From NCBI GenBank assembly GCA_038228615.1, contig JBBRPC010000001.1, positions 1 through 57,422 on the forward strand: a stretch of DNA of 57,422 nt, in the 5' to 3' direction. A program made the translations under genes and the position numbers. This document shows, one piece after another, positions 1 through 57,422 of this stretch. Numbering within the stretch: the first letter of the stretch is position 1; every line of letters starts with the position of its first letter. The stretch comes from Acidimicrobiia bacterium (GTDB lineage: Bacteria; Actinomycetota; Acidimicrobiia; IMCC26256; PALSA-610). The notes beneath the pieces are model-generated. The model was not told the DNA's origin. It saw only the letters and a list, made by a program, of their open reading frames with translations, and ran no database searches.

Positions 1-151
1 CAGCCTTCGTCGACGAACCCATCGTGAAGACATGCGGATGTTCCAACAGCAAGAGGTAGTCGTCGGCCGCATGTTGGTGCAACGAGCGCTGGAGGGTATC
101 TGCTTCGACAAAGGGAACCCGCCCCAGCCATCGAACCCGTACCGTATCCAT
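1..151 (-). CDS. lipB: Octanoyl/lipoyl transferase LipB, 5' end only (gene runs off the left edge)
   Basis: Not in the ORF track because fewer than 60 aa lie inside the window. ATG at 151 (minus strand) gives MDTVRVRWLGRVPFVEADTLQRSLHQHAADDYLLLLEHPHVFTMGSSTKA. The LLLEHPxVFTxG block matches the conserved LipB N-terminal core. It lies directly downstream of lpd-E2 on the same strand. Confidence 0.7.
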   Translation of the reverse strand, partial: MDTVRVRWLGRVPFVEADTLQRSLHQHAADDYLLLLEHPHVFTMGSSTKA

Positions 152-215
152 AGCTAGCAAGTGTCGCACAAACTCCCCGACCATCATGTGCTCGCAGCTG
201 GCGCAAGGACAATAT

Positions 216-1646
216 TCAATTCAGTTCGGAGTTCCAGTCGTGCGTTTCGAGCACCGTCTTGATGTCGTGCAGGAACGACCCAGCGTATGCACCGTCGAAT
301 GCTCGATGGTCCCAGGCAAGAGCCAGCACTCCCATGTGGTGGATAGCGATCGTGTCGTCGCCATCTGGACCGAGCACAACGACGGGCTTTTTGTGCACGC
401 CATCCGTCGCGAGAATTGCGACTTGCGGCTGATTGATGATCGGCAAGGTCATCGCAGTCCCAAACGGACCCATGTTGGTGATCGTAAACGTGCCGCCCAT
501 CACTTCATCGGGACGCAGTTGCTTCGTCTTCGCGCGAGCGGCAAGATCCCGAATCTCCCTCGCGATCAGCCGCAACCGTTTGCCATCAACAGCGCGCACG
601 ACTGGCGCCACGAGGCCATGAAAATCGAGGTCGACAGCGATACCGAGATGTACTTCTCGATGCACTACGAGCGAATCACCATCGACGCTCGCGTTCACGT
701 TCGGGTAGTCGTGCAAGACATCGCTGAGCGCCCGACAGACGAACGGAAGATACGTCAGTGAAAACCCTTCCTCGGCTTTGAACGCAGCCCCCGCGGCGCG
801 CCGGACCCGTTCGATTCGCTCAAAGTCGACCTCAATCGACGTGTACACATGCGCGCTCGTGGCTTTCGAACGCACCATGTGTTCGGCAGTCCGGCGCCGA
901 ATATTGTCGAAGGGCACCACGAGATCGCCGCCCGAAGTGGCGACGGACGCGCGTTCGGGATTCTGGGGTTCGGGATTCTGGGTGCCACTCGAAGAAAGCT
1001 GCGGCGCGGATGCCGCTGAAGCGGGCGCACCCGGCACTGAGGCCGGTGCACCGGCCCCGCGCATCCGCGCCACAGCGAGCACATCATTGCGCGTGATCCG
1101 ACCACCGAGACCAGTCCCGACAATCGAAGCGCCGTCGAGACCGTACTCCGAAATCAAGCCGCGCACCAGAGGCGAAGCAACAACACCCGACACCAGCGGC
1201 ACCGCGGTATTCGCGGGGGCCGTACCTGCTACCGGTGTGGGAACGGCAGGCGTGGGCGCTGGCGTTGGCGCGAGAGGAACCGGTATTGCAACTGCGGCAA
1301 CCGCTGTCGGAACTGGAGCTGCTGGTACCGGAGCTGCTGGAACTGGAGCCGTTGGTACCGGGATAGGCGCGACAGCAGCTGGCGCGGCGTCGGGTGGCTG
1401 CGATGCTGGAGCTTGCGCGCCGCCAATGACGGCAAGCCGAACACCAACCGCAACTGTGTCACCCTCGGCCACCAGGATCTCTGTGATCACACCGCCGGCC
1501 GGCGCAGGAACTTCCGAATCGACTTTGTCGGTGGAGACCTCAAACAACGGCTCATCCAAGTCGACCGACTCGCCAACTTGTTTGAACCAGCGCGTGATCG
1601 TACCTTCGGTCACCGTCTCACCGAGTTGCGGCATTGTCACATCCAT
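216..1646 (-). CDS. Dihydrolipoamide acyltransferase (E2 component of a 2-oxoacid dehydrogenase complex)
   Basis: N-terminal lipoyl domain (MPQLGETVTEGTI..., lipoyl-Lys in STDKVDSEV). Ala/Pro linker. Peripheral-subunit-binding domain (ASPLVRGLISEYGLD). C-terminal catalytic domain with DHRxxDG (WDHRAFDGA). Substrate class (pyruvate, 2-oxoglutarate or branched-chain) cannot be decided from sequence alone. Confidence 0.93.
   Translation of the reverse strand: MDVTMPQLGETVTEGTITRWFKQVGESVDLDEPLFEVSTDKVDSEVPAPAGGVITEILVAEGDTVAVGVRLAVIGGAQAPASQPPDAAPAAVAPIPVPTAPVPAAPVPAAPVPTAVAAVAIPVPLAPTPAPTPAVPTPVAGTAPANTAVPLVSGVVASPLVRGLISEYGLDGASIVGTGLGGRITRNDVLAVARMRGAGAPASVPGAPASAASAPQLSSSGTQNPEPQNPERASVATSGGDLVVPFDNIRRRTAEHMVRSKATSAHVYTSIEVDFERIERVRRAAGAAFKAEEGFSLTYLPFVCRALSDVLHDYPNVNASVDGDSLVVHREVHLGIAVDLDFHGLVAPVVRAVDGKRLRLIAREIRDLAARAKTKQLRPDEVMGGTFTITNMGPFGTAMTLPIINQPQVAILATDGVHKKPVVVLGPDGDDTIAIHHMGVLALAWDHRAFDGAYAGSFLHDIKTVLETHDWNSELN
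1309..1368 (-). repeat. Four tandem 15-bp units encoding the Ala/Pro-rich E2 inter-domain linker
   Basis: Plus-strand units: ggaactggagctgct / ggtaccggagctgct / ggaactggagccgtt / ggtaccgggataggc. They translate on the minus strand to the PVPAAPVPAAPVPTA linker. This is a coding low-complexity repeat. Confidence 0.6.
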
Positions 1647-1667
1647 CGAACGTCCTTCCGATCTTCG

Positions 1668-3083
1668 TTATCCGTGGAGCGATCTGCCGGTAAGTGAAAG
1701 GGCGGTTTCGCCGAACACTTCCGACAACGTCGGGTGGGCGTGAATGAGTGCCCCGAGATCAGCGGCAGTCGCCTCCCAGTTGACCGAAAGGTATCCCTCG
1801 CCAATGAGTTCTGTCGCCCAAGGTCCACAGATGTGCACGCCGAGCAACACGCCGCTCTTTTTGTCGGCAACGACTTTGACCAACCCGTCGGAGTCACCGA
1901 TGATCAGCGCCCTTCCATTCCCTAAGAATCGGTGCACCGACGTCTCGACCTCGTAACCGAGTTCTTTGGCTTTCGCCTCAGTCAGCCCACAGAACGCGAC
2001 CTCAGGATGGCAGTAGATTCCCCATGGCACTTTGTCATAGTCGATCGGCGCTGGCGCCTCGCCCAGCATGTCTTTGACTGCAACAATCGCTTCGGCAAAC
2101 GCAACATGTGCGAGTTGTGGCGTATTCACGAGATCGCCGAGCGCATACAGACCCGACACGGACGTCCGTAGCATCGAGTCGACGGTCACGAAGCCACGTT
2201 CGTCGATCAACACGCCAGCTTCGAGCAGCCCCGCACCTTCGCTACGAGGCCGGCGACCGACGCTCACAATGACCACATCGGCATCGAGTTCCGCCGCGCC
2301 TTTTTTTGACTCATAGTGAACCGTGACTCCATCGCCCCGAACCGCAGCGCTGTGAATAACCACACCCACTTCAGATGTGATGCCACGCTTTTGAAACGAC
2401 CGAGCCACAACTTGCGCGACCTGGGGGTCGACGCCGTTCAATAGCTGCGGCAGTGCTTCCAGGATCGTTACCTCCGAACCAACATCGCGCAGGAACGAAG
2501 CAAATTCACACCCGATCGCACCGCCGCCCACCACAACAACTCGCCGCGGAACCGTGTCGATATCGAGCACATGATCCGACGACAGGACTCGTACCCCATC
2601 GAAATCAAAGCCAGGAAGCGGCAACGACCGGGGCACCGAACCCATAGCGAGCGCGACGAACTTCCCACGGAGCTCGGTACCGTCGGAGACGCGCACGAGA
2701 CGACCACGACCATCAGCCAAACGGCCAGTGCCCGGAAGAACAGTCACTTTGCGACCCTTGAGCAGTCCCTCAAGTCCGCCAACGAGGCGATCAATCACAG
2801 CCTGTTTGCGAGTTTGGCTCGTCGCGAGATTCACCGTCGCTTCGGCGCCCCCCGCAACCTCAATCCCAAACTCCCCAGCGTCACGAACGGTGCGCGCGAC
2901 GGTGGCGGTCTCCAGCAGCTCTTTGGCAGGAATACAGCCACGGTTCAGACACGTACCTCCGATACGCTGCTCCTCAACGAGCGCGACTTTGAGGCCAGCG
3001 GCCGAACCGTAGAGCGCGGCGCCATAGCCGGCGGGACCGCCTCCTACTACAACAAGATCGAACTCTTCAGCCATCTCACTCAC
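1668..3083 (-). CDS. lpd: Dihydrolipoyl dehydrogenase (E3)
   Basis: FAD-binding VVVGGGPAGY. Redox-active disulfide GGTCLNRGCIPAK. Second Rossmann motif VVVGGGAIGCEFA. C-terminal HAHPTLSE motif. Length 471 aa. Confidence 0.95.
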   Translation of the reverse strand: MSEMAEEFDLVVVGGGPAGYGAALYGSAAGLKVALVEEQRIGGTCLNRGCIPAKELLETATVARTVRDAGEFGIEVAGGAEATVNLATSQTRKQAVIDRLVGGLEGLLKGRKVTVLPGTGRLADGRGRLVRVSDGTELRGKFVALAMGSVPRSLPLPGFDFDGVRVLSSDHVLDIDTVPRRVVVVGGGAIGCEFASFLRDVGSEVTILEALPQLLNGVDPQVAQVVARSFQKRGITSEVGVVIHSAAVRGDGVTVHYESKKGAAELDADVVIVSVGRRPRSEGAGLLEAGVLIDERGFVTVDSMLRTSVSGLYALGDLVNTPQLAHVAFAEAIVAVKDMLGEAPAPIDYDKVPWGIYCHPEVAFCGLTEAKAKELGYEVETSVHRFLGNGRALIIGDSDGLVKVVADKKSGVLLGVHICGPWATELIGEGYLSVNWEATAADLGALIHAHPTLSEVFGETALSLTGRSLHG

Positions 3084-3242
3084 CTCTCCATGAACATTGC
3101 GCCTGCTTCGAGCGCCCCGAGGACAATGTCCGCGGTCAACCGATCAGGAACACGAACGCCAGTCCCGCGCCCAAGATCGCCGTCGCGCATACGGCACAGA
3201 GCACCAACAGAGTGCGGGTCTTCATCGGTTACTCGGTTTACC

Positions 3243-4601
3243 ATGCAGACAATGCAATCGCGTGCCCGAAGAGTGGCCGAGAACATTCCTTCTGGTACCG
3301 GTTCAATCGCACTCGGGTTGATGATCGGCTCGGCCGCGGCGTGGGCGTTTCAAATCTTCGCCGAAAAGAAGCTGAGTGATCCCGGTTACAACGCCGTCAA
3401 CTCACTTTGGGTGCTCACGTTCGTGGTCACTCCCGGGTTCTTCCAACCGCTCGAACAAGAAGTCGCTCGAGCAATCGCGCATCGCCGCGAACGAGGCGAG
3501 GGCGGCGGCCCCGTCCTTTGGAAGGCGGTACGCCTCGGGGCGGTACTTGCAGCCATGACCGCGGTCATCGTCTTAGCGGTCTTTCTTTTCGTACCGGGGA
3601 CGGTCGATCAGCTGTTCAAGAAGAGCATTTCCACTGCGAATCACTGGATGCTCATCGGTTCGCTCATCGTCGCGCTTGGCACCTACGCCACGGCATACCT
3701 CGTCCGCGGTGCGCTCAGCGGCAACGAACGATTCAAGAACTACGGGTTGATGCACGGCACCGAAGGGGTCGTGCGAGTCGCAGCCGTCGTCGCGATCGTC
3801 GTGTCGGGCCATGCCACACCAGGCCTCTTTGGACTCGCGCTTGTGTTGCCGCCGATTGTGGCAGTGCTCGTCTCTCTACGCGGTCAAAAAGGGCTGGCCG
3901 AACCCGGGCCAGAGGCTTCGTATTCGGAGCTTTCGACCGCATTGGCTTGGTTGCTCTCAAGCTCGATCATGGCGCAAGTGCTGTCGTATGCCCCTGTGTT
4001 TGCAGCCCAAATCCTGATGAGTTCAAGCACCAACGACCAACGTCTGCTCGCCGGCTTCGTAACTGCGATGTTCTTAGCTCGGGTCCCACTGCTCATGTTT
4101 CAAGCCGTGCAAGCTGCGCTGCTCCCCAAGCTCGCGGCCAGCGCTGCTGCAGGTCGTCACGATGAATTTAGGGCAGCATTGCTGCGCCTGCTCGTGCTCG
4201 TACTCGTAGTCGCTGGCACTGGCGTGGTCGCAGCGTTACTCCTCGGCAGACCAGTGGGCCATTTCATCTTCCACAAGAAGTGGACACTAGAGAGCCCGCA
4301 ACTTGCGCTGCTTGCTGCGGGTGCCGGCGCGTACATCGTGGCGTTCACACTGGCGCAGGGATTGATTGCGTTGAAGGCCTATTCGAAACTCACGATGGGT
4401 TGGGGCATCGGGATGATCGGTTTCATCGGGGTGATGCCGTTCGGTGGCAACGTCATCAATCGGGCGCAGTTCGCATTTCTCGCCAGCAGTCTGTTGGCCG
4501 CGATTGCGATTACCGCGTTCCTGTTCCGGGCGATGCGAACCTCGACAGCGACAGTCGAAGACCTCATCGAAACGCTGCGTCATGAACAACCCGAGTTCTA
4601 A
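3243..4601 (+). CDS. Polytopic membrane protein, MOP/Wzx-like polysaccharide flippase family (tentative)
   Basis: ORF 2571..4601 is only plausible from ATG 3243 (MQTMQSRARR...). Upstream codons are antisense to lpd. About 12 hydrophobic segments and a Wzx/MurJ-like length (~452 aa), at the head of a glycosyltransferase cluster. The family call comes from topology and context, not from a named motif. Confidence 0.65.
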   Translation: MQTMQSRARRVAENIPSGTGSIALGLMIGSAAAWAFQIFAEKKLSDPGYNAVNSLWVLTFVVTPGFFQPLEQEVARAIAHRRERGEGGGPVLWKAVRLGAVLAAMTAVIVLAVFLFVPGTVDQLFKKSISTANHWMLIGSLIVALGTYATAYLVRGALSGNERFKNYGLMHGTEGVVRVAAVVAIVVSGHATPGLFGLALVLPPIVAVLVSLRGQKGLAEPGPEASYSELSTALAWLLSSSIMAQVLSYAPVFAAQILMSSSTNDQRLLAGFVTAMFLARVPLLMFQAVQAALLPKLAASAAAGRHDEFRAALLRLLVLVLVVAGTGVVAALLLGRPVGHFIFHKKWTLESPQLALLAAGAGAYIVAFTLAQGLIALKAYSKLTMGWGIGMIGFIGVMPFGGNVINRAQFAFLASSLLAAIAITAFLFRAMRTSTATVEDLIETLRHEQPEF

Positions 4602-5940
4602 CCACACCAGCGCTCATTGTGGCCGACCCACCACGTTCAGCGCGCCGCCGCCGGATGGCTCCTCACCAGCTGACACATCGACCATCTGGATCGATGTCAC
4701 CGATCTTGAATCGTGGGTTGGCCCTCCGACCGGTATCCAACGAGTTGTATGTGAACTCGGGTCGCGCGTCTTGGCGAGGTTCCCGACGCGGGCCCGCTGT
4801 TGCGCCTTCGACCCTGCGCTCAACGCGTTCACGCCAAGAACGGCTGATTCGCTCACGCATCCGGGGCGAGCCGTCGCCCAGACAACAGCGCCCGGCGATG
4901 AGCCTGGATCAGTTGCGACCGAACCTGAAACCGGAATCAGAACACTGCGCACCAAGCTCGCCAGACGCACCGCAATGGCGCTCAATCGCGAGGGCGGCGA
5001 TGCGCTCGCCTCCAAACAATCCACCGACAATTTGTTTGGTCCGACAGACGAGCTCGTGATCATCGGCGCGAATTGGTTAACGCCTGGATACGCCAGCGGG
5101 TTGACGCACGTCGCCAAATACACCGGCGTGCGCATCACGCAGGTGATGTACGACCTCATTCCAAGCCTCTATCCACAATGGGCGGCCACCGGCGCGTCGT
5201 CGATCGTGACTCCCTTCCTCACTCAAGTGCTGCCGCTCTGCAGCACCATCGTTGCAATTTCAGAAAACACCCGCCGCGACATCGGCCTCTTCGTCGACAC
5301 TGAACACATCACGATCGACCCAAGTACAAATGTTGCTGTGATCGCGCTCGGCGCCGACGCAGCAACTGACGCGCTGTCGACACCGCCTACGTCGATCGAC
5401 GAAACGGTGGAGTTCATTCTCTGCGTAGGGACACTTGAGATTCGCAAGAATCAATATGTGCTCTACCAGGCGTACCGCGAGGCAAATCGGCGGGGAATCG
5501 AACTGCCTATGTTGTACCTCGTCGGCCGCAGCGGTTGGTTGGCGGACACAACAGAACACGCGCTGCACAACGATCCGGTCGCGCTCGCAAAGATCAAGAC
5601 CCTCGACGCGGTCAGCGACTCAGAACTCTCCTGGCTCTATGAACACTGCCTTTTTGCCGTCTACCCGTCGATGTACGAAGGTTGGGGCCTTCCCGTCGGC
5701 GAGGCACTCCAACATGGCAAGGTTTGCCTCGCATCCGATCAAGCCTCGATCCCTGAAGTCGGTGGTGATCTCGCCGACTACGTCTCGCCGTTCGATGCGA
5801 GTGCCTGGCTTGTCGCGATCGAGCACTACCTCAACCTCGAAATTCGGACCGACCGAGAGGCTCGCATCCGGTCACAATTCCGGAGTCGATCATGGGACGA
5901 TGTCTTCGACGACTTCAGTGCCGCACTCGCGCTCCAATGA
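4582..5940 (+). CDS. Glycosyltransferase, GT4/GT-B fold
   Basis: Start set at ATG 4582 (MNNPSS...), overlapping the previous gene by 20 nt. N-terminal WIDVTDL..PTGIQRV motif. C-terminal EX7E region (YPSMYEGWGLPVGEALQHG). Confidence 0.85.
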   Translation: MNNPSSNHTSAHCGRPTTFSAPPPDGSSPADTSTIWIDVTDLESWVGPPTGIQRVVCELGSRVLARFPTRARCCAFDPALNAFTPRTADSLTHPGRAVAQTTAPGDEPGSVATEPETGIRTLRTKLARRTAMALNREGGDALASKQSTDNLFGPTDELVIIGANWLTPGYASGLTHVAKYTGVRITQVMYDLIPSLYPQWAATGASSIVTPFLTQVLPLCSTIVAISENTRRDIGLFVDTEHITIDPSTNVAVIALGADAATDALSTPPTSIDETVEFILCVGTLEIRKNQYVLYQAYREANRRGIELPMLYLVGRSGWLADTTEHALHNDPVALAKIKTLDAVSDSELSWLYEHCLFAVYPSMYEGWGLPVGEALQHGKVCLASDQASIPEVGGDLADYVSPFDASAWLVAIEHYLNLEIRTDREARIRSQFRSRSWDDVFDDFSAALALQ

Positions 5941-5954
5941 ACGACGCGGATCGA

Positions 5955-7046
5955 TCAGACAAACGTCCGTAGTTGATCCACGATCGCAAGCCAGCGACGC
6001 GCCACATGTTCGCGTGAGAACGTTTCGGCTCGTTCGCGACCTGCAGCGATGAACGCATCCCGCAACGGTTGATCGTTCGACACGCGAGCCACCGCACCTG
6101 CGACGAGGGCTGGATCGGTGCGGTCGACCAACAACGCCGCCCCACCCGTCGTCTCGCCAACTGCAGCGGAATCGAGAGCGATCACTGGTACCCCAGCGGC
6201 CATGGCTTCAATGATCGGGACGCCGAATCCCTCGTGGCGCGAAAGGCAAACAAATACATCGGCCGTGCGGTAGTACGCGCCGAGTTCTGCGTCGGTGATT
6301 GAGCCGGTCATCACCACCGCATCAGCCAAATCAAGCCGTTCGATCAACCGTTGCACAGTCGCGGCATAGCCGTCGGCGGGAGAACCACCAACAAGCCACA
6401 ACCGTGCATCGGCGTCATACACCCTTCGAAACCAGCCAAATGCGCGCACAACCTCATGAGGAGCTTTGTTCGGCGCGACCCGTCCGACGAACAGCCAATT
6501 GATCCCTCGGTTCGCGGCTCGCAACAACTCGGCCAACGCGACATCGCACGGTTTGTGCATTGCAAGAAACACCGGCGCAACGGCAGTGCGCTCACAACCC
6601 AAATCCCGGAGTTGATCGGCGTTGAACTCCGAGTCGGCAATACCCAATACCGCGCGTCGAGCGAGCCTCGCAACCTGTGCTTCACCCAGTTCCAGATTCT
6701 CGGCGAGTGCCGGATGCCAATGGTCGAAATATTCAGGTGGTGTGACATTGTGGTGATCGAGCACCAACGGTTCAGTCCGTGCCAATAGGGCATCACAAAT
6801 TTCGGCACCGACGGCGGTGTGATATAGCAATATCGAGTTCGGCCGTTTGGACGCATCGGCGAAGAAATCCGCGGCGGGGCGCACGATCGATGAGAGACCC
6901 GGACGGATGTCGCTCGCCCAACTCGTACACGAAATGCCGGCCTCGACCAATGTCTCGTGTACTCCAAGCGCGTGCGTTCCGATCGCACCCGGCTCCCACG
7001 TCGGGAGGAATTGGTGGACATGCAAGTCACCCGATGGGAGAGTCAC
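5955..7046 (-). CDS. Glycosyltransferase, GT4 family (paralog A)
   Basis: EX7E region SRHEGFGVPIIEAMAAGVPVIA. GTG start at 7046 overlaps the stop of the upstream paralog (GTGA). Confidence 0.88.
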   Translation of the reverse strand: MTLPSGDLHVHQFLPTWEPGAIGTHALGVHETLVEAGISCTSWASDIRPGLSSIVRPAADFFADASKRPNSILLYHTAVGAEICDALLARTEPLVLDHHNVTPPEYFDHWHPALAENLELGEAQVARLARRAVLGIADSEFNADQLRDLGCERTAVAPVFLAMHKPCDVALAELLRAANRGINWLFVGRVAPNKAPHEVVRAFGWFRRVYDADARLWLVGGSPADGYAATVQRLIERLDLADAVVMTGSITDAELGAYYRTADVFVCLSRHEGFGVPIIEAMAAGVPVIALDSAAVGETTGGAALLVDRTDPALVAGAVARVSNDQPLRDAFIAAGRERAETFSREHVARRWLAIVDQLRTFV

Positions 7047-8113
7047 GAGAGCGTGGAAAGTTGGCCCAGCAGGATTTCTGCTGTGCGATCAGGTGAGAAA
7101 TCATCGACGCGAGCATGTCCTGCAGCGATCAGCGACTCGCGCAATGCTGCATCACTCATCACACGATTCACCGCGGCGGCAACAAACGCCGGCTGTTTGT
7201 GCGGCAGCACGATGCCAGCTTGTTCGACAGTTCCCGGTATCGCTGTGCAGCCATACGCGACAACCGGCAGACCCCACCACATCGCTTCAATCAACGGGAC
7301 CAAGAATCCTTCGTGCTCCGACACACACACAAATACATCGGCCGCGTCGTAATAGGCACCGAGTTCACCCTGAGTCACAGATCCGGCGAACGTCACATGT
7401 TCAACAATCCCCAATGTCGCCACCAAGCGATGCAGCGCGTCCCAATACTCGCCTGAACTGATACCTCCAACAATCCAGAGTCGCGCATGTTGGTCGTAGA
7501 CCCGGCGATACAACGCAAAGCTAGTAATGAGATCATGATGCGCTTTGTTGGCCGCGACGCGGCCGACGAACAACCAATCGTGTCCTTGCTTTCCGCGTCG
7601 CAACTCATCGCGAAACGCCGCGTCGATCGTGCCCCAATGCGAAGGGTCAATCAAGATTGGGACTACCGCCGTAGCGCGACACCCCAACGCATCGAGTTCC
7701 GATGCGTTGTAGGAGGAGTCAGCAAGGCCCAGTTCAACGATTGGTGCGAGTTTCGCAAGTTGCGATCGGCCTTGCGAAAGCATCAGACCCGTCTCAGGTG
7801 CCCAAGTATCGAAGTATTCGGCCGGTGTGATGTTGTGATAATCGAGTACCAACGTTTCTGATCTCGTCGCCACCCAGTCACCGAGCGCACACCCAATGGC
7901 GGCGTGATACATCAAGATCGCATCGCCACCACGCCATTCCTTATACGAACGCGCGGCAGATCGAAGCTCGCGGTGAGTTTCGCCGGTAAATATTTCCGAT
8001 GTCACGCCGTGTGCCTGCAACACTTTCTGGATCGCCAACGCGTGTGCCCCGATCGCGTCGCGAGGCGACAGCGAGGGTAAAAATTGATGCACCGGGCGAC
8101 CCAACATCAGCAA
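7043..8113 (-). CDS. Glycosyltransferase, GT4 family (paralog B)
   Basis: SEHEGFLVPLIEAMWWGLPVVA. Collinear similarity to paralog A along the full length (HQFLPS..., LVLDxHNxTPxEYF, WLFVGRVAxNK, LGAYYxxADVFVC). Start is TTG 8113 or ATG 8107. Confidence 0.88.
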   Translation of the reverse strand: MLMLGRPVHQFLPSLSPRDAIGAHALAIQKVLQAHGVTSEIFTGETHRELRSAARSYKEWRGGDAILMYHAAIGCALGDWVATRSETLVLDYHNITPAEYFDTWAPETGLMLSQGRSQLAKLAPIVELGLADSSYNASELDALGCRATAVVPILIDPSHWGTIDAAFRDELRRGKQGHDWLFVGRVAANKAHHDLITSFALYRRVYDQHARLWIVGGISSGEYWDALHRLVATLGIVEHVTFAGSVTQGELGAYYDAADVFVCVSEHEGFLVPLIEAMWWGLPVVAYGCTAIPGTVEQAGIVLPHKQPAFVAAAVNRVMSDAALRESLIAAGHARVDDFSPDRTAEILLGQLSTLS

Positions 8114-8120
8114 CTGTCCG

Positions 8121-9176
8121 TCACACTCGGCGTGCCACGATGCAATACGAATTCGCAGGAAACACGCGCTCGATCAACGCAGCGATCGCGGGATCGCCTC
8201 CTTCGGTGAGCCCGTCTGGGAGCGCTCGATGACCAACGTGACATTCGGTCTGCAGCCAATTGCATTGATGCAACAGATGCAGCCACGTTTCGGGATGCAA
8301 CGGCCTGCCCGGCGCGAGATCACCCGCGACTCGGTCGGCGGAATTCAAATACCCATCGGGACGCTGCCCAATGAGCACAATTGCTCCGTCGGCGTGTACT
8401 GCTGCTGTTGAGCTAGCAATCAATTGCAGCTGGTCTCCCAGCGGCAAGCGATCGACGCAGTGCGCAAGCACAATCCCTCGAAGCGACCCCGGCGCAAGCG
8501 CCTCCAAATGTGTGAGCGTGTCGATGCGACGTACTTCAACGTCTTGGGCATCCGCAACCTCGCCAGCGTCGGCCCGCGCATCGATGCCGTAGCCGTCGAT
8601 ATCCGACGCGACGAGCGCGCTCAACAGGGCGCCGTCGCCACAATCAGCGTGTAGGACGAGACCTGGCAGCGCCGTATGGCCAAACACCCCGCGACAGATT
8701 CCGACCCATTCGACGATCGGGCGATCAGAGGCAACTGCCGAAGGCATCGCCTGCACTCCAGGATCCATGCCAGGTATGCGCCGTTCCAACCGGTCGACGC
8801 GCCGACCCAACATCCGCAACGCTCGGAGCGTCGTTCCGGCAAACGCCACCAGTTGGCGACCGACAAAGATGATGTACCAGGCCGTGAGGAGCTTCACCGT
8901 TCGCTTCACGAAACGCAACGGCCGATTCCCCACAATCGGTGCGTCAAAATCGACGATCGCGTGTCGCGCAGCTTGGTCGACGACACTGTCGAACCCGCCT
9001 CCAACGAAGCCCGGCGGCGCGACAGCGGCGAATGCTCCATCGAGTTCGGCTTCATATTCGGGCGTGATTGCGCCGTTTCGCCGCTGTTCCCGAACATCAC
9101 GCTCTATCTCGGCGAGCAAGCCCCGTTGATCTGACAGCATCGCCGCTGGAGAATCATCAGAAGGCGTCTGCGACAT
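8121..9176 (-). CDS. Class I SAM-dependent methyltransferase with a long N-terminal helical/coiled-coil region
   Basis: C-terminal half has motif I-like LVLHADCGDGALL followed by the acidic GYGIDA, then VLAHCVDRLP. The N-terminal ~150 aa are charged and helical (LLAEIERDVREQRR, RRVDRLERRI). Stop lies 7 nt before paralog B. Confidence 0.75.
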   Translation of the reverse strand: MSQTPSDDSPAAMLSDQRGLLAEIERDVREQRRNGAITPEYEAELDGAFAAVAPPGFVGGGFDSVVDQAARHAIVDFDAPIVGNRPLRFVKRTVKLLTAWYIIFVGRQLVAFAGTTLRALRMLGRRVDRLERRIPGMDPGVQAMPSAVASDRPIVEWVGICRGVFGHTALPGLVLHADCGDGALLSALVASDIDGYGIDARADAGEVADAQDVEVRRIDTLTHLEALAPGSLRGIVLAHCVDRLPLGDQLQLIASSTAAVHADGAIVLIGQRPDGYLNSADRVAGDLAPGRPLHPETWLHLLHQCNWLQTECHVGHRALPDGLTEGGDPAIAALIERVFPANSYCIVARRV

Positions 9177-9334
9177 TCTGAGGAAGGTAGTCGAGCGCGT
9201 CGCCGCAACCTACGATGCATCTCAATGACGACTGAGCCCGAAGTTCCGCTGGCGGTGACCCGACCGCACAATCCCAAAACGAACACCCGGTCGGACGGCC
9301 GGCAGAACACCCTGCGGAATCCACGACACAACCC

Positions 9335-9550
9335 GTGAAGAAATTGGCGAAGCGCGCGATCGCGCCGTTTGAGCGGCGGCTCGAGATCGCGGTCACTCGT
9401 GCGGTCGAGACAGCGATGCGTTCGGAGGCTGTGGCCCTTCGGGAGGCGCTACGCGCTGATGTGGCGACCCTCGTCGAACTCACGTACGAACTCCAACGCG
9501 TCGCCGCGCAGATCGTCGCCGCAGCCCCAACTTCGCCCGAAACGTCTTGA
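9335..9550 (+). CDS. Small (71 aa) predicted coiled-coil protein
   Basis: GTG start. High G/C third-position usage. Heptad-like helical sequence (AVALREALRADVATLVELTYELQRVAAQI). Stop TGA (9548-9550) overlaps the TTG start (9547) of the double glycosyltransferase. Confidence 0.6.
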   Translation: MKKLAKRAIAPFERRLEIAVTRAVETAMRSEAVALREALRADVATLVELTYELQRVAAQIVAAAPTSPETS

Positions 9551-12030
9551 AGCCCAACAACTCAACCGACTTCGGGATCGTCGTCGACATCCAGGCTCTG
9601 CAAAACCCGTTGCACCGCGAGCGCGGCATCGGGCGTTACATCATCGATCATGTCGACGCGCTCATCGATGCCGGTGCGCCACTCGAGGCCCTCGTACTCA
9701 ACCCAATGGCACCTGTTCCGCACGTTCCGGAACACTGGATAGATCGTCGGCTGATGCAATGGAACACACCAGCTGTTATGCGGTCCGCGCTCCAGCGATG
9801 GCCCAACGTCGTGTATCACATTGCGTCGCCGTTCGAACCGACAGTCCCGGAGTCGGGGCTCGTGACGCCGCACGGAGTCCGCGATGCAACCGTCCTGTCG
9901 GTGACGGTATTCGACGTCATTCCGTATGTATTCCCAGCCGTGCATCAACCCACAGAAACATTGCGATCGTTCTTTCGGCGTCGGGCCCGGCTTATCAGTA
10001 CGGCCGACTTGGTACTCACAATTTCAGAACATACGCGCACCGATTCCATAAACACATTTGCGCTCGATCCGAACAAGGTGGTGAACACGAGCACGGGCGG
10101 CGCTGCATTCTTCGCGCCATCCGACCGTCGTCCGAAAACTGACGAGCGTTCGTACGTACTGACAGTGTCAGGGTGGGGCGACCCACGTAAGGATCCGTCT
10201 ACGACGTTTCGCGCGTATGCATCCTTGCCAGCGAAGATCCGAGAACAACATCGCCTTGTGGTCGTGTGCAACCTTCCGCCAGAGGGCAACGATGCATGGC
10301 GCCACGAAACTCGTGAACTCGGCTTGCGCGATGAGGAGGTGCACTTCACGGGGCACATCGATGATGAGGAACTACGTTCGCTGTACACCCACGCCGAGAT
10401 CTACGTCACGTCGTCGCGCTACGAAGGTTTCGGCCTACCTGTGTTGGAAGCAGCTAGATGCGGCACGCCGTCGCTCACGACCTCGGTGTCATCGCTGCCT
10501 GAGGTTCTCGCCTATCCGCCAGCAACGTTCCCACCGGGCGACCACATTTCCCTCGCGCGTTTGCTACAGCAGGCATTGACAGATGCTCAGTTTCGAGCTG
10601 CCCTGCTGGAGGCGAGTCAACGCGCCGCGGCGACCTACACCTGGGATCGCGTCGCCGCGACAACGGTCGCCGCATGGACTGGCGCGGTCGCAACGCATCA
10701 ACGAAGACAGCTGGCGGCCGGAAACGCATCGGCCGGCCGTTCCGCTGTGGCCGGTATGCGTCACCGCACATTGCCTCACTCGCTACGCATCGCGATCGCA
10801 GGCCCGTTTCCACCATCGAAATCTGGCATCGGGACATTCAATGCTCGCGTCGGAGTTGCACTCGCACGCGACCACGACATCGACTGGTTCACAGAAGGCG
10901 ACGACTGCATGCCCCCGCCGTCGTACAAACGTGATCACGGGCAGTATCCGATTGCTGCGCTCGGTCGAACGCTGCACCCTGGCTCCTACGACGGCGTCAT
11001 CTACACGATTGGCAACGGGCACTACCACCCCCAAACGTTGCGCGCCGCGCTGCGAACGCCGGGAATCGTGTGGCTCCATGATGCGCACCTCGCTGGCTTG
11101 TATCTCACCGCGAATGGATTGTTTCTCCCAGATCGCGATGCCAGCCCATCTGTCATCGCCGACGCGCGATCGACAATGGCTGCCACCGTCGCAGAGATGT
11201 ACGGCCCAGGTAACGAACTCGGCGACGACGAATGGTGGCGCACCGACGCGTACGACCGACGCGGTCTGACGATGCTGTCGGGGTTGCTGCACACAGCCCG
11301 CGCGCTCATCGTCAACACCGAGGCTGCTGGCGACATTGCTCGCAGCGAAGCACCGATGTCGCTGCCAATCCACATACTGCCATTGCCATATCCGACCTCG
11401 ACACCTCGCGACGAAGCGCCCGATCGCGACAGTGATCGGCTCGTCGTGAGCCTGGGTTGGGTCGACCCTATGAAACGACCGCACGACCTCATACGGGCCG
11501 TTGCGCACAGCCGCAACACGATTGGACAACGGATACGCGTGGCGTTTGTCGGGGAACTCGCGCCGAACCTGCACGCCGAGCTGGTCGCGTTGGCGCAATC
11601 GTTGCACCTCGAAGACAGCGTGGTCTTCACTGGCTTCATCCCCGACGAGGAGTACAACGGTTGGCTCGCAAACGCCGACATTGCGGTGCAGCTCAGGACC
11701 GAGACCCGAGGCGAGGCTTCGGCGGCGCTCGGCGACGCGATCGCGCACGGAATTCCGACGATCACGACAATTACGACGGCCGAAGAACTTCCGGCGGGTG
11801 TCGTCGAATTCCTCGATCCAGCGAGCGACGCCAGGGCAATTTCAGACAAGATCACGGAATTGTTGACTCACCCCGAGACGCGGTCACAACTTCGCGACAG
11901 AGCACTCTCGCATGCAGCAACGTGGCATTTCGATGATCTCGCGGCTCGAGTCGTCGAAATCGTCCGCGAGACGTCGCAGCGCACCGCGGAACGGCTAACG
12001 CTGCCAATCGGCCAACAGCAGCCACGATGA
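9547..12030 (+). CDS. Bifunctional-type glycosyltransferase with two GT4 modules (827 aa)
   Basis: Module 1: IVVDIQAL...RGIGRYI and SRYEGFGLPVLEAARCGTPSL. Module 2: RIAIAGPFPPSKSGIGTF and ETRGEASAALGDAIAHGIPTI. Confidence 0.88.
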   Translation: MKPNNSTDFGIVVDIQALQNPLHRERGIGRYIIDHVDALIDAGAPLEALVLNPMAPVPHVPEHWIDRRLMQWNTPAVMRSALQRWPNVVYHIASPFEPTVPESGLVTPHGVRDATVLSVTVFDVIPYVFPAVHQPTETLRSFFRRRARLISTADLVLTISEHTRTDSINTFALDPNKVVNTSTGGAAFFAPSDRRPKTDERSYVLTVSGWGDPRKDPSTTFRAYASLPAKIREQHRLVVVCNLPPEGNDAWRHETRELGLRDEEVHFTGHIDDEELRSLYTHAEIYVTSSRYEGFGLPVLEAARCGTPSLTTSVSSLPEVLAYPPATFPPGDHISLARLLQQALTDAQFRAALLEASQRAAATYTWDRVAATTVAAWTGAVATHQRRQLAAGNASAGRSAVAGMRHRTLPHSLRIAIAGPFPPSKSGIGTFNARVGVALARDHDIDWFTEGDDCMPPPSYKRDHGQYPIAALGRTLHPGSYDGVIYTIGNGHYHPQTLRAALRTPGIVWLHDAHLAGLYLTANGLFLPDRDASPSVIADARSTMAATVAEMYGPGNELGDDEWWRTDAYDRRGLTMLSGLLHTARALIVNTEAAGDIARSEAPMSLPIHILPLPYPTSTPRDEAPDRDSDRLVVSLGWVDPMKRPHDLIRAVAHSRNTIGQRIRVAFVGELAPNLHAELVALAQSLHLEDSVVFTGFIPDEEYNGWLANADIAVQLRTETRGEASAALGDAIAHGIPTITTITTAEELPAGVVEFLDPASDARAISDKITELLTHPETRSQLRDRALSHAATWHFDDLAARVVEIVRETSQRTAERLTLPIGQQQPR

Positions 12031-13112
12031 CCGATAGCGTCGAACGTGTGCAAGATTCGGCGAGCAACATCGGACTCTGGGGACTGTTCGATGTCGACAA
12101 CTTCGACACGCAGGTTCGGCTGCGCGTCGCTCGACAGGAGTTGCACACGAGGTTGCCCCAAGCGAATCTCCGAGCGTTTGCCCCATTCGGGTCGCGACGC
12201 CCAATTCCTGTCGCTGCAACTGAATCCGTCGAGCCTCTCACACCTGTCACGCCGCAACGCATGTCTGCACTCCGAGCCGAGCTTGACCTCATCGTTCGAA
12301 TCGGCGCCATCGAGCTGCCACTCGCCTACACCGACCATCCAGTACCCGATCCGCGCGATGTCGCTGCCGCGTTGGCACTCCTCGCGAATCCTCCCGATGG
12401 TGTTCCGTGCCTCGACGATCCGCGATCCGAGCACCCAGCGGTGCTCGCGAACCGAGTCTGGAGTTTTGCTATCTGTTGCCAACGGCGCAGTTTTCTCCGT
12501 GCGATGCAATGGTGGCCGCAAGACGGCACCGCCGTCGTATGTGACGCACAGACAACGTCACAAGACGCGATGCAACGGCTCGTACGCCACGCCACGACAG
12601 ATCAATCGTTGGTCGTGATCAATGCCGCCGAACAGTACGACAACCCCCGAGTGCTCGCGATGGATCGTCGGCGAGCCAGTCTCGACGACGTGATCGCGGC
12701 AGTCGCGGGTGCCAGTATTGTCGTCACGACGAACGAGGCGATTGCCGCGACCGCGAATGCGTACGGCGTTCGGCATCACTTTACAGACGACTTCGACGTC
12801 GCAGCGGCTCACGACCCAGCGCAACTCACGCGATTGCAGTCGCTCGTTGACGCGACATTCGACGACATCGCGCGGTCGGTGTCGAGTTCCCCGCGCGCTG
12901 CCCTCATTGATGATGAAATCGCGGCATTGCAGGCATCGCTCCGTGGCCACCAGCAACGGCTTGCGCACGAGCGGGTTGTGTTCGCCGATTACGTCCGGGC
13001 GGTGCGCAACAATGCAACACACGAAGTCAAACAAGCCCACGAGTCGCGAACACTTCTCGACAAGATCGTCGCACGCCTTCGTCTCGCGTCGCGATCATCT
13101 CGGTCAACATGA
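12027..13112 (+). CDS. Hypothetical protein: N-terminus resembles polysaccharide pyruvyl-transferase-family proteins, C-terminal coiled coil
   Basis: ATGA overlaps on both sides. N-terminal IGLWGLFDVDNFDTQVRLRVARQELHTRLP resembles the G-x-FD-x-x-N-Y-G-D start of that family, but reads F-D-T where Y-G-D is expected. C-terminal ~70 aa are helical and charged. Function not assignable. Confidence 0.65.
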   Translation: MTDSVERVQDSASNIGLWGLFDVDNFDTQVRLRVARQELHTRLPQANLRAFAPFGSRRPIPVAATESVEPLTPVTPQRMSALRAELDLIVRIGAIELPLAYTDHPVPDPRDVAAALALLANPPDGVPCLDDPRSEHPAVLANRVWSFAICCQRRSFLRAMQWWPQDGTAVVCDAQTTSQDAMQRLVRHATTDQSLVVINAAEQYDNPRVLAMDRRRASLDDVIAAVAGASIVVTTNEAIAATANAYGVRHHFTDDFDVAAAHDPAQLTRLQSLVDATFDDIARSVSSSPRAALIDDEIAALQASLRGHQQRLAHERVVFADYVRAVRNNATHEVKQAHESRTLLDKIVARLRLASRSSRST

Positions 13113-14317
13113 GCGATCCCAGTTCTCCGGCCGCGACACCGAAGATCAGCATCTGTATCGTCACGTTCGGAGCCCTGGAATGGGTACAACGAGCGATCGC
13201 TGCGGTGCGCGACCACACGAGCGTGGACTACGAACTCATCGTCGTCGACAACGGTTCGCCTGATGGGACTCGCGCTTGGCTGCGCGAACATCTTTCGCCT
13301 GACGAATACATCGAAAGTCCATGCAACACCGGATTCGCCGGTGGCAACAACCTCGCCGTCAACCAGGCGCGGGCGCCATTTCTTTGTCTCTTGAACAGCG
13401 ATGCCATCGTTCCAGTCGGCTGGGCAGAGCCGTTACTGGAGGCGTTGGAACGCAATCCGGATCTCGGCATTGCCGTCCCCATGTTGACGAACGCCGACGG
13501 ATCGGTCCAAGAGGTTGGATGCAACGTCGACGCCGACGGATACACCTGGCCACTCTTTCTCGGTGCGTCGCCGTTTGCATCAGTACTGCAATCACCGCGA
13601 ACGGTCACGTACGGATCCGCAGCATGTTGGGTCCTGCGTACGACTACGTACCGCAGACTCGGGGGTCTCGACTGCGGTTTCGGTCGTGCCTACTACGAAG
13701 ACGTCGATTTCGCGTTCACCGTGCAGGAACATGGCATGGAAATCCAATGCATACCTGGCGTGCGGGTCATGCACGCACAGGGGGCTTCCAGCTCGGATCG
13801 GGTCGCGGCGGAGCAACTTCGCGAAGCACAACGACACCGGTTTGTAGGGCGCCATGCGACGGAACTAGCGCACCATTCCCACGTCTTCGACTTGGAGCGT
13901 GAACCGCACCGGTATTTCGCGACACGCGACGCGAACCGTGCTTGGCGGACCCTCGAAGTTTTCGACGCCGCAGCAGATCTCCACGCGCGCGTCGAAGCAA
14001 TCGAAACAGAAATACCGCGGCCCGACCATCAGTGGACATTGATCTGCACGCCTGATGATGACCATCGAGTTTCAACCGAGCCCCGTGGATCTGCGCACGT
14101 GGAGATCCTGCACCACACCGATACCGTTGTTGTGCTCCAAGACCGCCTCTTTCATTTCAGCGAGATCGTTGCACCGCGGGCATGGCTCACGACGCACCAC
14201 GACACAATCACTGCAAATCAGCCACAAGCGAGGATCGAGGAGATGCCAAGCGACGGGTCTCATGGCGGACTCGCTTCTGACACCGTCGATGGTCGTCGCC
14301 CTTTGGCGCAGCAGTGA
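13109..14317 (+). CDS. Glycosyltransferase family 2 with a ~150-aa C-terminal extension
   Basis: ISICIVTFG...DYELIVVDNGSPDGT and NTGFAGGNN are GT-A/GT2 hallmarks, with a YYEDVDF acidic motif. ATGA overlap upstream and GTGA overlap downstream. Confidence 0.88.
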   Translation: MSDPSSPAATPKISICIVTFGALEWVQRAIAAVRDHTSVDYELIVVDNGSPDGTRAWLREHLSPDEYIESPCNTGFAGGNNLAVNQARAPFLCLLNSDAIVPVGWAEPLLEALERNPDLGIAVPMLTNADGSVQEVGCNVDADGYTWPLFLGASPFASVLQSPRTVTYGSAACWVLRTTTYRRLGGLDCGFGRAYYEDVDFAFTVQEHGMEIQCIPGVRVMHAQGASSSDRVAAEQLREAQRHRFVGRHATELAHHSHVFDLEREPHRYFATRDANRAWRTLEVFDAAADLHARVEAIETEIPRPDHQWTLICTPDDDHRVSTEPRGSAHVEILHHTDTVVVLQDRLFHFSEIVAPRAWLTTHHDTITANQPQARIEEMPSDGSHGGLASDTVDGRRPLAQQ

Positions 14318-15468
14318 CGAGTAATTTCGGCGGCGTGCAGACCCACCGCAGTGTCGCGATCGATGTCACTCCGCTCGCGGCCTTCCGTACGGGCATTGCT
14401 CGATCGATTGCCGAACTGCTCACTGGGTTGGCGCTCCTGGATAACGGGCCACGGATCGTCCCCTATGCCGTCAGCACCCGCGCTCGACGAGAACGCGATC
14501 AGCTGCCCGATGGCACGCGCACCGTTCCGGGTGCGTCGAGCCTGATCAAGTTGTGGTCGAGATCCGACCGTCCGCGAATCGATCACATCTTCGGCGACGC
14601 GTCGGTCGTGCATGCCACCAACTTCCTTGTCCCTCCGAGTCGACTGCCGACTGTCGCGACGCTCCACGACTGTTCTATCGTCCGACACCGGTCACTGTGT
14701 TCAACCCAAGTTCGAGCACTTGAACCAGTAATACGCAGAGCAATCAATAGGGGCGCGCACCTCCACGTGCCCTCGCAGTTCGTGGCCGACGAGACCGAAG
14801 AACTCTTTGGGCCGGACTTGCGCGCGGCAGGCCGCATTCATGTGGTGCACTGGGGCGTACCGACGATCCCAACAACGATGATGGTTCCGGCGGAACTCGC
14901 GCGATTTGGAGCGATCGCGAATGGTGTCCCATACATCGTCGCCGTGGGCACACTGGAACCACGCAAGAACATTGCGCATCTCGTCGCGGCGTTTGGCCCC
15001 CTCGCAGCCACCGACCCGGATTTGCACCTCGTGGTCGTCGGTGCCGACGGTCCAGCGCGCCCGGAAATCGACGCGGCACGGGCGCGCCTCGCACCGAAAT
15101 TGGCCGAGCGCGTCGTACTCACCGGTTCGGTGGCCGAGCCCGCGAAGGGTTGGTTGATCCGCAATGCTCGCGCGCTGGCCTATCCAAGCGTCTACGAAGG
15201 ATTCGGTTTCCCGATGTTGGAGGCGATGAGCGTCGGCGTTCCGGTCGTGGCAGCACGCGCCGGATCCATCCCGGAGATTGCGGGAGGCGCCGCAACCCTC
15301 GTGGAGCCAACCGACGAAGCAGCGATGAGCGCCGCGCTGACGTCGCTGCTCAACGACGAGGTTGCTCGCGGCGAACACGTCCAACGCGGGCTCGCTCGCG
15401 CGAACCAGTTCTCGTGGTCTGCGTGCGCCGCAGGCGTGAACGCAATCTACGAACTACTGAGCACATGA
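14314..15468 (+). CDS. Glycosyltransferase, GT4 family
   Basis: VAIDVTPL...RTGIARSI N-terminus. YPSVYEGFGFPMLEAMSVGVPVV EX7E region. Confidence 0.9.
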   Translation: MTSNFGGVQTHRSVAIDVTPLAAFRTGIARSIAELLTGLALLDNGPRIVPYAVSTRARRERDQLPDGTRTVPGASSLIKLWSRSDRPRIDHIFGDASVVHATNFLVPPSRLPTVATLHDCSIVRHRSLCSTQVRALEPVIRRAINRGAHLHVPSQFVADETEELFGPDLRAAGRIHVVHWGVPTIPTTMMVPAELARFGAIANGVPYIVAVGTLEPRKNIAHLVAAFGPLAATDPDLHLVVVGADGPARPEIDAARARLAPKLAERVVLTGSVAEPAKGWLIRNARALAYPSVYEGFGFPMLEAMSVGVPVVAARAGSIPEIAGGAATLVEPTDEAAMSAALTSLLNDEVARGEHVQRGLARANQFSWSACAAGVNAIYELLST

Positions 15469-16559
15469 AAGTCGCGCTCCACGTCGGACAGCTCCTGCAG
15501 CCGGTCCCCGGCGGAATTGCGCGCTACGCCCGCGCGCTTGTCAGAGAACTTCCGCGCCACGACATCGACGTGGAAGCCTTCGCCGCTGGCGTAGAACCAA
15601 AAGGCATCACCTCGCACTACACAAATCTCGGCTGGCCCAATGGGTCGATGCGCTACGAGTCGTGGCATCGATTTCGCCGCCCGTTCGTTCGCGTGCCTGG
15701 CGACTTAGTACACGCGCCAAGCCTGGCCATTCCTCCGGTCACCGGACGGCCACTCGTTGTCACAGCTCACGACGTCGCGTTTCACCGCTTCCCAACTACC
15801 ACGACACGGCGAGGGCGAGCTTTTCACGAACGTGGTCTCGAACTCGCGCGTAGGCATGCGGCGCTCGTACTCGCACCTTCGGAATTCACGCGAAATGAGC
15901 TGTATTCGTTGGGTTTCAAAGCCGAACAGGTCGAGATCGCCTACCTCGGTGCAGATCCTCCCGAACCAATGTCAGAAGAACAAATCGAATCTCGACTCGC
16001 GGCGATACAGCAGCGACATCCGTTCTTGTTAACTGTCGGTACCGTTGAACCGCGGAAACGCTTACAACACCTTGTGACGGCGCACCAACAACTTCGTCGG
16101 AGTCACGCCGACCTCGAGCTGTTGATTGTCGGCCCTCAAGGTTGGGGCGATGTCGGAAGCCTCGACGCTCCAGGCGTCCGCCGGCTCGGAGCATTGCGTT
16201 GGACCGTCATCGAAGCCTTGTATCGCCGGGCAGTCGCCTGCGCGATTCCATCCGTATATGAAGGGTTTGGGCTGCCAGCGGTCGAGGCCATGAGTCGCGC
16301 GTGCCCGGTTGTTGTGGCAAAGGGCAGCGCGCTCGAAGAGGTAGTCGGCGACGGTGGGATCCTCGTCGCACCCGATGATCCCGACGCGCTCGGCGATGCA
16401 CTCGACCGACTCATTTCGGATACGGCCACTCGAGACGCGATCACGGTCTCAGGTGTCGCGCGAGCAGCCACATTTACTTGGAGCGCGAGTGTGGCCCGCC
16501 ATGCCGTGCTGTATCAACAAGTCGTCGAGCAGGCGAACGGATTCCGAACGCAGCACTAG
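15465..16559 (+). CDS. Glycosyltransferase, GT4 family
   Basis: Start set at ATG 15465 (MKVALHVGQL..PGGIARY), an ATGA overlap with the previous stop. The longer ORF 15150.. is a frame-2 read-through of the upstream gene. IPSVYEGFGLPAVEAMSRACPVV. Confidence 0.88.
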   Translation: MKVALHVGQLLQPVPGGIARYARALVRELPRHDIDVEAFAAGVEPKGITSHYTNLGWPNGSMRYESWHRFRRPFVRVPGDLVHAPSLAIPPVTGRPLVVTAHDVAFHRFPTTTTRRGRAFHERGLELARRHAALVLAPSEFTRNELYSLGFKAEQVEIAYLGADPPEPMSEEQIESRLAAIQQRHPFLLTVGTVEPRKRLQHLVTAHQQLRRSHADLELLIVGPQGWGDVGSLDAPGVRRLGALRWTVIEALYRRAVACAIPSVYEGFGLPAVEAMSRACPVVVAKGSALEEVVGDGGILVAPDDPDALGDALDRLISDTATRDAITVSGVARAATFTWSASVARHAVLYQQVVEQANGFRTQH

Positions 16560-16568
16560 CGTGCCGCC

Positions 16569-17723
16569 GTGCGCGTCTTGCTCGATGTCTCGGCGGTTCC
16601 GAAGCAACCGGTTGGAGCCGGGATATACACGATCGAACTCGCCCGAGGCCTCGCACGAACAGAAGCAGTCGATCTGCATTTACTGTGCCGTCGCAACGAC
16701 GCAACTCGGTGGGAACACATTGCTCCCGGGGCCACCGTCCATCCGATCGTCCCGCTTCCACGCCCCGCCAGACTGCTCTGGGAAGCGCAACGCGGATCTG
16801 CATTTGCCGATCGGCTCGGTTGCGACGTGTGGCACGGCCCTCACTACACGCTGCCGCGCCACTTGGCCTGCGCATCCGTCGTCACGGTGCACGATTTGAC
16901 CTTTTTCGATCAACCCGAAACGCACGAGCGCGTCAAGGTCGGTTTCTTTCGGCGTGCGATCAACACCAACAGCGAGCGCGCCACCCGAATTATTTGCGTT
17001 TCGCAACACACCCGAGACCGCCTTCACGCGCTCGTTCCCCACCACGCGCCGATCGATATTGCTCGCCACGGCATCGATCACAATCGGTTCCGGGTCGACG
17101 ATGCGCCAGCCAACGTTGCACACGACAGTGCGGCGCTGGCCCGACGCGGAATCACGGGAGATTTCATCGCGTTTGTGGGAACGATTCAACCTCGCAAGGC
17201 GCTCCCGATCTTGGTGGAGGCGTTTGGGATGCTTCGGAGCGACTTTCCAACCCTCCGACTCGTGATCGCCGGTGGCGACGGTTGGGGCAGCCGAGCGTTG
17301 CTCGACGCCATCCGTCGCAATCAGGTCGCCACTTCCGTCGTCCGTCCTGGCTATATCGACGATGCCACCGTCGCCGCGCTCTATCGACGCGCCGCAGTCG
17401 TGGCCTATCCATCCCTCGCGGAAGGTTTCGGCTTGCCCGCACTCGAAGCGCTGGCATGCGGTGCGCCGCTTGTGACGAGCAGCGGTACAGCGATGGATGA
17501 ATTCATCGACGACGGGGCGCTCACCGCCTCACCCGGTAGCGCCAGAGAACTCGAGGGGGCGCTTCGTGCCGCACTCGTTCCAGATACGGCGGCTCGGTTG
17601 AGGCGCAGAGGCCCACAAATTGCCGCTGCCTACACGTGGTCAGCTTGCGTCGATACCCACCTTTCGACGTACCGTGCTGCCGCACACTCTGGAGCACCAC
17701 CGAACGAACCCAGTTCGCAATGA
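16569..17723 (+). CDS. Glycosyltransferase, GT4 family
   Basis: MRVLLDVSAV...GAGIYT N-terminus. YPSLAEGFGLPALEALACGAPLV. Confidence 0.9.
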   Translation: MRVLLDVSAVPKQPVGAGIYTIELARGLARTEAVDLHLLCRRNDATRWEHIAPGATVHPIVPLPRPARLLWEAQRGSAFADRLGCDVWHGPHYTLPRHLACASVVTVHDLTFFDQPETHERVKVGFFRRAINTNSERATRIICVSQHTRDRLHALVPHHAPIDIARHGIDHNRFRVDDAPANVAHDSAALARRGITGDFIAFVGTIQPRKALPILVEAFGMLRSDFPTLRLVIAGGDGWGSRALLDAIRRNQVATSVVRPGYIDDATVAALYRRAAVVAYPSLAEGFGLPALEALACGAPLVTSSGTAMDEFIDDGALTASPGSARELEGALRAALVPDTAARLRRRGPQIAAAYTWSACVDTHLSTYRAAAHSGAPPNEPSSQ

Positions 17724-17739
17724 GATTCGGCGAGGCATA

Positions 17740-18636
17740 ATGCGGGCAATCATCACTGGCGGCGCTGGCTTTGTCGGCGGTCATCTCGCCGATCATCTTG
17801 AAGCACACGGCGACGAGGTCATCTCACTCGACCGAGTCAACGGTCTCGACATCCGCGACGCCGAAGATGTGCGTCACCAATTTGAAGCGGCGCGAGCCGA
17901 TGTGTTGTATCACCTTGCGGCCTTCACGCACGTAGGTAACTCATGGAATGCCGCGACTGAGGTACTACGAATCAACGTCGAGGGCACGATGAATGTGCTC
18001 GACGCATGCAGAGCTACGCACGTAAAACGCGTCGTAGTGATTGGGAGCTCAGAGGAGTACGGCAGGGTCGGTGCGCACGAAGTTCCAATCACAGAAACCA
18101 CCCCGTTGCGTCCAGCAACTCCCTATGGCGCAAGCAAGGCCGCTGCGGGTCTCCTCGCGCAACAGGCTTGGTACGGACACGGACTCGAAACTGTTCGCGT
18201 CCGTCCGTTCAATCACACCGGCGCTGGTCAATCACCCGATTTTGTCGCGCCTGCACTCGCACAGCGCATCATCCGTGCCCAACGCGACGACACTGGCTAC
18301 ATCGCCGTCGGCAACCTCGATCCCATTCGAGAACTCCTCGATGTCCGAGACGTCGTACGTGCCTATCGACTCCTCATGGAGCGCGGCGAACCCGGCGAGG
18401 TGTACAACGTTGCAACAGGCAAAGGTCACCGCATCGGCGCTCTGGCTGAAACCATGGTGTCATTCGCTGACCGGCCGCTCGAGTTACGGCCCGATCCCAC
18501 CTTGGTACGGCCCGTTGAAGTCGAACGCCTGGTGGGCGACGCGTCGAAACTCGCTGAACGGACAGGTTGGAGTCCGGAGTATTCATTGACCGAAACGCTT
18601 CGCACCGTGTTCAACCACGCGCTTCATACCTCCTGA
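17740..18636 (+). CDS. NAD-dependent epimerase/dehydratase, GDP-4-keto-6-deoxy-D-mannose reductase (Rmd)-like
   Basis: Start at ATG 17740 (MRAIITGGAGFVGGHL). YGASK catalytic motif. RPFNHTGAGQ, VGNLDPIRELLDVRDVVRAY and GEVYNVATG follow the layout of Rmd-type reductases. It lacks the GQDGSYL signature of Gmd. Confidence 0.8.
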   Translation: MRAIITGGAGFVGGHLADHLEAHGDEVISLDRVNGLDIRDAEDVRHQFEAARADVLYHLAAFTHVGNSWNAATEVLRINVEGTMNVLDACRATHVKRVVVIGSSEEYGRVGAHEVPITETTPLRPATPYGASKAAAGLLAQQAWYGHGLETVRVRPFNHTGAGQSPDFVAPALAQRIIRAQRDDTGYIAVGNLDPIRELLDVRDVVRAYRLLMERGEPGEVYNVATGKGHRIGALAETMVSFADRPLELRPDPTLVRPVEVERLVGDASKLAERTGWSPEYSLTETLRTVFNHALHTS

Positions 18637-19367
18637 CGGTCGAGCCAGCCCAACAACATCGCAATCGCGCGAGGGTCGTGACGCAGCCGATGCGCTCCAT
18701 GTTCAATGATTCGCAACTCCGCGTTACCGTCGCCCGCACGGTGGAGGTCGTACGCGTGCTGGAGCGGGACCACGTCGTCGTGGGAGCCATGTACGAGCAT
18801 CCACGACCTAGGAGCGATGCGCCGCGCCGCGCCCAACACATCGAGATCTGCGATCGATTTTCCCCATTGCGCCACGCTCGGCGGAAATCCGTCGGCATGG
18901 ATGACGCCCACCCTGCGGCAATATTCGGCAAATCGTTGCGCATCTGGCACCCACGTATGTAGCGATGCCGGCGCAGCGAACGTTGCGATCCCTCGAATCG
19001 ACGGATCACGTGCCGCGCCGACTATTGCAAGAGTTCCTCCGAGGCGAAAACCCGCGAGCCAAACGCCATGTGTGTCGTCGCGTTTGCGCAGCGTCGCGAT
19101 CGCGGCCTGCACGTCGCTGAGCCAACCGTCCATCGAGAAGTCGCCCTCAGATGAACCAGAACCGCGATATTGAAACGTCACCGCGGCCCAACCTGCGTCG
19201 CGGGCGATCCGATCCGCAAATAGTGGATACGTATTCCCGGCGAGTGCGGCACCTCCAGTACCCCTCGGGAAACCGGGAAGGAGCATCAGTGTGGGGAGCC
19301 GGCCGGAAGTGGTGGGGCGTGCATAATGGGCAGTTAACCGAAGTCCTTCGGAAATGATCTCATCCAT
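18624..19367 (-). CDS. Alpha/beta hydrolase-fold protein whose nucleophile elbow reads G-F-R-L-G (Ser replaced by Arg)
   Basis: PTLMLLPGFPRG, WLAGFRLGGTLA, HGSHDDVVP and EHGAHRL are the usual oxyanion, elbow, Asp and His blocks. ATG 19367 is preferred over 19415 to avoid overlap with the divergent DUF1802 gene. Confidence 0.75.
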   Translation of the reverse strand: MDEIISEGLRLTAHYARPTTSGRLPTLMLLPGFPRGTGGAALAGNTYPLFADRIARDAGWAAVTFQYRGSGSSEGDFSMDGWLSDVQAAIATLRKRDDTHGVWLAGFRLGGTLAIVGAARDPSIRGIATFAAPASLHTWVPDAQRFAEYCRRVGVIHADGFPPSVAQWGKSIADLDVLGAARRIAPRSWMLVHGSHDDVVPLQHAYDLHRAGDGNAELRIIEHGAHRLRHDPRAIAMLLGWLDRQEV

Positions 19368-19392
19368 AGCGATGCAAGTATCCTCGCACGTG

Positions 19393-19986
19393 ATGGTTGG
19401 AACTCCTGCGCTCAAAGAATGGGCCGTGATCTGTCACGCACTGCTCGCTGGCGAACAGGTCATTGATCTGCGAAAAGGTGGTCTGCGCGAATCCGGTTCG
19501 CCCGAGGGCGGTCGCCATTTCGACGTTGGCACAACCCGTGCCTGGCTCTACCCAACTGCAGAGCATCAACGCGCCGAACTCTTGAAACCGCCATATCAAC
19601 ATTGGATCGATCTGGCGCCGAGCGCGCCGGTTGGTCACGACATCACCCTGCACGGTTGGGTTGAGGTCTTCGAGTCGCACACCATCACCGATGGTGCGAT
19701 TCTCGAACGCCTCACGCCAAAAGTCATTTGGAGCGATGAATACGCAGCATCTCGACTCAAATGGAAACAACGAGATCCGCTGTGGGTGCTCATACTTCGC
19801 GCCCAGCGCCTCGTCGAACCGATCGTGGTGCCGTGGTCAGAGGAGTACGGCGGTTGCACGTCGTGGGTCGAGTTCATGGGATTGCCAGACAGTCCAACGA
19901 CCCTCGCAAGCGAACCTGCGTTAAGCGATGAATCGTTTGCGGCACGAGTCAAAGGCGTGCACGAGGGGCTCGGCGTTACCCGCTAA
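19393..19986 (+). CDS. DUF1802-family protein
   Basis: ALKEWAVICHALLAGEQVIDLRKGGLRE is the characteristic DUF1802 N-terminus. Candidate starts are 19354, 19372 and 19393; I chose the innermost. Confidence 0.7.
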   Translation: MVGTPALKEWAVICHALLAGEQVIDLRKGGLRESGSPEGGRHFDVGTTRAWLYPTAEHQRAELLKPPYQHWIDLAPSAPVGHDITLHGWVEVFESHTITDGAILERLTPKVIWSDEYAASRLKWKQRDPLWVLILRAQRLVEPIVVPWSEEYGGCTSWVEFMGLPDSPTTLASEPALSDESFAARVKGVHEGLGVTR

Positions 19987-20188
19987 ACGGCTTGTACCCG
20001 CGGTTGCGGGCCTCATCGACAGTGTCGGGCCCGAAACACGCATAACTCTCGTTCGCCACGATGTCGGCGACCGCTTCGGCAACGCGATCGCTCACCGCCA
20101 TTTGATCCATGTCGTACACGACTTGTGAACGCTTGTCACCGACGAAACGAACGTGCTCAAGTGCGGTGGGCTTGTCCATCGGTCGCAA
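19976..20188 (-). CDS. Small hypothetical protein (70 aa)
   Basis: Good codon bias, 2 nt after the upstream gene stop. The C-terminal ...FGPDTVDEARNRGYKP resembles the tail of small Ada-like metal-binding proteins, but the Cys ligands are absent. Confidence 0.5.
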   Translation of the reverse strand: MRPMDKPTALEHVRFVGDKRSQVVYDMDQMAVSDRVAEAVADIVANESYACFGPDTVDEARNRGYKPFSG

Positions 20189-20190
20189 CG

Positions 20191-20625
20191 CTACCGCTGC
20201 GACCGAGGACCCACTGCACCGATTGCGCGGAGATACGCGAGTTGGGTCTCCACCACCGGATAGATCTGTTCAGTAAGAAACTCCAGCCCATCGATAGTGC
20301 TGCGGTCGATGATGTATGCCACCGTCTCAGAAATTCCAATGACGACATCGGTCGCAAGATGCGGAGCCGAACCGTTTTGGGTGACACCTTGACGACCGAA
20401 GAACTCGATCTGATACCTCAAGATGCTTCGGACTTCATCCGGAGTCAGCGTCGACGCAACCAACTCGTCGAGATTCCGTACGACCCATGCATACGCGTCG
20501 TCCATGTTGTAGGTCGGAGGACGCGGTTCTAAGGCTTGCTTCCCGGCCTCGCGCAACACAAACCAAGCAGCGATTGCACACACGAATCCAAACGCAATAA
20601 AACCAGCGACAACAACCATGCGCAC
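20191..20625 (-). CDS. Membrane-anchored hypothetical protein (144 aa)
   Basis: N-terminal TM helix MRMVVVAGFIAFGFVCAIAAWFVL. Abuts the EEP gene stop (20626) with no gap. Confidence 0.6.
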   Translation of the reverse strand: MRMVVVAGFIAFGFVCAIAAWFVLREAGKQALEPRPPTYNMDDAYAWVVRNLDELVASTLTPDEVRSILRYQIEFFGRQGVTQNGSAPHLATDVVIGISETVAYIIDRSTIDGLEFLTEQIYPVVETQLAYLRAIGAVGPRSQR

Positions 20626-21414
20626 TCAGCGTAACTGCAGACGAGCACAAATCGCCCGGTGGTCGCTCGTCGGCGAGTACGGCAGCACTTTGCCTTCGAC
20701 CACGTCGATGGCACCTCGAGCACATATGTGGTCGATCTGACTATGCGGTCGCCACGAGGGAAACGTTCGACCTTTCACAGCCATGCGCCAGCCAGGCAGC
20801 AACGAGGGTATCCACGTCCGCCAAATATTGCCATCACCGGCGATGATCGCTGGCCGCGTCGAACCATCGAGGTCGTGCTCGGCGAGGAGCCGCGCCAAAC
20901 TCCGAAGCTGCACGATTGGTGCGCCAAACCACAGCTTTGACGACACGTGAAATGCCGTGACGTCGACTTCGTGATCATCAACAGCAATGCGCACCGAAAC
21001 AGCGTTTCGGATCGGCACCGCGTCGTGAAATGACCGAGCCAGGGGAAGTTCGACGGTACGCACGACGGGGTGGCGCGTCGCAACAGCGAGTTCCCACCAG
21101 CCCTCGCCAGGCTCGGTCAATTGACGACGAGCCACGCTGATGTCGAGAGTCCGAAATTTGGTCTCGGTGACCGAGTGAAATCCGAATTCGCTCAATCGAT
21201 CGAGAAACGATTCGCCGTTGTGTCCCCGCCATGATTCGGGGAGGATCACAACATCGGCGCGCTCAAGCACCGAACGTTCAAGTTGGCCGAAAGGGTCAAA
21301 GACTGCGCTCTGCTGTCGGTCAGGAACCCGCGAGACTCCCCAGTGCACGTTCCACTCGAGAACACTCAATATTGCACCCGTTCCGCCCGGCGCGCCAGGT
21401 TGCTCAGCACCCAT
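20626..21414 (-). CDS. Endonuclease/exonuclease/phosphatase (EEP) family protein
   Basis: LSVLEWNVHWG start, VVILPESW, GDGNIW and a C-terminal SDHRAI block are EEP hallmarks. Confidence 0.8.
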   Translation of the reverse strand: MGAEQPGAPGGTGAILSVLEWNVHWGVSRVPDRQQSAVFDPFGQLERSVLERADVVILPESWRGHNGESFLDRLSEFGFHSVTETKFRTLDISVARRQLTEPGEGWWELAVATRHPVVRTVELPLARSFHDAVPIRNAVSVRIAVDDHEVDVTAFHVSSKLWFGAPIVQLRSLARLLAEHDLDGSTRPAIIAGDGNIWRTWIPSLLPGWRMAVKGRTFPSWRPHSQIDHICARGAIDVVEGKVLPYSPTSDHRAICARLQLR

Positions 21415-21497
21415 AACGCACGTCGCTCACTCGCGGGCCGCGATACGAACACGTCCGAACAACGAGACACACACGATGGAATTGGTTGGTCCGATTG

Positions 21498-22628
21498 CTA
21501 GATCCCGATACGTTGGGCCAGCAATTCTCGGTGGTAGGTGGCGTCGCCGAGGTAGATCTCCGAACTCTTCGCGCGCTTGAAGTACAGGTGCGCGTCGTGC
21601 TCCCACGTGAAACCGATGCCACCGTGAATCTGGATGTTCTCGGCAGCGCAATGGAAGTACGCATCTGAGATGTAGGCCTTCGCGAGCGCTGCAACGACGG
21701 GTAATTCTTCGTTATCTTCACCTGCTGCCCACGCCGAGTAATAGGCCGCGCTCTTACCGCTTTCAACCTCAAGCAGCATATCGGCGCATTTGTGCTTGAT
21801 CGCCTGGAAGGAACCGATCGGACGCCCGAATTGCACTCGCACTTTGGCGTACTCCACGCTTTGGTCGAGTACGAACTGTGCGCCGCCAATCATCTCATTC
21901 GAGAGCAACACGGCAGCCTGGTCGAGTGTCTTTGAGAATGCCGCGAACGCTTCGCCGGGAGTCCCGAGCGGCGTCGCTGCGACGTTCTGAAATTCGAGCT
22001 TGGCTTGCTTGCGAGTTTGGTCCATCGTCGACAACGCTGTGCGCGTCAGGCCCGTTGCGTCCCCAGCGACCGTAAAGAAGCCGATTCCTTCAGTTCCGGT
22101 GCTGCCAGCAAGACGCGCCACGACGACGATCAGATTCGCGTTATGGCCATCGATGACGAAGCTCTTCGTACCGTTCAGGACGTAGCCACTTCCCGATTTC
22201 GTGGCTTCCATCGTGATCCCGGCGCTGTCCCACTTGCCGTTCGGTTCGGTGAACGCGAGCGCCGCAATCGTTTCACCGGATGCAATGCCAGGAAGCAGCG
22301 CCTTCTTGTCGTCTGCGGTGCCAGCATTCAGGATCGCGTTGGTTGCGAGCGCGACAGTCGCAAAATACGGTGCGCACAGCAGCACGCGTCCCATTTCTTC
22401 GAACACGATTGCGAGTTCGACGAACGAAAACCCCTGGCCGCCGTACTCCTCGGGGATATGCAGGCTTTGCAAGCCGAGTTGTTCTGCCATTTGCGTCCAC
22501 ACTGCAGGGTCATAACCCTCAGTGCCTTCCATCAATCGTCGTACCTCAGCCGACGGCGACTTGGCTTCGAGGAACTGACGGATCGTGCGACGCAGTTCGT
22601 CCTGTTCTTCGGAGAAGGCGAAGTTCAC
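21498..22628 (-). CDS. Acyl-CoA dehydrogenase
   Basis: 376 aa. N-terminal MNFAFSEEQDELR. QIHGGIGFTWEHDAHLYFKRA C-terminal domain. Confidence 0.93.
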   Translation of the reverse strand: MNFAFSEEQDELRRTIRQFLEAKSPSAEVRRLMEGTEGYDPAVWTQMAEQLGLQSLHIPEEYGGQGFSFVELAIVFEEMGRVLLCAPYFATVALATNAILNAGTADDKKALLPGIASGETIAALAFTEPNGKWDSAGITMEATKSGSGYVLNGTKSFVIDGHNANLIVVVARLAGSTGTEGIGFFTVAGDATGLTRTALSTMDQTRKQAKLEFQNVAATPLGTPGEAFAAFSKTLDQAAVLLSNEMIGGAQFVLDQSVEYAKVRVQFGRPIGSFQAIKHKCADMLLEVESGKSAAYYSAWAAGEDNEELPVVAALAKAYISDAYFHCAAENIQIHGGIGFTWEHDAHLYFKRAKSSEIYLGDATYHRELLAQRIGI

Positions 22629-22737
22629 GGTGGTGCTCCTTGTGACGTCGGTTCGGGTAGATCGATTCGAGTTACGTTGATTGGGGTTCGCTCAGCGCGA
22701 TGGCGCTGCAGATTGCTGCATCGAAGGATTCGTTGGG

Positions 22738-23925
22738 TTACCTAGGTTCGCGCGGGAGTCCGAGGACCCGCTCACCGACAATATTGCGTTGGATTTCGCT
22801 GGCTCCTGCATAGATGGTTTCGGCGCGTGAAGCCATGAAGTTCTGATGGACAACGTCGAGTTCATACTCGCCATTGCCGTCGCGCAGAATCGTAAGTGCA
22901 TCAGCTCCGAGCACCTGCATCGCGGTCTCACCCAGGTTCCGGTGCCAATTGCTCCAATAGAGCTTGCCGAGACTCGCCGTCGGTCCGACACTGCCACTCC
23001 GAAGCATTTCGGTGACCATGCGTTGTCCGTTGTACTGCATGATGTTCACGCCGATCCAATGCCCCGCAAGCTTGTTGCGCAACACAGGATCCCGCGCCGA
23101 GCCGTTCTGTTGCGCGAGAGCAATGAGGTCGGCCATTTCCTGGCGAAACAGCAGTTGGCGAGCAAGAAATGCGGTTCCTCGCTCGTAACCCAGCGTCGCC
23201 ATTGCAACCGACCAGCCCTCGCCGACGGGCCCGAGGACATGGTCTTTCGGCGTGCGAACACCGTCGAAGAACACCTCATTGAATTCTGCGCCACCAGTCA
23301 TTTGGCGCAATGGCCGCACCTCTACCCCTGGTTGATGCATGTTCACCATGAGGTACGAAAGGCCCTTGTGACCGCGCGAGTCGGGATCCGTGCGCGTAAT
23401 GGCAAAACACCAGTCGGCTTTATGGGCCATGGTTGTCCAGACCTTTTGACCGTCGATCACCCACTCGTCACCGTCGAGCACCGCACGCGTCTGCACGTTG
23501 GCGAGGTCGCTGCCGGCATTCGGCTCCGAAAACCCTTGGCACCACATTTCCTCGACGGCCTGAATCTTCGGAAGGTAGCGCCGTTGTTGCTCACCAGTTC
23601 CGAATTGAATCAACGTAGGAGCGAACAAACCTTCACCGAAAAAGCTCACTCGCGCTGGCGCTCCGGCCCGCGCGTATTCCTCTTGAAAAATCACCTGTTC
23701 GCTAAACGTCGCTGAACGTCCGCCGTACTCAACTGGCCAACTCAGCCCAAGCCAACGATCGCGGCCAAGGAGTTTCTCCCACTCGACTCGGAGTTCCCAA
23801 TCGGTTTCTGCGGTTTCGCCGGCCGAAGGTGAGAGCGTGCTGAACTCACCGACATGGTGCTTCGCGATCCAATCGCGAATCTCCCCGCGAAAGGTCGCTT
23901 CAAGGGCTGAGTCGTGAAAGTCCAT
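22738..23925 (-). CDS. Acyl-CoA dehydrogenase
   Basis: Real start at ATG 23925 (MDFHDSALEATFRGEIRDW). The upstream 202 codons of ORF 22738..24531 are Arg/His/Gln-rich junk antisense to the next gene. WCQGFSEPNAGSD and IYAGASEIQRNIV blocks. Confidence 0.9.
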   Translation of the reverse strand: MDFHDSALEATFRGEIRDWIAKHHVGEFSTLSPSAGETAETDWELRVEWEKLLGRDRWLGLSWPVEYGGRSATFSEQVIFQEEYARAGAPARVSFFGEGLFAPTLIQFGTGEQQRRYLPKIQAVEEMWCQGFSEPNAGSDLANVQTRAVLDGDEWVIDGQKVWTTMAHKADWCFAITRTDPDSRGHKGLSYLMVNMHQPGVEVRPLRQMTGGAEFNEVFFDGVRTPKDHVLGPVGEGWSVAMATLGYERGTAFLARQLLFRQEMADLIALAQQNGSARDPVLRNKLAGHWIGVNIMQYNGQRMVTEMLRSGSVGPTASLGKLYWSNWHRNLGETAMQVLGADALTILRDGNGEYELDVVHQNFMASRAETIYAGASEIQRNIVGERVLGLPREPR

Positions 23926-24045
23926 AGGCGCGGGTGCAACGTACTTGACCGGGTGGTCAGGAATCCAGCCGATCTCAAAGACCACATATGGTGGCCCTCG
24001 ATGGACGGTCCACCACACGAGCCCCGGGCACGGGCGAAGATTCCG

Positions 24046-24963
24046 ATGTCGCTCATCGTTGGCGGCTTGATCGGAACCGGCGGGTTGGTGTTCGTCGTGA
24101 TCAAGATCAGCCAGCAGTGGTCGCAGGTCAGGGACCGTCTCGCGCATGTCAACGTGGGGTTGCTTGCCCTGGCGCTCGCGCTTGGCGTACTTGGGATGAC
24201 CGCGATCGCCCTTGCTTGGCGACCGGTGCTCATGACGCTCGGTGCTCCAGCTGTCGCTCGGCGGACGGTCGTGCGCTGGTACTTCGTGGGAGAAATTGGC
24301 AAATATGTACCCGGTGGCGTGTGGACTGTGGTGGGGCGTGCCGAGCTCGCCCGACGGGGTGGTCTGTCGCGTAGCAGTGCGTACGGAAGCGTTGCGCTGT
24401 CGTTGCTGTGTTTGCAGGTTGGCGGCGCCTGCGTGGCGGCGATCGCCGTGCCATTTTCTGGTCTCGCCGATGGCAATCCGAAGATCTGGCTGATCCTGTT
24501 GGTCGTACCGATTGGTCTCGGAGTGCTGCATCCTCGGGTTGCAGGATCATTCCTGGCATTCGTGCGGCGTGTCACGAAGCGAGATTTCAGCTTCGCAGTA
24601 CCGCCGTTCAGCACCACACTTCGACTCGTTGCGGGATATGTCCCAGCCTGGTGTGCGATCGGAATGTCGACGGCGATGGTGGCTCGAGCGCTTGACGCGC
24701 ACGCGCCAATCGGTCGTGTGTTCGCCGGAACAATCGTGAGTTGGATCATCGGCTTCATCTTCATTCCCACGCCGGGAGGAATTGGAGTGCGCGAAAGTGC
24801 CTTCACGGCGATGGTCACGCTTGCGCCCGGAATAGCCGTCACGACGTCACTCCTCGCCCGACTGATATTCATGTTTGTCGACGGAACCGGCGCGGCCATC
24901 ACACCAATCATTTTCCGAACCAGAGCGCACCGCGACAAGGAAGCAGCCGACGACGCTCACTAG
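24046..24963 (+). CDS. Flippase-like / lysyl-phosphatidylglycerol-synthase TM-region family membrane protein (UPF0104-like)
   Basis: IGKYVPGGVWTVVGRAELARRGG is the family signature. About 8 TM segments. Start is 24046 (MSLIVGG...) or 24001. Confidence 0.75.
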   Translation: MSLIVGGLIGTGGLVFVVIKISQQWSQVRDRLAHVNVGLLALALALGVLGMTAIALAWRPVLMTLGAPAVARRTVVRWYFVGEIGKYVPGGVWTVVGRAELARRGGLSRSSAYGSVALSLLCLQVGGACVAAIAVPFSGLADGNPKIWLILLVVPIGLGVLHPRVAGSFLAFVRRVTKRDFSFAVPPFSTTLRLVAGYVPAWCAIGMSTAMVARALDAHAPIGRVFAGTIVSWIIGFIFIPTPGGIGVRESAFTAMVTLAPGIAVTTSLLARLIFMFVDGTGAAITPIIFRTRAHRDKEAADDAH

Positions 24964-25006
24964 CGACAACACGCGCCTGTCCATTGTGCGTTCCGCTTGG
25001 CCAATC

Positions 25007-25039
25007 GGTGGAAATATCCCACCGAACGTGACTGGTGGG
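25007..25039. terminator. Candidate bidirectional stem-loops between convergent genes
   Basis: GGTGG-aaatatc-CCACC (25007-25023) and the alternative CCCACC-gaacgtgact-GGTGGG (25018-25039). Located in the 85-nt gap between convergent stops at 24963 and 25049. No U-tract. Confidence 0.3.
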
Positions 25040-25048
25040 TTGCTCCGG

Positions 25049-25660
25049 TTAGCGAGCGCGTGCGCGAACCACCGTCCAGGGCAACGGCTTCGCGACAGAG
25101 ACCACATCGAAGTATTCCCCCACCATCGCCGTGAATGATTTCGCGCTCCAGTGTTGGATGTGGCCTGGAGTATTGCCGAGTTCTTTGAGATACGTGCCTC
25201 GCACCATGTTGAGCAGTCGCCACGTGGGTTCATTCGGAACGCTGACAACCACATCACGACGCGCGACACGCGCGAGTTCCAATAGCGCGGCCTGGGGATC
25301 AGGGAGGTGTTCGAGCACTTCGATAGCGAGCACGAGATCACACGACCCGTCGCGGATCGGTAGCGCGCTCGCGTCGCCAAACAAACCATCAAGGCGGCGA
25401 TCGCGCCAATGCGACGCCAATCCAGCGTCGGGAAGATCCAAGCCAGTGAACACAACGTCGCCATATCTGGCAACGATGCGGTCGGCAACCTCGCCCTCAC
25501 CCATCCCAAGTTCGAATACCGTCGTCGGCGTCTCGCTGGGCAAGGCCGCATCGAGAGCAGCCATGAAGCCGCTCATCAGCTTGCGGGCTATGGGGTTTTT
25601 CGCTGCGTACTTGTCGTAGTGATTCCCGATCGGCACCTCTGCAGTAGACGCCTCGGACAC
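25049..25660 (-). CDS. Class I SAM-dependent methyltransferase
   Basis: VFELGMGEGEV motif I, acidic GLDLP, LVLAIEVLEHLPDP. Start lies 1 nt after the GT2 stop. Confidence 0.85.
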   Translation of the reverse strand: MSEASTAEVPIGNHYDKYAAKNPIARKLMSGFMAALDAALPSETPTTVFELGMGEGEVADRIVARYGDVVFTGLDLPDAGLASHWRDRRLDGLFGDASALPIRDGSCDLVLAIEVLEHLPDPQAALLELARVARRDVVVSVPNEPTWRLLNMVRGTYLKELGNTPGHIQHWSAKSFTAMVGEYFDVVSVAKPLPWTVVRARAR

Positions 25661-25661
25661 C

Positions 25662-26588
25662 TCAACCGGCCTTGTGTTCCAACGTCAGCGACGCGGCCGA
25701 CGGAACTTCGCGCGACGTTTTGGCGAGCCGAACCTGCAGGTCGGCGAGCAGACCGATCGCGATCACCTGGAATGCTGCGAACAAGATCAACAGCGAATTG
25801 TTTGATATGTGATGGTCGTGAAAATGCACGACATCGAATCCGAGTTTCACGGTGCCGAACAATCCGAGAAATAGGCCAAGGGGCATAAATACGCGGAGTG
25901 GTTCGTACGACAAGATCATGCGAATGACTTGGAGTGCGTAGCGGCGCGTGTCTTTCACCGGATGAAATTTTGATTTCCCGGCGCGCTTCGAATAGGGGAT
26001 GTCGACATATTTGACGGAATAACCGTTCGCGAGGAACGTCATCGTCATCGTGGTCACGCAAGAAAAGCCAGCAGGAAGCAGGTGAAGAAATTGATCGGCG
26101 ACGTCGCGCCGGAATGCGCGAAGACCGGAATTCAGATCAGGGATATCGGTTTGCGAGAGGTAACAAGCAAGTTTGCGGATGCTCCACTTCGCCGGAACCC
26201 GGAGCATCTTGAACGTGCCCTCTTCGGTGGTACGGGCACCGACGACCTGGTCGTATCCTTCGAGCTCTTTGACCATCTGCGGAATTTGGTCGTTGGGGTA
26301 GGTCATATCCGCATCAGTCCACACAACGACGTCGCCTCTCGACGCGCGAGTGCCGATACGCCGGACAGTGCCAGAACCGCCGTTGCGGGGCATCGTGATG
26401 AGGCGGATTCCCGGCACATTTTGCAGCACTTCACCGCTGCCGTCGGTGGAGCAGTCGTCGACGCAGATGATCTCGTAGGTGTAATCGGACGCGTCGAGTG
26501 CGGCCTTGATCCGGTCGATCTCAGCAACCACATGGTCGCGTTCGTTGTATACCGGCAAGATGACTGAGACGTCACAAGTTTCGGGCAT
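25662..26588 (-). CDS. Glycosyltransferase family 2, polyprenyl-phosphate glycosyltransferase-like, with C-terminal TM helices
   Basis: Start at ATG 26588 (MPETCDVSVILPVYNE). CVDDCSTDGS and WTDADMTYP (DxD). Two C-terminal hydrophobic helices. The longer ORF to 26831 is Arg-rich and overlaps the divergent gene. Confidence 0.88.
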   Translation of the reverse strand: MPETCDVSVILPVYNERDHVVAEIDRIKAALDASDYTYEIICVDDCSTDGSGEVLQNVPGIRLITMPRNGGSGTVRRIGTRASRGDVVVWTDADMTYPNDQIPQMVKELEGYDQVVGARTTEEGTFKMLRVPAKWSIRKLACYLSQTDIPDLNSGLRAFRRDVADQFLHLLPAGFSCVTTMTMTFLANGYSVKYVDIPYSKRAGKSKFHPVKDTRRYALQVIRMILSYEPLRVFMPLGLFLGLFGTVKLGFDVVHFHDHHISNNSLLILFAAFQVIAIGLLADLQVRLAKTSREVPSAASLTLEHKAG

Positions 26589-26695
26589 TCGGGCCACCTC
26601 CGCGTCGGTGACGTTACCGGCCGACACGGGCAGAGGCCCGCTTTTGCTGCATGGCGCCCTGACCAACGGGTGGCGCAACGCATACCCTCTCCGCG

Positions 26696-27316
26696 ATGGC
26701 AGCACCACGCCCAGCCCATTACGAAACCGCAACCGTTCGAATCGACAAGATTGTGGTGGGTCCTTACGAAAACAATGCGTACGTCGTCCGCTGTAAGAGC
26801 ACGGGCGACGCGGTTCTGATCGACGCAGCAAACGAACACGAATTGTTGATCCCTCTCAGCCGCAGCCTCGGCGTTCGCCGGGTCCTGACGACTCATGGTC
26901 ACTGGGATCACATTCAGGCGGTCTCAGCCGCACGTGATGCTGGCCTAGAGGTTGGGATCGGGGCGCGTGACGCCGACATGCTCCCCGCCTACGACTTTGT
27001 GATCGACGATGAATTTGTGCATGAGGTTGGCGATCTACGGCTCGAGACGATTCACAACCCCGGCCATACACCTGGCTCAATTTCGTTTCGACTCCTGGGC
27101 CACCCGGTCGTGTTCACCGGCGACACATTGTTCCCGGGAGGTCCTGGGAACACCTCGGCGCATGCCCTTGCGAGTTTTGAAACGATCATCGATTCGATCG
27201 ACCAGCGCCTGTTCACACTGCCCTCTGAGACGCTCGTGCTCGCTGGTCATGGCCTCGACACCACGATCGGGACTGAACGACCGAACCTGCAGTCGTGGGT
27301 CGACCGCGGTTGGTGA
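26696..27316 (+). CDS. MBL-fold metallo-hydrolase (glyoxalase II-like)
   Basis: THGHWDH metal motif, NPGHTPGS, FPGGPG. 206 aa. Confidence 0.88.
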   Translation: MAAPRPAHYETATVRIDKIVVGPYENNAYVVRCKSTGDAVLIDAANEHELLIPLSRSLGVRRVLTTHGHWDHIQAVSAARDAGLEVGIGARDADMLPAYDFVIDDEFVHEVGDLRLETIHNPGHTPGSISFRLLGHPVVFTGDTLFPGGPGNTSAHALASFETIIDSIDQRLFTLPSETLVLAGHGLDTTIGTERPNLQSWVDRGW

Positions 27317-27423
27317 CCGCTCTAAAATACTGGCGTCGGCTGTAATGGATCGCGATCACTTCGCACTGATTGGTGACATCGCGGTGTTCAATTGGCTGGG
27401 CTCAGTCTGGAAGGCGGACCACA

Positions 27424-28713
27424 ATGAACTCGACCACGCTCCATCACGACCGTGATCAACTCCTTGCCGCGTTCCGGTCGGTGCGCGGAGTCACCGAAGC
27501 AATAGCGGCGCCGCTGTCATATGAAGATCAATGTGTGCAGTCGATGCCCGATGCGAGTCCGGTCAAATGGCATCGCGCCCACACGACGTGGTTCTTCGAG
27601 ACGTTCATCCTTGTGCCGGAGATGGCTGGATACCGTCAGCTCGATGAGCGCTATAGCTACCTCTTCAATTCGTATTACGAAGCAGTCGGAGCTCGCCATG
27701 CTCGAGCCGAACGCGGCTTGTTGACTCGTCCAAGTTGCGAAGAGGTCGCGGAGTATCGGGCGCACGTCGACAACGCGATGGAGCGGTTCATGACCCACGA
27801 GACATCGCGGGTGTTCGCTCAAGCCGCGCCCCGCATCGAACTCGGACTCCATCACGAACAGCAGCACCAAGAGTTGCTGCTCATGGATATCAAGCACGCA
27901 CTGTCGCGCAATTGTTACGACAACCAATACTGCGATTCTCAGTATGCGCCAACCTCAGGAGCATCGAATACTGCTCGAGCGTTGGAGTTCACAGAACACA
28001 GCGGCGGAATCATCGACATCGGCGCGTCGGACCACGGTTTTTCGTTCGACAACGAAGGGCCAATGCACACTGCGCTCGTCCAACCGTTCGCCTTGGCCAA
28101 TAGGCTCGTCACCGCCGGCGAATGGAAAGCATTCATCGAGGACGACGGATATCAACGCGCCGAACTCTGGCTCTCCGACGGTTGGGGCACGGCCCAACGC
28201 GAGGGTTGGAATGCCCCCCTGTATTGGGAACAGATCGACGGCGATTGGTCGACCTTGACGATGCATGGTGTGCGTGCGATCAACGACGAAGAACCCGTTG
28301 TACATGTCAGCTTCTACGAGGCAGACGCATTCGCGCGGTGGAGTGATGCACGGCTCCCAACCGAGGTCGAATGGGAATCGGTCACCAGCGACGAACCAAT
28401 CGCCGGCAACCTTCTCGACGGATCTGCCCCGCTCACCTCACTGCACCCACGCGCTTCAACAACAACCCAATACTTCGGCGACGTCTGGGAATGGACTGGC
28501 TCGGCATATCTCCCCTATCCCCGATTTACGCCCGCAGCTGGAGCGATCGGCGAGTACAACGGCAAATTCATGAGCAACCAGATGGTCTTGCGTGGTGGAT
28601 CTTTCGCCACCCCCGAATCACACATCCGCAGCACATACCGGAATTTCTTCTACCCGCACCAGCGTTGGATGTTCGCTGGCGTTCGTCTCGCCCGCGATGT
28701 GGAGCCCAACTGA
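27424..28713 (+). CDS. egtB: Ergothioneine biosynthesis sulfoxide synthase EgtB
   Basis: ATG 27424 (MNSTTLHHDRDQLL). DinB-like N-terminal domain (PVKWHRAHTTWFFETF, LGLHHEQQHQELL). FGE-sulfatase-type C-terminal domain (GDVWEWTGSAYLPYP, LRGGSFATP). Confidence 0.9.
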   Translation: MNSTTLHHDRDQLLAAFRSVRGVTEAIAAPLSYEDQCVQSMPDASPVKWHRAHTTWFFETFILVPEMAGYRQLDERYSYLFNSYYEAVGARHARAERGLLTRPSCEEVAEYRAHVDNAMERFMTHETSRVFAQAAPRIELGLHHEQQHQELLLMDIKHALSRNCYDNQYCDSQYAPTSGASNTARALEFTEHSGGIIDIGASDHGFSFDNEGPMHTALVQPFALANRLVTAGEWKAFIEDDGYQRAELWLSDGWGTAQREGWNAPLYWEQIDGDWSTLTMHGVRAINDEEPVVHVSFYEADAFARWSDARLPTEVEWESVTSDEPIAGNLLDGSAPLTSLHPRASTTTQYFGDVWEWTGSAYLPYPRFTPAAGAIGEYNGKFMSNQMVLRGGSFATPESHIRSTYRNFFYPHQRWMFAGVRLARDVEPN

Positions 28714-28714
28714 C

Positions 28715-29686
28715 ATGACTGCAATCACGATCGATGTTCATCTTGAGCCGCTCGAAATGGCCGCGGCGTTGCGTGCCGACGCTGCAGAGGGTCTCATGCG
28801 AGCCCAGAAAGATTTGCCGCCGAAGTGGTTCTACGACGAGCAGGGATCGCAGCTGTTCGACGAAATCACTCGCGTTGATGAGTACTACCCGACTCGCTGC
28901 GAGCGCGCCATTCTCGAAACCAATGCTGCAACAATCGCACGCGTCACGCAGGCGGACACGCTGGTCGAACTCGGTTCAGGAACTTCGGAAAAGACACGCA
29001 TCATCCTCAATTCGTTGCGCGACGCGCACACCCTTCAGCGCTTTGTGCCATTCGATGTCAGCGAACAGACGTTGCGCGATGCGGCCGAGGCGGTCAGTAC
29101 TGAGTACCCCGAAATCGCCGTGCACGCGGTAGTTGGCGACTTCGAACGACATCTCGGCGATATCCCAACAGGAGGCCGCCGCCTGGTCGCGTTCCTTGGC
29201 GGCACAATTGGGAATCTGCAGCCTGTCGCACGGGCGCGATTCCTCAATGATGTGGCGTGTGGGTTACGGCCGGGCGATCACCTGCTGCTCGGTACCGATT
29301 TGGTCAAGGATCCGGCCCGTTTGGTTTCTGCGTACGACGACGCTGGCGGCGTCACTGCGCGGTTCAACAAGAACGTCCTGACCGTGTTGAACAGGGAACT
29401 CGACGCCGACTTCGACGTCAACGATTTCGACCACGTCGCCGCTTGGGTGGAGGATCGAGAGTGGATCGAGATGCGACTGCGCTCGCGGCGCGCTGTCGAT
29501 GTCAAGATTCTTGCGCTTGGTCAAGTGGTCTCGTTCGCACCAGGTGAGGAAATTCGCACCGAAATCAGCGCCAAGTTCCGCAAAGTTCGAGTTGAAGCAG
29601 AACTCGCGGCCGCCGGGCTCCGTCTGACGCACTGGTGGACCGACCCAAACGGCGACTTCGCACTCAGTCTTTCCACGCTCGCCTAA
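28715..29686 (+). CDS. egtD: L-histidine N-alpha-methyltransferase EgtD
   Basis: ATG 28715, 1 nt after the egtB stop. PKWFYDEQGSQLFDEITRVDEYYPTRCE, ELGSGTSEKTR and FLGGTIGNL are EgtD signatures. Confidence 0.92.
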   Translation: MTAITIDVHLEPLEMAAALRADAAEGLMRAQKDLPPKWFYDEQGSQLFDEITRVDEYYPTRCERAILETNAATIARVTQADTLVELGSGTSEKTRIILNSLRDAHTLQRFVPFDVSEQTLRDAAEAVSTEYPEIAVHAVVGDFERHLGDIPTGGRRLVAFLGGTIGNLQPVARARFLNDVACGLRPGDHLLLGTDLVKDPARLVSAYDDAGGVTARFNKNVLTVLNRELDADFDVNDFDHVAAWVEDREWIEMRLRSRRAVDVKILALGQVVSFAPGEEIRTEISAKFRKVRVEAELAAAGLRLTHWWTDPNGDFALSLSTLA

Positions 29687-29711
29687 CTCGCTCGATGGTC
29701 CCCGGCACAAT

Positions 29712-29733
29712 TTCCACTATCGCCGTAGTGGAA
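29712..29733. promoter_or_regulatory. Perfect 8-bp inverted repeat TTCCACTA-N6-TAGTGGAA upstream of sufC
   Basis: Read directly: ttccacta (29712-29719) cgccg t tagtggaa (29726-29733). Lies 26 nt after the egtD stop and 15 nt before the sufC ATG. Either an operator or a weak hairpin; no U-tract. Confidence 0.3.
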
Positions 29734-29747
29734 TTACACTGGGCAAC

Positions 29748-30512
29748 ATGGCGCAGGCCGAAATAGCCCTCGAAATCGACGATCTCCACGCTCAGGTCGA
29801 AGGTAATTCGATCCTGAAAGGGGTATCGCTCGCCGTCCCGACCGGCGAAATCCACGCCTTGATGGGCCCGAATGGCTCCGGAAAGTCGACGCTGGCCAAC
29901 GTGTTGCTCGGCAATCCAGCGTATGAGGTCACGTCGGGCAAGATCCTCTTCCAAGGCGAAGACATCACGGCCCTATCACCCGGCGATCGCGCGGCGCGCG
30001 GGCTGTTCTTGGGGTTCCAACACCCTGAGGAAATTCCCGGCGTGTCAGTCTTCAGCTTTATGCGCCAAGCGATGGCAGTCCGCAAAGGGATCGACAACTT
30101 CTCGGTGCTGGAGGTGCGTTTGAAAATCATGGAATGGACCAAACGGCTCGGCATGGACAACCGCTTCACCGAGCGCTACCTCAACGAAGGATTCTCAGGC
30201 GGCGAACGCAAACGCAATGAGATCTTGCAAATGGCCCTGCTTGAGCCCGACTTCGCGATTCTCGACGAGACCGACAGCGGTCTCGACATCGACGCCCTGA
30301 AAGCCGTTGGCGACGGTATCGCCGAAGTGCGCCGCGACCGAAAGGAACTCGGCATCCTTGTGATCACCCACTACCAACGCATGCTCGACTACCTCACACC
30401 CGATGTAGTGCATGTGCTCGTCGACGGGCGCGTCGTCAGTACCGGTGGACCCGAACTCGCCAAGCGCGTCGAGACCGACGGTTTCGACACCTTTCGTCAC
30501 CAAGTCGCATAG
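29748..30512 (+). CDS. sufC: Fe-S cluster assembly ATPase SufC
   Basis: Walker A GPNGSGKST, signature LNEGFSGGERKR, Walker B ILDETDSGLD, and the H-loop ITHY. Confidence 0.95.
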   Translation: MAQAEIALEIDDLHAQVEGNSILKGVSLAVPTGEIHALMGPNGSGKSTLANVLLGNPAYEVTSGKILFQGEDITALSPGDRAARGLFLGFQHPEEIPGVSVFSFMRQAMAVRKGIDNFSVLEVRLKIMEWTKRLGMDNRFTERYLNEGFSGGERKRNEILQMALLEPDFAILDETDSGLDIDALKAVGDGIAEVRRDRKELGILVITHYQRMLDYLTPDVVHVLVDGRVVSTGGPELAKRVETDGFDTFRHQVA

Positions 30513-30520
30513 GCCGTTTC

Positions 30521-31756
30521 ATGAATACGCTCGACGTCGCACGCATCAAGTCCGACTTCCCCATCATGCAACACCAGACCAACGGTAAGCCGTTGGTCTT
30601 TCTCGACTCAGCAGCATCGTCGCAAAAGCCGATTCAGGTACTCGACGCGATGGACGACGCGTATCGCAACTACTACGCGAACGTGCACCGTGGCGTGTAC
30701 GAAATCGCTGAGATTTCCACGGCGCGTTTCGAAGCTGCACGAGCCAAAGTGGCCCGATTTATTGGCGCCAATGATCCCAACGAGATCGTCTTCGTGCGCA
30801 ATGCAACCGAGGCGATCAATCTCGTCGCACATTCGTGGGGGCGCGCAAATCTCCGATCCGGTGATGTCGTCGTGCTCACCCACATGGAGCACCACGCCAA
30901 CATCGTGCCGTGGCAGATGCTCGCGGATGAGCGCGGCATCGAGTTGCGATGGATCCCGCTCACGAGCGACTACACCCTGGATCTCTCGACCCTCGACCAA
31001 CTTCTCGACGGTGCGAAGCTGTTGTGCGTTACCGCCATGTCGAACGTACTGGGAACAATCAATGACATCGCACCGCTTGCGGCAGCCGCGCACTCACACG
31101 ACGCACTGATTCTTGTCGACGCATGTCAATTCGTGCCGCATGTCGCAACCAACGTTCAAAACTGGGATGCGGATTTCATCGCATTTTCGGCGCACAAGAT
31201 GTGCGGTCCTAGTGGAATTGGGGCACTTTGGGGCCGTCGCGAGCTCCTCGAAGCGATGCCACCGTTCCTCGGTGGCGGCGGCATGATTCGCGACGTACGA
31301 CTCGATGGCTTTGTCCCGGACGAAGTCCCGTGGAAGTTCGAAGCTGGTACTCCAGCGATCGTCGAAGCGATCGGTTTCGGCGCGGCGATCGACTACCTGA
31401 ACAATCTTGGGATGGACGCAATCCGTGATCACGAGATGCGACTGACGCGATTCGCACTCGATGCACTCACCACAGCGTTCCCGAAGACGCTGCGAATCTA
31501 TGGACCACGTGATGTATCGATTCGTGGGGGTGCAGTTTCGTTCTTGTTCGATGGCATTCACGCTCACGATGTCAGCCAAGTACTCGACCAGGACGCCGTG
31601 TGTGTCCGCCCAGGGCACCACTGCGCCAAGCCACTCATGCGTCAGCTCGGCATCTCCGCGACGAGCCGCGCAAGTTTTTACATCTACAACGACGAGCACG
31701 ACGTCGACTGTCTCGTGCAAGCCCTCGCCAAAGCAGAAAAGTTCTTCGCGCTGTAA
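30521..31756 (+). CDS. sufS: Cysteine desulfurase SufS (group II)
   Basis: FSAHKMCGPSGIG (PLP-Lys). RPGHHCAKPL active-site Cys loop. 411 aa. Confidence 0.93.
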   Translation: MNTLDVARIKSDFPIMQHQTNGKPLVFLDSAASSQKPIQVLDAMDDAYRNYYANVHRGVYEIAEISTARFEAARAKVARFIGANDPNEIVFVRNATEAINLVAHSWGRANLRSGDVVVLTHMEHHANIVPWQMLADERGIELRWIPLTSDYTLDLSTLDQLLDGAKLLCVTAMSNVLGTINDIAPLAAAAHSHDALILVDACQFVPHVATNVQNWDADFIAFSAHKMCGPSGIGALWGRRELLEAMPPFLGGGGMIRDVRLDGFVPDEVPWKFEAGTPAIVEAIGFGAAIDYLNNLGMDAIRDHEMRLTRFALDALTTAFPKTLRIYGPRDVSIRGGAVSFLFDGIHAHDVSQVLDQDAVCVRPGHHCAKPLMRQLGISATSRASFYIYNDEHDVDCLVQALAKAEKFFAL

Positions 31757-31856
31757 TTGTCGACGCAACGCGGGGAACCGCAACGGTCACCGCAACAACT
31801 CTGCGCCCGAGAGATACACCCGTGCGATACATAGGCCAATAGATAGGATCAGCACC

Positions 31857-32336
31857 ATGGCCGGTCTCGAAGACCTCTATAGAGAGATCATCCTCGATCA
31901 CTACCGTTCACCGCGCAATCGAGGTGAACTCGCTGTGCCACCCGCGCATAAGACCGAGGGCTTTAACCCGCTATGTGGCGACGAAGTAGCAATCTTTTTG
32001 GAAGTCGATTCCTCAGGAACCGTGAGCGAGATCAAAATCAGCGGCCAAGGTTGTTCGATCAGTCAAGCGTCGACATCGATGATGAGCGACGCCGTCAAAG
32101 GTAAGACCGTCACAGAGGCACGAAAACTCATCCGCGCCTTTAAGGCTTTGATGTCGATTCACGAAAGCAAGCTCGAAGGCGAAGCCGACGGCAGTGACCT
32201 CGCCGCCGACCTTGAAGGCATCAGCCTCGGCGACCTCGAAGCCCTCCAAGGCGTCGTGAAGTTCCCCGTGCGAATCAAGTGCGCGACATTGGCATGGAAC
32301 ACGCTGCAACAGGGGTTCGAAGAACTCGACGTGTAG
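31857..32336 (+). CDS. sufU: Fe-S scaffold / sulfur acceptor SufU (IscU-like)
   Basis: ATG 31857 (MAGLEDLYREIILDHYRSPRNRG). NPLCGDEV, GQGCSISQAS and KCATLAWN supply the conserved Cys/Asp ligands. The upstream part of ORF 31461.. reads through sufS in another frame. Confidence 0.9.
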   Translation: MAGLEDLYREIILDHYRSPRNRGELAVPPAHKTEGFNPLCGDEVAIFLEVDSSGTVSEIKISGQGCSISQASTSMMSDAVKGKTVTEARKLIRAFKALMSIHESKLEGEADGSDLAADLEGISLGDLEALQGVVKFPVRIKCATLAWNTLQQGFEELDV

Positions 32337-32472
32337 CTCCAATTCACTGAAGTGTGACACACGCGCCACGTCGCACAACGTGCCGCATTTCAAACTTGCA
32401 CAAATCCCGACCGTGTACAAGCCGATGATGGTGTTAGCTTGAGTCCCACTCGGGAACTCTCAGGAGGCCAAG

Positions 32473-32649
32473 ATGAACCAGACCGGCGTCGTCACAATGA
32501 TCGACGAAGCACTCGCACGTTTCGCGGCGCGCGATCTGATTGCTGGCCACGAAGTAGTCGATTTCCTCCTCGATCTGCGCCTCGCCGTCCTCGACGACAG
32601 CGAACTGCGTGAACTCCTCGAACAAGAGGTACAACCGACCGTTTCGTAG
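32473..32649 (+). CDS. Unannotated small acidic protein (58 aa, below the ORF-track cutoff)
   Basis: My translation: MNQTGVVTMIDEALARFAARDLIAGHEVVDFLLDLRLAVLDDSELRELLEQEVQPTVS. CAGGAGG lies 5 nt upstream of ATG 32473. Strong G/C third-position bias. TAG at 32647-32649. Confidence 0.5.
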   Translation: MNQTGVVTMIDEALARFAARDLIAGHEVVDFLLDLRLAVLDDSELRELLEQEVQPTVS

Positions 32650-32780
32650 CACCGGAGCTGTACTCGCCACGCTCCGCTCAAGGTTTCCGCGCGTCCAAAC
32701 AGAGCTTTCAGACGTGACCGCTATTTCGCGTGCCCAACTTGTAGCCTGAATCGACCTGTTCTTCGTCTGTAAAGGCATTC

Positions 32781-33833
32781 GTGCGTAAAGAGCTGTGGGT
32801 GCGTAGTTCCATCGTTGCCGCCACTGCGGTTGGCGTGGCAGTCGTGAGCCTCTCCACGTACGGATATGTCTTCGGTTTCGACGGTGCACCTTCCACCGCT
32901 GCTGGCGCTTCACGGACGGGATTCGTCAGCGCGTCAAGCACGTCATCGTCCACCGTCGCGCCGTCATCGACCACTCACACGACTCCCACGACGATCCCCA
33001 CCACCACGACGACACATCCTGTAATGAAGGAACCGCCGGCGCAGATCATGCCGGATGTTCCGAGCAACGGATTAGGACAGTTCAGCTCAGGCGCTGTCGT
33101 TCGCGCCTACGAGCAGCGGCTCAAAGACTTGCATTTCGATCCAGGCCCGATCGACGGAAAGTTCGACATCGATCTTCGCTACGCCGTGGAGGCCGTACAG
33201 AAACTTTGGGGTCTGCCGCGAACCGGTCGTATCGATGAAGCCACTCGTGGTGTGATCGCCGGTTTCAAATATCCCACCTCATTGGTGAAGAACCCCGAGC
33301 CCAATAGAGTCGAGATTGATCTCGATCATCAGGTGCTCGTGGTCTGGACCAACTGGCAAATCACACTCATCACAACAACTTCAACCGGGAGCGGTCGGCG
33401 TTTTTGCGGAGGCAACGACGGCTGCCAATATGCCGTAACGCCACCGGGCAAGTTCGCGTTCCAATGGCACAAAGAAGGTTGGCGCAACGGCGCGCTTGGC
33501 ATGCTGTGGAACCCGTACTACTTCAACGGTGGTATCGCGGTTCACGGGTACTCGTCCGTTCCGGTGTATCCCGCTTCGCACGGTTGTTCTCGTATTCCAA
33601 TGCACATCGCCACGTACTTTGCATCGTTGGTGCAGAAGGGCGAACCGGTGTACGTCGTTGGAACGCCATCACATGATTCGAGTACACCGCCACCCACGAC
33701 ACCGACGACGGCGCCCGTCATATCCACCACAACAGTGCCGCCGACGCCCACGACGCAACCGCCGACAACCACGACGAAAACAACAGTCCCACATCCCACA
33801 ACCACGACACACCCACACACCACCACTACGTGA
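32781..33833 (+). CDS. L,D-transpeptidase (YkuD domain) with a PG-binding domain and Thr/Pro-rich segments
   Basis: Signal/TM segment SSIVAATAVGVAVVSL. PG_binding_1-like LKDLHFDPGPIDGKFD. Catalytic HGYSSVPVYPASHGCSRIP. Thr/Pro-rich C-terminal tail at 33675-33830. Confidence 0.88.
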   Translation: MRKELWVRSSIVAATAVGVAVVSLSTYGYVFGFDGAPSTAAGASRTGFVSASSTSSSTVAPSSTTHTTPTTIPTTTTTHPVMKEPPAQIMPDVPSNGLGQFSSGAVVRAYEQRLKDLHFDPGPIDGKFDIDLRYAVEAVQKLWGLPRTGRIDEATRGVIAGFKYPTSLVKNPEPNRVEIDLDHQVLVVWTNWQITLITTTSTGSGRRFCGGNDGCQYAVTPPGKFAFQWHKEGWRNGALGMLWNPYYFNGGIAVHGYSSVPVYPASHGCSRIPMHIATYFASLVQKGEPVYVVGTPSHDSSTPPPTTPTTAPVISTTTVPPTPTTQPPTTTTKTTVPHPTTTTHPHTTTT

Positions 33834-33857
33834 GGCCTGTCACCTTGGCCAAGCGGG

Positions 33858-35351
33858 TCACGCGCTCCCGAGTGCCCGCCCGATCAGCAGTAGACCGCCG
33901 CCTGTTACAACTATGCCTGTGACGATCGGCAACGACGCGGCGATTCGCAGCGCACGTTGGCTTGCACGCTCGAGAGAGAACCGACGGCGCGCCCAGCCGA
34001 GCGCGAGGCCTGCCGCAATCAGTGTCGCCGACATCCCGACGCCGTAGAACACCACGAGCATCACGCCGAACCAGGCACGCCCAATCGCGGTGGCTCCGAG
34101 CAATACGATGACCGCGCTGGGTGTCGGAACGAGCCCCCCTGCGAAGCCAAGCGCGACAAGACTCCGCGTGCGCAATGGAGCGACGGCGTCTTCGTTGACG
34201 GTGTAGTCGTGTTCATGCCCGTGATGTTCGTGTTCATGCGCGGCGTGTTCATGCGCGTGATGGTCGTGCGAATGGGTGTGCCCGCCGTGTGAATGCCCGT
34301 GCGCAAACAAGGTTTTTCGTTGACGAACAGCGCGCACCAACAACGTCACTCCGAGAGCCCCGAACAAGATGCCGCTGAACACACCGAGATATGGGTAGAC
34401 CGACTCTGGCGCGAACGTTTGGGTCGCCGTCAGCACGATGCCGAGCACCAACACGCCGATGGTGTGGGTAATCGCGACGGTGAGACCCAGCATGAACCCT
34501 TGCCGCGTCGATCCGCGCTGGCCGACCATGTACGCGGCCATCACCGTTTTGCCGTGCCCCGGGAACAATGCATGGAACGCGCCAAGTATGAGTGCGGCGG
34601 CAACGGCCAGCATTGCCAGACCAAGCGTGAGTCGTTTGGATTCCACGCTGTGAGTAAACCAACCAGTCAGCCCCTCGTATCGCGAGGTGAGTGGATTCGA
34701 CCGGATCTGCGGCGCTGCTGCACCGCCGGGCTGGTAGTGCAACGAGATCGCTTGGGCATCGAGCGGCGAACGCAGTTGGTTCTTTGGATAATTCGTGAGG
34801 TGCTTGCTGAGTGAGGTCGTGGGGACGTTGGAGGAGTGCAAAGTCGTTTGGTCGCCGACTGCGATCAGTTCTCGCCAACCAACGCGGCCAGCAAAGTTGG
34901 TGTCCCGATAGTGCAAGGCGGCCGATCGGTCGGCACCCGACCAATCGAACCGACATTCAACCCGCAAGGTAACCAAGCCTTGGCCGGGGAGGGTGCGCAT
35001 CAATGCAGAGCGCTGCACGAGCGGAATCGCACGGTCGCCAATAACTAGTTGCAGACCACGCTGCAACTCAGAACAGCGCGGCGCCGCTGCCGCGCGAAGC
35101 TCGGCATCGTCGTAGCGACCATCGCCATTCGTATCGACAGTCGCGCGCTGCTGGAAGGTGGGGATTTCCGCCAGGTCAAGCACGTAGTCGACGGTGCCGC
35201 GACCCGGACCAACTGTGACGCCGCTGTACCGATTCGTCGTGAAATTGCCAAGCGGATGCGCGCTCGCGGGGCCAGCCAACACACCAGTCGCCAAGACCGC
35301 GATTCCGCACGCCAACCCAAACCGAACTACCCGCAATCCCGGCGTCTTCAC
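33858..35351 (-). CDS. NicO/RcnA-type nickel/cobalt transporter with an N-terminal extracytoplasmic domain and a His-rich loop
   Basis: Start set at GTG 35351 (VKTPGLRVVRFGLACGIAVLATGVLAGPASA, a signal peptide); TTG 35336 is also possible. HPLGNFTTNRY after the signal cleavage site. HALFPGHGKT family signature. Loop HGHSHGGHTHSHDHHAHEHAAHEHEHHGHEHD (~34205-34302). Confidence 0.8.
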   Translation of the reverse strand: MKTPGLRVVRFGLACGIAVLATGVLAGPASAHPLGNFTTNRYSGVTVGPGRGTVDYVLDLAEIPTFQQRATVDTNGDGRYDDAELRAAAAPRCSELQRGLQLVIGDRAIPLVQRSALMRTLPGQGLVTLRVECRFDWSGADRSAALHYRDTNFAGRVGWRELIAVGDQTTLHSSNVPTTSLSKHLTNYPKNQLRSPLDAQAISLHYQPGGAAAPQIRSNPLTSRYEGLTGWFTHSVESKRLTLGLAMLAVAAALILGAFHALFPGHGKTVMAAYMVGQRGSTRQGFMLGLTVAITHTIGVLVLGIVLTATQTFAPESVYPYLGVFSGILFGALGVTLLVRAVRQRKTLFAHGHSHGGHTHSHDHHAHEHAAHEHEHHGHEHDYTVNEDAVAPLRTRSLVALGFAGGLVPTPSAVIVLLGATAIGRAWFGVMLVVFYGVGMSATLIAAGLALGWARRRFSLERASQRALRIAASLPIVTGIVVTGGGLLLIGRALGSA

Positions 35352-35427
35352 AAGTTGTGTTCGTAGCGGCGCAACATCACGGATGCGCCAAACCCAGTCG
35401 GGTACCTCACAGAAATTGTTCGTAAGG

Positions 35428-36357
35428 ATGCCGAACGTTTCTTCTACGGTTGCGCCGATGGGATCCACTTCATTTCTCGACACCACGCAGGTCACGGCGT
35501 CCGGCGCGGGTTCGTACCGCGCGACGATCAGCGACGGCTGGAACGCGCCGATCATCCCGCAGGGCGGCATTGTGGCTGCACTCGCTGGTCGGGCCTTGAC
35601 CGCGGAACTCGATGACCCAGGGCAGCTGTTGCGCTCACTGAGTGTCGTCTTCGCCGGCCAAGTGCTCAGTGGCGACGTCGAGATCGGCGTGCAGATCATC
35701 CGGCGCGGGCGCTCTATTTCCCAACTCATGGCCACGGTGACAAATCCCGGTGCCACCGCCGGATTAACTGCGATTGCCGTGTTCGGTGGCCCCCGACCGG
35801 GCTTCGCATTCACTGATCTCGAAATGCCAGATGTCGAGGCACCCGACCTGTGTCGTTCGTGGCGCGAGGATCCGCCTGAAGGCGTCGTGTTCGAGCACAA
35901 ATTTGAAGCGGGTTATTGGGACAATGCGGAGGGCCGCGCTGCCTTTGGGGTCGCGCCGTGGGACACCGAAACCGCACGCACATCTGCCGAACAGGCCACG
36001 TGGTACCGGTTTGATGTGGCGCCATTACTGGCCGACGGCACGTGGGATCCGCTCGCGGTCGCGAGCATGTGCGACACGATGCCCGGAGCCGTCGGGCAAC
36101 GAGTCGGCGGGTTCGGCACCTTGCCAATGTGGTTCAGCCCGAGCGCAGACCTCCACGTCCAACTGTTTCAACCAGCCCGAAGTGAGTGGTTGCTCGCACA
36201 CAACACCTGCCGTCACGCAGGCGATGGCTACGCATCGCTCGACATGCGGATGTGGGACCCAAAGGTCGGACTCGTCGCCTACGCGACACAACAGATGTTC
36301 TTCAGCTGGCCCGACGGACCACCTTCGCCCGAACAACTCGAGATTCAGACCTCGTGA
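35428..36357 (+). CDS. Thioesterase-family protein (TesB-like double hot-dog)
   Basis: Start at ATG 35428 (MPNVSS...). WNAPIIPQGGIVAALAGRAL and ADLHVQLF blocks are typical of acyl-CoA thioesterase II-like proteins. Earlier ORF codons overlap the divergent transporter. Confidence 0.72.
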   Translation: MPNVSSTVAPMGSTSFLDTTQVTASGAGSYRATISDGWNAPIIPQGGIVAALAGRALTAELDDPGQLLRSLSVVFAGQVLSGDVEIGVQIIRRGRSISQLMATVTNPGATAGLTAIAVFGGPRPGFAFTDLEMPDVEAPDLCRSWREDPPEGVVFEHKFEAGYWDNAEGRAAFGVAPWDTETARTSAEQATWYRFDVAPLLADGTWDPLAVASMCDTMPGAVGQRVGGFGTLPMWFSPSADLHVQLFQPARSEWLLAHNTCRHAGDGYASLDMRMWDPKVGLVAYATQQMFFSWPDGPPSPEQLEIQTS

Positions 36358-36447
36358 TTTGAGTCACGAGACAATTCTGTCCGGCCGCGCACGTCAGGAT
36401 TAGGTTCGGCGCGTTCTCTCGCAGTCTTCCTAGGCATTGGAGCCGGA

Positions 36448-37272
36448 GTGGTTCAAGCGACGCAGCGCTCCACGGTGCCGACGATTCGTCAGAGTCGTCG
36501 CAAGGCACCGTGGCCGATCGAGTTCTACCGGTCGGCAGTCGGCAAGAAATGGGTCATGGCATTGTCGGGTGTCATGCTCATGGGATTCGTGGTCAGTCAT
36601 CTGATCGGCAACCTGAAGCTGTACCTCGGCCGCAACGAAATCAACCTCTATAGCGAAGCGCTCCGCGACATGCCGGGCCACCTGTTGCCACGTACGTTGC
36701 TGCTCTGGGTGATCCGAGGCGGGCTCATCGCAGCGTTCGCCGTGCACATTCACGCAGCGGTCACGCTCACCCAAACAAACCAAAAGGCTCGCTCCACAAA
36801 GTACCAATCCCCGCGTGACTACCTCGCCGCGAACTACGCATCGCGCACCATGCGGTACTCCGGTGTAATCGTGATCGCGTATGTGATCTTTCACCTTTCG
36901 GATCTCACCTTCGGCTCAGGCCCACATCACCTCCGGGGCGATGTTTACAACAACCTGATTTATTCGCTCCAGCGGCCCTGGGCCGCGGCCGCCTACATCA
37001 TCGCCAACCTTGCGTTGGGTCTGCATCTCACGCACGGCGCTTGGAGCATGTTCCAGAGCCTCGGCATCAACAACCCCAGGATCAACGCGTTCCGACGCCA
37101 CTTCGCGCGCGGCTTCGCGGCGATCGTCGTCGTCGGCAACCTGAGCTTCCCGATCTTTGTGCAGTTGCACGTCATGGAGCCCACATGTTCCGCGAATCGC
37201 ACACCAATCGCCAACCAACGGCCGTGTGATCAACAACTTGCGGGCCGCATCTCGCCCGCAAAGGGGAAATAG
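36448..37272 (+). CDS. sdhC: Succinate dehydrogenase/fumarate reductase cytochrome b subunit (single large b558-type anchor)
   Basis: Five hydrophobic helices with conserved His residues ([34 protein letters not shown]). [10 protein letters not shown] start. Immediately precedes sdhA. The start codon is uncertain. Confidence 0.85.
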
Positions 37273-37274
37273 CG

Positions 37275-39191
37275 ATGGCGCTCGATTCGAAGATTCCCGA
37301 AGGCCCGATCGCCGACAAATGGGACAATCACAAATTTGATGTGAAACTCGTCAACCCTGCCAACAAACGCAAGTTCACGATCATCGTGGTGGGAACCGGC
37401 CTCGCCGGAGCATCAGCTGCCGCATCGCTTGCCGAGCTCGGCTACGACGTCAAGATCGTGAGCTTTCACGATTCACCTCGGCGGGCCCACTCCATCGCCG
37501 CGCAAGGTGGCATCAACGCGGCGAAGAACTACAAGAACGACGGCGACAGCGTGCACCGCTTGTTCTACGACACCGTGAAGGGCGGCGACTTCCGCGCCCG
37601 TGAAGCCAACGTGCACCGACTCGCACAGGTCTCTGTGAACATCATCGACCAGTGCGCGGCGCAAGGTGTGCCGTTTGCCCGTGAATACGGCGGCATGCTC
37701 GACAACCGTTCCTTTGGTGGCGCTCAGGTATCGCGCACCTTCTACGCGCGCGGACAAACAGGTCAGCAGCTATTGCTCGGCGCATACCAAGCAATGATGC
37801 GCGTCGTCGGCCTCGGCATGGCTGAGCTCTACAACCGCACTGAAATGCTCGAGCTCGTCGTCAATGATGGCGTCGCCTGCGGTGTCGTGTGTCGCGACCT
37901 CGTCAGCGGCGAGGTCTTTTCACTTGCCGGGCATGCAGTCATCGTCGCTACCGGTGGCTACGGCAACGCGTTTTACCTCTCGACCAACGCAATGCAATCC
38001 AACGTGACTGCCGCGTGGCGAGCCCACAAACAAGGCGCATATTTCGCGAACCCGTGTTACACCCAGATTCACCCGACATGCATTCCGGCGAGCGACGACT
38101 TTCAGTCGAAACTCACCTTGATGAGCGAATCATTGCGCAACGACGGTCGGATTTGGATTCCGAAGAACGCAGACGACACTCGTTCCGCCGATCAGATCCC
38201 TGAAACTGACCGCGACTACTACCTCGAACGGCGCTATCCCGCGTTCGGAAACCTCGTACCGCGCGATATTGCGTCGCGGGCGGCAAAACGCGAAGTCGAT
38301 GCTGGTCGTGGAGTCGGACCACAGAAAAACGGTGTGTATCTCGATTTTGGCGCGGCCATCGAGCGGCTTGGCGAAGACGTCATTCGCGATCGCTACGACA
38401 ACTTGTTCGAGATGTACGACCGCATTACCGATGAGAACCCCTACAAAATGCCGATGCGCATCGACCCGGCAGTGCATTACACAATGGGTGGGCTGTGGGT
38501 TGACTACAACCTCATGAGCAACGTCCCGGGCCTGTACGTTCTTGGCGAAGCGAACTTCTCCGATCACGGCGCGAACCGTTTGGGTGCCTCAGCGCTCATG
38601 CAAGGTCTTGCCGACGGTTACTTCGTCTTGCCATACACAATCGGTGATTATCTCGCTCCGCTCCTCGGCAAGACGATCGCAACCGTCGACGATCCGGCGT
38701 TCAAGACCGCGGAAGCGAAGGTTTCCGAGGGATCCCAACGGTTGCTCGGCATCAACGGCTCCCGCTCGGTCGACGACATTCATCGTGAACTTGGCAAGGT
38801 GCTCTGGGACAACTGCGGAATGGGCCGCACCGAAGAAAGTTTGCAGAAGGCCATCTCTGAGATCCCTGCGATTCGCGACGAGTTCTGGACCAACGTTCGC
38901 GTACTTGGCAACAACGAATCGATGAATCAGTCGTTGGAGCGTGCTGGTCGCGTCGCCGACTTCTTGGAATTCGGTGAGCTCATGTGTCGCGACGCGTTGC
39001 ACCGCAACGAAAGTTGCGGTGGGCACTTCCGCGAGGAATACCAAACCGAAGATGGCGAGGCGTTACGCGACGACGAAAACTTCGCGTACGTCGGCGCATG
39101 GGAATGGGAGGGTGTCGGAAACGACCCGACGCTCCACAAGGAACAGCTCACGTTCGAAAATGTCCACCTCGCGACGCGGAGTTACAAATGA
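37275..39191 (+). CDS. sdhA: Succinate dehydrogenase/fumarate reductase flavoprotein subunit
   Basis: [12 protein letters not shown], covalent-FAD site [24 protein letters not shown], and the C-terminal [19 protein letters not shown] lies upstream. Confidence 0.96.
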
Positions 39192-39994
39192 ACCCAGCCG
39201 GCGGCGACGCAATAACGCCTACAAACATGAAGATCAAGGTCACCGTGTGGCGGCAACCTGGCCCGAATGCGCAGGGAGCATTCAAGGACTACGACCTCGA
39301 CAACGTCAGCCCCGACATGAGTTTTCTAGAGATGCTCGACACACTCAACGAAATGTTGAACGCTCGAGGAGAAGAGCCAATCGCGTTTGATCACGATTGT
39401 CGTGAGGGTATTTGCGGCAGCTGCGGGATGATGATCGATGGCGTGCCGCATGGCCCCGAACGCGGCACCGCAACATGTCAGCTCCACATGCGCAAGTTCC
39501 AGACCGGAGCGCACATCAAGATCGAGCCATTCCGCGCAACGTCGTTTCCCATCAACAAGGATCTTTCAGTTGATCGCAGCGCGTTCGATCGGATCATCGA
39601 ATCCGGGGGGTATATATCGGCGCCCACGGGAACGGCACCAGATGCGAACCTGATCCCAATCCCCAAGGGTGTCGCCGACGCTTCGATGGACGCAGCGCAG
39701 TGCATTGGTTGCGGCGCATGCGTGGCCGCTTGTCCGAATGGCGCGGCGCAACTCTTCACTTCGGCGAAACTCGCGCATCTGAATTTGATGCCACAAGGCC
39801 AAGCAGAACGATGGGACCGCACCGTCACCATGGTCGACACGATGGAGAGCTATTTCGGCACCTGCACCAACCACGGTGAGTGCGAAGCAGCCTGTCCGAA
39901 AGAAATCTCCATCGACTTCATCGCGCTGATGAACAAAGATTTTGTCAAAGCTCAGCTGAAGCAACGTCGCCTCGCAGGTCAGGTATTTCCGTAG
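39188..39994 (+). CDS. sdhB: Succinate dehydrogenase/fumarate reductase iron-sulfur subunit
   Basis: ATGA overlap with sdhA; an alternative start is ATG 39227 ([10 protein letters not shown]). 2Fe-2[12 protein letters not shown]. 4Fe-4S/3Fe-4[13 protein letters not shown] and [12 protein letters not shown]. Confidence 0.93.
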
Positions 39995-39995
39995 C

Positions 39996-40511
39996 GTGCA
40001 GCGGCACGAATATTCGATCGTCGTCGACGCTCCTCCTGGCGACGTATGGGAAGTGTTCTGGTACCGCGCACCAGACCGGCCGCAGCCCCCTCCGCCCAGG
40101 CCAGGCGAGAAGGTCCAGACCAGGATCGACATCTTGCACCCAGGCGACGCCACCGGGGAGGGACTTGTCCGACATTGCACCTTTCCTGTACCCAAATGGC
40201 TGTTGTCGGGCGGCATTGGCAATTCGTGGGAGTGGTTGACGGAGGTCAGGCCAGTCGAATCGTGGGTCTACGACGCAATCGGCAAGCCCCTGTGGTCCAA
40301 AGCCCACGGCGAAACACGCCTTGAGGATCTCGGCGATGGTCGCACACGGCTGCATTTCAGCGAAACCTACGAAGCGTTCAACCCTGTTATGGCACGCCTG
40401 TTCGAACGCCGCGTGCATCGCAGCATTAGCCGGGACAACGATGCCATTCTCGCCGCAATTCACAGCGGAATTCGGTGGCATCGCAAACGCAAAGGCACCA
40501 GCGCGATCTAG
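39996..40511 (+). CDS. SRPBCC (START/polyketide-cyclase-like) family protein
   Basis: MQRHEYSIVVDAPPGDVWEVFW is the typical SRPBCC N-terminus. 171 aa. Starts 1 nt after the sdhB stop. Confidence 0.78.
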   Translation: MQRHEYSIVVDAPPGDVWEVFWYRAPDRPQPPPPRPGEKVQTRIDILHPGDATGEGLVRHCTFPVPKWLLSGGIGNSWEWLTEVRPVESWVYDAIGKPLWSKAHGETRLEDLGDGRTRLHFSETYEAFNPVMARLFERRVHRSISRDNDAILAAIHSGIRWHRKRKGTSAI

Positions 40512-40574
40512 CAGCGACGACGTCGCCGCGTCCCAATAGGTCATCTCGGGTGCATTTCGGCCGATGGATAGCTG

Positions 40575-41228
40575 ATGGGAATGGATTCGTTGGCTTCGGT
40601 TGAAGCGCGCATCGCGTCGATCCAAACGGCCTTTGTCGCTCCAGCCGTGATGGCGCCGATTTCTTCATCCACCGCGTCGCTCGCGACCGCGAATCAGCCA
40701 AATAGTTTCGCGAGCGCGCTCGCGCAGGTCACTGGCTCACAGAGCCTCACCGGCATCCCAACCAGCCAGCTTGGGAGTCAATTCGGTTCGACGACCGCGA
40801 CCGGCAGCGCAGCAGCCTTTGTTCGCGACGCAGAGAGCCAAGCAGGCAAGCCTTATATCTTTGGCGCCGAGGCCAACCCAAGCGATCCGAACCCGAAAGC
40901 ATTCGACTGTTCCGAATTAGTCCAGTGGTCGGCTCAACGTCAGGGCGTCACGCTGCCGGATGGTTCATGGCAGCAGTACCTGCAGCTCAAAGCACAGGGA
41001 CACACAATGTCGGTCGACCAAGCCCTGCACACACCGGGTGCGTTGCTCTTCTCGTTCTCACACGAACCAGTGCCTGGCGGGGGCCGGCCGTCGGAAGCAC
41101 ATGTTGCGATCAGCCTCGGTGACGGCCGAACCATCGAAGCACGGGGCAAAAAGTACGGAGTTGGGGAGTTCTCCGGCGTCGGTCGTTTCTCCTACGGTGC
41201 GACGATCCCCGGACTTGAGAACTACTGA
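40575..41228 (+). CDS. NlpC/P60 (C40) peptidoglycan peptidase
   Basis: GKPYIFGAEA...KAFDCSELVQWS (catalytic Cys) and EAHVAISLGDGRTIEA (His). Ser/Thr-rich linker after the N-terminal helix. Confidence 0.88.
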   Translation: MGMDSLASVEARIASIQTAFVAPAVMAPISSSTASLATANQPNSFASALAQVTGSQSLTGIPTSQLGSQFGSTTATGSAAAFVRDAESQAGKPYIFGAEANPSDPNPKAFDCSELVQWSAQRQGVTLPDGSWQQYLQLKAQGHTMSVDQALHTPGALLFSFSHEPVPGGGRPSEAHVAISLGDGRTIEARGKKYGVGEFSGVGRFSYGATIPGLENY

Positions 41229-41555
41229 GCGCCGCGACCCACACAGCCCAAGAAGTGCGCTCCCGCAGTCAGCAGAGCGCCAGATATCCCCCACTCAGCC
41301 ATCGATCGGGTGCATGCTGTGTCGCATGGACCGCGTTGCGTTGGCGGTAAGCGTTTGGATCTTGAGCTCGATTCCTGTCGCGCTCGTTGCTGGTTCCGCC
41401 ATTGGCATCGCCAAAGCGCGCGGGCCGCTTCCGCTACGAACGTCTCGCAACGTGATCGACCTCACGGGAGCGACGGGCGCGATGCAGTCGGCAATTGGCG
41501 GAATCGACACGACGAATGCGTCGCGACCGAATGATCGCTCGTATCGTGCATCGTC

Positions 41556-43166
41556 GTGGCCGACTATTCCTTCGCCCGTGCTTGGAACACGGTTGCCGAG
41601 CTCGCACCAGACCGAATCGCAATCGCATGTGGTGAGCGACACCTGACGTACGGAGCGTTTCGAGACCGCGCAGCTTGCGTGGCGAGTCTGTTCGCGCAGG
41701 CCGGACTCGTCGCTGGCGACAAAGTTGCTATTGAGCTCGTCAACACGCCGGAGTATCTCGAGGTGTTCTACGGCGCGCTGCTCCACGGCTGCATTCCGGT
41801 GAACGTGAACTATCGCTACGTTGGTCCCGAACTTGCGTATCTGATTGAAAACTCTGACGCACGAGCACTCGTGTTCCATGACGACTTCGCAGCAACCGTT
41901 GGTGACGCCCTCGCGGCGACCGACGAACAACACCGGCCGCCGCTGCTGCTCCAGGTCGACCATCTGGGCATCGATGCTGTCGTGCCAGGAGCGTTGCCGT
42001 ACGAGGCGGCAATGTCGCGGGCCGACCCGATGTTTACAAGCCAGCACGTACCGAATGGCGACGACTTAATTTTCCTCTACACCGGTGGGACGACTGGGTA
42101 TCCGAAGGCTGTGATGTGGCGCTGCGATGATCTGTATCGCGCGCTGTGGCAGATGTCGCGCCCGGGTACCGAACCGCCGAGTGTGGAATCGACGATCAAC
42201 AAGGGTCGCGCCGCTGCCACAGCGCTTCCAGCCTGTCCTTTGATGCACGGCACCGGTCTCTTCATCACCTTGTCGACGCTTTCAGGTGGTGGCAAGGTGG
42301 TGCTGATCGACTCACAGCGCCTTGATCCGCATCGCACTTGGGACGACGTCGGACGTGAACAGGTGGCTGCGCTCACCATCGTCGGCGACGCGTTCGCCCG
42401 TCCGCTCATCGATGCCCTCGACGCCAACGAAGGTCGTTGGAATCTCAGTTCACTGCGCGCCATTACATCTTCAGGCGTGACATGGAGTCCCGATTGCAAA
42501 CGGGCGCTCATGCATCATCTGCCCGGTGTCGTGATGATCGACTCACTCGGAGCTTCGGAAGGCATGATGACGCGAAACGAATCTCGAGCGGGCGACGACA
42601 TACGACCAGCGCAGTTCAAGCTCTCCGAACGCGTCGCAGTCATTGCCGACGACGACACGCTCATCGAACCAGGCGACGATCGCATCGGAATGGTGGGCGT
42701 TGGTGGCCCAATTCCTTTGGGCTACTACAAAGATCCAGACAAGACCGCCTCCACGTTTCGCGTCGTACGCGGCACGCGTTATTCCATACCTGGCGATTAC
42801 GCGAACGTCGAGAGCGATGGCACAATCACGCTGCTTGGCCGCGGATCTGCATGCATCAATTCGGGTGGAGAAAAACTGTACCCAGAGGAAATCGAATTGG
42901 CAGTTCGGTCGCACGTCAATGTCGTTGATTGCGTCGTGGTCGGCATACCAGACCAGCGCTGGGGCGAGATGGCCGTCGCACTCGTGGTGACCGCAATCGA
43001 TCTTGGCGAAGACGACCTACGCGCGCATTGTCGAAACACCTTGGCTGGATACAAGGTACCGAAACGATTCATCGCGCTCGACACGATGCAGCGCTCCCCA
43101 TCGGGGAAAGCCGACTACAACATCCTGCGCGCGATCGCGACGGACGCACTCCAAGGAGCACAATGA
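41556..43166 (+). CDS. AMP-dependent acyl-CoA synthetase/ligase
   Basis: GTG start. FLYTGGTTGYPKAVMW (A3 motif), YSIPGDY, SGGEKLYPEEIE, PSGKADY. Confidence 0.92.
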   Translation: MADYSFARAWNTVAELAPDRIAIACGERHLTYGAFRDRAACVASLFAQAGLVAGDKVAIELVNTPEYLEVFYGALLHGCIPVNVNYRYVGPELAYLIENSDARALVFHDDFAATVGDALAATDEQHRPPLLLQVDHLGIDAVVPGALPYEAAMSRADPMFTSQHVPNGDDLIFLYTGGTTGYPKAVMWRCDDLYRALWQMSRPGTEPPSVESTINKGRAAATALPACPLMHGTGLFITLSTLSGGGKVVLIDSQRLDPHRTWDDVGREQVAALTIVGDAFARPLIDALDANEGRWNLSSLRAITSSGVTWSPDCKRALMHHLPGVVMIDSLGASEGMMTRNESRAGDDIRPAQFKLSERVAVIADDDTLIEPGDDRIGMVGVGGPIPLGYYKDPDKTASTFRVVRGTRYSIPGDYANVESDGTITLLGRGSACINSGGEKLYPEEIELAVRSHVNVVDCVVVGIPDQRWGEMAVALVVTAIDLGEDDLRAHCRNTLAGYKVPKRFIALDTMQRSPSGKADYNILRAIATDALQGAQ

Positions 43167-43498
43167 GTATCGAAGAAATTTCGGCGGCAAACGCTGCGAT
43201 CAAGGTTGCACAAGGAACGTATCTACTCGACGTCCGCAACGACGACGAGTGGGAAGCCGGACATGCCACCGACGCGCACTACGTGAGCTTGGCACAACTC
43301 CCCGACCGCCTTGAAGAACTGCCAAACGACAACGAAATCATCGTGATATGTCGTTCGGGCGCGCGTTCTCTCAAAGCGGCGAAACTGCTGACTGCCCGTG
43401 GTTTTTCGGCGGCAAATCTCACTGGTGGTATGCAATCTTGGGCCGCGAGCGGGCTCCCGGTCGTCAATGCAAGCGGTGCGCCAGGCGAAGTGATCTAA
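43163..43498 (+). CDS. Rhodanese-domain sulfurtransferase (single domain, 111 aa)
   Basis: ATGA overlap with the ligase stop. LLDVRNDDEWEAGH and active-site loop VICRSGARS. Confidence 0.88.
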   Translation: MSIEEISAANAAIKVAQGTYLLDVRNDDEWEAGHATDAHYVSLAQLPDRLEELPNDNEIIVICRSGARSLKAAKLLTARGFSAANLTGGMQSWAASGLPVVNASGAPGEVI

Positions 43499-43564
43499 CT
43501 CGCGATATCCCCCCACGGATGCACGACTTCGTTTAGAGTCGACACCGGGCGGCCCGAGGGGGGT

Positions 43565-43780
43565 TTGTTCATGACGCGCGATACCGAGAAGCGAGACGAG
43601 ATCGCCGCAGTGCTGACCGCCGCCGCCGACGTGATCTTCAGCGATGGCGTCACCACCGAGTTCCTCGAGTACTGGACAAACGAGACACTGCAATTGCTCT
43701 GCGCTCGCACGGTGTCCGCCAGCAATTCTGCCGAGACAATCACGCTCGAGCAGCCGTCTGTCCTGGCCAGTCACCTGTAA
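43565..43780 (+). CDS. Small acidic hypothetical protein (about 70 aa)
   Basis: Consistent G/C third-position bias; no recognisable motif. The start may be ATG 43571. Confidence 0.45.
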   Translation: MFMTRDTEKRDEIAAVLTAAADVIFSDGVTTEFLEYWTNETLQLLCARTVSASNSAETITLEQPSVLASHL

Positions 43781-43866
43781 TACAAACAGATGACTGCAGC
43801 AAAGCCCAAACATCAGTAAGTTTGGTCGCGTTTCATGCCGATGGTTGGTTGGCGGTACCAACAGCG

Positions 43867-44706
43867 ATGCAAGGGCAGATCCGGGCTATGACATTTGCAA
43901 ACACCAACAGCATTCTCGATGAGATCACCAGAATCCCGGTACAGCCGGGAGTCGGGTTGCGACTCTTGCGCATGCTCGATGATCAACGCGTATCGGCTGA
44001 ACAAATCGGCAAGGTGCTTGAGCGCGACCCGAGCCTGTCGGCACGTCTCATCAAGATGGCAAACTCGTCGTTTTACTCATTGGCCGAACCAGTCGTCAGT
44101 GCTTGGCGCGCCGTCGCAGTCATCGGTCTCGCAACAGTGCGTTCGGTCGTCGCCGCGGCCGCACTCGATCTCGGCACTTCAGAAGGCGTGTCGGTGCCTG
44201 CAGGATTTTGGACACACGCGACCGCGACAGCCGCCGCCGCCGGGGTCCTTGCGGAATTCGCCTCGCTCGACGCTGGCGATGCCTTCAGCATCGGACTACT
44301 CCACGACATCGGGCTCGCGCTTGTGTTCCGCAAAGTCCCAGAAGAGTTCGCCGCGCTCACACTCGCGGTGCACGAAGGCGCCGAGCTCACCGAATGTGAG
44401 CGCCAACGATTCGGTGCGGACCACGGCGAGATCGGATCACGCGCGCTCGAAGCGTTGCGATTCGGACCGAACTCGATCGAAGCCGTTCGTTCTCATCACA
44501 ACGCCGAAGACACGTCGCCACTGGCAATGGTGTTGCGCGGCGCAGACGAACTCGCAGCTTCAATTATGGGCGAACCGATGTGCGAATCAGCGCGCGACCT
44601 CGACGCGGCACTTGCATTTCTGCAAATCACCTCGACGCAACAAGAAGCACTTGTGAACCGAGTCGCCGGGCTCATCGACGAACTCGCTGGCCTCATGATC
44701 TCGTAA
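43867..44706 (+). CDS. HDOD-domain signalling protein
   Basis: ILDEITRIPVQPGVGLRLLRMLDD....DPSLSARLIKMANSSFY and LLHDIGLAL are HDOD hallmarks. Candidate starts: 43822 (TTG), 43867 and 43888. Confidence 0.85.
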   Translation: MQGQIRAMTFANTNSILDEITRIPVQPGVGLRLLRMLDDQRVSAEQIGKVLERDPSLSARLIKMANSSFYSLAEPVVSAWRAVAVIGLATVRSVVAAAALDLGTSEGVSVPAGFWTHATATAAAAGVLAEFASLDAGDAFSIGLLHDIGLALVFRKVPEEFAALTLAVHEGAELTECERQRFGADHGEIGSRALEALRFGPNSIEAVRSHHNAEDTSPLAMVLRGADELAASIMGEPMCESARDLDAALAFLQITSTQQEALVNRVAGLIDELAGLMIS

Positions 44707-45517
44707 CACCGACCAATTCGGCACACGGCTCGTGGGCCGCTACTTGCAATGCCGACCACCCAGTTGGCCGCGTTCGCGCAACCTGGTCCGCGGTGACAAG
44801 TCGATAGATCGCAGCACGAGCGATCAGCTGATCCCTGTCGCTCACATGATCGAGATGTCGAGCGATCGCCAGTTGCGCCCCGTGCCACGCGATCGCATCG
44901 ACAACCACGATCGCAAGTGCGAAACCTGCAGGTCGAAAATACGGCGAGAAGTCGATCACTGCAGGGTCAAGATGCCGTGCAAACAAAACGTTTGCAGTGA
45001 GATCTCCGTGAATGATTTGGCTCGCGCCCGCGATCGGGGAAAGGAAGTTCCAGAGTCGTTCGACGAGCGGCCGAAATATGTCGCCGACGACGGGTTGGGT
45101 GTCACACCACGCTGCCTCGTCGCCCACACTCCACGGATTCCTCCGCCTGTCGAGAAATGCAGGTCGCGGAATCCCGGCGAGTGCATCGTGAAAGCGGCCG
45201 CCGACCTCGAGTACGTCGACCCAACGATCCACCAGTGCGTGTTCACCGTCGACTCGCTGTGACGCAGTCCATCCGTCTACCACCCATTGGCCATCAACCG
45301 AGCGAATCGGACGGGGCACCCGAAAACCCGCTTCTGGAAGACACTCCATCACCGTTGCGATCCAGTTTGCTTCGTCGTGCGAGGCGGGAGACGTTGAGAT
45401 CGGTTTCAACACAACACCGTCAACTTCCCAGGTAGTGCCTTGGCCACCTTGGAGCCGTGCGGGTACTCCGCTGGCAGCGAACGCCTGCAGCACCGACAGG
45501 GGCGGCCTTATCGACAC
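44693..45517 (-). CDS. Phosphotransferase-family (APH/choline-kinase-like) protein
   Basis: IIHGDLTANVLF (HGDxxxxN catalytic loop) followed by VIDFSPYF (DFS metal-binding). 274 aa. Confidence 0.82.
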   Translation of the reverse strand: MSIRPPLSVLQAFAASGVPARLQGGQGTTWEVDGVVLKPISTSPASHDEANWIATVMECLPEAGFRVPRPIRSVDGQWVVDGWTASQRVDGEHALVDRWVDVLEVGGRFHDALAGIPRPAFLDRRRNPWSVGDEAAWCDTQPVVGDIFRPLVERLWNFLSPIAGASQIIHGDLTANVLFARHLDPAVIDFSPYFRPAGFALAIVVVDAIAWHGAQLAIARHLDHVSDRDQLIARAAIYRLVTADQVARTRPTGWSALQVAAHEPCAELVGVTRS

Positions 45518-45613
45518 GACCGAGCCCCGTCTTGCATCGTTGCATCGATATCAGCATCCGAGGCGACCACAGATCCAGGTTACGCAAGGTGCGCGTTGGA
45601 CTAAGTTCCCGCG

Positions 45614-46087
45614 ATGCCCGACACCGTGTATCTCACAGATCGTATCGAAATAACCCGACCGATCGAAGCGCCGCCGTCGGTCATCTTCGACGTCGTACGG
45701 AGCCCTGCTGGGCATGTCGCGATCGACGCGTCCGGGATGTTGCAAGATTTTACCGGCGTGCCGGCCGAGAAGGTCGGCGACACGTTCGTGATCCACATGG
45801 ATCGCGAGTCGCTCAACGACATTCCGATGGGGAAGTACGACGTGACCGTGCACATCCTCACGTTCGAACGCGACCGAGAGATCGCTTGGGACCTCGGCAT
45901 CGAGGAATACCCGCACTTCTACGGGTATCGCCTGGAGCCTGGACAGGACGGTGTCACGAACGTCACGTCGTACTACGACTGGTCGAAGATGAAGCAGGAA
46001 TACAAGTCACGCTTCCCGATCATCCCCGAATCGGCGATCCGAGCGTCGCTCGGAATCCTCGCACGCACGGTGCGCGCAGGTCTATGA
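45614..46087 (+). CDS. SRPBCC-family protein
   Basis: RIEITRPIEAPPSVIFDVVRSPAGH N-terminus typical of the family. 157 aa. Confidence 0.78.
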   Translation: MPDTVYLTDRIEITRPIEAPPSVIFDVVRSPAGHVAIDASGMLQDFTGVPAEKVGDTFVIHMDRESLNDIPMGKYDVTVHILTFERDREIAWDLGIEEYPHFYGYRLEPGQDGVTNVTSYYDWSKMKQEYKSRFPIIPESAIRASLGILARTVRAGL

Positions 46088-46107
46088 CACTCGGCCGCCC
46101 GACGGCC

Positions 46108-46638
46108 TCATTTATGCATGCCGCCAGAGACAGAGATGTCGTCGCCGGTCACGAACGACGCCGCGTCGCTCGCGAGATACACAACCGGGCCGACTATTTC
46201 TGAAGGTTCAGCGACGCGTTTCTGCCAGGTTCCGCCCGCAATGAGTTCTTTGAACCCCGGCGCGTTGCGTTCTGCGCCGTCGACCATTTCACTGAGAAAC
46301 GGCCCAGGCGAAACGGTGTTCACGCGAATTTGCCATGGTGCCCACTCCATCGCTTGGCTTTTGCTGAGATTCAACAATGCTGCCTTGGACGCTGCGTATG
46401 CGCAGACGCCGGGAGCAACTTGATCGCACAGATCTTGTTTACGACTCGATACCACGACGTCAGCGCCCGCATTTGCGAGTCCTTCAACCATTGCGCGCCC
46501 GATGCCCTTCGTGGAACCTGTCACGATCGCGACCTTGCCGAAGAGCCGAATGGATTTCGTTCGGTCACGGTGCTCCTTGTTCGATTCGACTTCCGTCGAG
46601 CGAATGCACGACGAGGGAACGTTCGTCGATGAGGTCAA
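46108..46638 (-). pseudogene. Short-chain dehydrogenase/reductase with a large in-frame internal deletion
   Basis: GKVAIVTGSTKGIGRA (cofactor motif) is only ~45 aa from YAASK (YxxxK). The NNAG block and catalytic Ser region (~95 aa in normal SDRs) are missing. The junction reads ...SSRKQDLCDQVA|PGVCAYAASK at ~46411-46416. The C-terminal half (IRVNTVSPGP ... YLASDAASFVTG) is intact. Confidence 0.65.
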
Positions 46639-47030
46639 GACTCACACAGCAACGAGCCGTGAAATCTGCATCGCAATCACACAGCGCGATGGTGGCTTCA
46701 ACCATTGCCTCCATGGATTCGATTTGGTCTGGCGATACCGAGGCGCCGACAAGCGCCGCGGCGCCTTCGCTCATGACTGCAGCCCGCGGCTCGACGGTAT
46801 TAATTCGCACGCCCGTGCCGTACATTTCGTGCGCCAACGCGTTGGTCATGCGATTCAGCGCGACCTTCGAAGCGCCTTACGCGGCGATGGTCGGACCGAC
46901 CGCGGATACGGGAAACAGAGGCCCGGCAACATGGCGCGTGCTCCCCGATGAGAGGTTCACGATCCAACCCTCGCCCTGTTCGATCATGTGTGGCAATACG
47001 GTCTTCGTAACGTTTTCCTGGATACCACGG
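46565..47030 (-). pseudogene. 5'-truncated SDR remnant with an in-frame TAA at the catalytic Tyr codon
   Basis: The reading frame gives ...NVRGIQENVTKTVLPHMIEQGEGWIVNLSSGS...VGPTIAA[TAA]GASKVALNRMTNALAHEMYGTGVRINTVEPRA.... The stop at 46877-46879 sits exactly where Y of YxxxK is expected. There is no N-terminal Rossmann segment upstream. Confidence 0.7.
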
Positions 47031-47324
47031 ACATTCGTCGCCACAGCCCATCGTGACGACAACATCGGCGGCTCGAAGGATTTCGTCAGTCCACGGTTTG
47101 GGAAACTCTCCAGTGATATCGATCCCAACTTCGTGCATAGCTTCGATAGCGGCTGGATTGATTTCGTGACCAGGTTCGGAACCGCCTGACCACGCGATCG
47201 CGCGTCCGCTGGCGAGGTGGTTGAACCATCCGAGTGCCATCTGTGACCTCCCGGCGTTGTGGACACAGAGGAATAGCACGGCGGGAATGGCGATGTCGGC
47301 GGCGTCGTGGGTTTGTGCGTCCAT
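47001..47324 (-). pseudogene. arsC: LMW-PTP-type arsenate reductase ArsC, 3'-truncated (homology ends after ...PGKRYED)
   Basis: ATG 47324 with AGGAA SD. VLFLCVHNAGRSQMA (CX5R P-loop) and TMGCGDECPWYPGKRYED. The expected W-x-L-x-DP...RDEI tail is replaced by Arg-rich read-through to 46800. Confidence 0.7.
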
Positions 47325-47337
47325 TGTCGTTTCCTGT

Positions 47338-48051
47338 TCAGGCGTTCGTGGCGTGTTCGTGGGGTACCACGAGATCGTCGGCGGCGACGTCGGGGTGCAG
47401 GAACTTCGCGAGGCCAACGGCGAGGATCGCGCCGATGAGCTGGAACGCGATAAATGCGGGTACTGACGACGGTTTGATGCCCGCGAAGGAATCGCTCAGC
47501 ATCCGGGCGACGGTGACGGCTGGATTCGCGAATGACGTCGACGATGTGAACCAATACGCGGCGGCGATGTAGCCGCCGACGGCGAATGGTGCGAGTTGTC
47601 CGCGTCCTGATCGGACGACTCCGAAAATGACCATCAGCAGTCCGAATGTTGCGACGGTTTCGCCGAGCCAGAGGCCACCCGAGGATCGGGCATGTTGGGA
47701 AATATTGACCGCTCGAAGGTCGAACATCAGATTTGCGATGATCGCACCGGCGCAGCCGCCGATGACTTGCGCGACTACATACATGGCAGCGACGCGCGTT
47801 GTGATTCCGCCGAGCAGCCGGTCGGCGAGTGTCACGACCGGGTTGAAATGCGCCCCGGATACAGGACCGAACGCGAGGATCAACGCGACGAGACCAGCTC
47901 CGGTCGCGATCGAATTCTCAAGGAGCTGGATTCCTACATCAGTGGGTGAAAGGCGTTGCGCATAGATGCCGGAGCCGATCACGATCGCGACGAGCATCGC
48001 GGATCCAACGAACTCCGCAGTGGCGCGGCGCGCGAGTTCGCGGTCGATCAT
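47338..48051 (-). CDS. MIP-family channel (aquaglyceroporin, AqpS-like) in the ars operon
   Basis: ATG 48051 (MIDRELARRATAEFVGSAML) overlaps the upstream stop (ATGA). HFNPVVT and FANPAVT are the two NPA-type boxes. Six TM segments. Confidence 0.88.
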   Translation of the reverse strand: MIDRELARRATAEFVGSAMLVAIVIGSGIYAQRLSPTDVGIQLLENSIATGAGLVALILAFGPVSGAHFNPVVTLADRLLGGITTRVAAMYVVAQVIGGCAGAIIANLMFDLRAVNISQHARSSGGLWLGETVATFGLLMVIFGVVRSGRGQLAPFAVGGYIAAAYWFTSSTSFANPAVTVARMLSDSFAGIKPSSVPAFIAFQLIGAILAVGLAKFLHPDVAADDLVVPHEHATNA

Positions 48052-48461
48052 CCGCAGCAGACGTTGCCATCGCCAGAGACGACCACGTTCGCGAGTTGGT
48101 CGCTGTCGGCCTTCTTCACGTACCACTCCCATTTCGCGCCATCCGGACCTTCGACCCACGTCTCGGTCTTTTCCGCGTAACAACAGAGCGTGTCGTCGAC
48201 ACCCGTGGTTTCGAGCCCCGACGCTGACAACCGTTGCTCCGCCGCGACGACCTCAGCTGAAGTTTCGGTCTCGACGCCGAGGTGGTTGATCGTTCCACCT
48301 TCTTTGCCTTCGAACAAGACGAGTTTGAGTGGCGGATCGGCGATCGCGAAGTTCGCGTAGCCCGGCTTCACCTTGGCGGGTTCGGTGGCGAACATCTTGG
48401 TGTAGAACGTGATCGCCTCGTCGAGGTTCGATACGTTGATGGCGAGTTGCAAACGAGACAT
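48048..48461 (-). CDS. ArsI/CadI-family VOC (glyoxalase-fold) metalloenzyme
   Basis: MSRLQLAINVSNLDEAITFY, INHLGVE, and the vicinal Cys pair in DDTLCCYAEK plus a C-terminal VCCG. 137 aa. Divergent from arsR. Confidence 0.85.
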   Translation of the reverse strand: MSRLQLAINVSNLDEAITFYTKMFATEPAKVKPGYANFAIADPPLKLVLFEGKEGGTINHLGVETETSAEVVAAEQRLSASGLETTGVDDTLCCYAEKTETWVEGPDGAKWEWYVKKADSDQLANVVVSGDGNVCCG

Positions 48462-48565
48462 GGGAACATCCTCATTGTTGGCGACCTGATATATTCATGG
48501 TTGTCGATGGGTTCAGTGTCGCGTATACATCGACAGATGTCAATCTATTCGTAGGAGACGCCGAC
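48462..48565. promoter_or_regulatory. Divergent ars promoter/operator region with inverted repeats
   Basis: TGTCGATG (48502-48509) and CATCGACA (48528-48535) form an 8-bp inverted repeat. An overlapping ACATC-gaca-GATGT palindrome lies at 48527-48540. There is an ATATTCA element at 48491-48497. AGGAG at 48553-48557 serves the GTG 48566 start. Confidence 0.4.
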
Positions 48566-48901
48566 GTGGCTGCGAAAACGGCACCGAAGCAACACGCTGC
48601 AGCGTGCTGTGGATCGTTACTTGCTGCGCCGCTCAGCGACACTGAGGCTGTGGATCTGGCCCGCCAGTTCGCCGCGCTCGCCGATCCGATTCGGCTGCGA
48701 TTATTCAGCCTCATCGCAAACGCGGGTGAGGTGTGTTCGTGCGACCTTGAAGGTCCCCTGGCGAAGAGTCAACCGACGATCAGTCACCACACCAAAGCCC
48801 TCGCGGATGCTGGCCTCATTACGGGCGACAAGCGTGGTCGCTGGATGTGGTGGACGATCAACGTCGATCGCGTCGCGGCACTCCGCGACGCGCTTGCGTA
48901 A
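48566..48901 (+). CDS. arsR: ArsR/SmtB-family metalloregulator
   Basis: GTG 48566 is preferred, with AGGAG 8 nt upstream. The ORF-track ATG 48497 would bury the palindromes inside coding sequence. ALADPIRLRLFSLI, EVCSCDLEG (ELCVCDL-type site), SQPTISHHTKALADAGLI, and an N-terminal AACCG pair. Confidence 0.88.
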   Translation: MAAKTAPKQHAAACCGSLLAAPLSDTEAVDLARQFAALADPIRLRLFSLIANAGEVCSCDLEGPLAKSQPTISHHTKALADAGLITGDKRGRWMWWTINVDRVAALRDALA

Positions 48902-49182
48902 ATACTTGCGGTTCGGTCGGCGAGCATTGACGCCGAAGTGTTCACACTCGACCCGAAGAGTCTGCAGATTCTTGACTTCGGGTCCAGGACGCAGTCGATC
49001 TCCCGATTCGGTTCCGTCGGCCACGTCACCCTCTAGCAACTGTCGATCCGTAAGACTCTGGAATGCCCACTTCCCAATCACCCTCACGGCGTGTCGATCT
49101 GGACGGTTGGCGGCGCCCGGTAGATTGTCACTCGGTAGTCGACGCCAGATCCCATATTCTCGGCCCAGCGAGGGGGCGTACC

Positions 49183-49578
49183 GTGAGCAAGTTCTTCCGA
49201 TACGCAGCCGACATGAGACTCGCGCCGTTGTGGGTGCCGTTTGGCGTCCGGCCTTCGAAGGATGGCGTGACCCTCACCGACGACGAGCGCTTCGTCGCCA
49301 AGTACGGATTCCTGCACCTCGAAACGCCACTCGCCAACATCGACGCTGCGCACATCACAACCGACTACCGGTGGTGGACCGCTGTCGGCGCTCGCATGTC
49401 CTTGGCCGACACCGGATTGACCTTCGGAACCAACGCCGCAGGAGGTGTCTGCGTTCATTTCCACACGCCGGTACCGACCGTGATGCGGCGCACGGGTCAC
49501 TCAGCGTTGACCGTGACAGTTTCCGACCTCGAAGGGCTTACCGCGGCGCTGTCCGCGACTCGCGACGATTCCAACTAG
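49183..49578 (+). CDS. Hypothetical protein (131 aa)
   Basis: GTG 49183 is preceded by GAGGGGG at 6 nt. Good codon bias. No motif recognised. Confidence 0.55.
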   Translation: MSKFFRYAADMRLAPLWVPFGVRPSKDGVTLTDDERFVAKYGFLHLETPLANIDAAHITTDYRWWTAVGARMSLADTGLTFGTNAAGGVCVHFHTPVPTVMRRTGHSALTVTVSDLEGLTAALSATRDDSN

Positions 49579-49613
49579 CGCCGACGCTGACACTCGAGCT
49601 CGACGCGCAGTTG

Positions 49614-50237
49614 CTAGGGCCGCAACCCCAGCAGTTCATCGACCTCGAGTCGCCAGGACTGATCCTCTGTGGCGTGTACTGCTCGCCAACCGGCTGACCT
49701 GGCCACCTCGACGTTGTTGCACACGTCGTCGACAAACACCACGCTCTGCCGTTGCTCGTACGTCAAACCGAGTCGCTCAGTAGCGATCTCAAAAAACTGG
49801 CGATCGTGTTTTTGGTAACCGACGTCAGCGGAGTAGAGGACGCAGTCAATCGGCACGGCCGCACCGATGCGTCGAAGCAGATAGTCAGCACGCCGGTGCT
49901 CCTGATTGGTTGCGAGCACGACCCGACAACCAGCCTGTGCCGCCCTGCGAGCGAGGTCGAAGGTCTCTTCAATCGGGGCGTAGTCGGCGTCGAACCAGCA
50001 CGACAACACCGACTCGACATCAACGGTTGCACCGATCTGGACGAGTGCCTCGCCGAGGGCGTCCTCGACCGAGCATCTACCGTTGACGACGTCGTCCCAG
50101 CGCTTCGAGAAGAACGCCTCGCGGATCTGGCTGCGTTGGATGCCGAACTGCGCGGTGAGTTCATTCGTCCAGTGGCCGTCACCGTTGCGGTCTGGGTCGA
50201 GCAGCACACCGTCGACGTCGAGCGCAAGGGTCAGCAC
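49614..50237 (-). CDS. HAD-superfamily hydrolase
   Basis: Motif I LALDVDGVLLD. Motif II VVLATNQ. Motif IV-like VFVDDVCNNV. Confidence 0.85.
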   Translation of the reverse strand: MLTLALDVDGVLLDPDRNGDGHWTNELTAQFGIQRSQIREAFFSKRWDDVVNGRCSVEDALGEALVQIGATVDVESVLSCWFDADYAPIEETFDLARRAAQAGCRVVLATNQEHRRADYLLRRIGAAVPIDCVLYSADVGYQKHDRQFFEIATERLGLTYEQRQSVVFVDDVCNNVEVARSAGWRAVHATEDQSWRLEVDELLGLRP

Positions 50238-50292
50238 GAGATCATCCTGCCACCTCGGCGGTCATGTTGCTCTCGGCGAGACCCGAACTCGT

Positions 50293-51216
50293 TCAGGTCT
50301 CGATGGCGTGGCGGCCGTTCTCGAGCCAGATCCGCAACGTCGGGTCGAGAGTGGATGCTGCCTCGTCGTACAAGGCGAGGTCGTCGGCGGTGAGCACGTC
50401 GCGCCATCGGCCGTTCGTGCCCTTGTAGAAGAAACGCGCCGCGCCGCCTTGAAAGATCATCGAGCTTGGGTCGTCGTCGCCGCGAGCTTCGCCGCGCATT
50501 GCGTCGAAGCCGACAACGGCGACGAGCGCGGGCCACATGTCCTCCTCGATCTCAATGTCGAGGAACTCCGCGATACGACGCATCTCCGACTCGGTGTCGG
50601 CGAGCAGATCGCCATAGTGCACAAACATGATGTTCGGGAGGTCACGGGATGCCCACCAAGTCGCGAGATGATGGTGGTGCGACCAAAACGGCCAGCCGTC
50701 CGGCTCCCATTCGAACCATCCCTCAGCAATCCAGCGCGGCCAGAGTTCACGAGGTGAGCCCGGAGCACGTGGGAGCTCCGGTCCTGGTCGCTGCGCATCG
50801 TTGAACAGTTCGTAGGCGAGATCGGTGTACGACGAATAGTGGTTCCAAAACGACATGAACACGTCGCGCGTATCGCGTCCGACGACGAGATACTTAGCGT
50901 TCGGGAAGTAGCGCAATCCGTCGAGGGCGAGATGGCTCTTCAGGAACCGCCGATGGCGCTGGGCTTCGATGGATTCGAGCATGGGCTCGAGCGGCCCCAT
51001 GAACCGAGCGTCGATCCACGGCGAAACTGCCTGCAGGTCGACAGGGCCCGCACCGAGAATCAACGCGGCGACGATCCGTTGCATCCACGTCGTCCCGGCC
51101 TTATACGCGGTCGTGATGACGACGTCATCATCACGCGGCACGACGCGGTCCCAGCGCGTGCTGTCGAGGTGATGGTTCCTGTACTCGCGAGTCCGCTCCG
51201 GCATACTGGCCACCAC
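50293..51216 (-). CDS. Sulfotransferase-domain protein (PAPS-dependent, cytosolic-ST-like)
   Basis: 5'-PSB loop TTAYKAGTTWMQ. 3'-PB motif VVGRDTRDVFMSFWNH. The start is GTG 51216 or ATG 51204. Confidence 0.85.
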   Translation of the reverse strand: MVASMPERTREYRNHHLDSTRWDRVVPRDDDVVITTAYKAGTTWMQRIVAALILGAGPVDLQAVSPWIDARFMGPLEPMLESIEAQRHRRFLKSHLALDGLRYFPNAKYLVVGRDTRDVFMSFWNHYSSYTDLAYELFNDAQRPGPELPRAPGSPRELWPRWIAEGWFEWEPDGWPFWSHHHHLATWWASRDLPNIMFVHYGDLLADTESEMRRIAEFLDIEIEEDMWPALVAVVGFDAMRGEARGDDDPSSMIFQGGAARFFYKGTNGRWRDVLTADDLALYDEAASTLDPTLRIWLENGRHAIET

Positions 51217-51263
51217 GCCAAAGTGTAGAGCGCATCCCCGATACGCATCCGACCTGGGCTTTT

Positions 51264-51315
51264 GAGAGCCGAAGAGGAGACTCGAACTCCTGACCTGCTC
51301 ATTACGAGAAGGCTA
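51264..51315 (-). other. tRNA 3' fragment (variable arm, T arm and acceptor 3' strand; Leu-like): candidate att remnant
   Basis: The reverse complement reads ...ccttctcgtaatgagcaGGTC AGGAG TTCGAGT CTCCT CTTCGGC t. This is a canonical 5-bp T stem with a TTCGAGT loop and a 7-nt acceptor 3' strand. There is no matching 5' acceptor strand (cttcggc on the plus strand), D arm or valid anticodon stem further on. Confidence 0.6.
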
Positions 51316-51360
51316 AGAATCGTCCGTACAGCATTTTTGGTGTAGCTACTCGAAACTCGC

Positions 51361-53310
51361 TCAACGAGGCAGCGCGGGCAGCGCGCCGTGGCAAAGCCAT
51401 TCGCGTATTGCAAGGCATGCTGCGACATCGTCCTCGTTATAGCGGAGCAGACGCGATTGAGCGGCAAGGTCTCCACCAATAGCGTCTTCGTGCCAGAGCA
51501 TCGAAAGGTCGCCGCCAGCATCGACAGCATCCCAACTAGCGCCAGCGAAGGGCGCGATTTTCTTCAAACCAGATCCGGCTGCGCCAACAGCGACGCGGTT
51601 GAACTCTCGTTCCAAATCGACCCACACATCAACATCGGCGACCAACGTTCGGATCTCGGCCATTCGTCGCCGAGGGTTCCCAGTGAACGGTGCTGCGCGC
51701 CGAAGCTTGCCAATCTCGGCTGCGTCATGCCAGCTGTATACCTTCACCGTCAATCCGTCTGACTTTGCTGCTTCGATCGCGGCGAGGATCCATTCCCAGA
51801 ATTCTTCGAAGAGGAGGCCTTCGGCGGTCGCGGTGATGTCCTCCCATCGAGCAAAGGGCCGGTACCCATTTGCTTCCCGAAACGCATGATCGGATCGGTT
51901 CGTTAACAGCGTTCCCCAGAGATAGACAGCGCCGTCAAAATCGTTTTCCATGTCGATGTCGATCTCGATGTCAGCGCGCGGGACCGCAGTCGAACCGACA
52001 TCGCGTCGCCGATGAGGTCGACCGCCGCCGTGCACCGCGACCCATGCGATGTCGACAAGTTCAGCGACATTTGCAACCTCGCCCTGAAGCGATAGCGCGC
52101 GGGGATCCAATGCAAGCAAGTCACCGGCGTTGGCGATACCGCATGCATCCAGTGCGCGCAACTGCCGTACTGCCTTTCGACCCAAGACGGCCTTCATCGG
52201 CGTCGCCGGTTCGTGTCGCCCAGCGGTCTCGAACACTCCCAGCAACGAAACATCCACGGGAAAATCATCGATCAATCGCGCAGTAGTTGGATCGACTGCC
52301 GCAAGATCAACACGAGACCGGTAGCCGATGCGACGCAATGATGACCATTGTTTGTAGCCCACTCGCGGGAGCAGACTCACGTCGCCGGAGCCGCCCATAA
52401 GTGCTGGCAAACAATGGTCGCGCCACTCGCAGTCTGCGCATTCCGCGCACTTCATCGGGTCGGTCAGGAGCGGGATGGCTGGATCTTCACGATGGCGCAC
52501 AGCCGTCGCGGCGATGTCGAGGCGGAACGCGAACTCGAAGTCGTAGCGCTGCAACGCCGACTCCGTTTCGTCTCGAAACGGTGCGGCATTCGAGCGGAAT
52601 CGCGGCCAGCTCAAATCTGCCCAGACCACACCAGGCTCGTCGTTGCCAATGATTCCACCCCACACCGGCCCGTCGCCCGAAGCGCCGTGACCGCACGCTT
52701 CGAGCATCCTCCAATAGTGGGCCAGTTGCAGCAGGTCGTTGCGCCGAGATTCACTGTTGGCATCGAAACGGTCGTCGACCGTTTCAGCATCCTCGAAGAA
52801 CGGAGTATCGAGGGGCGAGACCGACGCGGGCAACCCTTTTGACTCAGCCAAGGCCCGGTGATTCTTCACATCGATAGGCCAGTAACAGGGCTTTCCTGTG
52901 TCCGAAAGTCGTTCACCTGCGCGCACGAGCACGTCGGGTCTGCCGGTGCGACCGCCGCCATCGTCATTGGGCAGCGTGCCGCCGACGATCACCGGCGCTC
53001 CACTTTCCATTCCGCGAACAGTCGCGGCAACCGCGTCGGTCACGTCGCGGTCGATCCTCAACGCCCCGTCGAACTGCTGCGTGATCAGTGCCTCGAATTC
53101 GTTGCCCTTGTCGAAACGCCTCTGCATCGCCGCGCTCGGTGCGGCAATTGCGACACCACTCGGCGCATCAAACTGGAGCTGCGTTCGCACCGGACATCGC
53201 CTCGCGGCATACGCCCCGAGTGGGCGTAAGCCGATGCGTGAGAGCTTCGCAACGTAGGGGTCGTACGCACGCGTCATCTCGTTAGCGACGAGGTCTGGAG
53301 CGTCGGCCAT
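51361..53310 (-). CDS. TM0106-family RecB-like nuclease (PD-(D/E)xK with Cys cluster, HhH, and an RNase H-like exonuclease domain)
   Basis: GRPDVLVR...YWPIDVKNH (D...D-x-K). LQLAHYWRML (QxxxY). Cys cluster KCAECADCEWRDHC plus Cys38. HhH-like ACGIANAGDLLAL. C-terminal IEIDIDMENDFDGAVYLWG exonuclease-type acidic motif. The start sits 1 nt after the upstream stop (TGAaATG). Confidence 0.85.
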   Translation of the reverse strand: MADAPDLVANEMTRAYDPYVAKLSRIGLRPLGAYAARRCPVRTQLQFDAPSGVAIAAPSAAMQRRFDKGNEFEALITQQFDGALRIDRDVTDAVAATVRGMESGAPVIVGGTLPNDDGGGRTGRPDVLVRAGERLSDTGKPCYWPIDVKNHRALAESKGLPASVSPLDTPFFEDAETVDDRFDANSESRRNDLLQLAHYWRMLEACGHGASGDGPVWGGIIGNDEPGVVWADLSWPRFRSNAAPFRDETESALQRYDFEFAFRLDIAATAVRHREDPAIPLLTDPMKCAECADCEWRDHCLPALMGGSGDVSLLPRVGYKQWSSLRRIGYRSRVDLAAVDPTTARLIDDFPVDVSLLGVFETAGRHEPATPMKAVLGRKAVRQLRALDACGIANAGDLLALDPRALSLQGEVANVAELVDIAWVAVHGGGRPHRRRDVGSTAVPRADIEIDIDMENDFDGAVYLWGTLLTNRSDHAFREANGYRPFARWEDITATAEGLLFEEFWEWILAAIEAAKSDGLTVKVYSWHDAAEIGKLRRAAPFTGNPRRRMAEIRTLVADVDVWVDLEREFNRVAVGAAGSGLKKIAPFAGASWDAVDAGGDLSMLWHEDAIGGDLAAQSRLLRYNEDDVAACLAIREWLCHGALPALPR

Positions 53311-53311
53311 T

Positions 53312-56056
53312 TCAGGTCAACGAAAGCCGCTGCGAACCCGCCGAAGTTTCAAACGGGTGGTATGGACGCGTGCCGGCGGAGATCTCGCGATTGCGTTCTA
53401 GCAAGAGATGCACGATCGCGTCATCGTCATGCGCAACCGCTGGCGGCCATCCGTAGGCGTCGGCGACGGCCAAGTCAAGCTTTTGGTGCAAGGCAGGAAG
53501 GTCTGAATACGCACCGTCTTCGACGCGGTTGTATAACTCCGTCAGGCCGATTTGTTCACTGACGCAGATCTCTTCCCGGCGCGCCACGATCCTGCGAGAA
53601 CACTCGGCGACTGCCTCGGCAGCGTGGGCGGTGGGAGAGTCGGGCCAGGGAAACGTCTCGAAGACCGTTGTCGGCGTATAGCGCAGGTCCGCCTTCAACG
53701 TTGAAGATCGCGACCACGCCCATGCAATATGAGCCCGAGCACATAACACACCCATGGAGAAGTCATCGTCGAAGGGGAACACGACTGTGGCGTCGCTTGG
53801 GCAAGTAGTTACAGGAATCCAAGTAGCGAAGAACCGCTTCCCGTGCCTAACCGCAACGACGAATCGAGCCTTGCCTTCGGCCGCCTTTCGCAGTTTCGGT
53901 CGCGGGCGCCCGAAACGCCACCAAAATGCGCGAAATCCAGGGTCATCGTTTGCATCCCGAACAGGTTTCACGCGTTCGCGCACGATTTTGAGAGCCGCCG
54001 GATACTGCATCGCTTCTTCGAGCGGGCGAATTCCGAAGTTGATGATCCAGCGTCGAGCCTGCTGTGCTGGATCCTCGGCAATGTCGTCTGAGGTGACGAA
54101 CGGAATGACAACGTCGCCATAGCGCGCGTCCGTCAATGCAAGTAACCCCGCGGCTTCGTCGTCGCTCACGATAAATCCTTCACCCACCGGAATCGGTCCT
54201 TGAAAACTGTGGGATTTGTTGGCTTTGAGCGTCGCAACGTGACCCGTCGAGCGTTCTGGAGTCCGCAACTCGGGCGTGATCCCAGCGACAACGACACCAT
54301 CGAGTATGAACTGATCGACGACTTCAGGGCGCTTCACCCAGTTGACCAGACTTACGTGCACCTTCGCTTCACCCGGCCATTTCTGCGTAGACACGGCATC
54401 GGTGATCACACCGTTGTTACCGTCGATGTATTCAAGCGATGCGGAACGCGCCTTGTTCTGCGACACAGAGTTCGTGCCTACGAGCCCGGCACGCTGACCC
54501 GGTTGGAGTTGGTCGTGCGCTTTGCGGAACCAATACACGCAGTAGTCCTTGACCCCGACATTGAACGTCTTCTTCAGCATCGCGACATAGGCATCTCCGC
54601 GCGCGCCTCGAACGAGCTGCGATCCAAGAAACGGAGGGTTGCCAATGATGCAGTCGACTGTTGGCCAGTCTTTGACCAACGCGTCGCCGACTTCAATGCT
54701 TTTCATATCCACGAGTGGAAGCACCGGTTCGGCAGGTCCGAATCGATCCGACATTTGTTTGTGGCCCATCCACAACGTCACGCGAGCTATGAACGCGGTG
54801 ATCGGTTCGAGCTCGATGCCGTGAAGATTGTCGAGGCGGTAGTAGGGCAACGGTTCGGGGGGCGCGGCGTGCCCGGTCGATCCAGCCAACGCAACGATCC
54901 GACGCTTGCACTCCGATTCCAGCTGTCGTAGCTCCCGGTACGCTACGTACAGGAAGTTGCCACAACCGCAAGCCGGGTCGAGCACACGAAACGTGCAGAG
55001 GCGATCCAACACGGCGCGAGCTTCAGCAGGTGTCTTCGCAGCATCGATCTGCTCACGCCATGGGCGGACAATCGTTGGCCCGACGATCTTCATGATGTCC
55101 GACTCGTGGGTGTAATGAGCGCCGAGCTTCCATCGCTGCTCCTTACCCAAACAGCCTTCCATCAACGACCCGAAAATGGTGGGGTCGACGTTTTTCCAAT
55201 CAAACCGCGCAGCTTCGCGTAGCAGCAACAATTCGTCGTGGTTCAAGGTCACTTTTGCTGGCTTCGCAAACAACGAACCGTTGACATATTTGGTGCCCGC
55301 AAGGATGCCAACGCGCCCGTAATCGTCCTCGTCGTTGAGCACGTCGAACATATCGCCGAGTAGCGCACGCGACGTGAGTTGAGGGTTCTCGAGCAGCGTG
55401 TCAATGATGCGTTGCACAGGATGTCCCTCAAGCATCGCGAGATCCTCGGCAAAAAGACACCACACGATCTGCAAAATGAATCGCTGAATCTCTTCAGGTG
55501 CGGCTGCATCACGCGCCTTCAACTCGCGATACAGGACACCGATCGTGCTCGCAGCCTCGGTTGTCAGTTCCTTATTTGTCGTTCCAAATAGCGGGTCGTG
55601 TCCGACACCAGCGAGGAACAGAAGCGTTTCATAACGATCGGGCAACTCCGCGAGGGTGAAATCAGCGCGCGGCTCAGTCGGATATTTCCCCGGCTCCCAG
55701 ACCTCGAAACGGCCGAACGCGCAAAGCACAACGTACGGCGGAGCCGGCCTATCCGAAGCGCTGTCCGATGAGTGAAGCCAATAGTCCAGCGCCTGCTTAC
55801 GATGCTCGGCAAGTTTCTCCGCGCGATGCGGAGCCTTCATTTCGATAATGGCGACGCCCGGGAAGAAGAGATCCATGATTCCCGCAGAAGTATGGGAATC
55901 TTCAAAAAGCGCGCCCGCGGCCTTTCGATTGTTGCCATAGCACTCGAAGAGGTCGTTGAGAAAAGTCTGCGCCTCGGACCGTTCCGTTCCCGCGTACAGA
56001 GCCCACTCAGCGACAAACTTTCGAAGGTTCGCCTGGATTTCTGCGCCCGACAGCAC
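53312..56056 (-). CDS. MmeI-family type IIL restriction-modification enzyme (fused nuclease, N6-adenine methyltransferase and TRD)
   Basis: Block-by-block collinear with MmeI as I recall it. LSGAEIQANLRKF corresponds to LSWNEIRRKA. DLFFPGVAIIEMK is the D...ExK nuclease. YVVLCAFGRFEVW, WCLFAED, YVNGSLF, FGSLMEG and LGAHYTHESDI follow. VLDPACGCGNFL is motif I and IIGNPPFLG is motif IV. GTG 56056 gives 914 aa (MmeI is ~919). The ORF-track start 56137 would overlap the upstream ORF by 68 nt. Confidence 0.9.
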   Translation of the reverse strand: MLSGAEIQANLRKFVAEWALYAGTERSEAQTFLNDLFECYGNNRKAAGALFEDSHTSAGIMDLFFPGVAIIEMKAPHRAEKLAEHRKQALDYWLHSSDSASDRPAPPYVVLCAFGRFEVWEPGKYPTEPRADFTLAELPDRYETLLFLAGVGHDPLFGTTNKELTTEAASTIGVLYRELKARDAAAPEEIQRFILQIVWCLFAEDLAMLEGHPVQRIIDTLLENPQLTSRALLGDMFDVLNDEDDYGRVGILAGTKYVNGSLFAKPAKVTLNHDELLLLREAARFDWKNVDPTIFGSLMEGCLGKEQRWKLGAHYTHESDIMKIVGPTIVRPWREQIDAAKTPAEARAVLDRLCTFRVLDPACGCGNFLYVAYRELRQLESECKRRIVALAGSTGHAAPPEPLPYYRLDNLHGIELEPITAFIARVTLWMGHKQMSDRFGPAEPVLPLVDMKSIEVGDALVKDWPTVDCIIGNPPFLGSQLVRGARGDAYVAMLKKTFNVGVKDYCVYWFRKAHDQLQPGQRAGLVGTNSVSQNKARSASLEYIDGNNGVITDAVSTQKWPGEAKVHVSLVNWVKRPEVVDQFILDGVVVAGITPELRTPERSTGHVATLKANKSHSFQGPIPVGEGFIVSDDEAAGLLALTDARYGDVVIPFVTSDDIAEDPAQQARRWIINFGIRPLEEAMQYPAALKIVRERVKPVRDANDDPGFRAFWWRFGRPRPKLRKAAEGKARFVVAVRHGKRFFATWIPVTTCPSDATVVFPFDDDFSMGVLCARAHIAWAWSRSSTLKADLRYTPTTVFETFPWPDSPTAHAAEAVAECSRRIVARREEICVSEQIGLTELYNRVEDGAYSDLPALHQKLDLAVADAYGWPPAVAHDDDAIVHLLLERNREISAGTRPYHPFETSAGSQRLSLT

Positions 56057-56069
56057 TAGCGAGAACCGT

Positions 56070-56324
56070 CTAAACCAAGCGTTGCTGCGCGCCCGAAAGA
56101 TACGCCTCTTCGAACAACGCCTTGTGTGCATCTGCAAGCGACTTGGCTGCTGTGCGTAGTGCGAGTTCAGTGTTCCTATCGCGGCCCAGCAACGCCACGG
56201 CCTTTACAGCCCGGTCCGCGCGTCGTTGCGCCTTTTCGATGTTCAAGAGCGTTTCGGCGACCTCGGCCATAGCGGTCTCATGGGCCACCTGCTCCACGGA
56301 TCGCTCGCTAAATGATGCGCTCAT
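56070..56324 (-). CDS. Small all-helical hypothetical protein (84 aa)
   Basis: ATG 56324 overlaps the stop of the upstream small ORF (ATGA). Good codon bias. Sequence MSASFSERSVEQVAHETAMAEVAETLLNIEKAQRRADRAVKAVALLGRDRNTELALRTAAKSLADAHKALFEEAYLSGAQQRLV. Ends 13 nt before the MmeI-like GTG. Confidence 0.6.
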   Translation of the reverse strand: MSASFSERSVEQVAHETAMAEVAETLLNIEKAQRRADRAVKAVALLGRDRNTELALRTAAKSLADAHKALFEEAYLSGAQQRLV

Positions 56325-56521
56325 GGCTCGCTACCGTATCCGTCCGCTCGATGGCTCGCAGGCTCAAAGCCGGGCCAAAACCCGATTCTCGTGATCATGC
56401 ACTCATGATCGCACAGGGCTGCGACACCGTCGAGTGTTACACGGTATCGGCTTCCGCCGAACCAGTCACTCCGCCTTCGTAAACGATACCCCGACCACGT
56501 GCAATCGATGCGGCCCGGCAA
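56321..56521 (-). CDS. Possible small ORF (66 aa from TTG; or a 25-aa version from ATG 56398)
   Basis: Moderate codon bias. The stop overlaps the next ATG. A TTG start would overlap the upstream gene by 56 nt. Weak support. Confidence 0.3.
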   Translation of the reverse strand: MPGRIDCTWSGYRLRRRSDWFGGSRYRVTLDGVAALCDHECMITRIGFWPGFEPASHRADGYGSEP

Positions 56522-57422
56522 ACCAACGGCCTGTCAGGCGCGATCGGCGGTACGTGCCAAGCCAACCGACCGGTTTGACGACCACTTCGACGCGCCATGA
56601 ACGATTGCCGATGTCGGGCAATCCCGCGCCTTGCTCGCCCAGCGCGGCGTACCAGCCGGTCATCGAATCGAGCATAAGTACGGCGCGACGTTCGGCCCGC
56701 CCAGAACGCAACATCACAGCACCGCCGAAACGCGGCTCAGCGGGACCACCGCAATGCATAGAAAGGTGAAGCGGGTCGGTGCCTCCGGTGAGCGGATTGG
56801 CGATGCCGGAGGACTCTGCATCGCAGTATCTGCGGTCGATCCAATCGCGATCGGTAAAGCTTCGACTTTGTGCAGCACCGAACCAATCGGTCGACCACAG
56901 CCACGCTGCAAACCAATCGAGTTGGCCGTCGCGATCCCAAATGTTTGCGATGAGTTCGAAACGATGGTCAGCGTTTGGTTTCCCATTCTCGTACCACCAG
57001 CGCAGCCCGCGTCCAGGGTCTGACCATCCGAATGAGTACAGCAGCAGATGCAGCAACGGTGTCCAGTATGCGGCTGCAATCATGTGATCAACGCCACGTT
57101 CCGGAATCGCGAGTATGTCGCGCATCGGGCCAGGTGAAGCAAGCGATCGATACAACCAAGGAACGTGCGCGTTCCATGTCGGGTCGCCGAAGTACAGGAT
57201 GTCGGCCGGAGTGTTTCCCGCGTCGCTGACATCGGAGTCAGCTTCATCGGTTTTTGCTTGGAACGCTTCGATGGTTGCCGCATCGACTTTTGAAAAGGTT
57301 GCTACTTCAACGGTTTCGATTGCGACGTCCCTCTCCAAAACAGCCGGTTCAATGTCGCTGACGTTCGTGACTCCGAAGCCTTCGAGTTCATAGGTAATTC
57401 CGTTGCCGCCGCTGCCGTCGGC
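56466..57422 (-). CDS. Trp-rich hypothetical protein, 5'-partial (frame stays open to the right edge of the window)
   Basis: The ORF track starts it at TTG 57338. However, the same frame upstream (ADGSGGNGITYELEGFGVTNVSDIEPAV) has no stop and keeps coding-like codon usage up to 57422. No motif recognised. Many Trp residues (WYENGK, DWFAAWLWSTDWFG). Confidence 0.65.
   Translation of the reverse strand, partial: ADGSGGNGITYELEGFGVTNVSDIEPAVLERDVAIETVEVATFSKVDAATIEAFQAKTDEADSDVSDAGNTPADILYFGDPTWNAHVPWLYRSLASPGPMRDILAIPERGVDHMIAAAYWTPLLHLLLYSFGWSDPGRGLRWWYENGKPNADHRFELIANIWDRDGQLDWFAAWLWSTDWFGAAQSRSFTDRDWIDRRYCDAESSGIANPLTGGTDPLHLSMHCGGPAEPRFGGAVMLRSGRAERRAVLMLDSMTGWYAALGEQGAGLPDIGNRSWRVEVVVKPVGWLGTYRRSRLTGRWFAGPHRLHVVGVSFTKAE

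Follow-up and report, generated by a model that had tools for sequence, protein, structure and literature searches.

A small protein, an MmeI-like type IIL enzyme and a TM0106-clade nuclease are encoded by a three-gene unit in an Acidimicrobiia bacterium

The DNA analyzed here, the window, comprises 57,422 nt of contig JBBRPC010000001.1 from an Acidimicrobiia bacterium (assembly GCA_038228615.1). Five ORFs on the minus strand, which had been noted in a preliminary description made from the letters alone, lie at its end, and the coordinates of all five were confirmed on the DNA: a nuclease ORF (51361-53310, 649 aa), an MmeI-like ORF (53312-56056, 914 aa, GTG start), an 84 aa ORF that we term p84 (56070-56324), a 66 aa ORF (56321-56521, TTG start) and a Trp-rich ORF (56466-57422) that is open at the contig end. 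The reported junctions also held: the p84 stop is separated by 13 nt from the MmeI GTG, and the MmeI TGA by 1 nt from the nuclease ATG (TGAaATG). These three genes, with p84 first, then the MmeI-like enzyme and then the nuclease (51361-56324, minus strand), form a unit at the end of a contig that is otherwise housekeeping chromosomal in content.

All five ORFs had been proposed to form one tightly coupled cassette. Tight coupling holds for p84, the MmeI-like gene and the nuclease gene but not for the Trp-rich gene, since a 141 nt gap precedes p84 once the 66 aa ORF, which spans this spacer and overlaps the 3´ end of the Trp-rich gene, is discounted. The 66 aa ORF has a codon-position GC pattern that is not of the coding type (0.57/0.61/0.63), tblastn found no match to it in any of the fetched loci (best E 0.19), and homology with the related loci L138-L141 begins at 56341, 17 nt upstream of the p84 start, leaving the ORF outside the conserved block. 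Contrary to the earlier suggestion of a possible gene, all three observations speak against coding, and the ORF probably is not a gene. The Trp-rich ORF is indeed partial, as previously stated, being cut by the contig end; P0121, a homologue of full length, comprises 401 aa. At least 204 clusters, mostly of actinobacterial sequences, make up the orphan family to which the Trp-rich protein belongs, and an AlphaFold2 model of P0121 (pLDDT 85.7) gave no PDB or viral fold match. Trp-rich homologues occur in defence-rich neighbourhoods; p84, MmeI or the nuclease was beside none of them in 39 metagenome loci and 5 contig places, and no Trp-rich gene is present upstream in locus L081, in L138-L141 or on the plasmids that carry p84 and MmeI. 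A terminator-like site was looked for between the Trp-rich gene and p84, and none was found. The Trp-rich protein is a neighbour from an unrelated orphan family, and the unit is three genes rather than five.

MmeI-type enzymes are the textbook minimal restriction-modification systems, in which one protein suffices and one strand is methylated. Judged from its sequence, the product of 53312-56056 is a complete type IIL enzyme of the MmeI family, and its catalytic residues and methyltransferase motifs are intact. A PD-ExK nuclease at the N-terminus is followed by a helical spacer, then by a gamma-class N6-adenine methyltransferase and lastly by a target recognition domain. In agreement with the initial MmeI assignment, four Pfam models scored above their cut-off, which is 27 bits for each (MmeI_N, PF20464, 84.8 bits; MmeI_hel, PF20465, 43.9 bits; MmeI_Mtase, PF20473, 130.7 bits; MmeI_TRD, PF20466, 43.1 bits); MmeI_C was not detected at E≤0.01. 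The protein also matched the PADLOC type IIG model (5e-209) and MmeI itself in the PDB (5HR4, 6e-69). In the 5HR4 alignment, D62, E72 and K74 within GIMDLFFPGVAIIEMK are aligned to GFVDLFWPGILLIEMK of MmeI, the catalytic residues of which are D70, E80 and K82 (PMC4833311). Methyltransferase motifs I and IV (DPACGCGNF and NPPF) are likewise present and aligned to MmeI, and no separate companion methyltransferase was matched among the ORFs of 51-57.4 kb, up to the contig end. The predicted protein carries every sequence feature of an active single-chain enzyme.

The nuclease belongs to the TM0106 family, for which we found no characterised member, with a TIGR03491 score of 129.8 bits against an NCBIfam cut-off of 97.45; it also matches PF13482 (RNase_H_2, 3.8e-07), bearing out the previous TM0106/RecB-like call. 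The N-terminal domain (52396-53229, minus strand, about aa 28-305) is of the Cas4/AddB/Dna2-type PD-(D/E)xK class, with a four-Cys cluster (C39, C291, C294, C300), D126, D147-x-K149 and Q195-LAH-Y199. The C-terminal domain (51376-51993, minus strand, about aa 440-645) is a DEDDy-type 3´-5´ exonuclease domain of the RNase_H_2 family, with D447/E449/D451/D453/E455 (DIEIDIDME), D565 and Y624-NED-D628. Among 80 homologues, read in alignments A1 and A3, C291, C294 and C300 are invariant, as are E449, D451, D453, E455, D565, Y624 and D628, and conservation is at least 90% for C39, D126, D147 and K149. The motif residues of the Cys cluster, the PD-(D/E)xK core and the RNase H-like part named previously are thus invariant or nearly so, as are those of QLAHY, and the nuclease is predicted from these residues to have two intact catalytic centres. 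The middle region (52021-52386, minus strand, about aa 309-430) likely holds two helix-hairpin-helix (HhH) motifs, GDVSLLPRVGYKQW... and CGIANAGDLLAL, which were assigned by eye in alignment A1 without a family match; this region consists only of helices in the AlphaFold2 model (pLDDT 94.4, pTM 0.90 for the whole protein), and part of it is missing in two relatives, P0006 and P0010. Foldseek searches with the model returned RNase T, Dna2 and AdnAB as weak matches, all with E>0.05: Dna2 and AdnAB for the N-terminal domain (E about 0.09) and RNase T for the C-terminal domain (probability 0.97, E=0.06). Motifs and predicted folds of the two catalytic domains agree with those of Cas4, AddB/AdnB, Dna2 and RNase T, but here both domains are joined in one chain through the HhH region, and there is no helicase or CRISPR context.

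Like ordinary TM0106 members, the nuclease combines a Cas4-like four-Cys PD-(D/E)xK domain with a C-terminal RNase_H_2 domain, but it falls in a separate clade of 7 of the 80 homologues (100% neighbor-joining bootstrap; 96-100% for inner clades), the members of which are found on mobile elements or beside MmeI. An inner sub-clade comprises the window nuclease, P0002, P0003 and P0004, and the three members with coding sequence at the end of their upstream DNA each lie directly 3´ of an MmeI gene, with a gap of 1-4 nt or a stop-start overlap. The L081 nuclease shares 56% identity with that of the window, and its gene overlaps, by a TTGA stop-start, a 988 aa MmeI gene directly upstream, the product of which is only 27% identical to the MmeI-like enzyme of the window. 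In L087, a 4 nt gap separates the nuclease (64% identical) from the C-terminal 39 residues of an MmeI protein (59% identical). In L138-L141, the p84 stop runs straight into what is left of the nuclease gene, its final 83 codons, which implies a 4.46 kb deletion from a p84-MmeI-nuclease ancestor that sat among different flanking genes. The previously noted coupling of MmeI and nuclease therefore recurs in the closest relatives of the nuclease (L081, L087 and the deletion remnant), and the order and strand of the cassette genes are identical in four lineages with differing flanks. The instances of linkage are few, mostly on short metagenome contigs, and the MmeI-nuclease pairs may share one ancestral cassette, which makes conserved order weaker evidence than independent origin would be.

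Outside this clade, the ordinary TM0106 genes of 80 species genomes stand alone amid unrelated housekeeping genes, with MmeI within 10 kb at 0 of the 80 loci. Such surroundings had been named beforehand as an argument against a specific link; they are what we found for the family at large, but not for the clade to which the window nuclease belongs. Distant homologues also are encoded on Mycobacterium, Pimelobacter, Dietzia, Mycolicibacterium and Tsukamurella plasmids, where no MmeI gene was nearby at the five loci inspected. Within the clade, P0006 and P0010 are carried by integrative elements that lack MmeI, with integrases, a transposase and a TrwC relaxase as neighbours, and P0004 (50% identical) is preceded by 197 nt that are apparently non-coding, with no MmeI gene there. 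These contexts would suit a clade of actinobacterial mobile-element cargo that serves the DNA metabolism or counter-defence of the element and adjoins MmeI by shared descent. We consider this rather unlikely, given that the tight junctions (1 nt in the window, 4 nt in L087, an overlap in L081) have been kept despite identities of 56% for the nuclease and 27% for MmeI, and that one gene order and strand is found across the four lineages despite their different flanking genes.

No partner accompanies this MmeI subfamily more consistently than p84, a role that the preliminary description overlooked. The gene has a coding-type GC pattern (codon positions 0.67/0.45/0.67) and differs from its L138 orthologue by 36 synonymous and 9 non-synonymous codon changes, which at the level of codons shows a real small protein under purifying selection. 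The protein is predicted to be all-helical with two long helices, as read from the sequence and alignment A5, and its family, grouped at 50% identity, comprises about 35 clusters of proteins about 65-125 aa long; neither Pfam nor the PDB yielded a relative. In all eight plasmid matches with readable context (seven Rhodococcus and one Frondihabitans), the p84 homologue is immediately 5´ of an MmeI-family gene, 0-43 nt upstream, and the encoded MmeI is 55-58% identical to the window enzyme. P0272 is a p84-MmeI fusion remnant, with 58% identity over its p84 residues and 55% over its MmeI C-terminal residues. The nuclease is absent from the Rhodococcus and Frondihabitans plasmids, and p84 is absent from L081; therefore, neither partner is obligatory, which fits with MmeI being self-sufficient. 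A small gene immediately upstream of a restriction gene, and probably co-transcribed with it, also is typical of the controller (C) proteins of type II systems, which are Xre-type helix-turn-helix (HTH) proteins that bind a conserved palindrome. We rejected this assignment for p84: no HTH family matched p84, or more than one of 40 family members, and no inverted repeat upstream of p84 was common to the six loci compared.

Before position 51361, beyond the 3´ end of the nuclease gene, the preliminary description had recognized a tRNA fragment, and it took the place of the cassette between this fragment and the window edge to be as expected for an acquired defence island. An island integrated at a tRNA would have an intact tRNA at one end, a direct repeat of the 3´ part of that tRNA at the other, and an integrase. 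The Rfam tRNA model covers only 51275-51296 (minus strand; 11.8 bits, E=7.2), a T-arm-like hairpin, and neither ARAGORN nor Rfam at the gathering score found a tRNA gene in the window. By eye, the tRNA-like 3´ fragment extends over 51266-51313 (minus strand), with a Thr-like anticodon loop (CTCGTAA) and a variable AGGTC before the T-arm (AGGAG-TTCGAGT-CTCCT), and an acceptor-like strand (CTTCGGC) after it. This fragment may be the remnant of an attachment site marking the inner edge of an island. A Pfam scan of 25 window ORFs found no integrase, and the other end of the island would fall past the contig end. The cassette does not stand out as foreign in its base composition; its GC3 of 0.62-0.66 lies inside the window range of 0.54-0.78.

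RecBCD-type enzymes destroy DNA after restriction in other bacteria. We suggest, with confidence that we would place at the midpoint between belief and doubt, that the three genes form a type IIL cassette of a small accessory protein, an MmeI-like enzyme and an end-degrading nuclease. The MmeI-like enzyme would recognize an asymmetric site, methylate one strand of host DNA and cut unmethylated invader DNA about 20 bp from the site, cleavage in the MmeI family being at about 20/18 nt. The co-translated nuclease would bind the new ends through its HhH region, and its Fe-S PD-(D/E)xK domain would degrade the 5´ strand and its DEDDy domain the 3´ strand, with polarity and substrates assumed from distant relatives. 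Since both strands would be degraded, a repairable double-strand cut would become irreversible destruction. p84 would act as an accessory subunit or regulator of the enzyme, for example by tuning the balance of cutting and methylation or by helping the dimerisation needed for cleavage. The bolder version, in which this actinobacterial MmeI subfamily is not self-sufficient in vivo, p84 is a dedicated subunit or regulator that governs when it cuts and when it methylates, and some lineages add a dedicated Cas4/DEDDy nuclease as a second, destructive stage to give a multi-component "recognise, cut, shred" type IIL system, we regard as doubtful.

The nuclease might instead resect or trim self-inflicted breaks for recombinational repair by the host, given that methylation of one strand, as documented for the MmeI family (PMC2731913), leaves fully unmethylated sites after replication. 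Ordinary family members are chromosomal singletons amid housekeeping genes, which would be expected of a DNA-repair enzyme, and the N-terminal domain is similar to Dna2 and AdnAB, nucleases that act in end resection. However, the nuclease has no helicase or motor, unlike these machines, and it is absent from the Rhodococcus and Frondihabitans plasmids that encode this MmeI subfamily, so it is not needed to tolerate the enzyme. A role in self-protection thus appears improbable to us, if by no means far-fetched.

We could place the proposed cassette of accessory protein, MmeI-like enzyme and nuclease in no described system, in line with the preliminary description: PADLOC has no model for the nuclease, p84 or the Trp-rich protein, and we found no earlier description of the arrangement in the literature. 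To our knowledge, described type IIL enzymes stand alone, with no partners reported. In a survey of this family from 2009, nuclease-proficient homologues were reported to have no particular genes as constant neighbours (PMC2731913). The window enzyme shares with MmeI and type IIL enzymes the full domain order, the catalytic D...ExK and NPPF, but the cassette adds a conserved small protein upstream and a translationally coupled dual nuclease downstream. An MmeI-like protein encoded together with a separate nuclease gene also is found in YeeA(DnmA)-YeeB-YeeC and, as DrmMI, in DISARM class 1, and by analogy the window protein might mainly recognize and methylate DNA, leaving the nuclease as the real executioner. 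MmeI homologues with separate helicase and nuclease genes are known, but those of the YeeA-YeeB-YeeC type lack PD-ExK and are flanked by helicase and YeeC-like genes (PMC2731913). Here D62, E72 and K74 are intact, as are their equivalents in L081 and the plasmid relatives, the cassette has no helicase, and the partner nuclease is of another family (TIGR03491); we therefore rejected a split system of the YeeA-YeeB-YeeC type. PADLOC DrmMI models match the C-terminal half of the MmeI-like protein (up to 2.7e-106), and a weak partial DrmD match (2e-09, 109 residues) falls on that same protein, but none of the other four ORFs matched a separate Drm protein, and neither a helicase nor DUF1998 was detected; DISARM class 1, in which DrmMI is accompanied by DrmA, DrmB and DrmD or other Drm genes, was therefore rejected. 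BREX, which combines PglX with BrxA/B/C, PglZ and BrxL, was rejected as well, given weak PglX matches (E 1e-3 to 6e-6, 29 bits where the cut-off is 900) and no other Brx gene. We accordingly hold a division of labor in which the MmeI-like protein leaves cutting to the nuclease to be very unlikely. Joint action of all five ORFs, to which the common strand, the missing terminator-like site and the defence-rich neighbourhoods of Trp-rich homologues might point, is hardly credible in view of the 39 metagenome loci and 5 contig places without a pairing, the loci and plasmids that lack the Trp-rich gene, the conserved block that stops 17 nt upstream of p84 and a 66 aa ORF with no coding signature.

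If the three-gene reading is correct, some MmeI-type enzymes would work as multi-protein systems, with a conserved small partner and a coupled end-degrading nuclease. The practical value would be modest unless a phenotype emerges; two families, the p84 family and the nuclease clade, would be added to defence-finder models. Part of the uncharacterised TM0106 nuclease family would gain its first functional context. The cassette would offer a handle on how self-restriction is avoided and on the fate of DNA after the first cut, and a p84 that governed cutting over methylation, as in the bolder version, would bear on how enzymes that modify one strand spare freshly replicated host DNA.

The minus-strand cassette consists of three tightly coupled genes with intact catalytic motifs and recurrent linkage: an 84-aa helical protein (p84; 56070-56324, minus strand), an MmeI-like enzyme (53312-56056, minus strand; 914 aa from a GTG) and a nuclease of the TM0106 family (51361-53310, minus strand; 649 aa). 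As the preliminary description stated, 13 nt separate the p84 TAG from the MmeI GTG, and the MmeI TGA is followed after 1 nt by the nuclease ATG. Two further minus-strand ORFs lie upstream, one of 66 aa with a TTG start (56321-56521) and one encoding a Trp-rich protein (56466-57422) that is open at the contig end; since the window is an entire NCBI metagenome-assembled contig of 57,422 bp, the Trp-rich gene lacks its 5´ end here and the sequence further out is not visible. The GC content by codon position has a coding pattern in the nuclease, MmeI, p84 and Trp-rich ORFs, but the 66-aa ORF lacks such a pattern; with the latter discounted, the gap between the Trp-rich stop and the p84 start is 141 nt. 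An exact-sequence contig look-up with the window p84 and nuclease returned no match. A sigma-70 promoter and terminator scan, uninformative for this GC-rich organism, gave nothing that beat shuffled sequences. A perfect inverted repeat (GATCATG-AGTG-CATGATC, 56393-56410) is present 69-86 nt upstream of the p84 start and is not kept upstream of the p84 homologues in loci L138, L141 and L142-L144.

The nuclease scored 129.8 bits against the TM0106-family model (NCBIfam threshold 97.45) and carries a Pfam RNase_H_2 domain at its C-terminus. In an alignment of 80 sequences, the Cas4-type residues C39, C291, C294, C300, D126, D147, K149, Q195 and Y199 and the DEDDy residues E449, D451, D453, E455, D565, Y624 and D628 are fully or almost fully conserved. 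AlphaFold2 gave a confident model (pLDDT 94.4, pTM 0.90) with alpha/beta domains at both termini and, between them, an all-helical region with two HhH-like motifs, bearing out the architecture (PD-(D/E)xK core, cysteine cluster, HhH motif, RNase H-like domain) read earlier from the sequence. Foldseek searches of the PDB with the whole model gave weak, domain-level matches to RNase T (probability 0.97, E=0.06), Dna2 and AdnAB, and a sequence-profile search of the PDB gave none. We found no characterised relative of the nuclease and no match to it in viral contigs or the phage collection.

Co-localisation of the nuclease with an MmeI-like gene was not seen in the family at large but recurred within the nuclease's own clade. 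No MmeI-like gene was found within 10 kb of the homologues in any of 80 species-representative genomes (homologues ≤41% identical); these homologues lie among unrelated housekeeping genes and have no partner in common. MmeI was likewise absent beside all five plasmid-borne homologues inspected (30-34% identical). A host-repair role for the nuclease, with which such housekeeping surroundings would agree, seems unlikely to us. In a neighbour-joining tree, a seven-member clade containing the window nuclease is separate from the other 73 sequences (bootstrap support of 100% for the window nuclease with P0002, 97% on adding P0003 and P0004, 96% on adding P0005 and 100% on adding P0006 and P0010). 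Flanking DNA was read for five of these homologues, P0002, P0003, P0004, P0006 and P0010. The P0003 nuclease (locus L081; 56% identical) follows a gene for a 988-aa MmeI that carries every one of the five MmeI Pfam domains; this MmeI is only 27% identical to the window MmeI, and its gene is joined to the nuclease by a TTGA stop-start overlap. Upstream of the P0002 nuclease (locus L087; 64% identical), an MmeI C-terminus of 39 residues (59% identity to the window MmeI) is encoded, ending 4 nt before the nuclease start. The 197 nt upstream of P0004 are apparently non-coding and contain no MmeI, and P0006 and P0010 adjoin integrases, a transposase and a TrwC relaxase. These last neighbours speak for a nuclease clade hitch-hiking on mobile elements, an explanation to be set against the MmeI genes of L081 and L087 and one we likewise consider unlikely.

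The proposed MmeI-family identity of the second gene was confirmed. Four MmeI Pfam domains exceed their cut-offs, the PADLOC type IIG model matches end to end (5e-209), and the solved MmeI structure 5HR4 also matches (6e-69). Residues D62, E72 and K74 align with MmeI D70, E80 and K82, mutation of which abolishes cleavage (PMC4833311), and DPACGCGNF and NPPF motifs are found. Together, these matches identify the protein, as judged by sequence, as a complete, nuclease-proficient type IIL enzyme; the alignment with MmeI, which begins at residue 3, supports the GTG start. Some MmeI homologues are nuclease-less and work with separate helicase and nuclease genes (PMC2731913); in contrast, the window enzyme has intact PD-ExK residues and is not of that group. 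DISARM and BREX models match only the methyltransferase region common to all, apart from one weak partial DrmD match on the MmeI-like protein, and PADLOC and HMM scans found no separate Drm or Brx component in the cassette. With the PD-ExK residues intact and no helicase in the cassette, we give little credence to a split-effector arrangement.

Close homologues of p84 are 69-99% identical. In four contigs from different samples (L138-L141), the p84 stop TAG is joined directly to the last 83 nuclease codons (10001-10473 in L138 and the equivalent regions of L139-L141); the DNA after the stop is 72% identical to window positions 51612-51367, in frame, and most like P0002. The simplest reading is that a single 4.46-kb deletion removed MmeI and most of the nuclease from a p84-MmeI-nuclease ancestor. 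A 79-aa ORF placed at this junction by the gene caller was rejected as spurious, being in the wrong frame. The flanks of L138-L141, with a LuxR-type regulator upstream and a minus-strand gene downstream, are unlike the window's, and homology to the window is confined to the stretch from 17 nt ahead of the p84 start to 6 nt short of the nuclease stop; the three genes thus behave together as a single unit set in different contexts. Between the window and L138, p84 shows 36 synonymous versus 9 non-synonymous codon changes, indicative of purifying selection. P0272, a member of the p84 family in which p84-like residues 16-67 (58% identical) are joined to residues matching MmeI 777-877 (55% identical), is another deletion product from another lineage.

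An exhaustive HMMER search recovered 35 representative p84-family clusters of 65-166 aa, mostly 65-125 aa, the alignment of which (A5) is too diverse for a pattern scan. Eight records of the plasmid collection have p84 matches (seven Rhodococcus conjugative plasmids and one Frondihabitans plasmid; family HMM ~1e-33), and in all eight an MmeI-family gene with 55-58% identity to that of the window and an intact D-x9-E-x-K motif follows the match after 0-43 nt. The nuclease is absent from the p84-MmeI plasmids examined, and p84 is absent from L081. Judged from these neighbourhoods, no other gene accompanies this MmeI subfamily as steadily as p84. Pfam and the PDB contain no relative of the p84 family, which also lacks an HTH; no operator or palindrome is common to the regions upstream of p84 loci, and p84 had no match in viral contigs or the phage collection. 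On two Rhodococcus plasmids (L142 5957-5994, L143 5952-5994), the short p84-MmeI spacer contains a GC-rich hairpin or palindrome, e.g. GTGACCCT...AGGGTCAC, a possible attenuator or regulator of read-through into the MmeI gene.

The five-gene cassette first proposed, with the Trp-rich and 66-aa ORFs as members, did not hold up: the Trp-rich homologues are never beside p84, MmeI or the nuclease in 39 metagenome loci and five contig places, the 66-aa ORF has no tblastn match in any fetched locus (best E 0.19), and we consider a five-gene system highly improbable. At least 204 clusters, from mostly actinobacterial sequences (P0121-P0240, loci L091-L134), make up the orphan family of the Trp-rich proteins, which has short (~275 aa) and long (~400-540 aa) forms, most members being ~275 or ~520 aa, and invariant Trp, His and Gly positions. 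Among their varied neighbours are Mrr together with a type I restriction-modification system, and a TIR protein alongside RecQ-like and DprA genes, so the Trp-rich protein may be an independent resident of defence islands. Structure prediction, advised for the unassigned proteins, gave a confident AlphaFold2 model of the homologue P0121 (pLDDT 85.7) with no match in the PDB or among viral predicted structures; the Trp-rich protein has no plasmid match either. Small genes downstream of the L131 homologue, p84 and 66-aa ORF analogues by size, were rejected as metallophosphatase-like gene fragments (GDVHG motif, by eye). Most seemingly conserved neighbours of the Trp-rich gene proved to be shadow ORFs that overlap other genes, and the sole candidate upstream gene has no Pfam match.

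Housekeeping genes make up the remainder of the contig (2-oxoacid dehydrogenase E2, acyl-CoA dehydrogenases, succinate dehydrogenase, glycosyltransferases, a sulfotransferase). The tRNA fragment noted previously, a tRNA-Thr(CGT)-like 3´ fragment (51266-51313, minus strand) between the sulfotransferase gene and the nuclease stop, was upheld in part: its T-arm-like hairpin is statistically weak (tRNA model 11.8 bits, E=7.2) and continues, by eye, into a Thr-type anticodon loop (CTCGTAA) and acceptor-like strand. The fragment may fit an attachment-site remnant of an island extending past the contig end. Base composition does not set the cassette apart; its GC3 of 0.65 versus 0.78 for the sulfotransferase gene was rejected as an island signature because the window-wide range spans 0.54-0.78. 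Elsewhere, an 827-aa group-1 glycosyltransferase (9547-12030, plus strand) among ordinary-looking cell-envelope and metabolic genes also matches Pfam GT4-conflict, a family 4 glycosyltransferase in conflict systems (50 bits), and a 676-aa ORF (2571-4601, plus strand) whose GC pattern is of the coding type matches no Pfam family at E≤1e-4.

According to a 2009 survey of the family, nuclease-proficient MmeI homologues are not consistently flanked by any particular genes (PMC2731913). Neither p84 nor the nuclease is covered by a PADLOC model, and searches of the literature on TM0106, TIGR03491 and MmeI with accessory genes yielded nothing relevant on either partnership. In the mechanism we favour, the MmeI-like enzyme would methylate host sites on one strand and cut unmodified DNA, the coupled nuclease would then degrade the ends with its two catalytic domains, presumably of opposite polarity, and p84 would modulate or assemble the MmeI-like enzyme.

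TM0106-family nucleases also recur on actinobacterial plasmids and integrative elements (M. avium p1-JPH1, L135; Pimelobacter pA-N39, L136; Dietzia, L137; and loci L145, L146, L082 and L084-L086), often near cytosine methyltransferase, DUF4262, ADP-ribosylglycohydrolase, DprA or relaxase genes, with several fragmentary copies on Dietzia plasmids. These observations suggest a role for part of the TM0106 family in mobile-element DNA biology.
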